From assembly GCA_016702555.1 (NCBI GenBank), contig JADJDV010000001.1, forward strand, positions 74,786-138,785: a stretch of 64,000 nucleotides of DNA. The letters run 5' to 3'. The notes beneath the pieces were generated by a model. That model had not been told where the DNA came from. It was given only the letters and a program-made list of their open reading frames with translations, and searched no databases. Shown one piece after another: positions 1 through 64,000 of this stretch (position 1 is its first letter; the number at the start of each line of letters is the position of its first letter). Source of the DNA: Burkholderiales bacterium (GTDB taxonomy: Bacteria; Pseudomonadota; Gammaproteobacteria; Burkholderiales; Burkholderiaceae_C). The position numbers and the translations under genes were made by a program.

Positions 1-65
1 GCCTGGCGTGAACCGGGGCGCGCATCGGCCGAAGCCAGTCTGCCGCCGCCAACGATCGCGCTAGA

Positions 66-1076
66 TCAAGGGTTTGCCGGGCCGGTCGCGCTGCGTTCCC
101 ACGGCGGCAGCGGCTCGAATTCGGCCGCCAGCAGTTCCAGCAGCACCCGCACCTTGGGCGTGCGGCGGCGGCTGGGCGTGTAGCAGGCGTACAGGTGTGA
201 GCCGAACGGGGTGCGCGGCTCGACGTCGGCCAGCACGCGCTGCAGGCGGCCGGCGGCGGCGTGCGGGGCGGCCAGGTAGGTCGGCAGGATGGCCAGGCCC
301 CAGCCCGCCAGCGCCGCTTCCAGCAGGCAATCGGTGTTGTTGACGCGCAGGCGCGCGGTGGTGGCATGCACGTGCTCGCCGCCGCCGGGGGTGAGCAGAT
401 GCCAGCGGTGCGCCTCGGTCATCAGGTAGCTCAGGGTCTGGTGGTGGCTCAGCTCGGCCACGCTGGCGGGCAGGCCGTGCGCTTGCAGGTAGGCCGGTGA
501 GCCGTAGATGCCGCGGCCCAGGTTGGCGAGCTTGCGCGCCACCGCGTCCTGCGGCGGCGAGCGCGTCATGCGCAGCGCCAGGTCGATGTCGCTTTCTTCC
601 AGGTCAATCAACTGGTCGGTCAGGATCAGCTCGCAGACCAGACGCGGGTATTGCGCCGCCAGCCGCGGCAACAGCGGCGCCACGTGCAGGCGCCCGAAGG
701 TGATGGTGGCGCTGACACGCAGCACGCCATGCGGCTCATCGCCCAGGTTGCCGACCGCGAGCTGGGTCGCAGCCACGCTCTCCAGCGCCGCCAGCGCGTG
801 CTGGTGGAACACCTGGCCGGCCGGCGTCAGCGCCAGGCGGCGCGTGCTGCGCTCCAGCAGGCGCGTGCCGAAGCTGGACTCCAACTCGGCCACCTGCCGG
901 CTGACCTGGGCGCGCGTGCAGTCCAGCAGGCGCGCAGCGCCGGCCATGCTGCCGGCCTCGACCACCTTGACGAAGGTCTGCCAGGCCGACAGCCAGGGCA
1001 TGGGCCGCTCGGCCAGTCGATGCAGGCCGGCGGCAGTGGCAGAGCCGTGGGTGCGCGCGGCATGACCGGGTTTCAT
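66..1076 (-). CDS. LysR-family transcriptional regulator (CrgA/DmlR-like)
   Basis: HTH motif FVKVVEAGSMAGAARLL...RQVAELE and LysR substrate-binding domain. Start placed at the ATG at 1076 (alternative 1001) rather than 1154; divergent from an MFS gene. Confidence 0.9.
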   Translation of the reverse strand: MKPGHAARTHGSATAAGLHRLAERPMPWLSAWQTFVKVVEAGSMAGAARLLDCTRAQVSRQVAELESSFGTRLLERSTRRLALTPAGQVFHQHALAALESVAATQLAVGNLGDEPHGVLRVSATITFGRLHVAPLLPRLAAQYPRLVCELILTDQLIDLEESDIDLALRMTRSPPQDAVARKLANLGRGIYGSPAYLQAHGLPASVAELSHHQTLSYLMTEAHRWHLLTPGGGEHVHATTARLRVNNTDCLLEAALAGWGLAILPTYLAAPHAAAGRLQRVLADVEPRTPFGSHLYACYTPSRRRTPKVRVLLELLAAEFEPLPPWERSATGPANP

Positions 1077-1095
1077 TGTCAATGATTCGTTGACA
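1077..1095. promoter_or_regulatory. Inverted repeat TGTCAA-N7-TTGACA, candidate LysR binding site
   Basis: tgtcaatgattcgttgaca sits directly against the LysR start codon in the divergent LysR/MFS intergenic region. Confidence 0.5.
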
Positions 1096-1202
1096 TAGTG
1101 CGCCGGATTATGGGGTATTCCGTCCCCTGCGCAGGGCCTATGATCGGCCGACATTTTTCAGCGCGGCGCCTGGCGCACGCGGTTTTCTCCCGGATCTGAC
1201 CC

Positions 1203-2423
1203 ATGCTCGACACACTGCGGCGCAGCGGCGCGCTCGGCATCACACTGGCGGCCGCCGGCATCCTGATGGTGACCATGGGCGCGCGCCAGTCGCTCGGCCT
1301 GTTCGTCGGCCCGCTCAACACCAGCACCGGCCTGGGGATCGCCGCCATCAGCTTCGCGATGGCGGTGGCGCAGTTCAGCTGGGGTGCGGTGCAGCCGCTG
1401 GCTGGCGCGGCGGCCGATCGCTGGGGCCCGCGCCCGGTGCTGCTGGCGGGCATCCTGCTGCTGACGCTGGGCAGCGCCATCACGCCCTTCATGAGCAGCA
1501 CCTGGGGCCTGACCTTCGCCATCGGCCTGGTGTCGGCGATCGGCGCCGGCGCGGGCAGCTTCTCGGTGTTGATCGGCGCCGCCGCGCAGCGCATGGCGCC
1601 CGAGGCGCGCGGCGCCGCCTCGGGCGTGATCAATGCCGGTGGCTCGCTGGGGCAGTTCGTGTTCGCGCCACTGCTGCAGAAGCTGATCCAGTTGCTGGGC
1701 TGGATGGGCGCCATGTATTCGCTGGCGGTGATGACGCTGCTGGCGCTGCCCCTGGTGGGCCGCGTGACCAAGGGCAGCCAGGGCGGCCACGGCAGCGTGG
1801 CGGCGGTCAGCGAACCGGGCCTGCGCGCCACCGTCCGGAGCGCCATGGTCGACCGCAGCTACCTGCTGCTGCACGCGGGCTTTTTCACCTGCGGCTTTCA
1901 CATCGCCTTCCTGGTCACGCACCTGCCGACCGAAGTCGACCTGTGCGGCCTGCCGCCGTCGGTGGCGAGCTGGTCGCTGGCGCTGATCGGGCTGGCCAAC
2001 ATCGTCGGCAGCCTGTGGGTGGGTCATCTGGTGGGCCAGTACCGCAGCAAGATGATTCTGGCGCTGATGTACGCCAGCCGCGCCGTGCTGGTGCTGGTCT
2101 ACCTGGCGATGCCGCGCGAGCCCTGGGTGTTCTACCTGTTTGCCATCGGCCTGGGCCTGACCTGGCTGGCCACGGTGCCGCCGACGGCGGGCCTGTGCGC
2201 CAAGCTGTTCGGCGTACGCTACCTGGGCACGCTGTTCGGGTTGACGCTGCTGAGCCACCAGGTCGGCGGCTTTCTGGGCGCCTGGCTGGGCGGGCTGGCG
2301 ATCACGCGCTTTGGCGACTACACGTGGATGTGGTGGGCCGACATCGTGCTGGCGCTGCTGGCGGCGCTGCTCAACCTGCCGATCCGCGAGGCGCGGGTGC
2401 AGCGCGCGGTGGCGGCTGCCTGA
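1203..2423 (+). CDS. MFS transporter
   Basis: 406 aa, about 12 hydrophobic segments, GAAADRWGPRPV motif A. Confidence 0.92.
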   Translation: MLDTLRRSGALGITLAAAGILMVTMGARQSLGLFVGPLNTSTGLGIAAISFAMAVAQFSWGAVQPLAGAAADRWGPRPVLLAGILLLTLGSAITPFMSSTWGLTFAIGLVSAIGAGAGSFSVLIGAAAQRMAPEARGAASGVINAGGSLGQFVFAPLLQKLIQLLGWMGAMYSLAVMTLLALPLVGRVTKGSQGGHGSVAAVSEPGLRATVRSAMVDRSYLLLHAGFFTCGFHIAFLVTHLPTEVDLCGLPPSVASWSLALIGLANIVGSLWVGHLVGQYRSKMILALMYASRAVLVLVYLAMPREPWVFYLFAIGLGLTWLATVPPTAGLCAKLFGVRYLGTLFGLTLLSHQVGGFLGAWLGGLAITRFGDYTWMWWADIVLALLAALLNLPIREARVQRAVAAA

Positions 2424-2453
2424 GCCTGATGACTGCGCGCAGTCATCAAACCT

Positions 2454-3857
2454 TCATTCCGGCATCACGACCCGGCACGCCTTGCCGCTGCGTCCGCGCG
2501 GCAGATCGCAGCCCGGCTCGCCCAGCACCTCGATCGGCGCCGCGCCCTGCAGCGTGGCGAAGCGCTGCAAGGCCGTGGCGCAGCGATCGATGGCGGCCTT
2601 GGCCTCGGCGCCGCGCAGCGGCACGCGCAACACCAGGGTGCTGGCGCCGCGCTGCTGCAACTGGAAGTCGAACACCGCGCCCTCCTCCTCGATCACGGTG
2701 CACAGCGCCATCGGCAGCAGGCTGACGGTCTGGCCCGGGCGCCGCGCGGGCACGCGCAACACGTCGTCGCCGCGGCCCTGCACCTCGATCACCGGCAGCG
2801 CCGAGCCGCAGGCGCAGCGCTCCGCCCGCAGCGTCAGCTGGTCGCCCAGGTCGTAGCGGATCAGCGGCTGCACCAGGTTGGCCAGGTTGGTCAGCAGCAC
2901 GCTGTGCGAGGGCTGTCCGGGCGGCACCGGGCGATGCCGCTCGTCGACCGGCTCCAGCACCACCCAGTCCTCGTTCACGTGCAGGCACCCGTGCGCGCAC
3001 TCCCACGCGATCGGCAGGAATTCCGAGCTGCCGTAGCTGTTGCGCACCTGGGCATCGAAGGCGGCGGCGACGCGGGCGCGCACCGCCGCACTCAGCGTCT
3101 CGCCGCCGGTCAGCACGCAGCGCGGCCGGATGCGCAGGCGGCCGGCCTCGACCTCGTCGGCCAGCATGGCGGCGGCAGTGGGGTAGGTGGCCAGGATGGC
3201 GGGCTGGAACTCGTTCAGCGCCTGCACCAGCTCGGCGGTCGGCTGCAACAGGCTGAAGCTGCGCGCGGTGGCGGCCAGCCAGGGGTTGATGCGGCGCAGG
3301 CGCTCGAAGCTGACCACGCTGGCGAAATGCCCGCCGGTGGCGGTGACCAGCGCGCTGCGCTCGGTGGCGCCCAGCGCGGCCAGGGCGCCGAACAGGCCGC
3401 TGGCGCCACGCCCCGGCACCCGGTGGCGCACCGCCTCGAGCGCGTCGTACACCGCCATCGCGCGCGCGTCCTGCACGAACACGCCCGGCTCGCCGCTGGT
3501 GCCCGAGCTTTCCCACACCATGTAGCGGTCCAGCCAGGGATCGGCAACGCGCGTCGGATCGGCGGTGAACCCGCGCAATTCGTCCAGCCGCAGCGCCGGA
3601 TCGGTGACCCAGTCGTCGAAGTGCGCCATCAGCTCGGCACGCGTGACGGGCGGCAGGCGCGACAGCGCCGACGAGCGCGCGCGTCCGCTGCCCAGGCGCT
3701 CGGCATAAAAGGCCGAGTTGCGCGCCGCCTCCAGCAGGCGCAGCAGGCGCTGCTGCTGGCGCTGCAGCAGCAGCGAGGGCGTGGCGTGGCTGGCGGCCAT
3801 CACGTCCAGCGTGGCCGCCTGCAGATGCAGAGGGTCGAAAACGATGCTCATGGCCAA
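2454..3857 (-). CDS. Phenylacetate-CoA ligase-like (PaaK family) adenylate-forming enzyme
   Basis: SSGTSGEP P-loop, YGSSEF and LIRYDLGD motifs. Confidence 0.8.
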   Translation of the reverse strand: MAMSIVFDPLHLQAATLDVMAASHATPSLLLQRQQQRLLRLLEAARNSAFYAERLGSGRARSSALSRLPPVTRAELMAHFDDWVTDPALRLDELRGFTADPTRVADPWLDRYMVWESSGTSGEPGVFVQDARAMAVYDALEAVRHRVPGRGASGLFGALAALGATERSALVTATGGHFASVVSFERLRRINPWLAATARSFSLLQPTAELVQALNEFQPAILATYPTAAAMLADEVEAGRLRIRPRCVLTGGETLSAAVRARVAAAFDAQVRNSYGSSEFLPIAWECAHGCLHVNEDWVVLEPVDERHRPVPPGQPSHSVLLTNLANLVQPLIRYDLGDQLTLRAERCACGSALPVIEVQGRGDDVLRVPARRPGQTVSLLPMALCTVIEEEGAVFDFQLQQRGASTLVLRVPLRGAEAKAAIDRCATALQRFATLQGAAPIEVLGEPGCDLPRGRSGKACRVVMPE

Positions 3858-3992
3858 CCGCCCTCACGGCGAGCCGTGGCGCGCCAGCATGCAAGGCGGA
3901 TGCAGAGGCACATCCTGATCTCCTGTGGTGCGAACGCTGGCAATCGTCGCCAGCACTTGCCGCGTATCTTGACGATTGGGGGCAAGTCCGCC

Positions 3993-4006
3993 TTGACTTC
4001 GGTCAA
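3993..4006. promoter_or_regulatory. FNR/CRP-type box TTGAC-TTCG-GTCAA
   Basis: Perfect 5-4-5 palindrome between the divergent PaaK-like gene and phaC. Confidence 0.55.
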
Positions 4007-4143
4007 TGGACAACCCCCGGGCTGGTTTATTCTGGCGGGTCCGCGGCGCGCGGCGGGTCATGCCTCCGACACGGAGCCGACGCAGCCTACGCGCGGTGCC
4101 GACCGAGAATCCGCTTTGAGCCTCTTTCGCCCCTGAGATCGCC

Positions 4144-5967
4144 ATGCCACGCAAGACCACGCCCGCCAAGCCGACCCGCCCGATGTCGCACCGCCGCACT
4201 CCCGGGCCGCGCAGCGCCGTCGAATCCGCCGACCCGGCGCGGCGCACGGAAACCGACACCGAACGGCTCGACCGGCTGATACAGACCGCGGTGGCACCGC
4301 TGGCCGGCAACCTGTCGCCGATCGCGCTCAGCCTGGCCTTCGCCGACTGGGCCTGGCACCTGGCGGCCTCGCCCGGGCGTCAGCTGGAGCTGACGACACT
4401 GGCGGCGCAACTGGCCAGCGACACGCTGCACACGCCCTTGCACGGTGCCGAGGACGGCGCCGCACCCAACGGCGACCCACGCTTTCGCGCCGAAGCCTGG
4501 GGCCAGTGGCCGTTCAGCCTGTGGCGCGCAGCCTTCAACAACGCCGAGGCGTTCTGGCGCGAGGCCGCGCGGGTGCCCGGCGTGAGCGAGCACCACACGG
4601 CGCTGGTCGACTTCTTCGCACGCCAGTACCTGGACATGATGTCGCCGGCCAACCGCCTGCTGACCAACCCGGTGGTGCTGAAGAACGCCATCGACAGCGG
4701 CGGCACCGCGCTGGCGCAGGGCTGGCAGAACTGGCTGGCCGACGCCACCGGCGTGCCGACGGCCGAGGACATCGCCAACCAGGGCCGCTTCGTGGTGGGC
4801 GGCAACGTGGCCACCACGCCCGGCAAGGTGGTGTTCCGCAACCACCTGATCGAGCTGATCCGCTACGCGCCGCAGACGCGACAGGTGCACACCGAGCCGC
4901 TGCTGATCGTGCCGTCGTGGATCATGAAGTTCTACATCCTCGACCTGTCGCCGCACAACTCGATGGTGCGCTACCTGGTCGAACAGGGTCACACCGTCTA
5001 CATGATCTCCTGGCGCAACCCGGACGAGTCGGACCGTGAACTGAGCATGGACAACTACCTGCAGATGGGCGTGCTCGACGCCATCGGCGCCGTGGGCGAG
5101 GACGCCGACGCCGCGCAGATCCACGCCATGGGCTACTGCCTGGGCGGCACGCTGCTGGCCATGGCCGCCGCCGCGCTGGCGCGCACCGAGGGCGTGGCCG
5201 GCTACGCGCATCTGCCGGCACTGAAGACGCTCAGCCTCTTGGCGGCGCAGGTCGACTTCTCCGAGCCCGGCGAGCTGGGCCTGTTCATCGACGAAAGCCA
5301 GGTCAACCTGCTCGACCACCTGACCAAGGGCCAGGGTTTTCTCAAGGGCTCGCAGATGGCGGGCTCGTTCCAGTTCCTGCATTCGCGCGACCTGGTCTGG
5401 ACGCGCCGCATGCGCGAATACCTGATGGGCGAGCGCGACCAGGGCAACGACCTGATGGCATGGAACGCCGACACCACGCGGCTGCCGGCGCGCATGCACC
5501 ACGAGTACCTGGTCGCGCTGTACCTGAAGAACGCGCTGGCGCACGGCCGCTACATGGTCGGCGACAGCTCGATCTCGATGAACGACCTGGAGCTGCCGAT
5601 CTTCATGGTCGGGACCGAGCGCGACCACGTCTCGCCCTGGCGCTCGGTCTACAAGCTGCACCACCTGACCGACGCCGAGATCACCTTCGTGCTCACCAGC
5701 GGCGGCCACAACGCCGGCATCGTCTCCGAGCCCGGCCACCCGCGGCGGCGCCACCAGATCGCCACCCGCCCCGCGCACGGGCGCTGGCTCGACGCCGACC
5801 ACTGGCTCCAGACCGCCCAGCGGCACGAGGGCTCGTGGTGGCCTGCCTGGCAACAGTGGCTGGCGACGCACTCATCGGCGCCGGTCAGGGCCCGGGCAAT
5901 TCCCGCCAACCGCGCCGTCTGCGACGCGCCGGGTGAGTATGTGATGCAGCGCTACGCGGGCGACTGA
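4144..5967 (+). CDS. phaC: Poly(3-hydroxyalkanoate) synthase, class I type
   Basis: Lipase-box-like GYCLGG, PSWIMKFYILDL, catalytic D (ERDHV) and H (GGHNAG), GSWWPAW. Confidence 0.9.
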   Translation: MPRKTTPAKPTRPMSHRRTPGPRSAVESADPARRTETDTERLDRLIQTAVAPLAGNLSPIALSLAFADWAWHLAASPGRQLELTTLAAQLASDTLHTPLHGAEDGAAPNGDPRFRAEAWGQWPFSLWRAAFNNAEAFWREAARVPGVSEHHTALVDFFARQYLDMMSPANRLLTNPVVLKNAIDSGGTALAQGWQNWLADATGVPTAEDIANQGRFVVGGNVATTPGKVVFRNHLIELIRYAPQTRQVHTEPLLIVPSWIMKFYILDLSPHNSMVRYLVEQGHTVYMISWRNPDESDRELSMDNYLQMGVLDAIGAVGEDADAAQIHAMGYCLGGTLLAMAAAALARTEGVAGYAHLPALKTLSLLAAQVDFSEPGELGLFIDESQVNLLDHLTKGQGFLKGSQMAGSFQFLHSRDLVWTRRMREYLMGERDQGNDLMAWNADTTRLPARMHHEYLVALYLKNALAHGRYMVGDSSISMNDLELPIFMVGTERDHVSPWRSVYKLHHLTDAEITFVLTSGGHNAGIVSEPGHPRRRHQIATRPAHGRWLDADHWLQTAQRHEGSWWPAWQQWLATHSSAPVRARAIPANRAVCDAPGEYVMQRYAGD

Positions 5968-6144
5968 GGCACCGGTGCGCCGGCATTGGCAGAACCCAAG
6001 CAAGGATTTGATCAATCGCAAATCAGGCTGGAATCGCGGAATCCGTCGCGTGATTTGCCTTGCAGTGTCGCGCGATTCATGTCTCGCCTCCCGTGCCAGC
6101 CGACGTGAGACACTGCGGCCGTTGACACTGCGCGGTTCGCACCC

Positions 6145-6495
6145 ATGGCCTGGCTTGCCACCAAATACCTCGTCACCGCCGCCTTGGTGGTGCTGATCTC
6201 CGAAGCCGCCAAGCGCAGCGACCGCCTGGGCGGCCTGATCGCCGCGCTGCCCCTGGTCACCGTGCTCACGCTGATCTGGCTGTACGCTGAAAAGCAACCG
6301 GCCGAGCGCATCAGCAAGCACGCGTACTACACCTTCTGGTACGTGCTGCCCACGCTGCCCATGTTTGCGCTGTTCCCGGCCATGCACCGCGCCTGGGGAT
6401 TCTGGGGGGCGCTGGCGAGCAGTGCGCTGCTCACCGTCGCCTGCTTCGCCGCGCTGGCCTGGGTGCTGCGGCGCTTGGGGCTTGAGTTGATGTGA
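6145..6495 (+). CDS. Small membrane protein (DUF3147-like)
   Basis: KYLVTAALVVLISEAAKRS...GGLIAALPLV pattern, 116 aa hydrophobic. Confidence 0.75.
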   Translation: MAWLATKYLVTAALVVLISEAAKRSDRLGGLIAALPLVTVLTLIWLYAEKQPAERISKHAYYTFWYVLPTLPMFALFPAMHRAWGFWGALASSALLTVACFAALAWVLRRLGLELM

Positions 6496-6534
6496 GGCGC
6501 GCACCCGCCCAGCGGCCCAGCAGCGTGCGGGCGC

Positions 6535-9500
6535 TCAGGCGTGCGGCGCCGGTTGGGCTTCGGTCGGTAGATTGACGGGGGCCGTGTTGGCGCCCGGCAC
6601 GCGCTGGCGCGCCAGCATGGCGTACATGGTGGGCACGACGAAGAGGGTGAGCAGCGTGCCCAGGCTCATGCCGCCGACGATGACCCAGCCGATCTGGCGC
6701 CGGCTTTCGGCGCCCGCACCCGTGGCCAGCGCCAGCGGAACCGCGCCCAGCACCATGGCGCCGGTGGTCATCAAAATGGGGCGCAGGCGCTGCGCGCTGG
6801 CGTGGATCAGCGCCTCCAACATCGGCTCGCCGCGCTGGCGCAACTGGTTGGTGAACTCGACGATCAGGATGCCGTGCTTGGTGACCAAACCCACCAGCGT
6901 GATCAGGCCGATCTGCGAGTACACGTTGAGCGAGCCGCCGGTGAACTTCAGCGCCAGCAGCGCCCCGATCATCGACAGCGGCACCGAGAACATGATGATC
7001 AGCGGATCGACAAAGCTCTCGAACTGCGCGGCCAGCACCAGAAAGATGAACAGCAGCGCCAGCACAAACACCACCATCAGCGCGCCCTGGCTGGAGCGGA
7101 ACTCGCGCGAGATGCCGTTCAAGTCGGTCGTGTAGCCGCTTTTCAGCACCTGGTTTGCGGTCTGGTCGAGAAAGGCCAGCGCCTCGCCCAGCGAATAGTC
7201 GGCCGCCAGGTTGGCGGTGAGCGTGGCCGAGCGGCGCTGGCCGAAGTGGTTCAGCTCGCGCGGGGCCACGCTTTCGTGCACCTTGACCAGTGCGGACAGC
7301 GGCACCATGGCGTCCACGCCGCCCTTGCTGGCGCGCAGCTGGATGCGGTCGATGTCCTCGGGCGTGCTGCGGCCGGTGGCAGCCGTCTGCACGATCACGT
7401 CGTACTGCTCGGCATCGCGCTTGTAGCGCGTGACCTGGCGGCCGCCCAGCATGGTTTCGATGGCGCGCGCCACGGCTTCGACGCTCACCCCCAGGTCGGC
7501 CGCGCGCTCGCGGTCCACCTCCACGCGCAGCTCGGGTTTCGACAGCCGCAAGTCCACATCGGGCGCGACAAGGCCAGGGTTCTTGGCCACCTCGTCCATC
7601 AGCTTGCGCATCACGGTGTTGAGGTTCGCGTAGCTGTCGGACGTCTGCACCACGAAGTTGACCGGCCGCTCGCGAAAGCCCTGGCCGAGCGACGGCGGCG
7701 TGACCGGAAAGGCGTTGACGCCCGCCAGCTGGTTGAACCTGGGCTGCAGTTCGCGCGCGATGTCGAGTGTGGAGCGCGTGCGCTCTGACCAATCCACCGC
7801 GCGGTACACCACGCTGCCCTGCGACACGCTGGGGTTGCCGATGTTGGCGAAGATGCTGGCGAACTCGGGGTATTGCTGGCCAATGGCTTCCAGCTGGCGC
7901 GCGTAGCGGTCGGTGTAGTCCAGCGTGGCGCCGTCGGGCGCGTTGATGTTGGCCAGGATGACGCCGCGGTCTTCCAGCGGCGACAGCTCTTGCCGCATGT
8001 TGGGGTAGATCATCGCAATGGCCACGGCACAGCCGGCCATCACCGCCAGCACCCCCCAGCGCCCGCCCGTCAGCACGCGGCGCAGCAGGCGGCCGTAGCC
8101 ATTGGACAGCGCCGTCAGCCAGCGCTCCATGCTGCGGTCGAACCAGTTGGGCTGGGGGTTGTGCTTGAGCAGCAGCGAGCACAGCATGGGCGACAGCGTC
8201 AGCGCCACAAAGCCCGACACCACCACGGCGCCGGCCAGCGCCAGCGCGAATTCGACAAACAAGCGCCCGGTGCGCCCCGGCGTGAAGGCCAGCGGCGCGA
8301 ACACCGCCGCCAGCGTCAGCGTCATGGCGACGATGGCAAAGCCGATTTCCTTGGCGCCGTGGATGGCGGCGGCAAAGGGCGCCATGCCTTCTTCGATGTG
8401 GCGGTAGATGTTCTCCAGCATCACGATGGCGTCGTCCACCACCAGGCCGATGGCCAGCACCAGCGCCAGCAGCGTCAGCGTGTTGATCGAAAAGCCCGCC
8501 AGCTGCATCAGCGCGAACGAGCCGATCAGGCTGACCGGAATCGTGACGATGGGAATGATGGACGCGCGCACCGTGCGCAAGAAGACAAAGATGACCAGCG
8601 CCACCAGCGCCACCGCTTCGGCAATGGTCTGGTACACGCTTTTCACCGCGCGGTCGATGAATACCGAGTTGTCGTTGGCGATCTCGATCTTGACGTCGGG
8701 CGGCATGTCTTCCTGCAGGCGCGGCAACATCTCGCGCACGCCCTTGGACAGCTCCAGCGGGTTGGCGGTGGCCTGGCGGATCACGCCGGCCGAGATCGAC
8801 GGCCGGCCGTTCAGCCGCACGGCGCTGCGCTCGTCGGCGGCGCCCTCCTCCACCCGGCCCACGTCGCGCACGCGCACCGGAAAACCGCCCACGTTCCTGA
8901 CCACGATGTCGCTGAACTGCGCTGGTGTCGTCAGGTCGGTGTGCGAGATGACGGAGAACTCGCGCTGCTGTGATTCGATGCGGCCGGCGGGCAGCTCCAG
9001 GTTGCTGCGGCGGATGGCGTCTTCGACATCCTGCGTGGTCAGCTTGTAGGCGGCCAGCTTGTCGGCGTCGAGCCAGACGCGCATGGCGAACTTGCGCTCG
9101 CCAAAAATGCGCACGTCGGCCACGCCGGTCACGGTTTGCAGGCGTGCCTTGACGATGCGGTTGACCAGGTCGTTGATGTCCAGCCGCGATCGCGTGTCGC
9201 TGGAGAAGGCCAGCCACACGACCGGGAAGGCATCGGCCTCGACCTTGGCGATGACCGGCTCGTCAATGGCCTGCGGCAGCTTGTTGCGCACGCGCGAGAC
9301 GCGGTCGCGCACCTCGGCGGCGGCGGTGTCGGCATCTTTCTCGAGCCGAAAGCGCACGCTGATCTGCGCCTGCTCGGGGCGGCTGATGGAGGTCAGCACA
9401 TCGACCGCGTCGATGCCGGCAATCGAGTCTTCCAGCGGCTTGGTCACCTGCGACTCGATCACCTCGGCCGAGGCGCCGGCGTAGCGCACGCTCACCGTCA

Positions 9501-9633
9501 CCACCGGCTCGTCGATCTTGGGGTATTCGCGCACCGCCAGCCGCGTGTAGCTGACGGCGCCGATCAGCAGGATCAGCAGCGACAGCACGGTGGCGAACAC
9601 CGGGCGGCGGATGGAGATTTCGGCGATCTGCAT
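6535..9633 (-). CDS. RND efflux permease (AcrB family)
   Basis: 1032 aa; SIRRPVFA N-terminus, GLVVDDAIVMLENI, RLRPILMTT. Confidence 0.96.
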   Translation of the reverse strand: MQIAEISIRRPVFATVLSLLILLIGAVSYTRLAVREYPKIDEPVVTVSVRYAGASAEVIESQVTKPLEDSIAGIDAVDVLTSISRPEQAQISVRFRLEKDADTAAAEVRDRVSRVRNKLPQAIDEPVIAKVEADAFPVVWLAFSSDTRSRLDINDLVNRIVKARLQTVTGVADVRIFGERKFAMRVWLDADKLAAYKLTTQDVEDAIRRSNLELPAGRIESQQREFSVISHTDLTTPAQFSDIVVRNVGGFPVRVRDVGRVEEGAADERSAVRLNGRPSISAGVIRQATANPLELSKGVREMLPRLQEDMPPDVKIEIANDNSVFIDRAVKSVYQTIAEAVALVALVIFVFLRTVRASIIPIVTIPVSLIGSFALMQLAGFSINTLTLLALVLAIGLVVDDAIVMLENIYRHIEEGMAPFAAAIHGAKEIGFAIVAMTLTLAAVFAPLAFTPGRTGRLFVEFALALAGAVVVSGFVALTLSPMLCSLLLKHNPQPNWFDRSMERWLTALSNGYGRLLRRVLTGGRWGVLAVMAGCAVAIAMIYPNMRQELSPLEDRGVILANINAPDGATLDYTDRYARQLEAIGQQYPEFASIFANIGNPSVSQGSVVYRAVDWSERTRSTLDIARELQPRFNQLAGVNAFPVTPPSLGQGFRERPVNFVVQTSDSYANLNTVMRKLMDEVAKNPGLVAPDVDLRLSKPELRVEVDRERAADLGVSVEAVARAIETMLGGRQVTRYKRDAEQYDVIVQTAATGRSTPEDIDRIQLRASKGGVDAMVPLSALVKVHESVAPRELNHFGQRRSATLTANLAADYSLGEALAFLDQTANQVLKSGYTTDLNGISREFRSSQGALMVVFVLALLFIFLVLAAQFESFVDPLIIMFSVPLSMIGALLALKFTGGSLNVYSQIGLITLVGLVTKHGILIVEFTNQLRQRGEPMLEALIHASAQRLRPILMTTGAMVLGAVPLALATGAGAESRRQIGWVIVGGMSLGTLLTLFVVPTMYAMLARQRVPGANTAPVNLPTEAQPAPHA

Positions 9634-9645
9634 GGCCGTGGCCGG

Positions 9646-10929
9646 TCAGCGCTGGGCCACCACGCCGCAGGGGCCAGGGCCGGCCGCCGTGGGCGCCCAG
9701 GGCAGCGGCGCCGTGCCGGCGCGCGCGGCAGCCGGCGCCGACGCCGCACGGGCGCTTGACGCCACACCGTCCGGCGCGCCATGGGCGGGTGCGGCAGGCG
9801 CGGGGGTCGGCGCCTCGGCCAGCCGCACCGCCGTGCCGTCGCGCTGAATACGCTGCTGCCCGGCGGTGACGATGCGCTCGCCCTCGGCCAGACCGCGCAG
9901 GATCTCGACCTGCCCGGCCAAGCGCGTGCCGGTGGCCACGTCCATGCGCTGCGTCGTCCAGGTGGGTTTGTCATCGCCACCCGCGCCGCGCAGCAGGCGG
10001 ATCACCGTCTGCCGCCCGCCCTGCGACACGATGGCCTCTTCGGGAATCATCAACGCCTGCCGGTCGTCGCCCAGGCGCGTGCCCACGCGCGCGAACATGC
10101 CGGGGCGCAGTTGCTGCAGGCGGTTGTCGATGCAGCCGCGCACGCTGAGCGAACGGCCGTTGGCGTCGATCAGCGGATCGACCGCCTGCACCACGGCGGC
10201 AAAGGCGCGGTCGGGCAAGGCCTCGACCCGCACGCGCGCCGTCTGGCCGGGGCGCACGCGTGACTGCAGGCGCTCGGGCAGGCGGAAGTCCACGTACATC
10301 GCGTTCATGTCTTCCAGGTTGACGATGTCCGAGCCTTCCTTCAGGTAGTCGCCCACGCTGATGTTGCGCAGGCCCGCGACGCCATCGAACGGCGCCAGCA
10401 CGCGCAGGCGGGCGGCGGTGGCGCGCGCCAGCTCGGCCTTGGCCTGCGCCACCTGGACGGCGGCCGCGCTTTCATCGACGCCGCGCTGGCTGATGAAGCC
10501 CTGCGCCACCAGATCGCTGTTGCGCTTGTGGTTGGCCTGGGCGATCGACAGCTCGGCCTGCGCCTGCTGGATCTGCGCCTGCTGCAAGCGGTCGTCCAGC
10601 TGCACCAGCAACTGGCCGCGGCGGATGCGCTGGCCATCGCGGAAGTTGATCTGTGTGATGCGCCCGCCGACCTCGGCGCGCACCACCGTGCCCTGGCGCG
10701 AGCGCAGCGAGCCGACGGCTTCGACGTCTTCGCGCAGTGGCTGCAGGCGCACCAGCGACGACTCGACCACCACCGGCGCGCCGCCACTGCCCGCCGCATT
10801 CGCGGGCGCGCTGGCCGCGCGCGGCGGCGGCGCGTCCGGTGTGGCCGGCTTCGGTCGCTGCCACCACCAGGCGACGCCGATCGCCCCCGCCAGCGCGAGA
10901 ACGGCAACAAGAGAGGTGGTCGACTTCAA
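9646..10929 (-). CDS. RND periplasmic adaptor (membrane fusion protein)
   Basis: N-terminal anchor, lipoyl/hairpin motifs (GGRITQINFRDGQ, VLAPFDG). Probable TTG start at 10929. Confidence 0.9.
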   Translation of the reverse strand: MKSTTSLVAVLALAGAIGVAWWWQRPKPATPDAPPPRAASAPANAAGSGGAPVVVESSLVRLQPLREDVEAVGSLRSRQGTVVRAEVGGRITQINFRDGQRIRRGQLLVQLDDRLQQAQIQQAQAELSIAQANHKRNSDLVAQGFISQRGVDESAAAVQVAQAKAELARATAARLRVLAPFDGVAGLRNISVGDYLKEGSDIVNLEDMNAMYVDFRLPERLQSRVRPGQTARVRVEALPDRAFAAVVQAVDPLIDANGRSLSVRGCIDNRLQQLRPGMFARVGTRLGDDRQALMIPEEAIVSQGGRQTVIRLLRGAGGDDKPTWTTQRMDVATGTRLAGQVEILRGLAEGERIVTAGQQRIQRDGTAVRLAEAPTPAPAAPAHGAPDGVASSARAASAPAAARAGTAPLPWAPTAAGPGPCGVVAQR

Positions 10930-11039
10930 GATGCGCTTGCGGAAACAGCAGGCGCCACCGCGGCGCCGATCAGGGCACAAAATGTAGCATCGCAGCGGCC
11001 TGCGCGCCTGGGGTCGAACCCGGCCTGCGCGCCTGCATC

Positions 11040-11477
11040 TCAGGCTTTGGGCACGCCCCGATTGGCCAATTCATCGGCGCGCTCGTTGCCCTCGTGCCCC
11101 GCATGGCCGCGCACCCAGTGCCAGTGAATGCGGTGGCCGCTGCCCTGCACCAGCGCGTCGAGCTTTTGCCACAAATCGACGTTCTTCACCGGCTGTTTGC
11201 TGGCGGTGCGCCAGCCCTTGGCCTTCCAGCCGGCGATCCACTCGGTGATGCCCTGGCGCACGTACTGGCTGTCCAGGTAAAGATCCACCTCGCATGGCCG
11301 CTTCAGCGCCAGCAGGCCCTCGATCACCGCCGTCAGCTCCATGCGGTTGTTGGTGGTCAGCGGCTCGCCGCCGAACAGCTCCTTCTCGTGCCCCGGCGCG
11401 CGCAGCAGCACGCCCCAGCCGCCAGGACCGGGGTTGCCCTTGCAGGCGCCGTCGGTGAACATCTCAACTCGATTCAA
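11040..11477 (-). CDS. rnhA: Ribonuclease HI
   Basis: [45 protein letters not shown] start inferred. Confidence 0.95.
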
Positions 11478-12269
11478 GATCTTTATCCGTGTGGGTATTG
11501 GCCAGCCCCGCGCGGCCAGCGATTGAAACCGGTGCGTTGGCCCGCACCGGCGCGGTCTTCCAGGCCGCGCCGACCAGCTTGGCGCCGTGCGTGCGCTTGA
11601 CCGCGACCACCACATAGGCGGCGCCGAAGATCGGCCACCAGCGCGCGCCCACGCGGTCCATCCAGCGAAAGCGCGCCAGGCTGCGCTCGCTGCGCACCGC
11701 CGGACGCCAGCAGCCGAAGTCGATCGACTCCAGTTCGAACTCAAGCAGACGCAGCCAGTCGCGCAGCCGCCAGTGGCCGATGAACTCGCCCGCGTCGGGC
11801 AGGTAGAGCCGCCCGCGCCCGAAGCGCCGCCATTGGCGTGCGCGCCACTGGCGCAGACCCCACAGGCTGGCCGGGTTCAGGCCAGCGATGACCACCCGCC
11901 CCTCGTGCACCAGCACGCGTTGCACCTCGCGCAGCGTGGCGTGCGGATCGGGGCTCAGCTCCAGCGTGTGCGGCAGCACCACCAGGTCCAGGCTGGCTTC
12001 GGAAAACGGCAGCGCCGCGCTGTCGGTGACCAGCGCCATGCGTTCGTGGGCCGGCGGCGACACAGCGTCGGTGGCGGTGCCAGCGGCGCGGTGGTGGCCA
12101 GCCAGCGGTGCGGCATGCGGTTGGCCGCCAACGCATCGACGTCAGGCAAGCCGAGCTGCAAGGCGTGGTAGCCGAACACGTCGGCCAGGGCGGCGTCGAA
12201 GCGGGCGCGCTCCCAGTCCAGCAGATAGCGGCCGGGCGGTGTCTGGAACCAGTCGTGCAAGCCGGTCAC
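11464..12269 (-). pseudogene. Class I SAM-dependent methyltransferase (YafS-like), frameshifted
   Basis: N-half (LHDWFQTPPGRYLLDWE...NRMPHRW) and C-half (LPFSEASLDLVVLPHTLE...) are in different frames; shift near 12070-12085. Usual position between rnhA and gloB. Confidence 0.8.
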
Positions 12270-12270
12270 G

Positions 12271-12374
12271 ATCCCCCCTGAGGCGCTGACGCGCCTTCCC
12301 CCCAGCAGGGGGACAACGCTGGTGGCCGGTGGAGATGAGGCCACGGCGTTTCGCGGATGGCCTGCTCCGCGGCC
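12271..12374 (-). repeat. Dispersed ~105-115 bp intergenic palindromic repeat, copy 1
   Basis: Reverse complement aligns with 17305-17418 (GGCCGCGnAGCAGGCCAT...AACGCCG...GCGTTGTCCCCCT...CTCAGGGGG). Confidence 0.75.
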
Positions 12375-12506
12375 TTCTGAAAGGGCTTGCTGCGCAGCCC
12401 TCGGGAAAGTTCGGCGGGACGGAAGGTGCTATCCCTCGTCGGTCGGGATGTAAAGATGGGTTCCACGGGCGGCGGCAGTTGCATCGCTTTCTATAATTCC
12501 CGACTC

Positions 12507-13280
12507 ATGGAGTTGATTGCACTGCCCGCCTTCGAGGACAACTACTTCTGGTTGTTGCACGACGGCCAAGAAGCCCTGGTGGTGGACCCCGGCGATGCCG
12601 CGCCGGTGACCGAGGCGCTGCGCCGGCACGGCCTCAGGCTGACGAGCATTCTAGTCACGCACCACCACGGCGACCACACCGGCGGCGTGACCGAGTTGCG
12701 CGGCGCCACCGGCGCGCAGGTGTTCGGGCCGGCGCGCGAGCGCATTCCCCCGCCCTTCACGCCGCTGCACGGCGGCGACACGGTGCGGGCGCTCGGCATC
12801 ACCTTCCGCGTGATCGACGTGCCCGGCCACACGGCCGGCCACATTGCCTACTTCGCCGACGCGGTGGACGGCGCGCCGCTGCTGTTTTGCGGCGACACGC
12901 TGTTCTCGGGCGGCTGCGGGCGCATCTTCGAGGGCACGCCGGCGCAGATGCTGGCCTCGCTCGACACCTTGGCGGCGCTGCCGGCCGACACCCGGGTGGG
13001 CTGCGCGCACGAGTACACGCTCTCCAACCTGCGCTTCGCGCGCGCCGTCGAACCCGGCAACACCGCGCTGGCGCAATACCAGCAACACTGCCAGGCGCTG
13101 CGCGAGGCCGGCACGCCGACGCTGCCCACCACCATCGGCACCGAGCGCGCCATCAACCCCTTTCTCCGCAGCCGCGAGCGCGCCGTCACGCAGGCCGTGC
13201 GCACGCACGCGGCCCTTGCCACCGACGACGACGTGGCGGTGTTCGCCGCCCTGCGTCAATGGAAGAACGAATTCCGATGA
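12507..13280 (+). CDS. gloB: Hydroxyacylglutathione hydrolase (glyoxalase II)
   Basis: [36 protein letters not shown]. Confidence 0.95.
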
Positions 13281-14905
13281 GATGGTTTTCCCTGCTGGCG
13301 CTGGCCGCCAGCGTCTGGGTCGCCGGCTGTGCCGCGCCCGGCACCGCCCCCTCCACCGACAGCCCGCAGGGCACCGCCAGCGCCACCGGCGCGCCGGTGC
13401 GCGCCGCGCCCTACACCGGCGACATGCCACCGCTGACGATGACCGAGCTGCGCACCTCGGCGGTGGCACCGCTCGATGCGCCAGCCGACCTGTGGGACCG
13501 CATCCGACGCGGCTTCAGCATGCGCGAACTGGACGGCGAACTGGTCACGCGCCATGAGCAGTGGTACGTCAGCCGGCCCGACTACATCGAGCGCATGGTC
13601 GATCGCTCGCGCATGTACATCTTCCACATCGTCGAGGAACTGGAGCTGCGCGGCATGCCGACCGAGCTGGCGCTGCTGCCCTACATCGAATCGGCGTTCA
13701 ACCCGCAGGCCGTCAGCAGCGCCAAGGCGGCCGGCATGTGGCAATTCATGCCCGGCACGGGGCGCGACTTCCGGCTGACGCAGAACGTGCTGCGCGACGA
13801 CCGCCGCGACGTGCTCGACTCGACCCGCGCCGCGCTCGACTACCTGCAGAAGCTGCACGACATGTTCGGCGACTGGCACCTGGCACTGGCCGCCTACAAC
13901 TGGGGCCAGGGCAACGTCAAGCGCGCCATCGACCGCAACCAGGCCGCGGGCCTGGGCACCGGCTACCTCGACCTGAGCATGCCGGCCGAGACGCGCAACT
14001 ACGTGCCCAAGCTGCAGGCCGTCAAGAACATCATCGCCAGTCCGCAGGCCCACGGCGCGGTGCTGCCGCTGATCGAGAACCACCCGTTCTTCGACACCGT
14101 CGACATCACGCACGACATCGACATCGACATCGCGGCGCGCCTGGCCGAGGTGCGGCTGGAGGACTTTCGCGCGCTCAACCCGGCGCAGCGCAAGCCGGTG
14201 ATCTTCGCCGCCGGCACGCCGCAGGTGCTGCTGCCCTGGAACAACGCCGACATCTTCAAGCGCAACCTGGCCAAGGCCGCGCCGGGTTCGCTGTCCTCCT
14301 GGACGGCCTGGGTGGCGCCGCAGGCCCTGCCCTCGCGCGAGGTCGCCAGCCGCTTCGGCATGGACGAGGACGATTTCCGCGAGATCAACAACGTGCCGCG
14401 CGGCATGGTGATCAAGAGCGGCTCCACCGTGCTGGTGCGGCGCGGCAACGGCGCCACCACGCAGGTCGCCAGCCACGTCGTGAACAACGCGCAGCTGGCC
14501 TACACGCCTGAGATCGTGCTGCGCCGCACCACGGTGCGGGCGCGCCGCGGCGACTCGATCGCCAGCGTGGCCGCGCGCTACGATCTGCCGGCCGCCACCG
14601 TGGCGGGCTGGAACCACACCGGCGCCCGCGCCGGCCTGAAGCGCGGCCAGGCGGTGGTGCTGTTCCTGCCGGTGCGCGCCGCCGCCGCCGCCGCGCGCGA
14701 TGGCGTGGCCGCCAGCCAGCGCGCGGCGCGCGCCCATGCCGCCCCGGCCACACGGTCGTCGGCCAAGGCGCCGGCACGCGCCGCCGCCAAAAGCAGCGGC
14801 AAGTCCAGAAGCCCCGCGCAAGCCGCCGCCAAGCGGGCGACCGCCGCGCCCAAGGCCGGCAGCCGCGCGGCACCAGCCAAGGGCAAGGCCACGAAGCGCC
14901 GCTGA
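13277..14905 (+). CDS. mltD: Membrane-bound lytic murein transglycosylase D with LysM and Ala/Lys-rich tail
   Basis: Lipoprotein signal (VAGC), SLT motifs [26 protein letters not shown] overlap with gloB. Confidence 0.92.
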
Positions 14906-14927
14906 AGCGCGCCGGCATCGATGTGGC

Positions 14928-16004
14928 TCAGCCGAGCCGCGTCACCGCCGCGAACAGCCCCGCCTGATAGCGCTGACGGGCGCGGCGCACGAAATCGTTG
15001 GTGTAGGTGGCGCCCGGCGCCGCCGCGCGCACCGCCAACGGGCCGGAATCGAAGCGCGCCACCACGCGGTGCGCCGTGGCCACGCCCTCCTCGCTCACCA
15101 GGCCATCGGGCGAGAACGCCTCGCGCGCCTTGTCCAGCGCCGCCAGGTAGATCGCGCGGTCGCCATACATGTAGGCCTCCGGCACGGCGCGCACGATGTC
15201 GCTCGGACCGGCGGTCTGCAGCCACTTGAGCGAGCGCACCACGGCGTTGGTCAGCGCCTGCACCGTGCCCGGATAGCGCAGCACGAAGTCCTGCCGCGCG
15301 TACAGGCAACTGCCCGGCATTGGCCCGCCGTAGAAGTCCTGCGTGCCGCGCAGCGAGCGCGTGTCGGCCAGCACCCGCAGCTCGCCGCGAAACTCCAGCA
15401 GGCTGATCACCGGGTCGATGTTGGCGATGGCGTCGATGCGGCCCTCGCGCAGCGCCAGCACCGCCGCCGTGGTGTTGCCGACGCTGACGAACTCGACCTC
15501 GCCCGCGCCCACCCCGCCGCGCGCCAGCAGCGCGCGCGCGAACCAGTGGGTGATCGACTCCGCCGCCGAGATGCCGATGCGTCGCCCCTTCAGCTGCGCG
15601 ATCTCGCGAAAACCCGGCAGACTGCGCGTGCCGACACCGAACACCAGTTGCGGCGCACGCCCCAGAAACACGAAGGCGCGGCAACTCAGGCCGCGCTGGC
15701 GCAGCAGGATGCTGTGCTCGAAGCCCCCCGCCGCCACCTCGGCCTGACCCTGCACCATCGACTGCTGAGCCAGCGCGCCGCCGGCGTGGTCCTGCAACTC
15801 CACCTCCAGGCCCTCGGCCTTGAAATAGCCGAGCTGCTCGGCCAGCGTGAGCGGCAGGTAGTTGAGCGCCGTCTTGCCGCCCAGCGCCAGCTGCAGCCGG
15901 GGCCGCTCAGGCGCCCCCTGCGCCCGCGCCAGTGCGACCAGGCCCAGGGCGGCCGGCAAACCGGCCAGCAGACGGCGGCGCGACAGGCGCGGGACAGATT
16001 CCAA
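14928..16004 (-). CDS. ABC transporter substrate-binding protein (NitT/TauT family)
   Basis: Tat-like SRRRLL signal, YLPLTLAEQLGYFKAEGL, LKGRRIGIS. Start uncertain. Confidence 0.85.
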   Translation of the reverse strand: MESVPRLSRRRLLAGLPAALGLVALARAQGAPERPRLQLALGGKTALNYLPLTLAEQLGYFKAEGLEVELQDHAGGALAQQSMVQGQAEVAAGGFEHSILLRQRGLSCRAFVFLGRAPQLVFGVGTRSLPGFREIAQLKGRRIGISAAESITHWFARALLARGGVGAGEVEFVSVGNTTAAVLALREGRIDAIANIDPVISLLEFRGELRVLADTRSLRGTQDFYGGPMPGSCLYARQDFVLRYPGTVQALTNAVVRSLKWLQTAGPSDIVRAVPEAYMYGDRAIYLAALDKAREAFSPDGLVSEEGVATAHRVVARFDSGPLAVRAAAPGATYTNDFVRRARQRYQAGLFAAVTRLG

Positions 16005-16196
16005 GGCTACGGACACGGCGGTGCGGGTATGAACACAAACACAGCCGACGGTAGCCGAGCGCGGCGCCGACCGCATCGGGACGTGCCCGCATGGGGTTTG
16101 TCATTATGTGCATTGGTGCATAAGCAGCACCTGATGCCAGCGCATCACAAGACGTTACCCATTGGCCTCGCACGGTAGCCGGCGCGACAGGCGATT

Positions 16197-16622
16197 TCAG
16201 CGCCAACCCAGCAGCAGGATCGCGACGTTCAGCGCGAAGGCCAGCGCCCAGACCAGACTGCGCAGCGTCGACAGATTGCCCACGTAGGCGCCGATGAAGA
16301 CCAGCCGGCACAGCACCCACAGCAGCGCCAGCATGTCCAGCCGCGCCGTGGGCGCGCCCAGTTGCAGCGCCACCAACACGGCGCCGATGAAGAAGGGCAG
16401 CGCCTCGAAGCTGTTGGCCTGCGCCGCGTTGGCGCGGGCGCGCCAGGCGGTCTGGCGCGCCAGCCAGGCGCGCGGATCGGCGTTGTCGTAGCCGCCCTCG
16501 CGGCGCGGGATGCGAAAGCTGCCCCACTTGGCGATGTAGGCGCACAGCAGCGGCAGCACGGCGGCCGCCAGGATGCACCAGTGGGCGATGCCGAACACGG
16601 GCGCGGGGATGGAAGCGGTCAT
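16197..16622 (-). CDS. MAPEG family membrane protein
   Basis: RANAAQANSFEALPFF motif, 4 TM segments. Confidence 0.88.
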   Translation of the reverse strand: MTASIPAPVFGIAHWCILAAAVLPLLCAYIAKWGSFRIPRREGGYDNADPRAWLARQTAWRARANAAQANSFEALPFFIGAVLVALQLGAPTARLDMLALLWVLCRLVFIGAYVGNLSTLRSLVWALAFALNVAILLLGWR

Positions 16623-16676
16623 GACGAATTCCTTGTCTGCCAGGATGCGCACCGAAGAGCTCGGTACGGGTGGGCT

Positions 16677-17267
16677 TCAGCGCCGGTCGACCAGCGCGTG
16701 GGCAATGGTGCCCAGATCGACGTATTCCAGCTCGCTGCCCGCCGGTACGCCGCGCGCCAGGCGCGTCACGTTCAGGCCACGGCTTTTCAGCGCCTGACCG
16801 ATCACGTGGGCCGTGGCCTCGCCCTCGGCGGTGAAGTTGGTGGCCAGGATCACCTCCTGCACCACGCCGTCGCTGGCGCGCTCGATCAGCCGGGCCACCC
16901 CGATGTCGCGCGGGCCGACGCCGTCGAGCGGGCTCAAGCGGCCCATCAGCACGAAGTAGCGGCCATTGAATGCCGCCGTGCGCTCCAGCGCCGCCTGGTC
17001 GGCCGGCGTCTCGACCACGCACAGCTTGCTGGCGTCGCGGCGCGGGTCGCGGCAAGTGGTGCAGAGCTCATCCTCGGTGAAGGTGTGGCACTGCGTGCAA
17101 TGGCGCACCCGCGCCACCGCCTCCTGCAACGAGCGCGCCAGCACCTGCGCGCCTTCGCGGTCGTGTTGCAGCAGGTGGAAGGCCATGCGCTGCGCCGAAC
17201 GCACGCCCACCCCCGGCAGGCGCCGCAGCGACTGGATCAGGGTGTCGAGGGCATGTGCATTGACCAT
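16677..17267 (-). CDS. recR: Recombination mediator RecR
   Basis: [18 protein letters not shown]4 zinc finger, Toprim domain. Confidence 0.97.
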
Positions 17268-17304
17268 CGGAGATGAACTGCTGCTCAGTGTCAGGAAATC
17301 AAGC

Positions 17305-17418
17305 GGCCGCGAAGCAGGCCATACCAGTGAACGCCGCGGACGGACCTGCGCCGGCCGCTGGCGTTGTCCCCCTTCCCGCAGAGAGAAGGGGCAAGCGGCA
17401 TCAGCCGCTCAGGGGGAT
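17305..17418 (+). repeat. Dispersed intergenic palindromic repeat, copy 2
   Basis: Similar to 12271-12374; lies between ybaB and recR. Confidence 0.75.
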
Positions 17419-17424
17419 GCTTTT

Positions 17425-17760
17425 TTAAAACGGGAACTTCATCCCCGGCGGCAGCCCCGGCATGCCGGCCGGCATCAGCTTGCCCATCTTCTCGGCCGAC
17501 AGCTCCTCGGCCTTGCGCACGGCGGCGTTGAAGGCGGCGGCGACCAGATCCTCCAGCATGTCCTTGTCGTCCTCCAGCAGGCTGGGGTCGATGGTGACGC
17601 GCTTGACGTCGTGCTTGGCGGTCATCAGCACCTTGACCAGGCCGGCGCCGGATTCGCCCTCGACTTCCAGCAGCGCCAGTTCGTCCTGCGCCTTCTTCAG
17701 GTTGTCCTGCATGGCCTGGGCCTGTTTCATCAGGCCGGCGAGTTGTCCTTTGTTGAACAT
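17425..17760 (-). CDS. ybaB: YbaB/EbfC nucleoid-associated protein
   Basis: [18 protein letters not shown]...[12 protein letters not shown]; sits between dnaX and recR. Confidence 0.95.
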
Positions 17761-17789
17761 CGGTTTCCTTCTTTCAAGGTTTCACGGCA

Positions 17790-19733
17790 TCAAAGTGGCT
17801 TGATGCTCCCGGGCACGATTTTCGCCCCAAAGTCGCGCATCATCTCCTGCACGAAGGGGTCGGCCGCCAGCAGCGCCTCGGCGGCCTTCAGGCGCTGGTC
17901 GGCGGCGATGCGGTTGCGGCGCGCCGGGCTGTCGACCACGGCGCCGATCTCGACCTGCAGCCGCACGGCATAACCCACATCAGCCAGCGCGGCCTGCAGG
18001 CGATCGCGCGCGGCCGACTGGCCCAGCGACTCGTTTTCCACCCGCAGCGTCCAGCGGCCCTCGTGGCGCGCCACCAGCTGCGATTGCAGCGCCAGCTCGC
18101 GCACCAGCGCGGTCACGGCCTCGCGCGCCACCAGTTCCTGCACCAGCGCGTGCCAGAAGTCGCCCTCGGCGCTGGCCGGCGGCGTGGCGACTTCGGCCAG
18201 CACGCGGCGCGCGGGCGCGGGTTCTGCGGCGGCCTCGCGCACCTTGACCGCCAGCACCTCGGGCGCCGGCATCGGGTCGGGATCGCGGGCCGCTGCCGGC
18301 ACCCGCACCGCCTCACGCACCGCCACGGCCTGCACCGGCACCCGCGGCGGCGCGGCGGGCCGCGCAGGAGCGCCCTCCTCGTGCTCGTCCGGCGGCGGCT
18401 CGCCGGCCGCCACGGCATCAGGCGGCGCAAAGCCGGCGGCGTCAAAATCCTCGGCAGCGACTGCGTCAATCGTGGGCGGCGCCAAGCTCATGGCCACCGG
18501 CGCTGAAGGTGGCGTGGGTGGATCGACCACCGCCTCTGCCGGTGGCCCGCTGGCGAGCGCCTCGGCAGGCCCGGAGCGCGCCGGCTCAGCGTTTTTCAGA
18601 GTTTTTTTTTCCGCCGCGTCGGTGCCCGCCACACTCTGCTTGAACGGCAGCAGGCGCAGCAGCACCATGGTCAGGCCGGCGTATTCGTCCGGCGCCAGGC
18701 CCAGCTCGGCGCGCCCGTGGATGCACAGGCTGTACAGCAACTGCGTCTCGTCGGCCGGCAGCAGCGCCGCCAGGCGCGCGGTGTCCTGCGCCTCCGGATC
18801 GGTGTCGTCCACCGCCCTGTCCGGCACCGCCTGATGCACCGCCATGCGCTGCAGCACGCTGGCCATGTCCTCCAGTGTGGTCGCGGCCGACTGGCCGGTG
18901 GTGCGCAGCTGCTCGGACAGCGCCACCACCGCCCGGCCATCGCCCGCGGTGAGCGCCTCGATCAGGCTGAACACCACACCACGATCGACGCTGCCCAGCA
19001 TCTGGCGCAGCGCTGCCTCCTCGATCCGGCCGGAGCCAAAGGCGATCGCCTGGTCGGTCAGCGACAGCGCATCGCGCATCGAGCCGCGCGCCGCCCGCGC
19101 CAGCAGGCGCAGCGCCTGCGGCTCGGCCGGCACCTGCTCGGACGCCAGCACGCGCGCCAGGTGCTCCAGCACCACCTCGGGCGCCATCGGCCGCAGGTTG
19201 AACTGCAGGCAGCGGCTGAGCACCGTCACCGGCACCTTCTGCGGGTCGGTGGTGGCCAGCACGAACTTGAGGTGCTCGGGCGGCTCCTCCAGCGTCTTCA
19301 GCATGGCGTTGAAGGCGTGGTTCGACAGCATGTGCACTTCGTCGATCATGAAGACCTTGAAGCGCCCCTGCACCGGCTTGTAGACCGCCTGCTCCAGCAG
19401 GCTCTGCACTTCATCGACGCCGCGGTTGCTGGCGGCATCGAGCTCGGTGTAGTCGACGAAGCGGCCGGCGTCGATCTCGCTGCACGCCGGGCACACGCCG
19501 CAGGGCGTGGCGGTGATGCCGCCCTGCCCGTCGGCGCCGGTGCAGTTGAGCGACTTGGCCAGGATGCGCGCCACCGTGGTCTTGCCCACCCCGCGCGTGC
19601 CGGTGAACAGATAGGCGTGGTGCAGCCGCTGCTGCGTCAGCGCGTTGGTCAATGCCTGCACCACGTGCTCCTGGCCCACCATCTCGGTGAAATTGCGCGG
19701 ACGGTATTTGCGGGCCAGCACCAGATAGGACAT
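17790..19733 (-). CDS. dnaX: DNA polymerase III subunit gamma/tau
   Basis: MSYLVLARKYRP, GTRGVGKTT, DEVHML, tau C-terminal domain. Confidence 0.97.
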   Translation of the reverse strand: MSYLVLARKYRPRNFTEMVGQEHVVQALTNALTQQRLHHAYLFTGTRGVGKTTVARILAKSLNCTGADGQGGITATPCGVCPACSEIDAGRFVDYTELDAASNRGVDEVQSLLEQAVYKPVQGRFKVFMIDEVHMLSNHAFNAMLKTLEEPPEHLKFVLATTDPQKVPVTVLSRCLQFNLRPMAPEVVLEHLARVLASEQVPAEPQALRLLARAARGSMRDALSLTDQAIAFGSGRIEEAALRQMLGSVDRGVVFSLIEALTAGDGRAVVALSEQLRTTGQSAATTLEDMASVLQRMAVHQAVPDRAVDDTDPEAQDTARLAALLPADETQLLYSLCIHGRAELGLAPDEYAGLTMVLLRLLPFKQSVAGTDAAEKKTLKNAEPARSGPAEALASGPPAEAVVDPPTPPSAPVAMSLAPPTIDAVAAEDFDAAGFAPPDAVAAGEPPPDEHEEGAPARPAAPPRVPVQAVAVREAVRVPAAARDPDPMPAPEVLAVKVREAAAEPAPARRVLAEVATPPASAEGDFWHALVQELVAREAVTALVRELALQSQLVARHEGRWTLRVENESLGQSAARDRLQAALADVGYAVRLQVEIGAVVDSPARRNRIAADQRLKAAEALLAADPFVQEMMRDFGAKIVPGSIKPL

Positions 19734-19911
19734 GGCCCGGATTCTACGAGGCGCCATCGGCGCGGCCGGATTTAGAGGATGCACTCGGAAACCGATGCTT
19801 TCCGGCCACGCCGACGCCCCGCACAGGCAGAAACCGGCTATGCTGCATTGCAACATCCGTGATCCGGTGACATCGCGCACGGCGATCGACACCGGGCCGC
19901 GGCTCCATCGC

Positions 19912-20163
19912 ATGACGCCTGACTTCGACGATCTGGACCTGTCCGCTCTCGACGCCGCTGCGGCCGACGCCGACCCGCGCGCGGTGGCGCTGACGCGCAC
20001 CCTGTCGGACTGCTGCCACCCGCGCGCCGAGCGCCTGATCGTGCGCCTGCTCGACTGCCGCGACGACGACCAACTGGCGCTGCTGCGCGGCGAGGTGCTG
20101 AACCTGCTGGCACTCAGCTTCGGTCTCCGTGAGGCGCTGCGCCGCCTGCAGGCACTACAATAG
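19912..20163 (+). CDS. Small hypothetical protein
   Basis: 83 aa with host-like codon usage, between dnaX and ffs. Confidence 0.6.
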   Translation: MTPDFDDLDLSALDAAAADADPRAVALTRTLSDCCHPRAERLIVRLLDCRDDDQLALLRGEVLNLLALSFGLREALRRLQALQ

Positions 20164-20168
20164 CCCCC

Positions 20169-20262
20169 GACGGGCCTTCCCGCATGGTGAAGGAGCCAAC
20201 CGGGTCAGGTGGGGAACCAAGCAGCCCTAACTTTGGAGTCAGTGCCGGGGTCAAGGCTCGTC
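20169..20262 (+). ncRNA. ffs: Signal recognition particle RNA (4.5S)
   Basis: Terminal pairing GACGGGCC/GGCTCGTC and the conserved TCAGGT-GG-GGAA-CC-AAGCAGC domain IV; usual position next to dnaX. Confidence 0.92.
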
Positions 20263-20275
20263 AACTTCATCCAAA

Positions 20276-20317
20276 AATCCCTTGATAGAACAACAACATA
20301 AGCAAAATCAAGGGGTT
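20276..20317. repeat. AT-rich inverted repeat AATCCCTTGAT / ATCAAGGGGTT at island junction
   Basis: 11-bp arms with 1 mismatch, just 3' of ffs where composition changes. Confidence 0.6.
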
Positions 20318-20398
20318 ACACGCTCAAACTGTATCACTTGGCTGTGTCACTTGCGCCACGAAAGTCGGGCCCCAAAAGGCCCGTCCAAGGAAGGCGAA

Positions 20399-20588
20399 GT
20401 GGCGAAGCCCGCGGGGTTCCAATCGGCGTGCCGATAGGTATTACTTGAGGATCATCATTGAAGATGATCTGCGCCACCTGTACGGCGGCAAGGTCCGCGT
20501 CAGCCTTGCTCATCTAGCGGGTGGTCTGACTCGAACGGGATGCAGTCAACTCAACTGCCGGGGGCGACCGACGCTGAAGGGGATGTGA
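20399..20588 (+). pseudogene. Frameshifted remnant resembling a DUF6538-type integrase N-terminal domain
   Basis: RBS-like AAGGAAGG, GTG-AKPAGF, then a shift into RRADRYYLRIIIEDDLRHLYGGKVRVSL. Resemblance judged by eye. Confidence 0.4.
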
Positions 20589-20744
20589 GCTACGCCATGT
20601 CTGGATTGCCAACGGACTGGAAGTTTGATGGGAGTACGCGCACACTGTCGGTGCCCACCACCTCGGCGTCTTGTCCGGTTGATGGCACAGAGAAGCGTGA
20701 GCGTCCAGTCAATCCATCTTGACGCGTACCCACTGCCGTGATCG

Positions 20745-21245
20745 TCACGCCGAGGTTTTGGCTCCCACGTCGGCGATGCACTCTGCGAGGTTGAGCGCAG
20801 CCATCAGCAGGTACTTCTCGGGGTCCGTTCGTGCACGCAGCAGGTCGTGCTTGCCGAGGTATCCATAGACGAATGCCAGCAAGTAGCGCTCGGGATGCTC
20901 GTCGCAGAACTGCTGAACCATCTGTTTGGCCAGATCGCCCGGCAACCCCTCGTTGAAGCGCGCCCGAGCCGTCAGCCGCTGCATGCATCTGTCCTGCACA
21001 TCCTCCGAGACGATCGGCCACACATGGCCGCTGCGCTTCATCGCCTGGAACGTCACCAGCAGGATGTGCAGCGGCACCTCCAGTTCTTCGAGGTCAACCC
21101 CCATGCGCGGCAGCACCAGGATCGAGGCCAGCAGATTGGGCCGCTGCGCGGCGATCTCGTCGGCCAGGCGTACCTTTTGAGCGTGATCCATGCCATTGAT
21201 GTCGATGGCCGCCTGCACCATCACCGCCTGCGTGATCACGCCCAT
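20745..21245 (-). CDS. Hypothetical passenger protein inside IS66, downstream of tnpC
   Basis: 166-aa intact ORF starting 2 nt after the tnpC stop and ending inside the right IR boundary. Confidence 0.7.
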   Translation of the reverse strand: MGVITQAVMVQAAIDINGMDHAQKVRLADEIAAQRPNLLASILVLPRMGVDLEELEVPLHILLVTFQAMKRSGHVWPIVSEDVQDRCMQRLTARARFNEGLPGDLAKQMVQQFCDEHPERYLLAFVYGYLGKHDLLRARTDPEKYLLMAALNLAECIADVGAKTSA

Positions 21246-21247
21246 CG

Positions 21248-22891
21248 TCAGCCTGGCCGCCAGCGATGCGGCAGCAACTCTTCAAGTCGATGATTCGGGT
21301 GCGCGTGGATGCGCGCGAGCACGTCACGCAGGTAGGCCCAAGGATCCAGGCCATTGAGCTTGGCCGACTGCACCAGACTCATCACCACCGCCGCGCGCTG
21401 CCCGGCCAACTCGCTGCCCACGAACAGCCAGTTCTTGGCGCCGAGCTTCCACGGCTTGATCTGCCGCTCGATCAGGTTGTTGTCGATGGCGACTGCGCCG
21501 TCATCCAGGTGCAGCGTCAGCGCCTTCCACGCGTTGACGCTGTAGTCAATCGCCTCGGCGATCTTGCTGCCATCCAGCACCTGCGCGCGCTGCAGCTTGA
21601 GCCAGACCTCGAATTCGTCCCACAGCGGCCGGCTCAGTTGCTGCCGGGCCTGCTTGCGGACGCCTTCCTCCATGCCGGCGAAGGCCGCCTCAGCCTGGTA
21701 GAGCCGCGCCCAGCGCTGCAGCGCCTCGGCGGCCACGCCACTGGCCCTGCTGCCCCCGCGGCTGAGCTCCTCGAAGCGCCTTCTGGCATGCGCGGCGCAC
21801 GCCGCCGACCTGCGCTGCGGGTAGAGCCTGGCATCCAGCACAGCGTTGTAGCCGGCGTACTGGTCGGTGATCAAGGTGCCATTCCAGGCCGGCTCGGGGT
21901 ATGGCGGCCCCTTGCCGCCAAGGAAGGCGACCGGGTACTGCGATCCCCGACCCGGGCAGAACTCGTAGACCACGCCAGGATGCGGATCGTGGTGGCTGCG
22001 CGCCCAGGCCCAGATGTAGGCCTTCTTGGTCTTGCCCGAGCCGGGCTCCAGTAGCGGCACCGGTGTCTCATCGGCGTGCAGCACGCGGCAGCCCAGGATG
22101 AAACGCCGTTGCGCCTCGTACAGCGGCTGCGGGGCGGCGCCGCCAGCGCCAGCCCAGGTAGCCAATGTGGAGCGCGGCGTATGCGCGCCCGAGCGGGCAT
22201 TGATGGGCTCTTGCCGGTAGTACGGCAGGTGGTCCACGAAGCGGCTGATCAGCGTATGCGCCACCAGTCCGCTGGCGGGGATGCCGCCAGCGACCACATC
22301 CGGCTCGGCCGGCTCCTGGCGGATTTGCTGGCAGCAGCAGCACGCCCATTTGCCGTAGATGTGGCGGTGCACGAAGAACCTGGCCGGGATGATGTCCAGC
22401 CGCTCGCTGACGTCCTCACCGATGCGCTGCATGGGCCGGCCGCACTCTGGGCTTGGGCAGGTGGTGTCCGCAGGTTCGTGGCGATGCTCCACGCGCTCCA
22501 GGTGCTCCGGAAGTGCCTGGCGGCGTGGACGACGTGGTGGTGCCTTCGGGACTTTGGGCGCCTGGGGAAGGTCGCGTTGCAACGCAGCCAGTTGCGCCTG
22601 CAGGCTGGCCTCGTCTTCTGCCAGCGCCTCCTGGAACAGGGCGCGCTGCTGGGCCGTCATGGCTTCGGTCCTGGCGCCGAACTTCCAGCGCTTCAGGCGC
22701 GCGAGTTCGAAGTTGACCTTCTCCAGCTTGGCGCGCGCCCAGGCGATCTCACGCGCCTGGGCCTGCACCTGCTGCTGCAGCCGCGTGATCAAGGCGGCCG
22801 CCTGCGCTGGCAGGTGCACCATGTCGATGCAGTCCGTTGCGGTGTCGCCGAGCATGCCCGGCATGCTGCACGAGTCAGGGGTGCTGTGCAT
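21248..22891 (-). CDS. tnpC: IS66 transposase TnpC
   Basis: Leucine zipper, zinc finger CPSPEC, VLHADETPV, CAAHARRRF, IDNNLIERQIKP. Start approximate. Confidence 0.93.
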   Translation of the reverse strand: MHSTPDSCSMPGMLGDTATDCIDMVHLPAQAAALITRLQQQVQAQAREIAWARAKLEKVNFELARLKRWKFGARTEAMTAQQRALFQEALAEDEASLQAQLAALQRDLPQAPKVPKAPPRRPRRQALPEHLERVEHRHEPADTTCPSPECGRPMQRIGEDVSERLDIIPARFFVHRHIYGKWACCCCQQIRQEPAEPDVVAGGIPASGLVAHTLISRFVDHLPYYRQEPINARSGAHTPRSTLATWAGAGGAAPQPLYEAQRRFILGCRVLHADETPVPLLEPGSGKTKKAYIWAWARSHHDPHPGVVYEFCPGRGSQYPVAFLGGKGPPYPEPAWNGTLITDQYAGYNAVLDARLYPQRRSAACAAHARRRFEELSRGGSRASGVAAEALQRWARLYQAEAAFAGMEEGVRKQARQQLSRPLWDEFEVWLKLQRAQVLDGSKIAEAIDYSVNAWKALTLHLDDGAVAIDNNLIERQIKPWKLGAKNWLFVGSELAGQRAAVVMSLVQSAKLNGLDPWAYLRDVLARIHAHPNHRLEELLPHRWRPG

Positions 22892-23138
22892 CGGCAGATA
22901 CGATGTCAACGCGCTGGCCACGGCGGCCCATGCCCGCTTTAGCAGCGGCTGATGACGCTGAGTTCGCCCAGGCGCTGCCAGGGTAGGCCCAGCGCCAGAG
23001 CGCCGAACTGCTGGGCCGTGAGTTGCAGCGCTGGCATCGCGGAGCCAACTGAATCGCGCTCGATCCAGACGAAGCGCCCGGCGTGCAAGCGGCGCGTGGC
23101 GCACCACACGCCGAAGCCGTCGTGCACCAGCAGCTTAA

Positions 23139-24768
23139 CCCGGATATTTCACGCCTACCCCCGACGCTCCCCTCAATGGGTTCGCAACGGCGTGGATAGA
23201 GTGAGCAAGGCCCCGATGGTGGCCGCAGGCAGGGCTGGAGTCGTGCGCAGGCGCCATGCGCTCGCACCCCCCCCACCCCGACTTGGGTTGCGGGCCATTC
23301 TTGTGTCATCACGCCGGCCAGGCGCTGCTTGCCGATCACGGAGAGCGCAACTGGCCCATGGCGTGCGCGAAGATCGGCGCACTGGGCCAGTGCGAGGCCA
23401 GGTACAGGCGGATGCGCCGCGTGTTGCGCGTGACCACCGCAGCCACCTTCAGCAGCTTGATGCGCAAGGTATCGGCCTGCGCCGTTGCCAACTCGGTGCC
23501 TTGCAAAGCCAGCGCCCGCAGCCGCTCAATCAGCACGTAGCCCAGCGCAGCCAGCAACATGCGCAACTGGTTGGAGCGCAGTACATGGCAGCTCGTGCGC
23601 GTGGCAAACAGCCCGATCTGCGCCTCCTTGATCCGGTTCTCCGCCTCACCGCGCTGGCAGTACACATCGTCATACAGCACCTGCGGTTCACCCTCCAGGT
23701 TGGTCACGATGAAGCGCGGGTTGCCGCCTTGCGCACCCCATTCGAGGCGTGTGATCACGCGCCGCTCGTGCGCCCAGCTCTTGGCGGCATAGCTGAACTC
23801 GTCCACCAGGCGCTGTTTGACCCCGGTGCGCTCGTAATCGTCCTTCATCCAGAGTTCGGCCAGTTTCACCTGGGCCTGAAGCCGAGCATTGCGCGCAAGC
23901 CCGATGATGTAGTGCACTCCAGCGCGCTCGCACCAGTTGATGATGCGCTGTCGGCAGAACCCCGAATCTGCCCGGAACACGATGCGCACCTGGGGCCATT
24001 GTTGGCGCAACCGGCGCACCAACAGCTTCAGAATGGCCGCTGCGTGGCGCGCCCCATCGATGTTGCTGGGCCGCAGGTAGGCGCACAGCAGTTGCTGGCC
24101 GCAGAACACGTACAGAGGAAGATAGCAGTAGCTGTCGTAGTAGCCGTGGAAGAAGCGAGCCTCCTGCTGACCGTGCAAGGGGTTGTCGGTGGCATCGAAA
24201 TCGAGCATCAGTTCTGCGGGAGCGCTCTCGAAGCTGGCGATGAATTGATCGAGCAGCACCTCATGCAGCCGCCAGGCGGTGGCCCGGTCGGCCCACTTCT
24301 CCAGTCGGCATAGGGTGGGCGCGCTGGCCACTTCACGATCGACGCCGACTGCCGTTTGCAAGGCCACGTCCAGGCGCAGCGCGCCATGGTCGTTGAGGTC
24401 TTCCCAGCCCAGCGCCAGCCCGTACACGCGCTGGCGCAGCATGTCGCGCACGCCGTGCTTGATCAACAGCGGGCTGCGCGGGTCGGCGATGCAGCGCGCT
24501 GCCGCATCCATCAATCCCAGCTTGCGGTCCACCTGGGCGAGCAGCATCACGCCGCCATCGCTGGTCATGCTGCCGCCGTCGAACCGGCCCTCGATCACGC
24601 GCCGGCCCAACTGCCCGAAGTCGATTACGCCAACATCAAGCTCCTTTTGCGCTGTACAGTTTGGCTTCGGCATTGCCCGCCCTTTCATCAAGATTCGACA
24701 CCTCGATGTTCGGGCAATTCAAGGGCAATGCCGTCCTCGTTTCTACGGGCTATGGTGAAATATCCGGG
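23139..24768 (-). mobile_element. IS1380-family element
   Basis: 14-bp IRs CCCGGATATTTCAC; TTAA TSD at 23135-23138 and 24769-24772; 1630 bp. Confidence 0.95.
23336..24673 (-). CDS. IS1380-family DDE transposase
   Basis: FDGGSMTSDGG, LDFDATD, HGQQEARFFHGYYDSYCYLPL, RADSGF, YCQRGEAENRIKE. Confidence 0.95.
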   Translation of the reverse strand: MPKPNCTAQKELDVGVIDFGQLGRRVIEGRFDGGSMTSDGGVMLLAQVDRKLGLMDAAARCIADPRSPLLIKHGVRDMLRQRVYGLALGWEDLNDHGALRLDVALQTAVGVDREVASAPTLCRLEKWADRATAWRLHEVLLDQFIASFESAPAELMLDFDATDNPLHGQQEARFFHGYYDSYCYLPLYVFCGQQLLCAYLRPSNIDGARHAAAILKLLVRRLRQQWPQVRIVFRADSGFCRQRIINWCERAGVHYIIGLARNARLQAQVKLAELWMKDDYERTGVKQRLVDEFSYAAKSWAHERRVITRLEWGAQGGNPRFIVTNLEGEPQVLYDDVYCQRGEAENRIKEAQIGLFATRTSCHVLRSNQLRMLLAALGYVLIERLRALALQGTELATAQADTLRIKLLKVAAVVTRNTRRIRLYLASHWPSAPIFAHAMGQLRSP

Positions 24769-24931
24769 TTAATGCGCGTGGCCCGCGCGTTGGCAAAGAG
24801 ATAGCCGTGGTGGGCTTGCGCCTGGCCGATGGTGTTGATGACGACATTGAGTAGGCGGTCGGCACCGGCGCGCATGTCTTGCGGCTGGGTGCACAGCCAT
24901 AGAGTGTCGATGCGGATCACCAGAGTAGTCC

Positions 24932-25326
24932 TCAGACGACAGCCATCGTGCCGGCCAGCGCGCGCAGCAGGGCCGCGTACTGCGGCGCCGCACTTGCTGC
25001 GCACTGCAACTTCAGCCGCAATCCGCCGCGTTCGAGTTCGATGCGGATGTCGGGCGGCGATGGCGGAAGGTTGGCGAGGCGGTGTTCGGACTTGGTCAAC
25101 TCGACCGGTACGAACTGCAGGGGCGCCACGCGCTGCGTAGGCGCTGGCACCTCTGCAGCCATGCGCTTGAGGTTCTGTCCGGCCAGCCATTTGCGCACGA
25201 CGTTGGGGTTCAGGCCGTGGCCAGTGGCCACGGCAGCTACCGAGGCATCAGGCTGCCGGCACTCATCAGGACTTGCGCCTTGAACTCGGAGGTGTGAACG
25301 CGGCGTTTGGAGCGATTGGGATTCAT
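24932..25326 (-). pseudogene. tnpA: IS66 TnpA (HTH), frameshifted
   Basis: MNPNRSKRRVHTSEFKAQVL is in one frame and DECRQPDASVAAVATGHGLNPNVVRKW in another; one base missing at GTCCTG^ATGAG. Confidence 0.8.
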
Positions 25327-27136
25327 GGGTGTCCACCAAAATTAGGTGGACACCATCCTCAGGAGCTCAACAACGCGGCGCAAGATGGGACGGCTGGACG
25401 CTCACAGAGAAGCAGCTGACATTCCAGTACCTTATCGGTGACCAGTGCACGGCGCCCAAGGCAATCGAAGTGACATGCAAGAACAGTGACGGTTTACCTG
25501 TGTGACTTCCTGCTCGTCGGCTGGATGGCGTTGGTTGGGCGAGTGGGGGCGCGGCGGCTGTCAGTCTGGAGGTCTTCGGCGCCGTCTTGCGATGACCCCA
25601 ACGCCATCTCATGGGTGGAAACTTCGCGCCGCGCTCCACTCGATTGCCCAGAGGCAGCCGGGCGTGACTTCGAGGGTGACGCCGCCGGGGCTCGTGGCGG
25701 CGCAGCGTTGAAGCTGGCTTGCATTCCGTGTTCTTGATGATGCATGCCGAAGGTGGCATGAGCGGAAGGCTGGACGCTGACCGTGCGGCCGCCAAGCCAT
25801 GGCCTTACATGCCATCGGCGCTCACACTGTGGCACGGGCAGGTATCCCGTGAGCGCAAACCCGATTCGCAAGTTGTTGATTTAATTCAATTTTTCTCTTG
25901 GTCGGGGGACGGCAAGCTTGGTCATCCGATTCAACACGCAGGCGTCGGAGCCGCCGCAGGCGATGCCGATGAAAATCACCGTCGCAAGCGCCCTGCCCCC
26001 AATCCCGCCGCCAGCAATCCCATCAGCATGAGTGCCCACTCGGACAGCGCGGGCACCGGAGTCGCCGGGGCCGGCTTGCGGGTATTGGTGAAGCTGCACT
26101 GGACGTCGCTGTCCGGCATGGTGAAGCTGCCTTCGGTGGTGCCGGTGACACCGTCGACGCCGGTGCAGGTCAGCTTGGAGGTGTAGTCGTCCAGGCTGGT
26201 GCCTTCGTCGGCCAGTTCAGCCACCGTCACCTGGGTACCGGCGTCGACGGGGACAGCCGCCGTGCTGCCGCCGTGGCCGAGGTTGGCGGTGGCGTGGTCA
26301 TTGATCTTCAGGGTGAACCGGCCCTGGGCCTTCGTGGGCGCCAGCATCTTGGTGACGGTGACGGTGGGCGTGTAGCAGTAGGCGTCGAAGGCCGCGGCAA
26401 TGCCCTGGTAGTTGGCATCCTGATTGGGCCCCCGCGTACTGTGCACCACCAGGCTGATGAAATTGAGGCCCTGCACGAAGCCCTTCAGCTCGACGACAGC
26501 CGGCTCGGTACCCACGCTGGAGGTGTCGCGCGTGACCGGCGTCGCCAGCAGATTGTTCTTCTTGAGCAGGTCGTTGAGATACACCGCCACCAGGGCGTCG
26601 TCGGCGCGGTAGGTGATCCGCAGGCGCATCTTGGCGGCGTCTTCGGCGGTCGGAATGTACCAGCCGCCGAAATAGATCGACGCCAGGGTCTCCGGGCCCC
26701 GCTCCGGCGGATCGCCGTCGAGCATGGGAAAAATCCATTGCGATCCGGCGGGCGCGTCGGCCCAGATGCGTTTGTCGTCGTCACTCGTCCATGCCGATGG
26801 GGCCAGCGGCGCCGCATCACCTTCTATAACAAACTCCCAGAAAGGCCACAGGCCTCTTGCGGCGTTCTCCGGGTTGCTGGCGTAATCGTCGATGAAGTTC
26901 AGCTTGGCGAACTGGTTCGACATGTTCAACGAAGGGTGGTTGCCGGAATTCATCTGGGCGGCGCTCGCGGATGCGTCGCGACAGGTGAGCGCCAAGCCGC
27001 CGCTGAGATGCAGCGGCTCCTCCAATTCGATATCGCCCAGGAACATCAAGGCGATGGCCGCATCGCCGAAGATCGCCGTCGTGCCGCCCTGCGCCCAGGC
27101 GCCCGTCGGCGTCAGCAGGGTGAATCCGAGCGCGAC

Positions 27137-28396
27137 TGACCTGCCCCCATCCGCCATGCCAATGATTTGGTAGGAGTCCTGGGTTTGAAGATTACTGGAT
27201 CTCGTTGCTTGTAGTGGTGGGATGCCGAGGAGCATCGCCGGCATGCCGGCGATGCTCCTCGGCAAAGCGCGCGGGTGGCATCCGTCCGATGCTGCCGTGG
27301 GGCCTGACCTCGTTGTAATCGCGACGCCAGGCGGCAATGATGTTGCGCGCCTGGTGCAATGTCTCGAACCAGTGCTCGTTCAGGCACTCGTCACGAAACC
27401 GCCCGTTGAAACTCTCGATGTAGCCGTTCTGCATCGGCCGCCCTGGTTCGATCAGGATGTGTCTGATGCCATGGCCCTGTGCCCAGGCAATGAATGCCCT
27501 GCTGGTGAATTCCGGACCGTTGTCTGTCCGAACGGCCGACGGATAGCCGCGGAACAGGGCCGCTTGGTCAAGCAGCCGCGTCACGTACTGACCGCTGATG
27601 CCGTAGTCCACCGCGATGTCCACGGCCTCATGGCTGAAGTCGTCGGCCACGGTCAGGCACTTCAGGCGCCTGCCGTTGGCCAAACTGTCGCTGACGAAAT
27701 CCATGCTCCACACCTCGTTGACCCTGGTGGCAATGTTCAGCCCCATGCGCTCGGCTGGCGGCCTGCGAGCCTTCTTGCGCTTGCGCACAGCCAGGTTGGC
27801 GTCGCTGTACAGCCGGTACACCCGCTTGTGATTGACGCCGGGGAACTCCAGGCGCAACAGGTCGTGCACGCGTCGATATCCGAAGCGCCGGCGCGCGTAG
27901 GCGATCTCAACGATCTTCGACTTCAGCGCCTCGGTCTGCGCGCTGGCCTCCAGTGCGTTGCGATAGCTGTCTCGACTCAGCCCCACAAGCCTGCAGGCTC
28001 GCCGCTCGGACATCTGATGCTGATTGATCAACTGGCCGATGGCTTCCCGCTTGACCTGTGGGGCTAGCGCTTTACCGAGAACGCTCTTGAGCGCATGCAT
28101 GTCCAGATGCGCCTCGGCCAGCAGGCTCTTGAGCTTGGCGTTTTCCGCCTCCAGCTCGCGCAGCCGCCTCGCGTCCGACACCTCCATGCCGCCGAACTTG
28201 GCGCGCCACTTGTAGAACGTCGCGTCTGAAAAACCGCCCTTGCGGCAGATCTCCGCCACGGCCATGCCGGCCTCCGCCTGCTTGAGGAACCCGATGATCT
28301 GTTCCTCCGTGAACTTGCTCTTCCTCATGTCCGCCATTCTCCTGGTTGGCGGACTCCTGCTACTTCAGATTGGTACGGCTAGAGGGGAGCAGGTCA
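27137..28396 (-). mobile_element. IS3-family element (IS407-group-like)
   Basis: TG...CA ends, IRs TGACCTGCCCCC / TGACCTGCTCCCC; 4-bp TSD CGAC at 27133-27136 and 28397-28400; 1260 bp. Confidence 0.95.
27192..28328 (-). CDS. IS3 transposase, OrfA and OrfB fused in one frame
   Basis: MRKSKFTEEQII HTH plus WSMDF, TDNGPEF, QNGYIESFNGRFRDECLN. Confidence 0.92.
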   Translation of the reverse strand: MRKSKFTEEQIIGFLKQAEAGMAVAEICRKGGFSDATFYKWRAKFGGMEVSDARRLRELEAENAKLKSLLAEAHLDMHALKSVLGKALAPQVKREAIGQLINQHQMSERRACRLVGLSRDSYRNALEASAQTEALKSKIVEIAYARRRFGYRRVHDLLRLEFPGVNHKRVYRLYSDANLAVRKRKKARRPPAERMGLNIATRVNEVWSMDFVSDSLANGRRLKCLTVADDFSHEAVDIAVDYGISGQYVTRLLDQAALFRGYPSAVRTDNGPEFTSRAFIAWAQGHGIRHILIEPGRPMQNGYIESFNGRFRDECLNEHWFETLHQARNIIAAWRRDYNEVRPHGSIGRMPPARFAEEHRRHAGDAPRHPTTTSNEIQ

Positions 28397-28607
28397 CGAC
28401 GACTGTCAGCAGCTTCTTGAAGGCAAGCGACGCTCGGGGTGAGCGCATGGCGATCTCCTGTTGGTTCTCGGTACTTTGATCGGGCATTCTCGGACGGCAC
28501 CGATGAGAAAGCCAGACCTGTCGGAACAAATAGCGCGAAAACACAAAATACGTCACGGTCGGCTCGGCATGAGGAGCCCATTCATGCCCCCTCGCCACGC
28601 CCCCGCT

Positions 28608-28877
28608 TCAGCGACGCGGGTCGGATCCCGCCTGCGGCTGGCGCCGATTCAGCTCGAACGGCGACATGCTGAGCACCGACGTGAGCGCGCTGGAGACCAT
28701 CATCATGAACCAGAAGATGAAGAAAGTGACGGTGTAGACGGCCGCGCGCGACCAGCCCACGGTTTCGCCGAACAGGGTCAGCGACTCCGGGTCGAGCACG
28801 GCGAACACCATCATCTCCAGCACGGCGGCGACCAGAAACGCCGGCCAGGCAATCCACATCAGTCGCTCACGCAGCAT
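28608..28877 (-). CDS. Small membrane protein at end of cco cluster
   Basis: MLRERLMWIAWPAFLVAAVLEMMVFAVLDP, 2 TM; directly downstream of fixH. Confidence 0.75.
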   Translation of the reverse strand: MLRERLMWIAWPAFLVAAVLEMMVFAVLDPESLTLFGETVGWSRAAVYTVTFFIFWFMMMVSSALTSVLSMSPFELNRRQPQAGSDPRR

Positions 28878-28904
28878 GGGGTTCTCTTGTCAGGACGAAA
28901 AATC

Positions 28905-29231
28905 TCATCGCGCGGGGCCGGGTGGTGCGGAGGCGGGCGCCGGCTTGACCACGCCGCCGGTCGCGGCGTGGTTGCGCGCCTGCATGGCCGGCGCCAGCCC
29001 GGATGGGCTGGCCGATGACTGAGCTGCCGCGTCGGCGGGCGGCAGCGAGGCCTGGGGGGAGCGGGGCGCATCGGAATACACCGGGTCGGGGTGGGTGATG
29101 GCCAGATAGAGGGTGACGAAGGACGCCAGCACCACGGCCGCCGGGCCGCCGACCACCAGCCACATCAGGCGATGCTTCCACCACGGCCCGGAATGGGATG
29201 ACGCGGAGGTGGGAGAGAACGACGCACTCAT
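28905..29231 (-). CDS. ccoH: FixH/CcoH-family protein (short form)
   Basis: PWWKHRLMWLVVGGPAAVVLASFVTLYLAITHPDPV; follows ccoG. Confidence 0.8.
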   Translation of the reverse strand: MSASFSPTSASSHSGPWWKHRLMWLVVGGPAAVVLASFVTLYLAITHPDPVYSDAPRSPQASLPPADAAAQSSASPSGLAPAMQARNHAATGGVVKPAPASAPPGPAR

Positions 29232-29238
29232 GCTTAGC

Positions 29239-30660
29239 TTACCTCGGCACCATGAAGATGGATTTCTCGCGCACGTCGCCGATGCCGGACGCCTGCACGC
29301 TGAAGCGGATTTCGTGCGAGCCCGGCTTGGCCGCGCCGTACGGCAGCTGCAGGCGCACCGGCACCCACAGGGACTGTGCGCCGTCGATGGTCACGCTCTT
29401 CTCGGTGACCAGTTGCAGCCCCGGCAGGCCTTCCGCGGCGAGCGTGTAGGTCTGCGGCTGCTCGGTGGCGTTCATGATCTGCAGACGGTAGACGTTCTCG
29501 ATCTGCCCACCGTCGACGATGCGCGCCAGCGTGGCGCGGTCGCGCACGATGTCGACCCGGAACGGCGTGCGCAGGAACAGGCTGGCGATCAGCGCGATGG
29601 TGACCGCCAGCAGGATGGCCGAATAGATCAGCACACGCGGGCGCAGCACGTGGCGCAGGATCTCGCGGCCGCCCCAGCCCTGCTCCAGCGCGTGCTCGGT
29701 GGAATAGCGGATCAGCCCGCGCGGGTAGCCGACCTTGTCCATCACCTCGTCGCAGACGTCGATGCAGGCGGCGCAACTGATGCATTCGTACTGCAGGCCA
29801 TTGCGGATGTCGATGCCGGTCGGGCACACCTGCACGCACAGCGTGCAGTTGACGCAGTCGCCCAGGCCGAGTTCCTTGTGGTCGGCGCGCTTGGAGCGCG
29901 CGCCGCGCGGCTCGCCGCGGCCGGCATCGTAGGTGACGATGAGCGTGTCCTTGTCGAACATCGCGCTCTGGAAGCGCGCGTAGGGGCACATGTACTTGCA
30001 CACCTGCTCGCGCATGAAGCCGGCGTTGCCGTAGGTGGCAAAGCCGTAGAAGAAGATCCAGAAAGTCTCCCACGGCCCGAGCGACCAGCTCAGCACGTGG
30101 CCGGCCAGCTCGCGGATGGGCGTGAAGTAGCCGACGAAGGTGAAGCCGGTCCACAGGCCGAACAGGATCCACACGACTTGCTTGCTGCTCTTGCGCAGCA
30201 GCTTGTTGGCCGACATGGGCGCCGCGTCCAGCCGCATGCGCGCCGAGCGGTCGCCCTCCAGCTTGCGCTCGAACCAGAGGTAGATCTCGGTGTACACCGT
30301 CTGCGGGCAGGCGTAGCCGCACCACTGGCGGCCAGCCACGGCGGTGAACAGGAACAGCAGCAGCGCCGAGATGATCAGGATGCCCGACAGGTAGATCACG
30401 TCCTGCGGGTACAGCACCAGGCCGAAGATGTAGAAGCGCCGCGCCTCCAGGTCGAACAGCATCGCCTGGCGGCCGCCCCATTGCAGCCACGGCATGCCGT
30501 AGAAGAAGATCTGGGTGGCGAAGACGAAGAACCAGCGCCAGCGCGCGAACACGCCGGTGACGCTGCGCGGGTAGATCTTCTTCTGCGCCTGGTACAGCGA
30601 CACCATCACCTCGTCGCCGGCGGCGGCGGCGGGTGTCTGGGTGGGGGTGGTTTTGCTCAC
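29239..30660 (-). CDS. ccoG: Cytochrome c oxidase accessory protein CcoG
   Basis: GRQWCGYACPQTV, CKYMCPY, 4Fe-4S motifs CVNCTLCVQVCP and CISCAACIDVC. Confidence 0.96.
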   Translation of the reverse strand: MSKTTPTQTPAAAAGDEVMVSLYQAQKKIYPRSVTGVFARWRWFFVFATQIFFYGMPWLQWGGRQAMLFDLEARRFYIFGLVLYPQDVIYLSGILIISALLLFLFTAVAGRQWCGYACPQTVYTEIYLWFERKLEGDRSARMRLDAAPMSANKLLRKSSKQVVWILFGLWTGFTFVGYFTPIRELAGHVLSWSLGPWETFWIFFYGFATYGNAGFMREQVCKYMCPYARFQSAMFDKDTLIVTYDAGRGEPRGARSKRADHKELGLGDCVNCTLCVQVCPTGIDIRNGLQYECISCAACIDVCDEVMDKVGYPRGLIRYSTEHALEQGWGGREILRHVLRPRVLIYSAILLAVTIALIASLFLRTPFRVDIVRDRATLARIVDGGQIENVYRLQIMNATEQPQTYTLAAEGLPGLQLVTEKSVTIDGAQSLWVPVRLQLPYGAAKPGSHEIRFSVQASGIGDVREKSIFMVPR

Positions 30661-30791
30661 AAGCAGCGGTCCGTGAGTGAAAGCTCAGGCGGCGAGTCTA
30701 GTGCCATGGCGATCACCCTCTCGGCGCACCGGTAAAACGCAGACACCCGCGGGTGTCGCCCAGCAACCGGGCACGCCGGCCCGGATGCACA

Positions 30792-32093
30792 TCACCCCAG
30801 GCTGACCTCGACGCGGCGCGCCTGCGCGCCGGCGCCGGCGTCGGTGTTCTCGGGCTTCTTCAGTTCGATGCTGTCCTCGGCCACGCCGAGCGCCTTGAGC
30901 TGATCGCGCACGGCAAAGGCGCGCTGCTTGGCCAGTTCCTCGTTCTGCGCCGCGTTGCCGCTCGAATCGACGTAGCCGCTGACGATGGCCTTCTTGCCCT
31001 GCTTCACGCCGGCGATCACCTCGGCCAGCGCGGTGTCGGCGCCGCTGGCCAGATCGGCCTTGCCGGTGGCGAAGAAGAACTTGACGACACCATTCTCGAC
31101 CGCGACCGAAGCCGCGTCGTTGCCGGCCGCAGCGGCGGGTGCCGCCGCAGCAGGCGCCGCCGCCGGGGTGGCGCCGGCCACGCCGCCGCCCTTGCCCCAG
31201 ACGTAGGCGGTCAGCACCTTCATCTGCTCGGGCGTGAACTTGGCGTCCCACGCCGGCATCACGCCGGTCTTGCCCTGGTTGATCATGTTGACGATGTGCG
31301 CCTCGATCACCGGGCCGTGCACGAACACGCCGGAGGTCAGGTCGGGCGCGCCGAGCGCCTGGTTGCCCTTGCCGTCGGCGCCATGGCAGGCCGCGCAGGC
31401 AACGAACTTGTCGCGCCCCAGGTTGGCGCGCACCGAATCGTGCGGCGCCTTGGCCAGGCTGAGCACATGGTGGGCCAGGTTGCGCACGTCGTCGGCACCG
31501 CCCACGGCGGCCGCCATCGGCGTCATCACGCCGGTGCGGCCCTTGGCGATGGTTTCATGGATCTGCTCGGGCGTGCCGCCCCAGTTCCAGTGGCCGTCGG
31601 TCAGGTTGGGAAAGCCGGTGCTGCCGCGTGCGTCGGAGCCGTGGCACTGCGCGCAGTTGTTCATGAACAGGCGGTCGCCGATGGCCATGGCCTGCGCGTC
31701 CTTGGTCAGCTCCTCGGTGCTCTTGCTGGCGAAGGCCGCATAGATCGGCGCCATCTGCTCATTGCCCTTGCTCACCTCGCGCTCGAACTGACCGGACTGG
31801 GTCCAGCCAAGCGAGCCGCCGTACGAACCCAGGCCCGGATACAGGTACAGGTAGGCCAGCGAGAACACGCAGGTAATGACGAACAGGCCCACCCACCAGC
31901 GCGGCAGCGGGTTGTTCATCTCGCGCAAATCGCCATCCCAGACGTGACCGGTGGTGTTGTCGGCGGCCGTCATGGCCTGGGTCTTGCCGCTGATCCACAA
32001 CAGGGCCAGGCAGCCGAGGATCCCCAGCAGCGTCGCGCCCGCGATGAAGATCGACCAGAAGTTGCTCGTGAAGTCGCTCGGAAAGTGGTTCAT
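30792..32093 (-). CDS. ccoP: cbb3-type oxidase subunit III with C-terminal OmpA-like domain
   Basis: GHVWDGDLREMNNPLPRWW, two CxxCH, then an Ala/Pro linker and FFFATGKA...GYVDSSG...NEELAKQRAFAV...RRVEV. Confidence 0.93.
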   Translation of the reverse strand: MNHFPSDFTSNFWSIFIAGATLLGILGCLALLWISGKTQAMTAADNTTGHVWDGDLREMNNPLPRWWVGLFVITCVFSLAYLYLYPGLGSYGGSLGWTQSGQFEREVSKGNEQMAPIYAAFASKSTEELTKDAQAMAIGDRLFMNNCAQCHGSDARGSTGFPNLTDGHWNWGGTPEQIHETIAKGRTGVMTPMAAAVGGADDVRNLAHHVLSLAKAPHDSVRANLGRDKFVACAACHGADGKGNQALGAPDLTSGVFVHGPVIEAHIVNMINQGKTGVMPAWDAKFTPEQMKVLTAYVWGKGGGVAGATPAAAPAAAAPAAAAGNDAASVAVENGVVKFFFATGKADLASGADTALAEVIAGVKQGKKAIVSGYVDSSGNAAQNEELAKQRAFAVRDQLKALGVAEDSIELKKPENTDAGAGAQARRVEVSLG

Positions 32094-32130
32094 TTTTGTT
32101 CCTTGCCTGCCAGGGCGTGTCCGTCGTGGC

Positions 32131-32268
32131 TCAGTCCTGCTCGAACGGCAGACGGGCCGCCTCGTCGAACCGCTGCTTGTTGCGGCTCGACCAGGCCCAG
32201 GCCACGATGCCGATGAAGACGAGGAGCGCCACCACGGTCACGATGCTGCGCAGAAGGTTGATGTCCAT
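32131..32268 (-). CDS. ccoQ: cbb3-type oxidase subunit IV
   Basis: Translated by hand: MDINLLRSIVTVVALLVFIGIVAWAWSSRNKQRFDEAARLPFEQD. Confidence 0.92.
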   Translation of the reverse strand: MDINLLRSIVTVVALLVFIGIVAWAWSSRNKQRFDEAARLPFEQD

Positions 32269-32289
32269 GTTGGTCGTCGGTGCGCCGGT

Positions 32290-32907
32290 TTACCTGCGGT
32301 GAATGCCCAGCACCTGCAGATAGGCGATGACGGCATCCATCTCGGTCTTGCCCTTGAGGTCCTCGGGCGCCTTGGCGATCTCCTCGTCGCTGTAGGGCGC
32401 GCCCAGCGTGCGCAGACCGCGCATGTGCGCCTGGATGGTGCCGGCGTTGGCGGCGGTCTTCTCCAGCCACGGGTAGGCCGGCATGTTGGACTCGGGCACC
32501 ACGTCGCGCGGGTTGTTCAGGTGCACGCGGTGCCAGTCGTCGCTGTAGCGGCCACCGACGCGCGCCAGATCGGGGCCGGTGCGCTTGCTGCCCCACTGGA
32601 ACGGCCGGTCATAGACGAACTCGCCGGCCACCGAATAGGGGCCGTAGCGCAGCGCCTCGGCGCGGAACGGGCGAATCATCTGCGAGTGGCAGTTGTAGCA
32701 CCCTTCGCGCACGTACACGTCGCGCCCCACCACCTGCAGCGCCGTGTAGGGCTTGAGGCCTTCGATCGGCTGCGTGGTGGATTTCTGGAAGAACAGCGGC
32801 ACGATTTCGACCAATCCGCCGATGGAGACCACCAGCAGGATCAGCACGATCATCAGGAAGTTGTTGGTTTCGACCTTGGCGTGGCCGGTGATTTTTTCTG
32901 CTGCCAT
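32290..32907 (-). CDS. ccoO: cbb3-type oxidase subunit II
   Basis: [30 protein letters not shown]. Confidence 0.97.
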
Positions 32908-32926
32908 GACTTCTTACCTCCTTGGG

Positions 32927-34369
32927 TCAGGCGTGTGCCGCGACCGCGGGGATCTGCACCTGCACCGCGCGGCCGGCCGTGATGGTCTTGAGCATGTTCC
33001 ACAGCATGATCACCATGCCGCCCAGGTACAGCAGACCGCCCAGCAGGCGCAGCACATAGAACGGATAGGTGGCCTTGACCGACTCGACGAAGGTGTAGGT
33101 CAGCGTGCCGTCGGTGTTGACCGCACGCCACATCAGGCCCTGCATCACGCCGGCGATCCACATCGCGGCGATGTAGACCACGATGCCGATGGTGGCGGTC
33201 CAGAAGTGCGCCTCGATGGCCTTCACGCTGTACATCTGCTTCTGGCCGAACAGGCGCGGCAGCAGGTAGTAGATGGAGCCGATGGTGATCAGGCCGACCC
33301 AGCCGAGCGCGCCCGAGTGCACGTGGCCCACCGTCCAGTCGGTGTAGTGCGACAGGGCGTTGACGGTCTTGATCGACATCATCGGGCCCTCGAAGGTGGA
33401 CATGCCGTAGAACGACAGCGACACGATCAAGAAGCGCAGGATCGGGTCGTCACGCAGCTTATGCCAGGCGCCCGACAGGGTCATGATGCCGTTCATCATG
33501 CCGCCCCAGCTGGGGGCCAGCAGGATCAGCGAGAACACCATGCCCACCGACTGCGCCCAGTCGGGCAGCGCGGTGTAGTGCAGGTGGTGCGGGCCGGCCC
33601 ACATGTAGGTGAAGATCAGCGCCCAGAAGTGCACGATCGACAGGCGGTAGCTGTACACGGGGCGCTCGGCCTGCTTGGGGATGAAGTAGTACATCATGCC
33701 CAGGAAGCCGGTGGTCAGGAAGAAGCCGACCGCGTTGTGGCCGTACCACCACTGCACCATGGCGTCCTGCACACCGGCGTAGGCCGAGTAGGACTTGAAC
33801 AGGCCGACCGGCAGCGCCGCGCTGTTGACGATGTGCAGCAACGCAATGGTCAGGATGAAGCCGCCGTAGAACCAGTTGGCCACGTAGATGTGCTTGACCC
33901 GGCGCGTGCCGACGGTGCCGAAGAACACCACCGCGAAGGCCACCCACACCAGTGCGATCAGGATGTCGATGGGCCACTCCAACTCGGCGTATTCCTTGCT
34001 GGTGGTGAGGCCCAGCGGCAGCGTGATGGCCGCGGCGACGATCACCGCCTGCCAGCCCCAGAAGGTGAAGGCGGCCAGCTTGTCGGAGAACAGCCGCACC
34101 TGGCAGGTGCGCTGCACCACGTAGTAGGCGGTGGCGAACAGGCCGCAGCCGCCGAAGGCAAAGATCACCGCGTTGGTGTGCAGCGGCCGCAGTCGACCGT
34201 AGCTGAGCCAGGGGATGCCAAGATTCAGTTCGGGCCAGGTCAGCTGCGCGGCGATGATCACGCCCACCAGCATGCCGACCACGCCCCAGACCACCGTCAT
34301 CACGGCAAATTGCCTCACCACCTTGTCGTTGTAGACCGTGGATTGCGTATTGGCGAATGTCATTTCCAC
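32927..34369 (-). CDS. ccoN: cbb3-type oxidase subunit I
   Basis: [44 protein letters not shown]. Confidence 0.98.
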
Positions 34370-34419
34370 CTCTTTCTTGAATGCACTCGAAAGTTTCCTG
34401 GATCGTAATATGGTTTTGA

Positions 34420-34433
34420 TTGACGTTGATCAA
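34420..34433. promoter_or_regulatory. FNR box TTGAC-GTTG-ATCAA upstream of ccoN
   Basis: Near-consensus TTGAT-N4-ATCAA about 57 nt upstream of ccoN; overlaps the ccoS stop codon. Confidence 0.75.
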
Positions 34434-34567
34434 TCGTGCTCGAAAATCCGCTCACCCTCGCGATCGACGTCGTCGAATTGGCCACGGTAGATCGCCCACC
34501 AAAGCGCGCCCAGAATGAAGAACACCAGCACGACGGAAAGCGGGATCAGCAGGTACAGAATGTCCAT
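34430..34567 (-). CDS. ccoS: cbb3 oxidase maturation protein CcoS
   Basis: Translated by hand: MDILYLLIPLSVVLVFFILGALWWAIYRGQFDDVDREGERIFEHD. Confidence 0.92.
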   Translation of the reverse strand: MDILYLLIPLSVVLVFFILGALWWAIYRGQFDDVDREGERIFEHD

Positions 34568-36897
34568 CAGGCCTCCTCGTGCCGTTCGCTGGCATCCGCC
34601 AGGCGCCAGGCGTTGAGCACCACCAGCAGCGAACTGGCCGCCATGCCGAGCCCGGCGAGCCAGGCCGACACCCAGCCCATCATCGCCAGCGGCACGCCGA
34701 TCGCGTTGTAGCCAGCCGCCCAGGCGAGATTTTGCCGCACGATGCGCAGGGTACGGCGCGCCTGGCGTTGCGTCGCCGCAACTTGCATCAGGCGTTCACT
34801 GGGCAACACGAAGTCCGACTGCGCGCGCGCCAGCGGCACCGAGCGCCCGAAGGCAAACGACACGTTGGCGCCGGCCAGCACCGGCCCGTCGTTGAGGCCG
34901 TCGCCGACCATCGCCACGCGCGCGCCGGCCGCCTGCGCCTGGCGCAGCGCGGCCAGCTTGTCGGCCGGCGTGCAGCCGCCACGCGCCTCGTCGATGCCCA
35001 GGCGCTGGCCCACGCGCTCGGCGGCTTGCGGCTGGTCGCCCGACAGCAGGCGCACGCGCAGGCCCTGCGCGTGCAGCGCGTCGACGGTGGCCTGCGCATC
35101 GGGGCGCAGTTCCTCGCGGAACTCGAAGCTGGCCAGCCAGCCCTGGTCGTCGCTCAGGTGGCTGGCCGGGCCATCGGTCGGCATCGGGCCCAGGCCGCAG
35201 AAGCTGGCCGAGCCCAGCCGCAATTCGGTGGTGCCGGCACCGGTGGCCAGCGCGCCGATCACGCCCTGGCCCGGCACTTCGCTCACAGCCGTCAGATGTG
35301 CGGCGGCATCACGGGCGACCTGCTCGTCGTCGGCGGCACGCACCAGTGCGCGCGCGATGGGATGCAGGCTGCCGCGCGCCAGCTCGGCCGCCCAGGCCAG
35401 CGCCTGCGCGCGCGCGACGCCATGCCGCAGGCGCAGCTCGGCCAGCACGAAGGCATCGCGCGTCAGCGTGCCGGTCTTGTCGAACACCACGGTGTCGATC
35501 TCGGCCAGTTCCTCCAGCGCCTGCAGGCGCCGCACCAGCACGCCACGGCGCGCCAGCGCGCCGGCGCTGGCCAGCATGGCGGCCGGTGTGGCCAGCGACA
35601 GCGCGCACGGGCAGGTGACCACCAGGATCGCCACCGCGATCATCAGCGCGCGCCCCGGGTCGGTCGGCCACCACCAGGCGCAGGCCAGACCAGCGGCCAG
35701 CAGCACGAAGATGAGGAAGGGCTTGGCCAGCCGGTCCGCCAGTTGTGCGATGCGCGGCTTGGCCGTCGAGGCCCGCTCCATCAGCGCCACGATCTGCGCG
35801 TAGCGCGTGTCGGCGCCGATGCGCTCGACGCACACCGCCACCGGCGCCGTCAGGTTGTGGCTGCCGGCGATCACCGGCGCGCCGACGCCGCGCGCCAACG
35901 GTGTCGATTCGCCGGTGAGCAGCGCCTCGTCGACCGAGGTGTGGCCGTCCTGCAACACGCCATCGGCCGGAAACGCCTCGCCCGGCAGCACGCGGATCGC
36001 GTCGCCGGGCCGCAGCCGGCGCACCGACACGCGCACCCATTCGCCGTCGTCGGCGCGGCGCAGCACGCTCTCGGGCAGGCGGTGCATCAGCGCCTCCAGC
36101 GCGCCGGCGGTGCGGTCGCGCAGGCGCAACTCCAGCCAGCGGCCGGTGAGCAGAAAGGCCACGAACATGGTCAGCGAATCGAAGTAGACCTGGTGGCCGA
36201 ACACGCCCTGCGGCTCGAAGGTGCCGAGCGTGCTGACCACGAAGGTGATCAGCATGCCCAGCGCCACCGGCAGGTCCATGCTGACGCGGCGCAGCCGCAG
36301 ATCAAGCAGCGCGTTGGCGAAGAAGGGCCGGCAGGAGAACAGCACCACCGGGATCGACAGCAGCCATTGCGCCCAGCGCAGCAGGTGGATGATGTCGGCG
36401 TCGATCTCGCCCGGCCCGGTGAAGTATTCCGGCGCCGCATACATCATCACCTGCATGGTGCACAGCCAGGCCACGCCCAGGCGCCACATCATCTTGCGCG
36501 TCTCGGCCTGGCGACGCGCGCTGCCCATGGCGTCGTGCGCCGGCAGCGGGCGATAGCCGCTGCGCAGCACCGCCTCCATCCAGCGCGAGGGCACGGTCGC
36601 GCCCTCTTCCCACACCACGCGGCCGCGGTGGCTGGCGGCATTGACCTCGGCCTCGCGCACGCCGGGGCTGGCGCGCAGCGCCTGCTCGATGGTGACCGCG
36701 CAGGCGGCGCAGTGCATGCCCTCGAACACCACCGTCGATTCCCAGTGCGTGCCCGGCCCCTGAGCGTCGGCACCGCCTTGCGGGCGGCTGAACTCCAGCC
36801 ACTCGTCGCGCTCGTCGAGCAGCGCGAACGCACCCGACGCGCGCGCGGGCGCGGGCAGCGTGGGAGACACCGAAGGGATCACAGCCTCGCCTTGCAT
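34567..36897 (-). CDS. ccoI: Heavy-metal P1B-type ATPase CcoI/FixI
   Basis: GMHCAAC, TGES, CPC, DKTGTLT, GDGLND. Start approximate. Confidence 0.93.
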   Translation of the reverse strand: MQGEAVIPSVSPTLPAPARASGAFALLDERDEWLEFSRPQGGADAQGPGTHWESTVVFEGMHCAACAVTIEQALRASPGVREAEVNAASHRGRVVWEEGATVPSRWMEAVLRSGYRPLPAHDAMGSARRQAETRKMMWRLGVAWLCTMQVMMYAAPEYFTGPGEIDADIIHLLRWAQWLLSIPVVLFSCRPFFANALLDLRLRRVSMDLPVALGMLITFVVSTLGTFEPQGVFGHQVYFDSLTMFVAFLLTGRWLELRLRDRTAGALEALMHRLPESVLRRADDGEWVRVSVRRLRPGDAIRVLPGEAFPADGVLQDGHTSVDEALLTGESTPLARGVGAPVIAGSHNLTAPVAVCVERIGADTRYAQIVALMERASTAKPRIAQLADRLAKPFLIFVLLAAGLACAWWWPTDPGRALMIAVAILVVTCPCALSLATPAAMLASAGALARRGVLVRRLQALEELAEIDTVVFDKTGTLTRDAFVLAELRLRHGVARAQALAWAAELARGSLHPIARALVRAADDEQVARDAAAHLTAVSEVPGQGVIGALATGAGTTELRLGSASFCGLGPMPTDGPASHLSDDQGWLASFEFREELRPDAQATVDALHAQGLRVRLLSGDQPQAAERVGQRLGIDEARGGCTPADKLAALRQAQAAGARVAMVGDGLNDGPVLAGANVSFAFGRSVPLARAQSDFVLPSERLMQVAATQRQARRTLRIVRQNLAWAAGYNAIGVPLAMMGWVSAWLAGLGMAASSLLVVLNAWRLADASERHEEA

Positions 36898-36934
36898 AAG
36901 CCGCGCGACTTTAGGCGCTTTGCCTTGCAAGGGC

Positions 36935-36948
36935 TTGACTACCGTCAA
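36935..36948. promoter_or_regulatory. FNR-type box TTGAC-TACC-GTCAA
   Basis: Perfect palindrome between the divergent ccoI and usp genes. Confidence 0.6.
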
Positions 36949-37042
36949 GAGTCGCAGCCGCACGTCTGGTTAAGGTATCGTTGCGCTTGCTGTGCACATT
37001 TATGCGAACGGCAGTCAACGAATCAACCACAGGAGAAACACC

Positions 37043-37486
37043 ATGTTCCAACGCATCCTTGTCGCCACCGACGGCTCCAAACTGTCCAAGAAAGCCGTCG
37101 ACAGCGCCATCCAGCTGGCCGCGACCTGCGGTGCCGAACTGGTGGCGCTGAAGGTGGTGCCCCGCTATCCGCAAAGCTACTTCGAAGGCGCGGTGCCGCT
37201 GTCGGCGCAGGACATCACCAAGGTGGAGGAGCAATGGGCCGCCGACGGCCAGGAAATCGTCGACGCCGTCAAGAAGACCGGCGAATCCAAGGGCGTCAAG
37301 GTCAAGTCGGTGCTGGCCAAATCGGATGTGGTGTCCGACGCCGTGATCGCCGCCGCCAAGCGGCACAAGGCCGACCTGATCGTGATGGCCTCGCACGGCC
37401 GCAGGGGCGTCAAGCGCCTGCTGCTGGGCAGCGAGACGCAGCAGGTACTGACGCATTCCGAGATTCCAGTGCTGGTGCTGCGCTGA
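37043..37486 (+). CDS. Universal stress protein (UspA family)
   Basis: ILVATDGS, DLIVMASHGRRG...LLGSET; AGGAG RBS. Confidence 0.95.
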   Translation: MFQRILVATDGSKLSKKAVDSAIQLAATCGAELVALKVVPRYPQSYFEGAVPLSAQDITKVEEQWAADGQEIVDAVKKTGESKGVKVKSVLAKSDVVSDAVIAAAKRHKADLIVMASHGRRGVKRLLLGSETQQVLTHSEIPVLVLR

Positions 37487-37532
37487 GGCGACACCAGCGG
37501 GCGCACCGGGCGCCCGCCAACGACGAAAGAAC

Positions 37533-37570
37533 GACAACGGCTTCAGGCGCACGCGCCTGAAGCCGTTGTC
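37533..37570. terminator. Long perfect hairpin between convergent genes
   Basis: GACAACGGCTTCAGGCGC / GCGCCTGAAGCCGTTGTC, 18-bp arms. Confidence 0.6.
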
Positions 37571-37597
37571 CATCCATCGCCGCCGCCCGGCGGCGCC

Positions 37598-38230
37598 TCA
37601 GCGCGGCACCGCCTGCCCCACGGGATCGTCATTGCCTTGCGGCTGTGCAGGCGCCGTCGCCACCGCCGATGCCGCGGTGAGCGCCGCCGGCTGCACGCTC
37701 GGCAGCGCTGGCGTGTAGCCGCTCAGGCCCTCGCGCAAGCCCATCTCCAGCCGGTCGACGCGCGCGTGCAGTTCGCGGTTGTGCGACTCGACCGCCTGCA
37801 CCAGGCGGCCGATCTCCAGGTCCACCGGGCGGTCACGCAAGCCCATCTCGGCGCGGTCGACGCGCGCCAGCGTCTCGCGCGTGTGGCCGTTGATCACGTC
37901 GGACAGGCGCGCCACTTCCTGGTCGAGGTGCGCGCGCAGATCGGTGAAGCGCGAGGCCTCGGCCTTGTCGGCCAGCTCGCGCTGCGCAGACAGTTCCTTG
38001 GCGTGGCGGCGCGTCTCGATCAGCACCGTACCCTGCGTGTAGGCGATCAGGCCGACGAACACCACCGACAGCAGCGCCATCAGGCCCAGCAGCACCAGCC
38101 CGAGCGGCGCGCGAATCTCGGTGAAGATCAGAGACAGGTCGGTCGGTCGCGTCATCTCGACCCAGTTGACGCCGATGAAGGCGACGATGACTGCGCCGAC
38201 CAGCAGCAGCAGCAGCGATCTCAAGGACAT
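37598..38230 (-). CDS. LapA-like membrane protein with coiled-coil tail
   Basis: Two N-terminal TM segments (TDLSLIF...APLGLVLLG) followed by a helical region. Confidence 0.65.
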   Translation of the reverse strand: MSLRSLLLLLVGAVIVAFIGVNWVEMTRPTDLSLIFTEIRAPLGLVLLGLMALLSVVFVGLIAYTQGTVLIETRRHAKELSAQRELADKAEASRFTDLRAHLDQEVARLSDVINGHTRETLARVDRAEMGLRDRPVDLEIGRLVQAVESHNRELHARVDRLEMGLREGLSGYTPALPSVQPAALTAASAVATAPAQPQGNDDPVGQAVPR

Positions 38231-38361
38231 GGTTAGGGCTCCTTTTCCTTATTCGTTCGTGTCGCGGCCGCGGCGCGCATCGCCGGGCCGTATCCACCGG
38301 CAGTGTAGCCGGCACGCATCTGGCGGCCTGTCAGTCAAGACCGGTAATCCAGCACCGGCGA

Positions 38362-39924
38362 TCATGCGTCGGTGAACAGGCCCTGGTACCGATTGCGCAG
38401 CAGGTTCTTCTGCACCTTGCCCATGGTGTTGCGCGGCAGCTCGGCGGCAATGAAGCAGCGTTTCGGGATCTTGAAGTTGGCCAGCCGGGCCTTGAGAGCG
38501 CCCAGCAGTTGCTCGGCGTCCAGCGTGGCGCCCGGCCTGGCGATGACGACCGCCACGCCCACTTCACCGAAATCCGGGTGCGGCACGCCGACGATGGCGC
38601 TTTCGGCCACACCGGGCATGTCGTTCAGCACGCTCTCGATTTCGGCCGGGTAGACGTTGTAGCCGCCGCTGATGATCAAGTCCTTGCTGCGTCCGACGAT
38701 GGTGACGTAGCCGCGCGCGTCCTGCTGGCCGACGTCACCGGTCTTGAAGAAACCATCGGCAGTGAACTCCTCGGCGGTTTTCTCCGGCATGCGCCAGTAG
38801 CCGCTGAACACGTTCGGCCCCGCCACCTCGATGCCACCAATCTCGCCGACCGGCAGGTCGGCCCCCTCGTCGCCGCGCACCCGCACGCTCACGCCCGGCA
38901 GCGGAAAACCCACCGTGCCGCCGCGCCGCTCGCTCTGATGGCCATAGCGCGCATCGGCACGGTACGGGTTGCTGGTGAGCATGATGGTCTCGCTCATACC
39001 GTAGCGCTCGAGAATGGTGTGGCCGGTGCGCGCCTGCCAATCGTTGAAGGTCTCGATCAACAGCGGTGCCGAGCCGCTGATGAACAGGCGCATGTGCGCG
39101 GCCTGGCTCTGCGTCAGCGCCGACTCGCCCAGCATGCGCACGTACAGCGTCGGCACCCCCATGAATACGGTGGCGCGCGGCAGGTCGGCGATCACGCGCT
39201 TGGGGTCGAACTTGCCATGCCACAACATGGTGCTGCCATTCAGCAGCGCGCCGTGGATGGCGACGAACAGGCCGTGCACATGGAAGATCGGCAGCGCATG
39301 GATCAGCACGTCGCCGGGCTGCCAGCCCCAGTAGTCCTTCAACATCACCGCGTTGCTGGTCAGGTTGCCGTGCGACAGCATGGCGCCCTTGCTGCGGCCG
39401 GTGGTGCCGCTGGTGTAGAGGATGGCGGCCAGGTCATCCTCGCCGCGCTGCACCGGTGTCTGCCGGTCGCTGCAGTGCGCGGCGCGCTCCAGCAGGCTGC
39501 CACTGCGGTCGTCGTCCAGCGTGAAGACATGGCGCGTGCCGGCCTTGAAGGCGATGGCGCTGACCCAGCTGAAGTTCTTGCTGCTGCACACCACCACCGC
39601 CGGCTCGGCGTTGCCGATGAAGTACTCGATCTCGCCGCTCTGGTAGGCGGTGTTCAGCGGCAGGAAGGCGAAGCCGGCGCGCAGCGTGGCCAGGTACAGC
39701 ACCATCGCCTCGACCGACTTCTCGACCTGCACCGCCACGCGTGGCGGCATGCCGTCGGCGGGCTTGGGGATATCGAGCGACTGCAGCAGGTTGGCCACCA
39801 TGGCGGTGGCGCGGTCGAGGTCGCGCCAGGAATAGAGGAGGCCGTTGTCGGTCTCGACCGCGACACGGTCCAGATCGGCGGGAAAAGCGGCACGCAGGGT
39901 GGCGAACAGGTTCTGGTTGGACAT
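38362..39924 (-). CDS. matB: Malonyl-CoA synthetase
   Basis: YTSGTTGRSKG, LPIFHVHGLF, ERYGMSET, LPRNTMGKVQK; clustered with malonyl-CoA decarboxylase. Confidence 0.88.
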   Translation of the reverse strand: MSNQNLFATLRAAFPADLDRVAVETDNGLLYSWRDLDRATAMVANLLQSLDIPKPADGMPPRVAVQVEKSVEAMVLYLATLRAGFAFLPLNTAYQSGEIEYFIGNAEPAVVVCSSKNFSWVSAIAFKAGTRHVFTLDDDRSGSLLERAAHCSDRQTPVQRGEDDLAAILYTSGTTGRSKGAMLSHGNLTSNAVMLKDYWGWQPGDVLIHALPIFHVHGLFVAIHGALLNGSTMLWHGKFDPKRVIADLPRATVFMGVPTLYVRMLGESALTQSQAAHMRLFISGSAPLLIETFNDWQARTGHTILERYGMSETIMLTSNPYRADARYGHQSERRGGTVGFPLPGVSVRVRGDEGADLPVGEIGGIEVAGPNVFSGYWRMPEKTAEEFTADGFFKTGDVGQQDARGYVTIVGRSKDLIISGGYNVYPAEIESVLNDMPGVAESAIVGVPHPDFGEVGVAVVIARPGATLDAEQLLGALKARLANFKIPKRCFIAAELPRNTMGKVQKNLLRNRYQGLFTDA

Positions 39925-39950
39925 GGCGGAGGAACTGGGGAAACAAAGTC

Positions 39951-40727
39951 TTAGAAACGCGCCGGCCGCTTGGCCAGAAAGGCCGCGATGCCCTCGCGGT
40001 GCTCGGCGCTGTCGGCGTAATCGTAGGCGCTGGCGAGCAGCGGTTCGGGCACGGTGGCCGCCGCCTCAAGCGCGCGCAGGGTGCGCTTGTTCAGGCGCGC
40101 CGCCTGCGGCGCCAGCGTGGCGATGCGCGCGGCGCGCCGCTGCGCCTCGGCCATCAGTTCGGGCGCCGGCAGCACGCCATTCAGAAAGCCGCGCGCCTTC
40201 ATCTCGCGCGCATCCAGCACCGCCGCTTCCAGCAGCAGCTCGCGCGCGCTCGCGGCGCCGGCCACGCGCGCCACCAGCTGCGCCTCGCGCGGCGCCATCG
40301 GAAAGCCCAGGCGCGCGATCGGCGCACCGAATTTCGCATCCTCGGCGGCGATGCGGATGTCGCAGCAGCAGGCAATCTCGAGCCCCGCGCCCATGCAGTG
40401 GCCGCCGATGGCGGCGACGATGGGCAGATCGCAGTCGAGCACCGCCTGCAGGCCGCCCCAGACCTCGTCCTCGTGAAAGGCACGCAGCCGGTCGGCGTCG
40501 AAGCGAAAGTCCGGGTACTCGGCGATGTCACCGCCGGCGCAGAAGTGCGCGCCCTCGCCGCGCAGCAGCACGGCGTGCCAATCGCGGCTCGCCTGGATGC
40601 GCGCGAACACCTCTCGCAACTCGCGCCACATGGCGCGCGACATGGCGTTGAACTTGGACGGGTTCGACAGCGTGACGACGGCGACCCGTGCGTCGCCGTC
40701 GCTGCCCAGACTCACATGGCCGGACAA
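39951..40727 (-). CDS. Enoyl-CoA hydratase/isomerase family protein
   Basis: HFCAGGDI, GHCMGAGLEI, EGIAAFLAKR. Confidence 0.9.
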   Translation of the reverse strand: MSGHVSLGSDGDARVAVVTLSNPSKFNAMSRAMWRELREVFARIQASRDWHAVLLRGEGAHFCAGGDIAEYPDFRFDADRLRAFHEDEVWGGLQAVLDCDLPIVAAIGGHCMGAGLEIACCCDIRIAAEDAKFGAPIARLGFPMAPREAQLVARVAGAASARELLLEAAVLDAREMKARGFLNGVLPAPELMAEAQRRAARIATLAPQAARLNKRTLRALEAAATVPEPLLASAYDYADSAEHREGIAAFLAKRPARF

Positions 40728-40734
40728 GGGCAGA

Positions 40735-41712
40735 TCACTCCAGCTTGGCGCCCGACGCCTTCACCACCTGCGCCCAGCGGCTGATCTCGTCGCGGATCAG
40801 GCTGGCGAACTGTGCCCCGCTGACACCGGGGAAGTCGGCGCCCTGCCCTTGCCACACGGTCTTGGCGTCGGGCTCCTGGCAGGACTTGCGGATCACCTCG
40901 ATGGCGGCCTGCTGCGCGTCGGCCGGCATGCCCTTGGGCGCCCAGATGCCGTACCAGGTCTGCACGTTGTAGTCGGGCAGGCCGACCTCGGTCGCGCTGG
41001 GCACGTCCGGAATCGCCGGGTTGCGTTGCTTGCCCGCCACCATCAGCGCCTTGATGCGCCCGCCCTTGATGTGCCCGGCCGACGAGCCAAGGCCGTCGAA
41101 GGCCATGTCCACCGTGCCGGCGATCAGGTCCTGCAGGGCCGGGCCGGCGCCGCGGTAGGGAATGTGGGTGATTGAGGTCTTGGTCTGGATCTTGAACAGC
41201 TCGCCCGCCAGGTGGTGCACCGAGCCGGCGCCGGCCGAGGCGTAGTCGAGCTTGCCCGGGTTCTTGCGCAGGTGCTCGATCAGTGCCTGGGCGGTCGGCT
41301 GCGTCACGCGCCTGGGATTGACCACCAGCACCTGCGGCACGCTGGCCACCTGCACCAACGGCACAAAGTCCTTCTCGATGTCGTAGTCCAGCTTGGGGTA
41401 CATGCTGGGCGCGATCATGTGGTGGGCGCCGCCCATGAACAGCGTGTAGCCGTCGCCGGCCGCCTTGGCCGCCACCGAGGCACCCACGGTGCCACCGGCG
41501 CCGCCGCGGTTGTCGATCACCAGCGTCTTGCCGGTCAGCTTGGAGAACTGTGCCGCCAGCGGGCGCGCGAAGGCGTCGGTGCCGCCACCGGCGGGAAAGG
41601 GCACGATCAGCGTGACCGGCTTGGTGGGCCAGGATTGCGCCCGCGCCAGGCCCGGCAGCGTGAAAGCGGCCGCGCCCAGCAGCGCCTGACGACGGTTGAA
41701 TGCGAAAGTCAT
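40735..41712 (-). CDS. Bug/TctC tripartite tricarboxylate transporter solute-binding protein
   Basis: PTKPVTLIVPFPAGGGTD, NRGGAGGTVG, HIPYRGAGPA. Confidence 0.93.
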   Translation of the reverse strand: MTFAFNRRQALLGAAAFTLPGLARAQSWPTKPVTLIVPFPAGGGTDAFARPLAAQFSKLTGKTLVIDNRGGAGGTVGASVAAKAAGDGYTLFMGGAHHMIAPSMYPKLDYDIEKDFVPLVQVASVPQVLVVNPRRVTQPTAQALIEHLRKNPGKLDYASAGAGSVHHLAGELFKIQTKTSITHIPYRGAGPALQDLIAGTVDMAFDGLGSSAGHIKGGRIKALMVAGKQRNPAIPDVPSATEVGLPDYNVQTWYGIWAPKGMPADAQQAAIEVIRKSCQEPDAKTVWQGQGADFPGVSGAQFASLIRDEISRWAQVVKASGAKLE

Positions 41713-41743
41713 GCCAGCGGTCTCCTCATGGTGATTGGAAGAC

Positions 41744-43120
41744 TCAATCTAGCAGGCTTTCCACCGCGCTGGACACGGGGATTTGCCCTTGGGCCAGCAG
41801 CGCCCGATGCTTGTCCAGGCGCTTGGGGTCGTACAGGTAGTTCACCATCAGCCCGTGCGACTGGCGCAAGCCCTTGGGCGAGGGATCGGCGAGCCAGTTG
41901 ATGCGCTCGACGCGCGCGCCGTTGCCGAGATGAAAGCGCGCCACGGCGTCAAGCGGACGGCCTTCGTCGTCGAGTTCGGTCGCCAGAAAGCGTGCGACGG
42001 CACTCTTCAGCCAGCGGCGCACGGCCGATTTCTCGTCCAGTTCGGTCACGCGATCCAACGCGGCCAGCAGTGTCGGCGCCGTGGCTTGCGCCTCGCCCAG
42101 CTCGCGCGCCAGCGCGCTGCGGCTGCGCGCCGGCAGCTCATCGAGCAGGCGCTGCGCCTGCCTGCCCAGCCAGGCGCGCAGGCCGGGAATCGGCGACAGC
42201 GTGGCAAAGGTCTTGAGTTGCGGAAACTCGCCGTGCAGGGTCTCCACCACGCGCTTGATCAGCGAATCGCCGAAGCTGACACCGCGCAGCCCGCGCTGCG
42301 TGTTGCTGATGGAGTAGAAGATCGCCGTCGTCGCCTTCTGCAGGTCGGCGGCCTCGGCGTCCTCGTCCAGCAGCGGCGTGATGCCGGCGGCCAGTTCGCG
42401 CAGCAGTGCCACCTCGACGAAGATCAGCGGCTCGCCCGGCAGGCGCGGATGGAAGAAGCCGTAGCAACGCCGATCCTGGTCGAGCCGGTTCTTGGCGTCG
42501 GCCCAGCTGCGGATGTCGTGCACCGCTTCGTACTTGATCAGCTTCTCGATCAGCGAGGCCGGCGAATCCCAGCTGATGCGGCGCAGCTCCAGAAAGCCGA
42601 CGTCGAACCAGGTGGAAAACAGCTCTTCCAGCTCGGCGTCCAGCGCCAGCAGCCGCTTGTTGCTCTTGAGCTGCGGCAACAGCTCGGCGCGCAGATCGAC
42701 CAGAAAGCGCACGCCGTCCGGAAACGCCGCGAAGCGCTGCAGCAGGCGCGTGCGCGGCGCCGTGATGGCGCGGCGCAGGCGCACCTCGGCCTGCGCCTCG
42801 TCGTCGCTGCCCAGCGCCGCCTCGTAGGCTTCGCGTGCGCTCTGGATCGCGGCCGAATCGGGCGCGAACTGCTCGCTCATCAGCAGCCAACAGTCGCGCC
42901 GCTGCTCGGGCGTGGCCTTGGCGTACCAGCCGGCCACGCCGGCGGCACGTCGGCCACCCTCGACGTCGCTCACCGTCGGGTCGGCCACGTGGCGCAACTC
43001 GCGCAAGGTGCGCCGCAACACCCAGGGCGACAGCGCCTCCTGCGGCCGCCCCAGCACCGCGCCCAGGCGCTCGCGCGTGCTGCGCGCGGCGGCGGGGGAA
43101 TCCTTCAACTCATCGGCCAT
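41744..43120 (-). CDS. matA: Malonyl-CoA decarboxylase
   Basis: YEAVHDIRSW, FYSISNTQRGLRGVSFG, TLSPIPG, VARFHLGNGA. Confidence 0.93.
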   Translation of the reverse strand: MADELKDSPAAARSTRERLGAVLGRPQEALSPWVLRRTLRELRHVADPTVSDVEGGRRAAGVAGWYAKATPEQRRDCWLLMSEQFAPDSAAIQSAREAYEAALGSDDEAQAEVRLRRAITAPRTRLLQRFAAFPDGVRFLVDLRAELLPQLKSNKRLLALDAELEELFSTWFDVGFLELRRISWDSPASLIEKLIKYEAVHDIRSWADAKNRLDQDRRCYGFFHPRLPGEPLIFVEVALLRELAAGITPLLDEDAEAADLQKATTAIFYSISNTQRGLRGVSFGDSLIKRVVETLHGEFPQLKTFATLSPIPGLRAWLGRQAQRLLDELPARSRSALARELGEAQATAPTLLAALDRVTELDEKSAVRRWLKSAVARFLATELDDEGRPLDAVARFHLGNGARVERINWLADPSPKGLRQSHGLMVNYLYDPKRLDKHRALLAQGQIPVSSAVESLLD

Positions 43121-43148
43121 CGTCGTTCACCCCGTTCACGGCCGGCAC

Positions 43149-43973
43149 TCAGGCGGCCACCGCACCGGCATCGGTCCGGCGGCTCGCCCACACCCACATC
43201 GCCACGCCGGCCAGCACCATCGGCAGGCACAGCCACTGCCCCATGCTCATGCCCAGCGCCAGCAGGCCCAGGTGCGCATCGGGTTCACGGAAATACTCGG
43301 CGATGAAACGCAGCACGCCATAGCCGACCAGAAAGGCCCCGCTGACCTGCCCCATCCGGCGCGGCCGGCGCGCGTACAACCACAGCAGCACAAACAGCAG
43401 CACGCCCTCCAGCAAGAACTGATAGACCTGCGACGGATGGCGCGGCGCGTCGCCCGCACCGCGAAACACCATGCCCCAGGGCAGCGACGGGTCGGCCACG
43501 CGGCCCCACAGTTCGCCGTTGATGAAGTTGCCGACGCGCCCCGACGCCAGGCCGAGCGGCACACAGGGCGCGATCAGGTCGGTCACCTGCAGCCAGGGCC
43601 GGCCGCGCGTGCGCGCCCACAGCATCATGGCGACGATCACGCCCAGCATGCCGCCGTGAAAGCTCATGCCGCCCTGCCAGATGGCCAGGATCTCCAGCGG
43701 GTGCGCCGCGTAATACGCCGGCTTGTAGAACAGGCTGTAGCCCAGCCGCCCGCCCAGGATCACGCCCAGCACGCCCCAGAACAGCAGGTCCTCGATGTCG
43801 CGCCGCGTCCAGGGCGCCGGCTCGGTGATCGAGGCGAATGGCTCGTGCCGCAGGCGCCGCTTGGCCAGCCAGAAGAACAGCACAAACGCCACCAGGTAGG
43901 TCAGGCCGTACCAGTGCACCGCCAGCGGACCGAGCCGGATCGCCACCGGATCGATGTTCGGGTGAATCAGCAT
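43149..43973 (-). CDS. lgt: Prolipoprotein diacylglyceryl transferase
   Basis: [33 protein letters not shown]. Confidence 0.97.
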
Positions 43974-44010
43974 GGCGCCGATTGTGCCTGCGCCATCGGT
44001 CGCCCCGGTG

Positions 44011-44934
44011 TCAGACTTGTGCGCGCACGAATTGCAGAAAGCGCGCCAGCGCCGGGCCGGGCTCGCCCTCCGGCCACACCAGCCGCGTCTCGCAGCCCGG
44101 CACGCGCGGGCGCCCGGCGCCGGCCATGGCGCGGTAGACCACGCCGGGGCGCCGGAACTGCTGCACGCTGCGCGGCACCCAGGCCAGCCCCAACCCCGCA
44201 GAGACCAGGTTGACGATGGTCTGCATCTGGATCGCCTCCTGCACCACCACCGGCGCGCGCCCGGCCGCCTGATAGAGCGCGAAGATGGCGTCGTGCAGCC
44301 CCGGCGCGATGCGGCGCGGAAAGATCACCAGCGGCTCGGCCAGCACCTGGGCGAGTGCCGGCGCGCCCGCCTCGGCCAGCGGATGCTGCTCGGGCAGGGC
44401 CAGCAGCAGCGGCTCGCTGGCCACCCGCAGCTGCGCCAGGCCGGGTGACGGCAACCCGCTGGCCAGCAGCATCAGGCCGGCATCGACCTCGCCGCGCTCC
44501 AGCAGCGCCAGCTGCACGTCACCGGTGGCCTCGATCAGTTCCAGATGCACACCCGGTGCCGCCGCGCGCCAGGCCGGCACCCAGCGCGGCAGCAACTCGA
44601 AGCCGGCGGTGGAGACGAAGGCCAGCCGCACCTGCCCGACCTCGCCCTGCGCCGCCGCCCGCGCCAGCCGCGGCAGCGTGGCGGCGCGCGCCAGCACTTC
44701 GCGCACTTCGGGCAGCAGCGCGGCGCCGGCCGGGCTCAGGGCCACATGCCGGCGCGTGCGCTCGAACAGGCGCGTGCCCAGGGCCTGCTCCAGGCCGGCG
44801 ATGGCCTGCGTCAGCGGCGGCTGCGTCATGTGCAGGCGCTGCGCCGCGCGGCCGAAGTGCAACTCCTCGGCCACGGCGACAAACTGGCGCCACTGGCGTA
44901 ATTCAATGCGCGCGCTTCTGTCCGGCTCATTCAT
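44011..44934 (-). CDS. LysR-family regulator divergent from ilvD
   Basis: [25 protein letters not shown]. Confidence 0.94.
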
Positions 44935-44947
44935 ATGCCAAGCATAT
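44933..44947. promoter_or_regulatory. ATATGC-N3-GCATAT palindrome (T-N11-A LysR-type site)
   Basis: Overlaps the LysR start codon, upstream of ilvD. Confidence 0.5.
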
Positions 44948-45066
44948 CAATGCGTAGGAGCGATCGGATTGGATTCGCGCCGCCGGCTGTCGCATACTGG
45001 CAGGCTCCGGCACAGTGCATCGACGCTTGCCGACCTCCTTTTCCGCAACCCGCACGAGAGCACCGC

Positions 45067-46782
<1,716 letters not shown>

Positions 46783-46833
46783 GCGGCGCCACGCCGCGAA
46801 CGGGGCGGCCCGCCGCGCCGCAGCCAGACGCCA

Positions 46834-46868
46834 GCCCTGCGCGGATTCGGTCCGCCCAGGGCTTTTTT
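46834..46868 (+). terminator. Rho-independent terminator after ilvD
   Basis: GCCCTG...CAGGGC stem followed by TTTTTT. Confidence 0.75.
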
Positions 46869-46887
46869 CATTGGGTTCGCGGCCGCG

Positions 46888-47142
46888 TCAGCCGCGGCGC
46901 AGCGGCGGCTTGGTGTGGCCGCCGCTCAGCGCCTGGCGCTGTCGCTCGACACGTTCGCGCTGGCGCCGCTGCTCGCGCGCGGCCGCGCGGCGGCGCGTGA
47001 GGCCACTCAGATCCGACAGCGTCCACCACAGCGCCGCACCGGCGAACGGCGCCAGCACCAGCCACCAGGACCAGCCGGCCACCACGCCGATCTGCTGCCA
47101 CTTCAACAGCAGCAAGACAAGTCCCAGGCCGAGCAGGTACAT
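46888..47142 (-). CDS. Small Trp-rich membrane protein (TIGR04438-like)
   Basis: MYLLGLGLVLLLLKW...WSWWLVLAPF...WW..SD.SG.TRR pattern. Confidence 0.75.
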   Translation of the reverse strand: MYLLGLGLVLLLLKWQQIGVVAGWSWWLVLAPFAGAALWWTLSDLSGLTRRRAAAREQRRQRERVERQRQALSGGHTKPPLRRG

Positions 47143-47249
47143 GATTTTCTTGATCTGATTCAAGTGGGGTTATACGCCAAGCTGTCAACCTCGGCACCTA
47201 CAATTGCGTTGAGCGATTGGTGCTCCACTACCCACGAAGAGGAATGACG

Positions 47250-47561
47250 ATGAAGCGAATCCTGTTGAGCTTTGCCGCATTGGCGGCTGTTACCCTGGCT
47301 TCCCCCGCCATGGCGGACGAAGCGCTGGCCAAGTCCAAGAACTGCATGGCCTGCCACGCGGTCGACAAGAAACTGGTCGGCCCGTCCTACAAGGACGTGG
47401 CGAAGAAATACGCTGGCGACGCCAAGGCGGCCGATACCCTGGCGCTGCACATCATCAAGGGCAGCAGCGGCATCTGGGGCGCGGTGCCGATGCCCGCCAA
47501 CGCCAACGTCAACGAGGCCGACGCCAAGAAACTGGCGGCTTGGGTGCTGTCGCTCAAGTAA
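47250..47561 (+). CDS. Cytochrome c551/c552 class
   Basis: Signal peptide, CMACH, GPSYKDVA, WGAVPMP. Confidence 0.95.
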   Translation: MKRILLSFAALAAVTLASPAMADEALAKSKNCMACHAVDKKLVGPSYKDVAKKYAGDAKAADTLALHIIKGSSGIWGAVPMPANANVNEADAKKLAAWVLSLK

Positions 47562-47575
47562 GCGCTGCACGTTGC

Positions 47576-47610
47576 CACGAAAAAGCCCGCTTGAAGCGGG
47601 CTTTTTCGTG
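47576..47610. terminator. Bidirectional rho-independent terminator
   Basis: CACGAAAAAGCCCGC-TTGAA-GCGGGCTTTTTCGTG between convergent genes. Confidence 0.9.
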
Positions 47611-47658
47611 GCTGTCGCGAATGGCCGCGCGGAGCAGCCATTCGCGCCAGGCGCCAGA

Positions 47659-49641
<1,983 letters not shown>

Positions 49642-49886
49642 GAGCCTCGTCTCCTGATTTCTTCGTTGCACATACCGGGCCAATGCGCCCGTCCAAACCT
49701 TATCATCATCCGGCCAGGCTCTTACAAAGCACTGACTCAGGGTGTCGCCCCAATACTCTACTCGCCCGCCAATCCCCTGCCTGTCCCAGGTTCGTTGCCC
49801 GATCCGCCCGCGGACAAGCCGTCTTCACACCGATTGATGGCATGCGCGACGCCCACCGGGACACCGATCGCGCGCCACGAGGGCAG

Positions 49887-51284
49887 CTACACCATGTCCT
49901 GCGGCCGCACCCAGGCGTCGAACTGCTGGCCCGTGAGGTGGCCGCTGGCCAGCGCCGCTTCGCGCAGGCTCAGGCCCTCCTGGTGCGCCCGCTTGGCGAT
50001 CTGCGCGGCCTTGTCATAGCCGATGTGCGTGTTCAGCGCCGTCACCAGCATCAGCGAGCGCTGCACCAGTTCGTCGATGCGCGCGCGGTTGGGCTCGATG
50101 CCCACCGCGCAATGGTCGTTGAAGCTGACCATGCCGTCGGCCAGCAGGCGCACGCTCTGCAGGAAGTTGTGCGCGATCACGGGGCGGAACACGTTCAGTT
50201 CGAAGTTGCCCGACGCCCCGCCGATGCCGATCGCCACGTCGTTGCCCATCACCTGCGCGCACAGCATGGTCATGGCTTCGCTCTGCGTCGGGTTGACCTT
50301 GCCCGGCATGATGGATGAGCCGGGTTCATTCTCGGGGATGCTGATTTCGCCGATGCCGCTGCGCGGGCCGCTGGCCAGCCAGCGCACGTCGTTGGCAATC
50401 TTCATCAGGCTGGCGGCCAGGCCCTTCAGGGCGCCGTGGGCATACACCAGCGCATCGCACGAGGCGAGCGACTCGAACTTGTTGGGCGATGTCACGAACG
50501 GCAGGCCCGTCAACCGGGCCAGTTCGGCCGCCGCGGCTTCGGCATAGCCCTCGGGCGCATTCAGCCCCGTGCCCACCGCCGTGCCGCCCAGGGCCAGCTC
50601 ACCGAGGTGCGGCAGCGCGGCGCGCAGGTGCCGCTCGGCATGGTCCAACTGGGCTACGTAGCCCGAGAATTCTTGCCCCAGCGTCAGCGGCGTGGCGTCC
50701 TGCAAATGGGTTCGGCCGATCTTGACGATGTCGGCAAAGGCTTCGGACTTGGCCGCCAGCGTCGCACGCAGGCGCGCCAGCGCCGGCAGCAGGCGGTGCG
50801 TCAGCGCCTCGACCGCCGCCACATGCATCGCCGTCGGGAACACGTCGTTGCTGGACTGGCTCTTGTTGACGTCGTCGTTGGGGTGCACCCGCCGCGCCTC
50901 GCCGCGCTCGCCGCCCAGCAACTCGCTGGCGCGGTTGGCGATGACCTCGTTCAGGTTCATGTTGGTCTGCGTGCCCGAGCCGGTCTGCCAGACCACCAGC
51001 GGAAACTCGCCCACGTGTCGGCCGGCCAGCACCTCGTCGGCGGCGGCCACGATGGCCTCGGCCTTGCGCGCCTCCAGCAGGCCGAGCCGCTGATTCACCA
51101 CCGCCGAGGCGCGCTTGACCTGCGCCAGCGCGTGGATGATCTCGCGCGGCTGACGCTCGCCCGAGATGTCGAAGTTCTGCAGCGAGCGCTGCGTCTGCGC
51201 GCCCCACAGGCGATCGGCCGGCACCTCGATGGGGCCCAGGGTATCGCGCTCGGTGCGGGTGGGCGTGGTGGCCGGGTTTGTCAT
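49887..51284 (-). CDS. fumC: Fumarate hydratase class II
   Basis: [11 protein letters not shown] signature, [12 protein letters not shown]. Confidence 0.97.
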
Positions 51285-51413
51285 CGTTCACCTCCAGCGG
51301 AAAGCAGGACTGTCAAAATAGGGGTTTGACGCAAGGTAGCAGAGCCGCCAAAGCCCTGTCGGCAACGCCGCTGATCGCGCACCGATTCCACCAGAACCCT
51401 CGAGAACCGTGCC

Positions 51414-52964
51414 ATGACCACCATCAAGCAAGACGACCTGATCGAATCCATTGCCGCGGCGCTGCAGTACATCAGCTACTACCACCCGGCCGACTACATC
51501 GAGCATCTGGCGCGCGCCTACGAGCGCGAGCAGAGCCCGGCCGCCAAGGACGCGATGGCGCAAATCCTGACCAACAGCAAGATGAGCGCCACCGGCCACC
51601 GGCCACTGTGCCAGGACACCGGCATCGTCAACGTGTTCCTCAAGGTGGGCATGGACGTGCGCTGGGAAGGCTTCACCGGCTCGCTCGACGACGCCATCAA
51701 CGAAGGCGTGCGGCGCGGCTACAACCACCCCGACAACACGCTGCGCGCGTCGGTCGTCGCCGATCCGCAGTTCGCGCGCAAGAACACCAGGGACAACACG
51801 CCCGCCGTCACTGTGACCGAGACCGCGCCGGGCAACACCGTGGACGTCACCGTGGCCGCCAAGGGCGGCGGCAGCGAGAACAAGAGCAAGATGGCCATGC
51901 TCAACCCCAGCGACAGCATCGTCGACTGGGTACTGAAGACGGTGCCCACCATGGGCGCCGGCTGGTGCCCGCCGGGCATGCTGGGCATCGGCATCGGCGG
52001 CACGGCCGAACGCGCGGTGCTGCTGGCCAAGCAGTCGCTGATGGAAGACCTGGACATGTACGAGCTGCAGGCCAAGGCGGCGAAGGGCGAAAAGCTGACC
52101 CAGGTCGAGGAGCTGCGCCTGGAACTGTTCGAAAAAGTGAACGCACTCGGCATCGGCGCACAAGGCCTCGGCGGCCTGACCACCGTGCTGGACGTGAAGA
52201 TCGCCATGTACCCGACGCACGCGGCGTCGAAGCCGGTGGCCATGATCCCCAACTGCGCCGCCACGCGGCACGCGCACTTCGTGCTCGACGGCAGCGGCCC
52301 GGTCTACCTCGACGCGCCCAGCCTCGACCTGTGGCCCAAGGTGGACTGGGCGCCCGACACCGAGAAGAGCCGGCGCGTGAACCTCGACACGCTGACCAAG
52401 AAAGAAGTCGCCAGCTGGAAACCCGGCCAGACCCTGCTGCTGAACGGCAAGATGCTCACCGGTCGCGATGCCGCGCACAAGCGCATCCAGGATATGTTGG
52501 CCCAGGGTGAAAAGCTGCCGGTCGACTTCACCAATCGCGTCATCTACTACGTCGGCCCGGTCGATCCGGTGCGGGACGAAGCCGTCGGCCCGGCCGGCCC
52601 GACCACGTCCACGCGCATGGACAAGTTCACCGACATGATGCTCTCGCAGACCGGGCTGATCGCCATGATCGGCAAGGCCGAGCGCGGCCCCGCCGCCATC
52701 GAGGCGATCAAGCAGCACCAGTCGGCCTATCTGATGGCCGTGGGCGGCGCCGCCTACCTGGTCAGCAAGGCGATCAAGACGGCCAAGGTGGTCGGCTTCG
52801 AGGACCTGGGGATGGAAGCCATCTACGAGTTCGACGTGGTGGACATGCCGGTCACCGTGGCGGTCGATGCCGGCGGCACCAGCGCCCACATCACGGGTCC
52901 GGCCGAGTGGGAAAAACGCATCGCCACCGGCGAGTTCAGGGGCATCCCGGTCGCCGCCGCTTGA
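51414..52964 (+). CDS. fumA: Fumarate hydratase class I (Fe-S)
   Basis: PLCQDTG, KGGGSEN, GPAGPTTSTRM. Confidence 0.94.
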   Translation: MTTIKQDDLIESIAAALQYISYYHPADYIEHLARAYEREQSPAAKDAMAQILTNSKMSATGHRPLCQDTGIVNVFLKVGMDVRWEGFTGSLDDAINEGVRRGYNHPDNTLRASVVADPQFARKNTRDNTPAVTVTETAPGNTVDVTVAAKGGGSENKSKMAMLNPSDSIVDWVLKTVPTMGAGWCPPGMLGIGIGGTAERAVLLAKQSLMEDLDMYELQAKAAKGEKLTQVEELRLELFEKVNALGIGAQGLGGLTTVLDVKIAMYPTHAASKPVAMIPNCAATRHAHFVLDGSGPVYLDAPSLDLWPKVDWAPDTEKSRRVNLDTLTKKEVASWKPGQTLLLNGKMLTGRDAAHKRIQDMLAQGEKLPVDFTNRVIYYVGPVDPVRDEAVGPAGPTTSTRMDKFTDMMLSQTGLIAMIGKAERGPAAIEAIKQHQSAYLMAVGGAAYLVSKAIKTAKVVGFEDLGMEAIYEFDVVDMPVTVAVDAGGTSAHITGPAEWEKRIATGEFRGIPVAAA

Positions 52965-53836
52965 GGCCACCGCGGCACCACAGCGACCGCGCCGCGCCGA
53001 TCGGCGTGTTCGACAGCGGCATCGGCGGCCTGTCGGTGCTGCAGGCGCTGCATACCGCGCTGCCGGGCGAAGACATCGTCTACATCGCCGACAGCGCCCA
53101 CACGCCCTACGGCGAGCGCAGCGACGCCTTCATCATCGAGCGCAGCCAGGTCATTGCCGAGCAGCTGCGCGACACGCACGGCGCCAAGCTGCTGATGATC
53201 GCCTGCAACACCGCCAGCGCCGCCGCCGCTGAACGGCTGCGGCAGGACAACCCGGGCTGGCCGATCGTCGCCATCGAGCCGGCCCTGAAGCCGGCGGCGC
53301 GCGCGACGCGCAGCGGCCACGTCGGCGTGCTGGCCACGCGCAGCACGCTCGGCAGCGACAAGTTTGCGGCGCTGCGCCACAGCATCGTCGATACGCACGC
53401 CGGCCTGCACGTCAGCACCCTGGCCGCCGATGGCCTGGCGGCGGCGATTGAGCACTGGGCGCAAAGCGGCGATGAGCGCGCCTGCGGCGCTCTGCTCGAC
53501 CGCTACCTGGCCCAGTTGCTGGCCGCATCCGATGCGCCAGCCCCGATCGATAGGCTGGTGCTCGGCTGCACCCACTACCCGCTGCTGCGCCCGCAGATCG
53601 CGCGGCGCCTGCCGCCCGGCGTGGCACTCGTCGACGCCGGTCTGCCGGTGGCGCGGCAGGTCCAGCGCCTGCTGCATGCCACCGGCCTGCTGCGCTTTGC
53701 CGCCACCCACGCGGTGGCACCACCCGCCGGCCGGCTCGAACTGCTGGCGACCGGCAGTGACGACATTCTGCGGGCGGCGGCAGAGCGCTGCCTGTCTGCG
53801 CCGCCAGCGCTGGCCATGCGCGCACTGGCAGCGTAG
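52961..53836 (+). CDS. murI: Glutamate racemase
   Basis: IGVFDSGIGGLSV, IACNTAS, VLGCTHYP. TTG start overlapping the fumA stop is inferred. Confidence 0.93.
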   Translation: MRPPRHHSDRAAPIGVFDSGIGGLSVLQALHTALPGEDIVYIADSAHTPYGERSDAFIIERSQVIAEQLRDTHGAKLLMIACNTASAAAAERLRQDNPGWPIVAIEPALKPAARATRSGHVGVLATRSTLGSDKFAALRHSIVDTHAGLHVSTLAADGLAAAIEHWAQSGDERACGALLDRYLAQLLAASDAPAPIDRLVLGCTHYPLLRPQIARRLPPGVALVDAGLPVARQVQRLLHATGLLRFAATHAVAPPAGRLELLATGSDDILRAAAERCLSAPPALAMRALAA

Positions 53837-53844
53837 CGCCACAC

Positions 53845-55146
53845 TTACGTCGGCTGCGCCGCGGCGTCCCGGCCACGCCGCAGATCGATCGGCACGAGCG
53901 CCAGCAAGCCAAGCACGAACAGCATGGCGGTGGCCGCGATCGCCACCCGCTGGTTGCCGCCGGTGGCCCAGGTGATCAGCCCGTAGCCGAGCGGGCCGAC
54001 GATGCTGGCCAGCCGCGTGGCGAAGCTCCACAGGCCGAAGAACTCGGCCAGCCGCGGCGCCGGTGCCAGCAGGCCGACCATGGCGCGGCCCGCCGATTGC
54101 GACGAGCCCATGCACAGACCAGCGATGCTGGCCGCCCACCAGAACTGGCCCTTGGTGGTGGCCAGTGCGGCGATCACGCAGGTGGCGATCCAGCCGATCA
54201 GCGTCAGCCCCAGCGTGAGCTTGTGGCCGATGCGGTCCTGCAGGTGGCCGCAGGCGAAGGCGCCCGCGGCGGCGGCCAGGTTCAGCACGAAGATCAGCGT
54301 CATGGTCTCCTGCTGCACGAAGCCGATCACCTGTTCGGCGTAGATCGCCGCCAGCGTGATGGCCACCGCCACGCCGCCCTGGTAGGCGACGGTGCAGGCC
54401 AGCAGCCAGATGAAGTCGCGGTAGCGGCGCGCCGCACGGAAGGTGGTGCCCAGCCGCTGCAGCGCCGCCAGCACACCGCCGCCCTCGCCCGGCGCCAGCA
54501 CGCCGGTGGCCCGCTCGCGCAGCAGCGCGAAAGTGACGCAGGCGGCCAGGCCGTAGATGGCGGCGGTGATCAGCAGGGTCACCGGCACGAAGCGCGCCGC
54601 CGCCTCGCCGCGCGCGCTGGCGCTCATCACATAGGCCAGGCACACACCCAGCGTCAGCATGCCGCCGATGTAGCCGAAGCCCCAGCCCCAGCCGCTCACC
54701 TTGCCCAGGGCCTCGGTGCGCGCCAGTTCGGGCAGGAAGGCCGCCGTCAGCGATTCGCCATAGGAATAAAAGGTGTTGGACACCACGATCAGCAGCATCG
54801 CCAGCGCCACGCCCCCCGGCTGCACCCAGGCCAGCGCCGCGGTCGACAGCACACAGCCGGCGGTGAACAGCATCAGCAGCCGCTTCTTGGCGCCGCGCAG
54901 ATCGGCCCAGGCGCCCAGGCTGGGCATGGTGAGCATGACGATGGCGTACGAGATCGACAGCGCCACCGTCCAGGCCAGCGGCCCCCAGTCGGCGCCCTGC
55001 GCCACACCGCCGACGAAGTAGGCCGCGAACACCGCCGTGATGACCACGGTGGTGTAGCCCGAGTTGGCGAAGTCGTACATCGCCCAGCCAAACACCTCGC
55101 GCCGGCGCACGCCGGGGTTGAGGACGTCGGACGAAAACTGGGCCAT
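53845..55146 (-). CDS. MFS transporter (UMF1/Atg22-like)
   Basis: WAMYDFANSGY, GSSQSAGRAM, EFFGLW. Confidence 0.9.
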   Translation of the reverse strand: MAQFSSDVLNPGVRRREVFGWAMYDFANSGYTTVVITAVFAAYFVGGVAQGADWGPLAWTVALSISYAIVMLTMPSLGAWADLRGAKKRLLMLFTAGCVLSTAALAWVQPGGVALAMLLIVVSNTFYSYGESLTAAFLPELARTEALGKVSGWGWGFGYIGGMLTLGVCLAYVMSASARGEAAARFVPVTLLITAAIYGLAACVTFALLRERATGVLAPGEGGGVLAALQRLGTTFRAARRYRDFIWLLACTVAYQGGVAVAITLAAIYAEQVIGFVQQETMTLIFVLNLAAAAGAFACGHLQDRIGHKLTLGLTLIGWIATCVIAALATTKGQFWWAASIAGLCMGSSQSAGRAMVGLLAPAPRLAEFFGLWSFATRLASIVGPLGYGLITWATGGNQRVAIAATAMLFVLGLLALVPIDLRRGRDAAAQPT

Positions 55147-55237
55147 GCGCGCAAGCTCCTCGCCGGCCGGGCGCCGACGCCCGCGCAGCATAGCAAGCGG
55201 CGATGACGCCGCGCGCCGTGTCAGGCGCAGTGGAGAC

Positions 55238-55867
55238 TCAATGCAGGTGGCGCGGCCGGCGGCCGCTGCCGTGGCCGGGACTGCCGCCGCTGCCCGGGCT
55301 GCGCGGCTTGCCCAGTTGCAGCGAACTGGTCAGCGCATCGAAGCGGCCGGCGAACAGCTTGTCGATCTCGGCCACCACGCCGCCGAGTTCGGCGCCGTCG
55401 AAGTGGCGCTCCATCAGGTTCACCACATCTTCCACCAGCAGGTTGCGCTGCGCCTGCATGATCGCCTCGGGCGTCGGGCCGACGAACAGCAGCACGAAGT
55501 CGTCGCGCGCCTCGCCCTCCGGCTCGTCCTCATCCTCGTCGTCGTAGTCGGCGTCGTAGAAGCTGACCTCGATCTGCGTGCCCTCGGCGGACAGCTCGTT
55601 CAGGTTCATACACAAATCGTCGAGCTGATGGCGGAAATCCTCGTCGCCCTGCAGCGTCCAGCACATCTGCAGCAGGTGTTGGTGCGGGTCGAAGCGGATG
55701 CCCGGCTCGTCCTCGTACAGGCTGGCCGCACCGTCGGCCAGCGAGCGTGCGCCGGCGTATTTCCACAAGGGCTTGAGGGCGTCCTGCAGGGCGTCGAAGC
55801 CCACCTCGGCGCGCAATTTCACGTCGCCATGCACGTGAATCTCAAATGGTGCGTCTTCATGACTCAT
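55238..55867 (-). CDS. Conserved acidic hypothetical protein
   Basis: 209 aa, host-like codon usage, downstream of tRNA-Leu. Confidence 0.75.
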   Translation of the reverse strand: MSHEDAPFEIHVHGDVKLRAEVGFDALQDALKPLWKYAGARSLADGAASLYEDEPGIRFDPHQHLLQMCWTLQGDEDFRHQLDDLCMNLNELSAEGTQIEVSFYDADYDDEDEDEPEGEARDDFVLLFVGPTPEAIMQAQRNLLVEDVVNLMERHFDGAELGGVVAEIDKLFAGRFDALTSSLQLGKPRSPGSGGSPGHGSGRRPRHLH

Positions 55868-55955
55868 GGCGTTTCCTTCACTCGCAACCCCCACCGCGGC
55901 CCGACGAGCCGATCACCGCCTTTCAAAAAAGGACGGCGTCGGTGCCGCGCCCGAC

Positions 55956-56042
55956 TGGTGCCACCGGGCGGAATCGAACCGCCAAGCCCGTGAGGGCGGG
56001 GGATTTTAAGTCCCCAGTGTTTACCAGTTTCACCACGGTGGC
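55956..56042 (-). tRNA. tRNA-Leu (anticodon TAA)
   Basis: GCCACCG acceptor stem, GGGGA-CTTAAAA-TCCCC anticodon arm, long variable arm, GGTTCGATTCC, encoded CCA. Confidence 0.97.
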
Positions 56043-56230
56043 AGGGCAAAGAAGCTATTCTGACAGACCTTGCTGGGCGTGGCGGCCACCGCCTTCATGC
56101 CGGGCCCGACGGCATGACACCGACACGCATTGCCGGCTTTCTTCCTACACCGCGTTCGCTCGCGCGCCGACAGGGCGCGGGCGCCAGGCTGCCTACAGTT
56201 GTTCCCATCTTCACTGGTACGGAGCATGCA

Positions 56231-56758
56231 ATGACCCCCACCCAAAACCTGCCGCGCCTCGGCGCCATCGCCCTCGCCGTGGCGCTGGCCACCGGCCTGG
56301 CCGCCTGCAACAAGAACGACGACCGCACCGCCGGACAAAAGCTGGACGCCGGCATCGCCAAGACCGAACAGGCGGCGCAGGATGTACAGGCAAAAGCCGC
56401 TGAAGCCGCGCGCGACGCCAAAGTAGCCGCCAGCGAAGCCGCGGCCGACACCAAGGCCGCCACCAAGGAGGCTGGCGCAGAGATCCGTCAGGAAGCGCGT
56501 GAAGCCAAGGCCGAGGTCAGCGCTGCCGCCGAGCGCGTCGGCGACCTGGCCAGTGACGCCGCCACCACCGCCGCCGTCAAGACCAAGCTGCTGGCCGACA
56601 GCGAGCTGAGCGGCCTGCAGATCAACGTGGACACCAAGGACCACGTGGTCACCCTGACCGGCCCGGCGCCCAACGCCAGCGCCAAGGCGCGCGCCGAGAC
56701 CATTGCCCTGGCCGTGAGCGGCGTGAAGTCGGTCAACAACAATCTGACGGTGAACTAA
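56231..56758 (+). CDS. BON-domain lipoprotein
   Basis: Lipobox LAAC; BON motif DAATTAAVKTKLLAD...INVDT...VTLTG...VSGVKSVNNNL. Confidence 0.9.
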   Translation: MTPTQNLPRLGAIALAVALATGLAACNKNDDRTAGQKLDAGIAKTEQAAQDVQAKAAEAARDAKVAASEAAADTKAATKEAGAEIRQEAREAKAEVSAAAERVGDLASDAATTAAVKTKLLADSELSGLQINVDTKDHVVTLTGPAPNASAKARAETIALAVSGVKSVNNNLTVN

Positions 56759-56777
56759 AACCTGCGGTGCGCGGCGC

Positions 56778-58916
56778 TCAGGCCGCCGCGCTGCCCTCGC
56801 CAGCGGCGCCGAACACGCGCGCCTTCAGCAGCGCCAACTGATCGCGCACGCGCGCGGCCTGCTCGAACTCCAGGTTGCGCGCGTGCTCGAGCATCTGCTT
56901 TTCCAACCGCTTGATCTCGCGCGCCAGGTCTTTCTCGGACAGGGCGGTCTCCTCCAGCGGCCGTCGGTCGGTCGCCGCGCCCAGCCGCTCGGCGTCGCGC
57001 CCGCTTTTCTCGCTGTAGACCCCGTCGATCAGGTCGCGCACTTGCTTGACAATGCCGCGCGGCGTGATGCCGTGCTCGGCGTTGAAAGCGATCTGCTTGG
57101 CGCGGCGGCGCTCGGTCTCGCCCATCGCCTTCTTCATCGACTCGGTGACGCGGTCGGCGTACAAGATGGCCTTGCCGCGCACGTTGCGCGCCGCGCGCCC
57201 GATGGTCTGGATCAATGAGCGCTCGGCGCGCAGAAAACCTTCCTTGTCGGCGTCCAGGATCGCCACCAGCGACACCTCGGGGATGTCCAGGCCCTCGCGC
57301 AACAGGTTGATGCCGACCAGCACGTCGAAGGCGCCCAGGCGCAGGTCGCGGATGATCTCCACGCGCTCCACGGTGTCCACGTCGGAGTGCAGGTAACGTA
57401 CCTTGACGCCGTTCTCGCCCAGGTATTCGGTCAGCTGCTCGGCCATGCGCTTGGTCAGCGTGGTGATCAGCACGCGTTCGTTGCGGGTGACGCGCTCGCG
57501 GATCTCCTGCAGCACATCATCGACCTGATGCGTGGCCGGGCGCACCTCAACCTCGGGGTCGATCAGGCCCGTCGGCCGCACCACCTGCTCGACCACCTGG
57601 CCGGCGTGCTGCTTTTCATAATCCGCCGGCGTGGCACTGACAAACACCACCTGCCGCATGCGCTGCTCGAACTCGGCGAACTTCAGCGGCCGGTTGTCGA
57701 GCGCGCTGGGCAGGCGAAAGCCGTATTCGACGAGCGTGGTCTTGCGCGCCTTGTCGCCGTTGTACATGGCGTTGAGCTGACCGATCATCTGGTGGCTCTC
57801 GTCCAGGAACATGATGGCGTCGCGCGGCAGGTAGTCGGTCAGCGTGGCGGGCGGCTCGCCCGGCGCCGCGCCCGACAAATGGCGCGTGTAGTTCTCGATG
57901 CCCTTGCAGTGGCCCAGCTCGGTCAGCATTTCCAGGTCGAAGCGCGTGCGCTGCTCGATGCGCTGCGCCTCGACCAGCTTGCCTTCGCCGACGAAGAACT
58001 TCAGGCGCTCGGCCAGCTCCAGCTTGATGGTCTCGACGGCGGCCAGCGTCTTCTCGCGCGGCGTCACGTAGTGGCTGCTGGGGTAGATGACGAAGCGCGG
58101 CACCTTCTGCTGCACGCGGCCGGTGAGCGGGTCGAACAGGCTGATGCTCTCCACCTCGTCGTCGAACAGCTCCATGCGCACCGCCAGCTCGCTGTGTTCG
58201 GCCGGGAACACGTCGATGGTGTCGCCGCGCACGCGAAAGCTGCCGCGCGCGAAGTCCATGTCGTTGCGCTGGTACTGCATGCGCACCAGCTGCGCGATGG
58301 CGTCGCGCTGGCCCTGCTTGCCACCCACCTTCAGGATCATGCGCATCTGCAGGTAATCGTCGGGCGCGCCGATGCCGTAGATCGCCGACACCGTGGCCAC
58401 GATCACCGTGTCGCGCCGCTCCAGCACGCTCTTGGTGGCCGACAGGCGCATCTGCTCGATGTGTTCGTTGATGGCGCTGTCCTTCTCGATGAACAGGTCG
58501 CGCTGCGGCACATAGGCCTCAGGCTGGTAATAGTCGTAGTAGCTGACGAAGTATTCGACCGCGTTCTTCGGGAAGAACTCGCGGAACTCGCTGTACAGCT
58601 GCGCCGCCAGCGTCTTGTTGGGCGCGAACACGATCGCCGGGCGGCCCAGCCGCGCGATCACGTTGGCCATGGTGAAGGTCTTGCCCGAGCCGGTCACGCC
58701 CAGCAGGGTCTGGAACACCTCGCCGTTTTCCACGCCCTCGACCAGTTGCTCGATCGCCGTCGGCTGGTCGCCGGCCGGTGGATACGGTTGGTAAAGCTGG
58801 AACGGCGAATCGGGGAAGCTGACGAACTGGCCTTCGGCCACGGCCGGCGCCTCGACCGCCGCCGGCTTGGCGGCCGGCGGACGAACGGCCTGGATGGGTT
58901 GTGGAGCGGATGACAT
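56778..58916 (-). CDS. uvrB: Excinuclease ABC subunit B
   Basis: [37 protein letters not shown]-terminal UVR domain. Confidence 0.98.
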
Positions 58917-59011
58917 CAGGGCAGTGATTGGTCAGCGCCCATGACGCGGGCGAACCTTGCACCATAAACCATGCGGATTCGGCGCTCAAGATCCTCCCCA
59001 CTTCCCGTCAT

Positions 59012-59425
59012 TCAAGCCGGCGAGCGAAGCTTCATGGTCGCGATACCCAGCCACAAGCTGGCCACCAGAATCGACAGCGCCCCCACCACCACCAGCACCG
59101 GCGGCAAGCCGAGCGCCACCTTGAGAAAAATCCCGATCGGCATCAGCAGCCCGGCCAGCGCGAGCCACGACACCCACTTCCGTATCGTTTCCGGAAACGG
59201 CAGCTTGAGCAGAAGTAACCCAAACACGATGTTCAAGAGCGCGAACAGGTTGCCGTGCACATGGGCCATTCTGGTCTCGAGGTGGGCGCCAGCCGCGTAT
59301 TCCGCCGCCCACTTTTCACTACTCGGCGAAAGATGCGCCATGTAGATCAAGAAGAAACCAAGCGCCATGAAACCTGCAAGGATGAACAGGCCCGCGGCAA
59401 TGTTGCGTTTTCCGTAGTGCATCAT
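59012..59425 (-). CDS. Hypothetical 4-TM membrane protein with HxH motif
   Basis: GGAG RBS; AHVHGNLFALLN between hydrophobic helices. Confidence 0.75.
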   Translation of the reverse strand: MMHYGKRNIAAGLFILAGFMALGFFLIYMAHLSPSSEKWAAEYAAGAHLETRMAHVHGNLFALLNIVFGLLLLKLPFPETIRKWVSWLALAGLLMPIGIFLKVALGLPPVLVVVGALSILVASLWLGIATMKLRSPA

Positions 59426-59522
59426 GGTTCTCCATGAGCCGTGGCAGCAGTTAGATTCGGCAGTCTGACGTAGAAATCACCGTCCAGTACGACGTCATCC
59501 ATCAGCACCACCAGAATCCGGG

Positions 59523-60191
59523 TTATGCCTTGAAGCCACGCACTATTTTGTAGTGGTCCAACAGTGGAGAAATGTCTTCAGCAAACTCTCGTATGTATTC
59601 ATCGCTTAGACCGATCGACCCCGTGGGGTGGGGGAGCGCAACTATTTGTATGTCTCCGAATTTCTGAATTCCAATGCGAAAGCGCTTTAAAAGCTTTCCT
59701 CCGCTCGTCACATCTTTTTGAAGTATTTGCACCGGGGCTTCAGGACCAAATAGGCGTCGCGCTTTCTCCAGGCAGTTCCGCGAATTCAATGTCCCAAGCA
59801 TTGTTACACTGAGAAAAATAATGAACTTGGGTTGCAGTTGCTGGACATGAAATTCGAAGTTTTCCCACTCGCGAACATACTCAGACGGCAAATGTTTACC
59901 ACGCATGCTCTGGGACTGCGAACTGAGCCAGTTAGTTTGAACAATGGATCGCTCAAAGGGGCCTGCCGTTTCCTCTTTCACTTGTAGAGGATGCCCAAAC
60001 AACTCGAACCACTTAAGCAATTTAGTGCGATAACGATAGTTGTTATAACGTATATCCGAAAAAAAACTCGCAGATTCCTCCTCTGAGGGATTATCTGGAG
60101 AGCCACCCCAATTTATTCCACAAATCATCAGACCGTCTTTCTGATTTTCGAAAAAACTGGCCGTAGGGACATTCAACTTATGATATGACAT
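59523..60191 (-). CDS. Hypothetical protein with uracil-DNA-glycosylase-superfamily-like motifs
   Basis: AT-rich 222-aa ORF; motif-A-like MICGINWGG, QPKFIIFLS, motif-B-like IVALPHPTG. Confidence 0.6.
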   Translation of the reverse strand: MSYHKLNVPTASFFENQKDGLMICGINWGGSPDNPSEEESASFFSDIRYNNYRYRTKLLKWFELFGHPLQVKEETAGPFERSIVQTNWLSSQSQSMRGKHLPSEYVREWENFEFHVQQLQPKFIIFLSVTMLGTLNSRNCLEKARRLFGPEAPVQILQKDVTSGGKLLKRFRIGIQKFGDIQIVALPHPTGSIGLSDEYIREFAEDISPLLDHYKIVRGFKA

Positions 60192-60199
60192 AATAAATT

Positions 60200-60478
60200 T
60201 TAGAGACGGCTCTGCAGAGAATGCCCTCTATTCCATTTGGCATTATATTCTTGATTGACAAAGAACACTTTAAGATCAGCACTGTACTCCTGATTGACCC
60301 AGAAAATTTTTGTTGTAGCCTGATAGTCGTGTGACACATAAAACCATTTTTCGTCAGATGTGGCCTTGTATTCTTGATCGACTACGTAAGCAAGCAGATC
60401 GGCCTTATACTCTTGATCAACCTTGAAGCACTTGACATTAGCTTGATATTCATGATCAACAACAAAAATTTTCGCCAT
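60200..60478 (-). CDS. Tandem ~13-aa repeat protein (DUF6150-like)
   Basis: Six V[DN]xEYxA units; GAGGA-like RBS; 8 nt upstream of the next ORF. Confidence 0.7.
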   Translation of the reverse strand: MAKIFVVDHEYQANVKCFKVDQEYKADLLAYVVDQEYKATSDEKWFYVSHDYQATTKIFWVNQEYSADLKVFFVNQEYNAKWNRGHSLQSRL

Positions 60479-61064
60479 AGTAAGTCCTCTTAAAAAAGAA
60501 TATAAATCGTGAAACAGCTATCGTATCCGACGCTTGCCAGATAACTACGCACTGCCGTCGTGTATTTGGCTTCATCGTAATCCACCTTTAATCCAGAATT
60601 CCCCAAAACACGCCTCCGAGGCCGTCTAAACGTCTGGAATGGCGGCACTCGGCAGGATGTTTCTAGACTCTCCCTCAACCGTTGAGAAACGGCGAGGCCA
60701 AGGGCGACGAGAACCAGGTGGGAGTATCGCAAGCCCCCATTGCGCGAGCAACTGCGCAGACAATTGTAGCGAACACATGCGCAGTGGACAAGACTGGCTG
60801 ACGGTGTGTTGGGCGTGGAATTACAGCGCGCACTGGCGACCGTGCAACCGGGACGTGTTGAGCCCACTGGGTGTAGAGTGATGGTGTTCGCCGCGATGTC
60901 AACTGCAACAGCGCGGCAGAGGACGCGCTGTCACTTCGTCTATTTTTGGCAGTTTCTGACAACCCTAAAATCGGCATCGAGGGTATCCTTTCCCTTTACG
61001 CCCTCTCAGGGGGGAAGACTCTGTGCAAAATGAGCCCTCGTATGAATCCATAAGTGAACTGGAC

Positions 61065-61541
61065 ATGCGCCTTCTTACAAGATTATTGCTGATACTTTTC
61101 TCAGTCTGTGGCACGACGCACCCACACGCACAGAGTGAACAGTGTGGGCTCATCAAAGACCCTGATCTTCAAGCGCAGTGCAGAGCCAACACCGGTGGTG
61201 GAAGCGGCCAGTGTGGCTTCATCCGCGACGCAGACATGCAGGCCTTCTGCCGTGCAATCATAGGCAACGGCAACGGCCAGTGCGGATTCATAAGAAATAA
61301 CGACAACCAAGCTCTGTGTCGCGCAATGACTCAGAGCCATTCAGGGCAGTGTGGATTCATTCGTGACAACGACATACAGACCTACTGTCGAGCGGTTACG
61401 GGTTATGGAAGCGGCCAATGTGGTCTCATCAGAAACAACGACCTTCAAGCCCTGTGCAGAGCGTTGACGGGTAGTGGCAGTGGCCAGTGTGAATTTATTC
61501 GAAATTCAGATAAGCAAGCGGCGTGTCGAGCTAAATTTTAG
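61065..61541 (+). CDS. Secreted Cys-rich protein with six 23-aa repeats
   Basis: Signal-like MRLLTRLLLILFSVCGTTHPHA, then repeats QCGxIxxxDxQAxCRAxxGxGSG. Confidence 0.8.
   Translation: MRLLTRLLLILFSVCGTTHPHAQSEQCGLIKDPDLQAQCRANTGGGSGQCGFIRDADMQAFCRAIIGNGNGQCGFIRNNDNQALCRAMTQSHSGQCGFIRDNDIQTYCRAVTGYGSGQCGLIRNNDLQALCRALTGSGSGQCEFIRNSDKQAACRAKF
61140..61538 (+). repeat. 69-bp degenerate coding tandem repeat (5 full copies + 1 partial)
   Basis: Units start at 61140, 61209, 61278, 61347, 61416 and 61485 with CAGTGT/CAGTGC/CAATGT. Confidence 0.85.
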
Positions 61542-61650
61542 TGGCTCATACCGGATGGATTGATGGTAAATACTATTAACAAAGTATGACGCGCAAATGC
61601 AGTATCGGTTGTCATGGATGAGGTAAATCTCAACGGGTGCCTCGAGATGA

Positions 61651-62631
61651 TTATTTTCTTGATTCCGTCCGGCCATGCGTCGACGGCTTCTGCGCGTCCG
61701 GTAACCGCTCTGCCAAATCCCCAAACCCCCGTATCCACCACTCCAGCCGATCCGAGTCGTTGACCGTAGCCTCGACGATCACGCACTCGCCGCCCTCCTG
61801 CGACGTGATTACCTGATCGCGCGACAGCGGCGTGTCGTACAGATGGCTTGCGGCCGCGTGATGCATGCGCAGGCGCAGCCGTACCGGCCCCGTGCTACCG
61901 AAATCCAGTACCCCGCCGTCCAGGAACTGCTCCAGACTGAATCCCGGCGGCGCCTTGAGGTCACCATCAGAGGCGATCCTGACCCGCCGCAGCCGATGCA
62001 GGGCCACGGTGCGTGGATCGGAATAGCCATCGAAGCACACGACCAGATAGGTGACCAGGCCCGTGCGTATCAGGCCCAGCGGGTGCAGTCGCACCTCGCG
62101 ATAGTCCTCGGCCTGGGCACTGCGGTACTCCGCCTCGAGAGGGCGCTCCGTGAACAAAGCCTCGTTAACCGCATCCAGCACGCCGGGTGGTTCCTCGGCT
62201 GGCAGCAAAGGTGGCCCCAGAGGCCGAAACGCCAGCTTCCTGACCCAGCGCGCCGCCTTCGACCCCCCATGGGTTGCCAGGCGCTTGCGGCTTTCCTGGA
62301 ACCACGGCGCCAGCGCATCCCGAACCACCCGCGGCAGGCTGGCGCCCAGTTCCCGTTCCATGAGAGACAGGCCGAGCGCCTGCTGCAGGTCCAGGCTGGG
62401 TGTCAGAGGCAGATGTGATCCAGGGCGCCAGCGCCAGCCATAGGGGCGCGAGCGATCATCACACTCAATGTCGTACGCTGCGGACAGAGCCAGTAGATCC
62501 CGCTCTACCGTCCTGCGGGAGATGTCATAGCCCAGCACCTCCAGGTGCCGGTGGATGTCCTCAGTGGATGCGTGGCGGTTGCGGGGCACCAGCCTCAGGG
62601 TGTCCAGTAGCCGTGGGAAGTTCCTGTCCAT
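61651..62631 (-). CDS. WYL-domain transcriptional regulator (wHTH-WYL-WCX)
   Basis: HTH ISRRTVERDLLAL; WYL-like YRS...LHPLGL....TYLV...RTVALHRL; WCX WWIRGFGD; GAGGA RBS before the ATG at 62631. Confidence 0.9.
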   Translation of the reverse strand: MDRNFPRLLDTLRLVPRNRHASTEDIHRHLEVLGYDISRRTVERDLLALSAAYDIECDDRSRPYGWRWRPGSHLPLTPSLDLQQALGLSLMERELGASLPRVVRDALAPWFQESRKRLATHGGSKAARWVRKLAFRPLGPPLLPAEEPPGVLDAVNEALFTERPLEAEYRSAQAEDYREVRLHPLGLIRTGLVTYLVVCFDGYSDPRTVALHRLRRVRIASDGDLKAPPGFSLEQFLDGGVLDFGSTGPVRLRLRMHHAAASHLYDTPLSRDQVITSQEGGECVIVEATVNDSDRLEWWIRGFGDLAERLPDAQKPSTHGRTESRK

Positions 62632-63691
62632 GTTCCTCGCCCAGATGTTTGAACTCTCGGCTTGCAGCATAAACGTCGGCCAGAGAAACCGCGGATGCAC
62701 CCACTAGGGCAAGCATCGCCGTGACAGTGTCAGCGCTTGTATCGTCCGCGTGCAGATCGGCAACCACGGCCTGCGCCTCGACCATCGACAACTTGCGTGC
62801 GGGCACACAGGCAAAGCAACGACCCGGCCGCATCAGGGCTTCGTCGATGCTGAGCTTGGACGGCAGGTTGGTGGAAAATATCAGGCGCCGTCCATGTGGT
62901 TGCAAGAGTCCATCGGAGACTGCCAGGAATCGGTGCAAGGACCGGTTGCCATCGGCTCGGGGCGTCAGCATATGATCCGCATCCTCGATCACCATGGCAT
63001 CGTACTCATCGGCCATGAACTGGACAAAGAAGCGATCTCCAGCAGCAGACTCCGTGTCTGCTGTATAGGCAATACGCAGCGAGCGTTTACGTAGCCGTGA
63101 GAGACCATTCAGCAGATGGCGAATCAACCGGGTCTTGCCTGTACCAGGCGGACCGTACAGGATCAGCACAGGTGCAGCGGAAGCTTGCGTGAATCGGCGC
63201 GTGAAACCTGCCAGTCCTCCGGGTAGCCAAGGATAGGCCGACGGAAGGAGATGGTCGTCAAAGTACTCCATGATGGAGCTCGAAGTCAGAAAACGTCCGT
63301 CGTGATACCACCATTCCACGGTGGCGGCATAGTGATCTCCAAGCTTAATACCGACCGCGTGCTGAAGTTCAGCAATTGCAGCGGCGCCTGTCCCTGCCGA
63401 GGTAGCCCATAGGTCAATCTCGCATCCCGTCCCAAACCCACGACGTTGCAACTCGATCCGAACGCAAGTGTGCTCGGACTCGCTGATGGTCTGGGTCTCG
63501 CCGATGCGAAAGACCCGCCAGCCAGGCAATGCCGCAACGCGACCGATCACGTCATCGGGCAGGGTGTCGAAGCCGTACTGGAACTTGCGATAAAAGGACA
63601 AGGGCTGCCCAGCTTCCAGAAATCGCATCTGGGCCATGAGCAGGACGTGATCGCCGAAGCGACGGACTTCGTGTGACAGCAGGGAATGCAT
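62561..63691 (-). CDS. AAA+ ATPase with uncharacterised N-terminal domain
   Basis: Walker A GPPGTGKT, Walker B MVIEDAD, sensor STN, SRH DEALMRPGRCF; GGAG RBS. Confidence 0.9.
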   Translation of the reverse strand: MHSLLSHEVRRFGDHVLLMAQMRFLEAGQPLSFYRKFQYGFDTLPDDVIGRVAALPGWRVFRIGETQTISESEHTCVRIELQRRGFGTGCEIDLWATSAGTGAAAIAELQHAVGIKLGDHYAATVEWWYHDGRFLTSSSIMEYFDDHLLPSAYPWLPGGLAGFTRRFTQASAAPVLILYGPPGTGKTRLIRHLLNGLSRLRKRSLRIAYTADTESAAGDRFFVQFMADEYDAMVIEDADHMLTPRADGNRSLHRFLAVSDGLLQPHGRRLIFSTNLPSKLSIDEALMRPGRCFACVPARKLSMVEAQAVVADLHADDTSADTVTAMLALVGASAVSLADVYAASREFKHLGEEHGQELPTATGHPEAGAPQPPRIH

Positions 63692-63735
63692 GTAGGGCTC
63701 CGGTTGAATATCCGATCAAGTCTCAACCAATCTTG

Positions 63736-64000: not shown

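Follow-up and report, generated by a model that had tools for sequence, protein, structure and literature searches.

Why should the gene for subunit III of a cbb3 oxidase, CcoP, continue past its second haem domain into a domain of the OmpA type, and what might such a domain do for the enzyme? The question is raised by the ccoP gene of the window, by which we mean the whole analyzed stretch of 64,000 nucleotides from a Burkholderiales bacterium. The gene consists of a single open reading frame (ORF) of 433 amino acids, with no internal stops and no frame changes (Table 1). Motif mapping placed YVWGKGG, which ends the second haem domain, at residues 297 to 303 (window 31205-31185), GYVDSSG at residues 373 to 379 (30977-30957), and AKQRA at residues 388 to 392 (30932-30918). 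An earlier note on this DNA had described a frame running from YVWGKGG through an Ala/Pro linker into an OmpA_C-like domain of about 105 amino acids, and the ORF, the motif positions, and the Pfam matches all agree with that description. A long antisense ORF (30753-32216, forward strand) was taken for a shadow of the ccoP frame, caused by the high GC content, and set aside.

The first 303 residues of the gene product are a true CcoP with a complete dihaem core. NCBIfam model TIGR00782 (ccoP) matched residues 46 to 304 with 255.4 bits, against a cut-off of 179.95, and Pfam identified FixP_N (PF14715) at residues 45 to 91 with 80.9 bits as well as two Cytochrome_CBB3 domains. The haem motifs are located at residues 147 to 151 (CAQCH) and 233 to 237 (CAACH), and the Cys and His of both CxxCH motifs are invariant across 42 homologues. 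In a full-length AlphaFold2 (AF2) model, built with 42 homologues, helices were predicted at residues 11 to 37 and 65 to 84, and a Foldseek search with the CcoP part of this model matched 3mk7_C (E value of 2.3e-20, TMt of 0.64, 41% identity) and 8smr_G. With these canonical dihaem CcoP/FixP proteins (TIGR00782; Pseudomonas stutzeri 3MK7 chain C and P. aeruginosa 8SMR chain G), the window protein shares FixP_N and the membrane anchor, two CxxCH cytochrome c domains, and the ccoNOQP operon. However, canonical CcoP stops at about residue 303, and the window protein has about 130 residues more, made up of a linker and an OmpA_C domain. The statement that canonical CcoP has no OmpA domain was borne out by the solved structures and by 198 of the 201 genomes sampled in the family, and unfused homologues end 6 to 15 residues past YVWGKGG. 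A precedent for a functional C-terminal extension is the trihaem CcoP of Neisseria gonorrhoeae, whose additional domain, the third haem c domain of the protein, diverts electrons (PMC8552683). Unlike that domain, the extension in the window has no haem motif and a predicted wall-binding fold.

The fused gene, ccoP-ompA, lies within a normal ccoN-ccoO-(ccoQ)-ccoP-ccoG cluster, and the small ORF in the ccoQ position gave no NCBIfam matches. When the whole genome (3.77 Mb, 99.5% complete) was searched in six frames, no second CcoP was found; therefore, the fused protein must be the working subunit III of the sole cbb3 oxidase. Downstream of ccoG, at a site where one might expect a FixH/CcoH-like gene, there are two small membrane-protein ORFs of 89 and 108 amino acids (28608-28877 and 28905-29231, both on the reverse strand) without NCBIfam matches. 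Just past the cco cluster, and adjoining a surface-protein gene, a 381-amino-acid ORF (27192-28337, reverse strand) has an IS3-family transposase-like sequence.

Table 1. Features of the ccoP-ompA locus, parts of its product, and other genes carrying the same C-terminal module. Positions are those of the window unless a contig or locus is named.
Feature	Location	Strand	Evidence or remark
ccoP-ompA fusion gene	30792..32093	-	single 433-aa ORF plus stop codon; Pfam and NCBIfam matches
Residues 1-95, N-terminal membrane helices and FixP_N	31809..32093	-	PF14715; AF2 helices
Residues ~125-213, first cytochrome c domain	31455..31721	-	PF13442/PF00034; CAQCH; Foldseek match 3mk7_C
Residues ~220-303, second cytochrome c domain, ending YVWGKGG	31185..31436	-	Pfam; CAACH; Foldseek
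Residues 304-328, Ala/Pro-rich flexible linker	31110..31184	-	AF2 pLDDT; 84% GC
Residues 329-433, short OmpA_C/Pal-like module (Asp376, Arg391, RRVEV)	30795..31109	-	PF00691; AF2; Foldseek
ccoG, downstream accessory gene	29239..30660	-	TIGR02745, 510.4 bits
45-aa ORF in ccoQ position	32131..32268	-	between ccoO and ccoP; named by position only
ccoO	32290..32907	-	TIGR00781, 306.6 bits
ccoN	32927..34369	-	TIGR00780, 789.9 bits
ccoS, upstream assembly gene	34430-34567	-	TIGR00847, 50.1 bits
ccoI-type copper P-type ATPase, upstream assembly gene	34567-36963	-	TIGR01511 and TIGR01525
Membrane H+-pyrophosphatase (HppA) with module	G000:C1:52067-54550 (L002), ~20 kb before window start	+	H_PPase, 917 bits
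aa3 oxidase subunit II (CoxB) with module	G000:C7:696987-698621 (L004:346-1968)	+	COX2_TM, COX2, cytochrome c domain
One-helix anchor, 184 aa	G000:C4:144433-145000 (L003)	-	
YidB-like protein with module	C6:589293-590603 (L005), own genome	+	
PufC-module loci	L070 (G087), L071 (G171), L072 (G008), L074 (G068)		
CcoP-OmpA fusion, other Burkholderiales family	L058, G592:C56:9615-10946		
CcoP-OmpA fusion, other Burkholderiales family	L060, G520:C1:1482950-1484359		

Within the linker, residues 308 to 325 have AF2 pLDDT values below 50 and model as disordered. Across 21 species, the linker is hypervariable and ranges from 13 to 36 amino acids; in the two hosts compared, its median length is 24 residues in CcoP and 29 in a one-helix anchor protein described below. 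Medians this close give no sign that the linker makes up for differences in the height of the host protein, as might be expected if it had to span a fixed distance. The module that follows matched OmpA (PF00691) at residues 340 to 412 with 41.5 bits (E value of 1.7e-10), above the gathering score of 27.2, and covers positions 1 to 77 of the 98 in the profile, being shorter than classical OmpA_C domains. The C-terminal domain was folded with confidence in the full-length AF2 model, and a model of the module by itself had a pLDDT of 85 and a pTM of 0.76. By Foldseek, the modeled module superimposed on the Pal structures 4g4w, 2hqs_G, 9uu2, and 1oap with TM scores of 0.73 to 0.76 and rmsd values of 2.1 to 2.7 Å, and on Pal, OmpA-C, and TagL with TM scores of 0.73 to 0.78. 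The best structural neighbors were all peptidoglycan-binding OmpA_C domains, with TagL, YiaD, OprF-C, and MotB also among the top matches, and the closest solved relative by sequence was the TagL domain of the type VI secretion system (7bba, 5m38). The match above the gathering threshold and the Pal-like fold in AF2 and Foldseek identify the extension as a real OmpA_C-type domain, as the earlier note had supposed.

That note had also held that the Asp of GYVDSSG and the Arg of AKQRA, the pair used for peptidoglycan binding, are kept in the extension, and this proved true well beyond the window: Asp376 and Arg391 do not vary among 32 modules taken from four kinds of host, align with the Asp and Arg of TagL, and have the canonical spacing of 15 residues. 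The same spacing separates Asp271 and Arg286 of Acinetobacter baumannii OmpA, which bind diaminopimelate (PMC12108004). Besides the Asp/Arg pair, the module shares the fold and the RRVE strand with the C-terminal domain of Pal and OmpA (PF00691). However, Pal and OmpA have their anchor in the outer membrane, whereas the module of the window hangs from an inner-membrane respiratory enzyme and represents a shorter, Burkholderiales-specific subfamily. Following the periplasmic haem domains of CcoP, the module sits in the periplasm.

CcoP is one of five proteins of this genome that carry the linker plus module. In the membrane H+-pyrophosphatase HppA, a C-terminal Ala/Pro linker leads into a module that shares 65% identity with that of CcoP. 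A one-helix protein, in which a short acidic N-terminal stretch precedes a single membrane helix, the linker, and the module, has a copy with 61% identity. Modules 45% identical to that of CcoP are found in CoxB, the gene of which is followed by coxA, and in a YidB-like protein with a membrane helix and a long Ala/Pro linker. These paralogous copies score 37 to 63 bits against PF00691. The module constitutes a distinct subfamily, since none of the ordinary Pal and OmpA-family proteins encoded in the genome reaches 25 bits against it.

The same architectures extend beyond this genome. CoxB with the module occurs in other genera (L073, L081), DUF937 versions of the YidB-like fusion occur in other families (L059, L061-L063, L075), and the stand-alone one-helix anchor is conserved family-wide. 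In four genera of the family, the module is fused to PufC, the tetrahaem cytochrome of the photosynthetic reaction center (CytoC_RC, 457 to 478 bits). The subfamily was detected in 96 of 201 genomes of the family, chiefly on H+-pyrophosphatase and the one-helix protein. At the level of the order, 47 of 401 genomes have it; outside the family of the window, it was found in only one of the roughly 400 genomes drawn from the class as a whole. At an E value of ≤1e-10, 497 relatives of the module were present in a library of 1.84 billion representatives, and the best 150 of these were mostly proteins of 160 to 260 amino acids; this library is clustered at 50% identity, which hides fused hosts, and it yielded chiefly small stand-alone anchors. 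Some small relatives (P0121, P0124, P0136, and P0139; 300 to 640 amino acids) contain the module two or three times in tandem, an arrangement that would suit multivalent wall binding.

Inner-membrane proteins whose C-terminus faces the periplasm make up most of the identified hosts, and the majority of them belong to energy-converting complexes; each membrane-protein host that was identified bears the module at such a C-terminus. The C-terminus of H+-pyrophosphatase we take to be periplasmic by established topology, and the cytochrome c domain of CoxB and PufC likewise put the module on the periplasmic side. Altogether, the sequence comparisons suggest an anchor cassette specific to the Burkholderiales that has been fused repeatedly, the module of CcoP being one copy of it.

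Two arrangements of a different kind were also observed. In L065 (G055:C34) and L083 (G116:C13), open frames of approximately 490 to 630 amino acids that continue downstream, the module is N-terminal, directly after the signal peptide, which differs from the C-terminal fusions. In L069 (G136:C213:6842-10219), a stop-free frame of 1126 amino acids encodes an aconitase, a cytoplasmic protein, with the module about 200 residues further on; this frame may reflect a lost stop or an assembly error in a 550-contig draft and not a real fusion.

One of these fusions has been described before. An H+-pyrophosphatase with a C-terminal OmpA-like domain was noted in Paucibacter sp. and other Burkholderiales, its role being left open, in a PeerJ review of 2024 (PMC11210485). 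That fusion involves the same cassette as in CcoP, on another inner-membrane proton pump, and the oxidase and reaction-center fusions are absent from the account given in the review. Literature searches for OmpA-like domains fused to CcoP, to cbb3 or cytochrome oxidase, or to PufC found nothing; on that basis the pyrophosphatase fusion is already known and the CcoP fusion is apparently without a prior paper. Proteins with the fusion are annotated merely as "cbb3-type subunit III," which makes the feature invisible in databases.

What, then, might the module do on CcoP? We consider it probable, at roughly 70%, that it makes CcoP a non-covalent tether of the inner-membrane cbb3 oxidase to peptidoglycan, with binding ascribed to it by homology. 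The N-terminal helices would hold CcoP in the inner membrane, and the chain would leave the periplasm-facing second haem domain through the disordered Ala/Pro spacer of approximately 25 residues, which would let the Pal-like domain reach the wall. There, the site formed by Asp376 and Arg391 most likely binds the diaminopimelate of peptidoglycan stem peptides non-covalently, so that the oxidase would be tied to the sacculus in the manner of MotB or TagL/TssL. The cassette exists as a stand-alone one-helix inner-membrane protein and has been fused repeatedly to the periplasm-facing C-termini of H+-pyrophosphatase, the CoxB of aa3 oxidase, PufC, and CcoP. Candidate effects of such a tether are a restricted diffusion of the oxidase, its placement beside other anchored pumps, or a staple between the inner membrane and the wall.

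The layout of an inner-membrane anchor, a linker, and a peptidoglycan-binding domain is shared with MotB/PomB and TagL/TssL. However, those proteins anchor a stator or a secretion machine, whereas the cargo in the window would be a terminal oxidase subunit, and the window protein has no plug or regulatory segment. Its membrane part is CcoP, which is not homologous to MotB or TssL and places the protein outside those families. The likeness to the MotB/TssL tethers may thus be read as a functional analogy only.

OmpA_C domains such as that of MotB are known to dimerise, and in one alternative the module mediates protein-protein contacts instead of peptidoglycan binding, either by dimerising with the modules of H+-pyrophosphatase, CoxB, and the one-helix protein to cluster complexes or by contacting an outer-membrane or periplasmic partner. 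The presence of a common module in five proteins of one genome would fit such contacts, as would the tandem copies in some small proteins and the dimerisation just mentioned. However, the diaminopimelate-binding residues, which a pure protein-protein role would not need, are invariant in every copy, and the structural neighbors ranked best are all peptidoglycan binders. We regard this alternative as unlikely, although it is the one that survives best.

The properties of the linker bear on a further alternative, in which CcoP would serve as a vehicle for export and membrane delivery and the linker would be cut after export, yielding a free periplasmic OmpA-like protein and an untethered oxidase. 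A disordered and hypervariable linker would be open to proteases, and a module without its own signal peptide needs a carrier. Nevertheless, the genome already has a dedicated one-helix, membrane-anchored module, which makes a second delivery route unnecessary, and the fusions recur specifically on energy-converting membrane proteins. Cleavage of this kind therefore seems to us a somewhat poorer prospect than protein contacts.

The distribution of the fusion within the genus of the window is uneven. Among 49 species genomes, the fusion is present in 23, with the alignment interrupted at the linker in two of them; another 21 encode an ordinary CcoP of about 305 to 320 amino acids, and 5 have no CcoP match. 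In the family sample, composed of 201 genomes with one per genus and a second from the genus of the window, the CcoP fusion was found in three genomes, namely, both from the genus of the window and one from another genus. The CcoP-OmpA architecture recurs in about 80 protein clusters of public genomic and metagenomic origin, at identities down to 59%, and the named members among them are Ottowia sp. In a phylogeny of the CcoP core, at least four changes are needed to account for the fusion, and well-supported branches force at least two of them. A fused protein of 428 amino acids has unfused relatives of 304 amino acids that are 86% identical. Since close relatives with an unfused CcoP are common, the anchor is dispensable for cbb3 function.

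Such turnover, together with the close unfused relatives, could be expected of a neutral or decaying accretion of a domain without function. However, in codon alignments of 21 species, the median dN/dS of the module (104 codons) was 0.157, compared with 0.172 for the CcoP core, at a dS of about 0.85; purifying selection acts equally on both. The fused genes of 23 species showed neither stops nor frameshifts, and the fusion also recurs on a distant CcoP lineage. Neutral accretion is thus highly improbable, and the anchor is gained or lost easily, yet conserved where present.

The distant lineage consists of two CcoP-OmpA fusions in another Burkholderiales family, in small genomes of 1.8 to 2.6 Mb, with cores that are 48 to 50% identical to that of the window and have insertions of their own. 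Because this lineage is fused as well, the module joined CcoP in more than one lineage. A tree of the module (111 columns) was poorly resolved and does not name the donor of the CcoP module, and a topology in which all CcoP modules form one clade remained acceptable in the approximately unbiased (AU) test (p = 0.218). Since the module tree cannot count fusions, recurrence is argued from the CcoP-core tree and the distant CcoP lineage. The last alternative, that an assembly or sequencing error joined ccoP to a separate downstream OmpA-family gene, is effectively ruled out. The identical in-frame fusion is present in 22 further species of the genus and in about 80 protein clusters from metagenomes, and the assemblies concerned are independent, ranging from complete and draft genomes to metagenome contigs. 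As a separate gene, the module would have neither start codon context nor a signal peptide; the clean, in-frame junction read from the DNA at the outset accordingly stands.

Overall, the proposed role of a tether between the oxidase and the wall is consistent with the predicted fold, with the conservation of the binding residues, with the periplasmic location of the module, and with the purifying selection on it. This idea is directly testable, because sister species with and without the fusion occur in nature and removal of the module would leave the catalytic part intact.

Respiratory complexes of the bacterial inner membrane are commonly regarded as free to diffuse. A conserved and selected putative wall anchor on the sole cbb3 oxidase of this organism argues for deliberate immobilization or positioning of the enzyme, or for a stapling of the inner membrane to the wall, and the case is strengthened by the presence of the cassette on the aa3 oxidase, the reaction-center cytochrome, and H+-pyrophosphatase. 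A broader and decidedly tentative reading is that Burkholderiales pin the cbb3 oxidase, the aa3 oxidase, the reaction center, and H+-pyrophosphatase to the sacculus by means of one mobile cassette. If this were true, proton pumping and the entry of periplasmic electrons would take place at fixed, not freely diffusing, sites.
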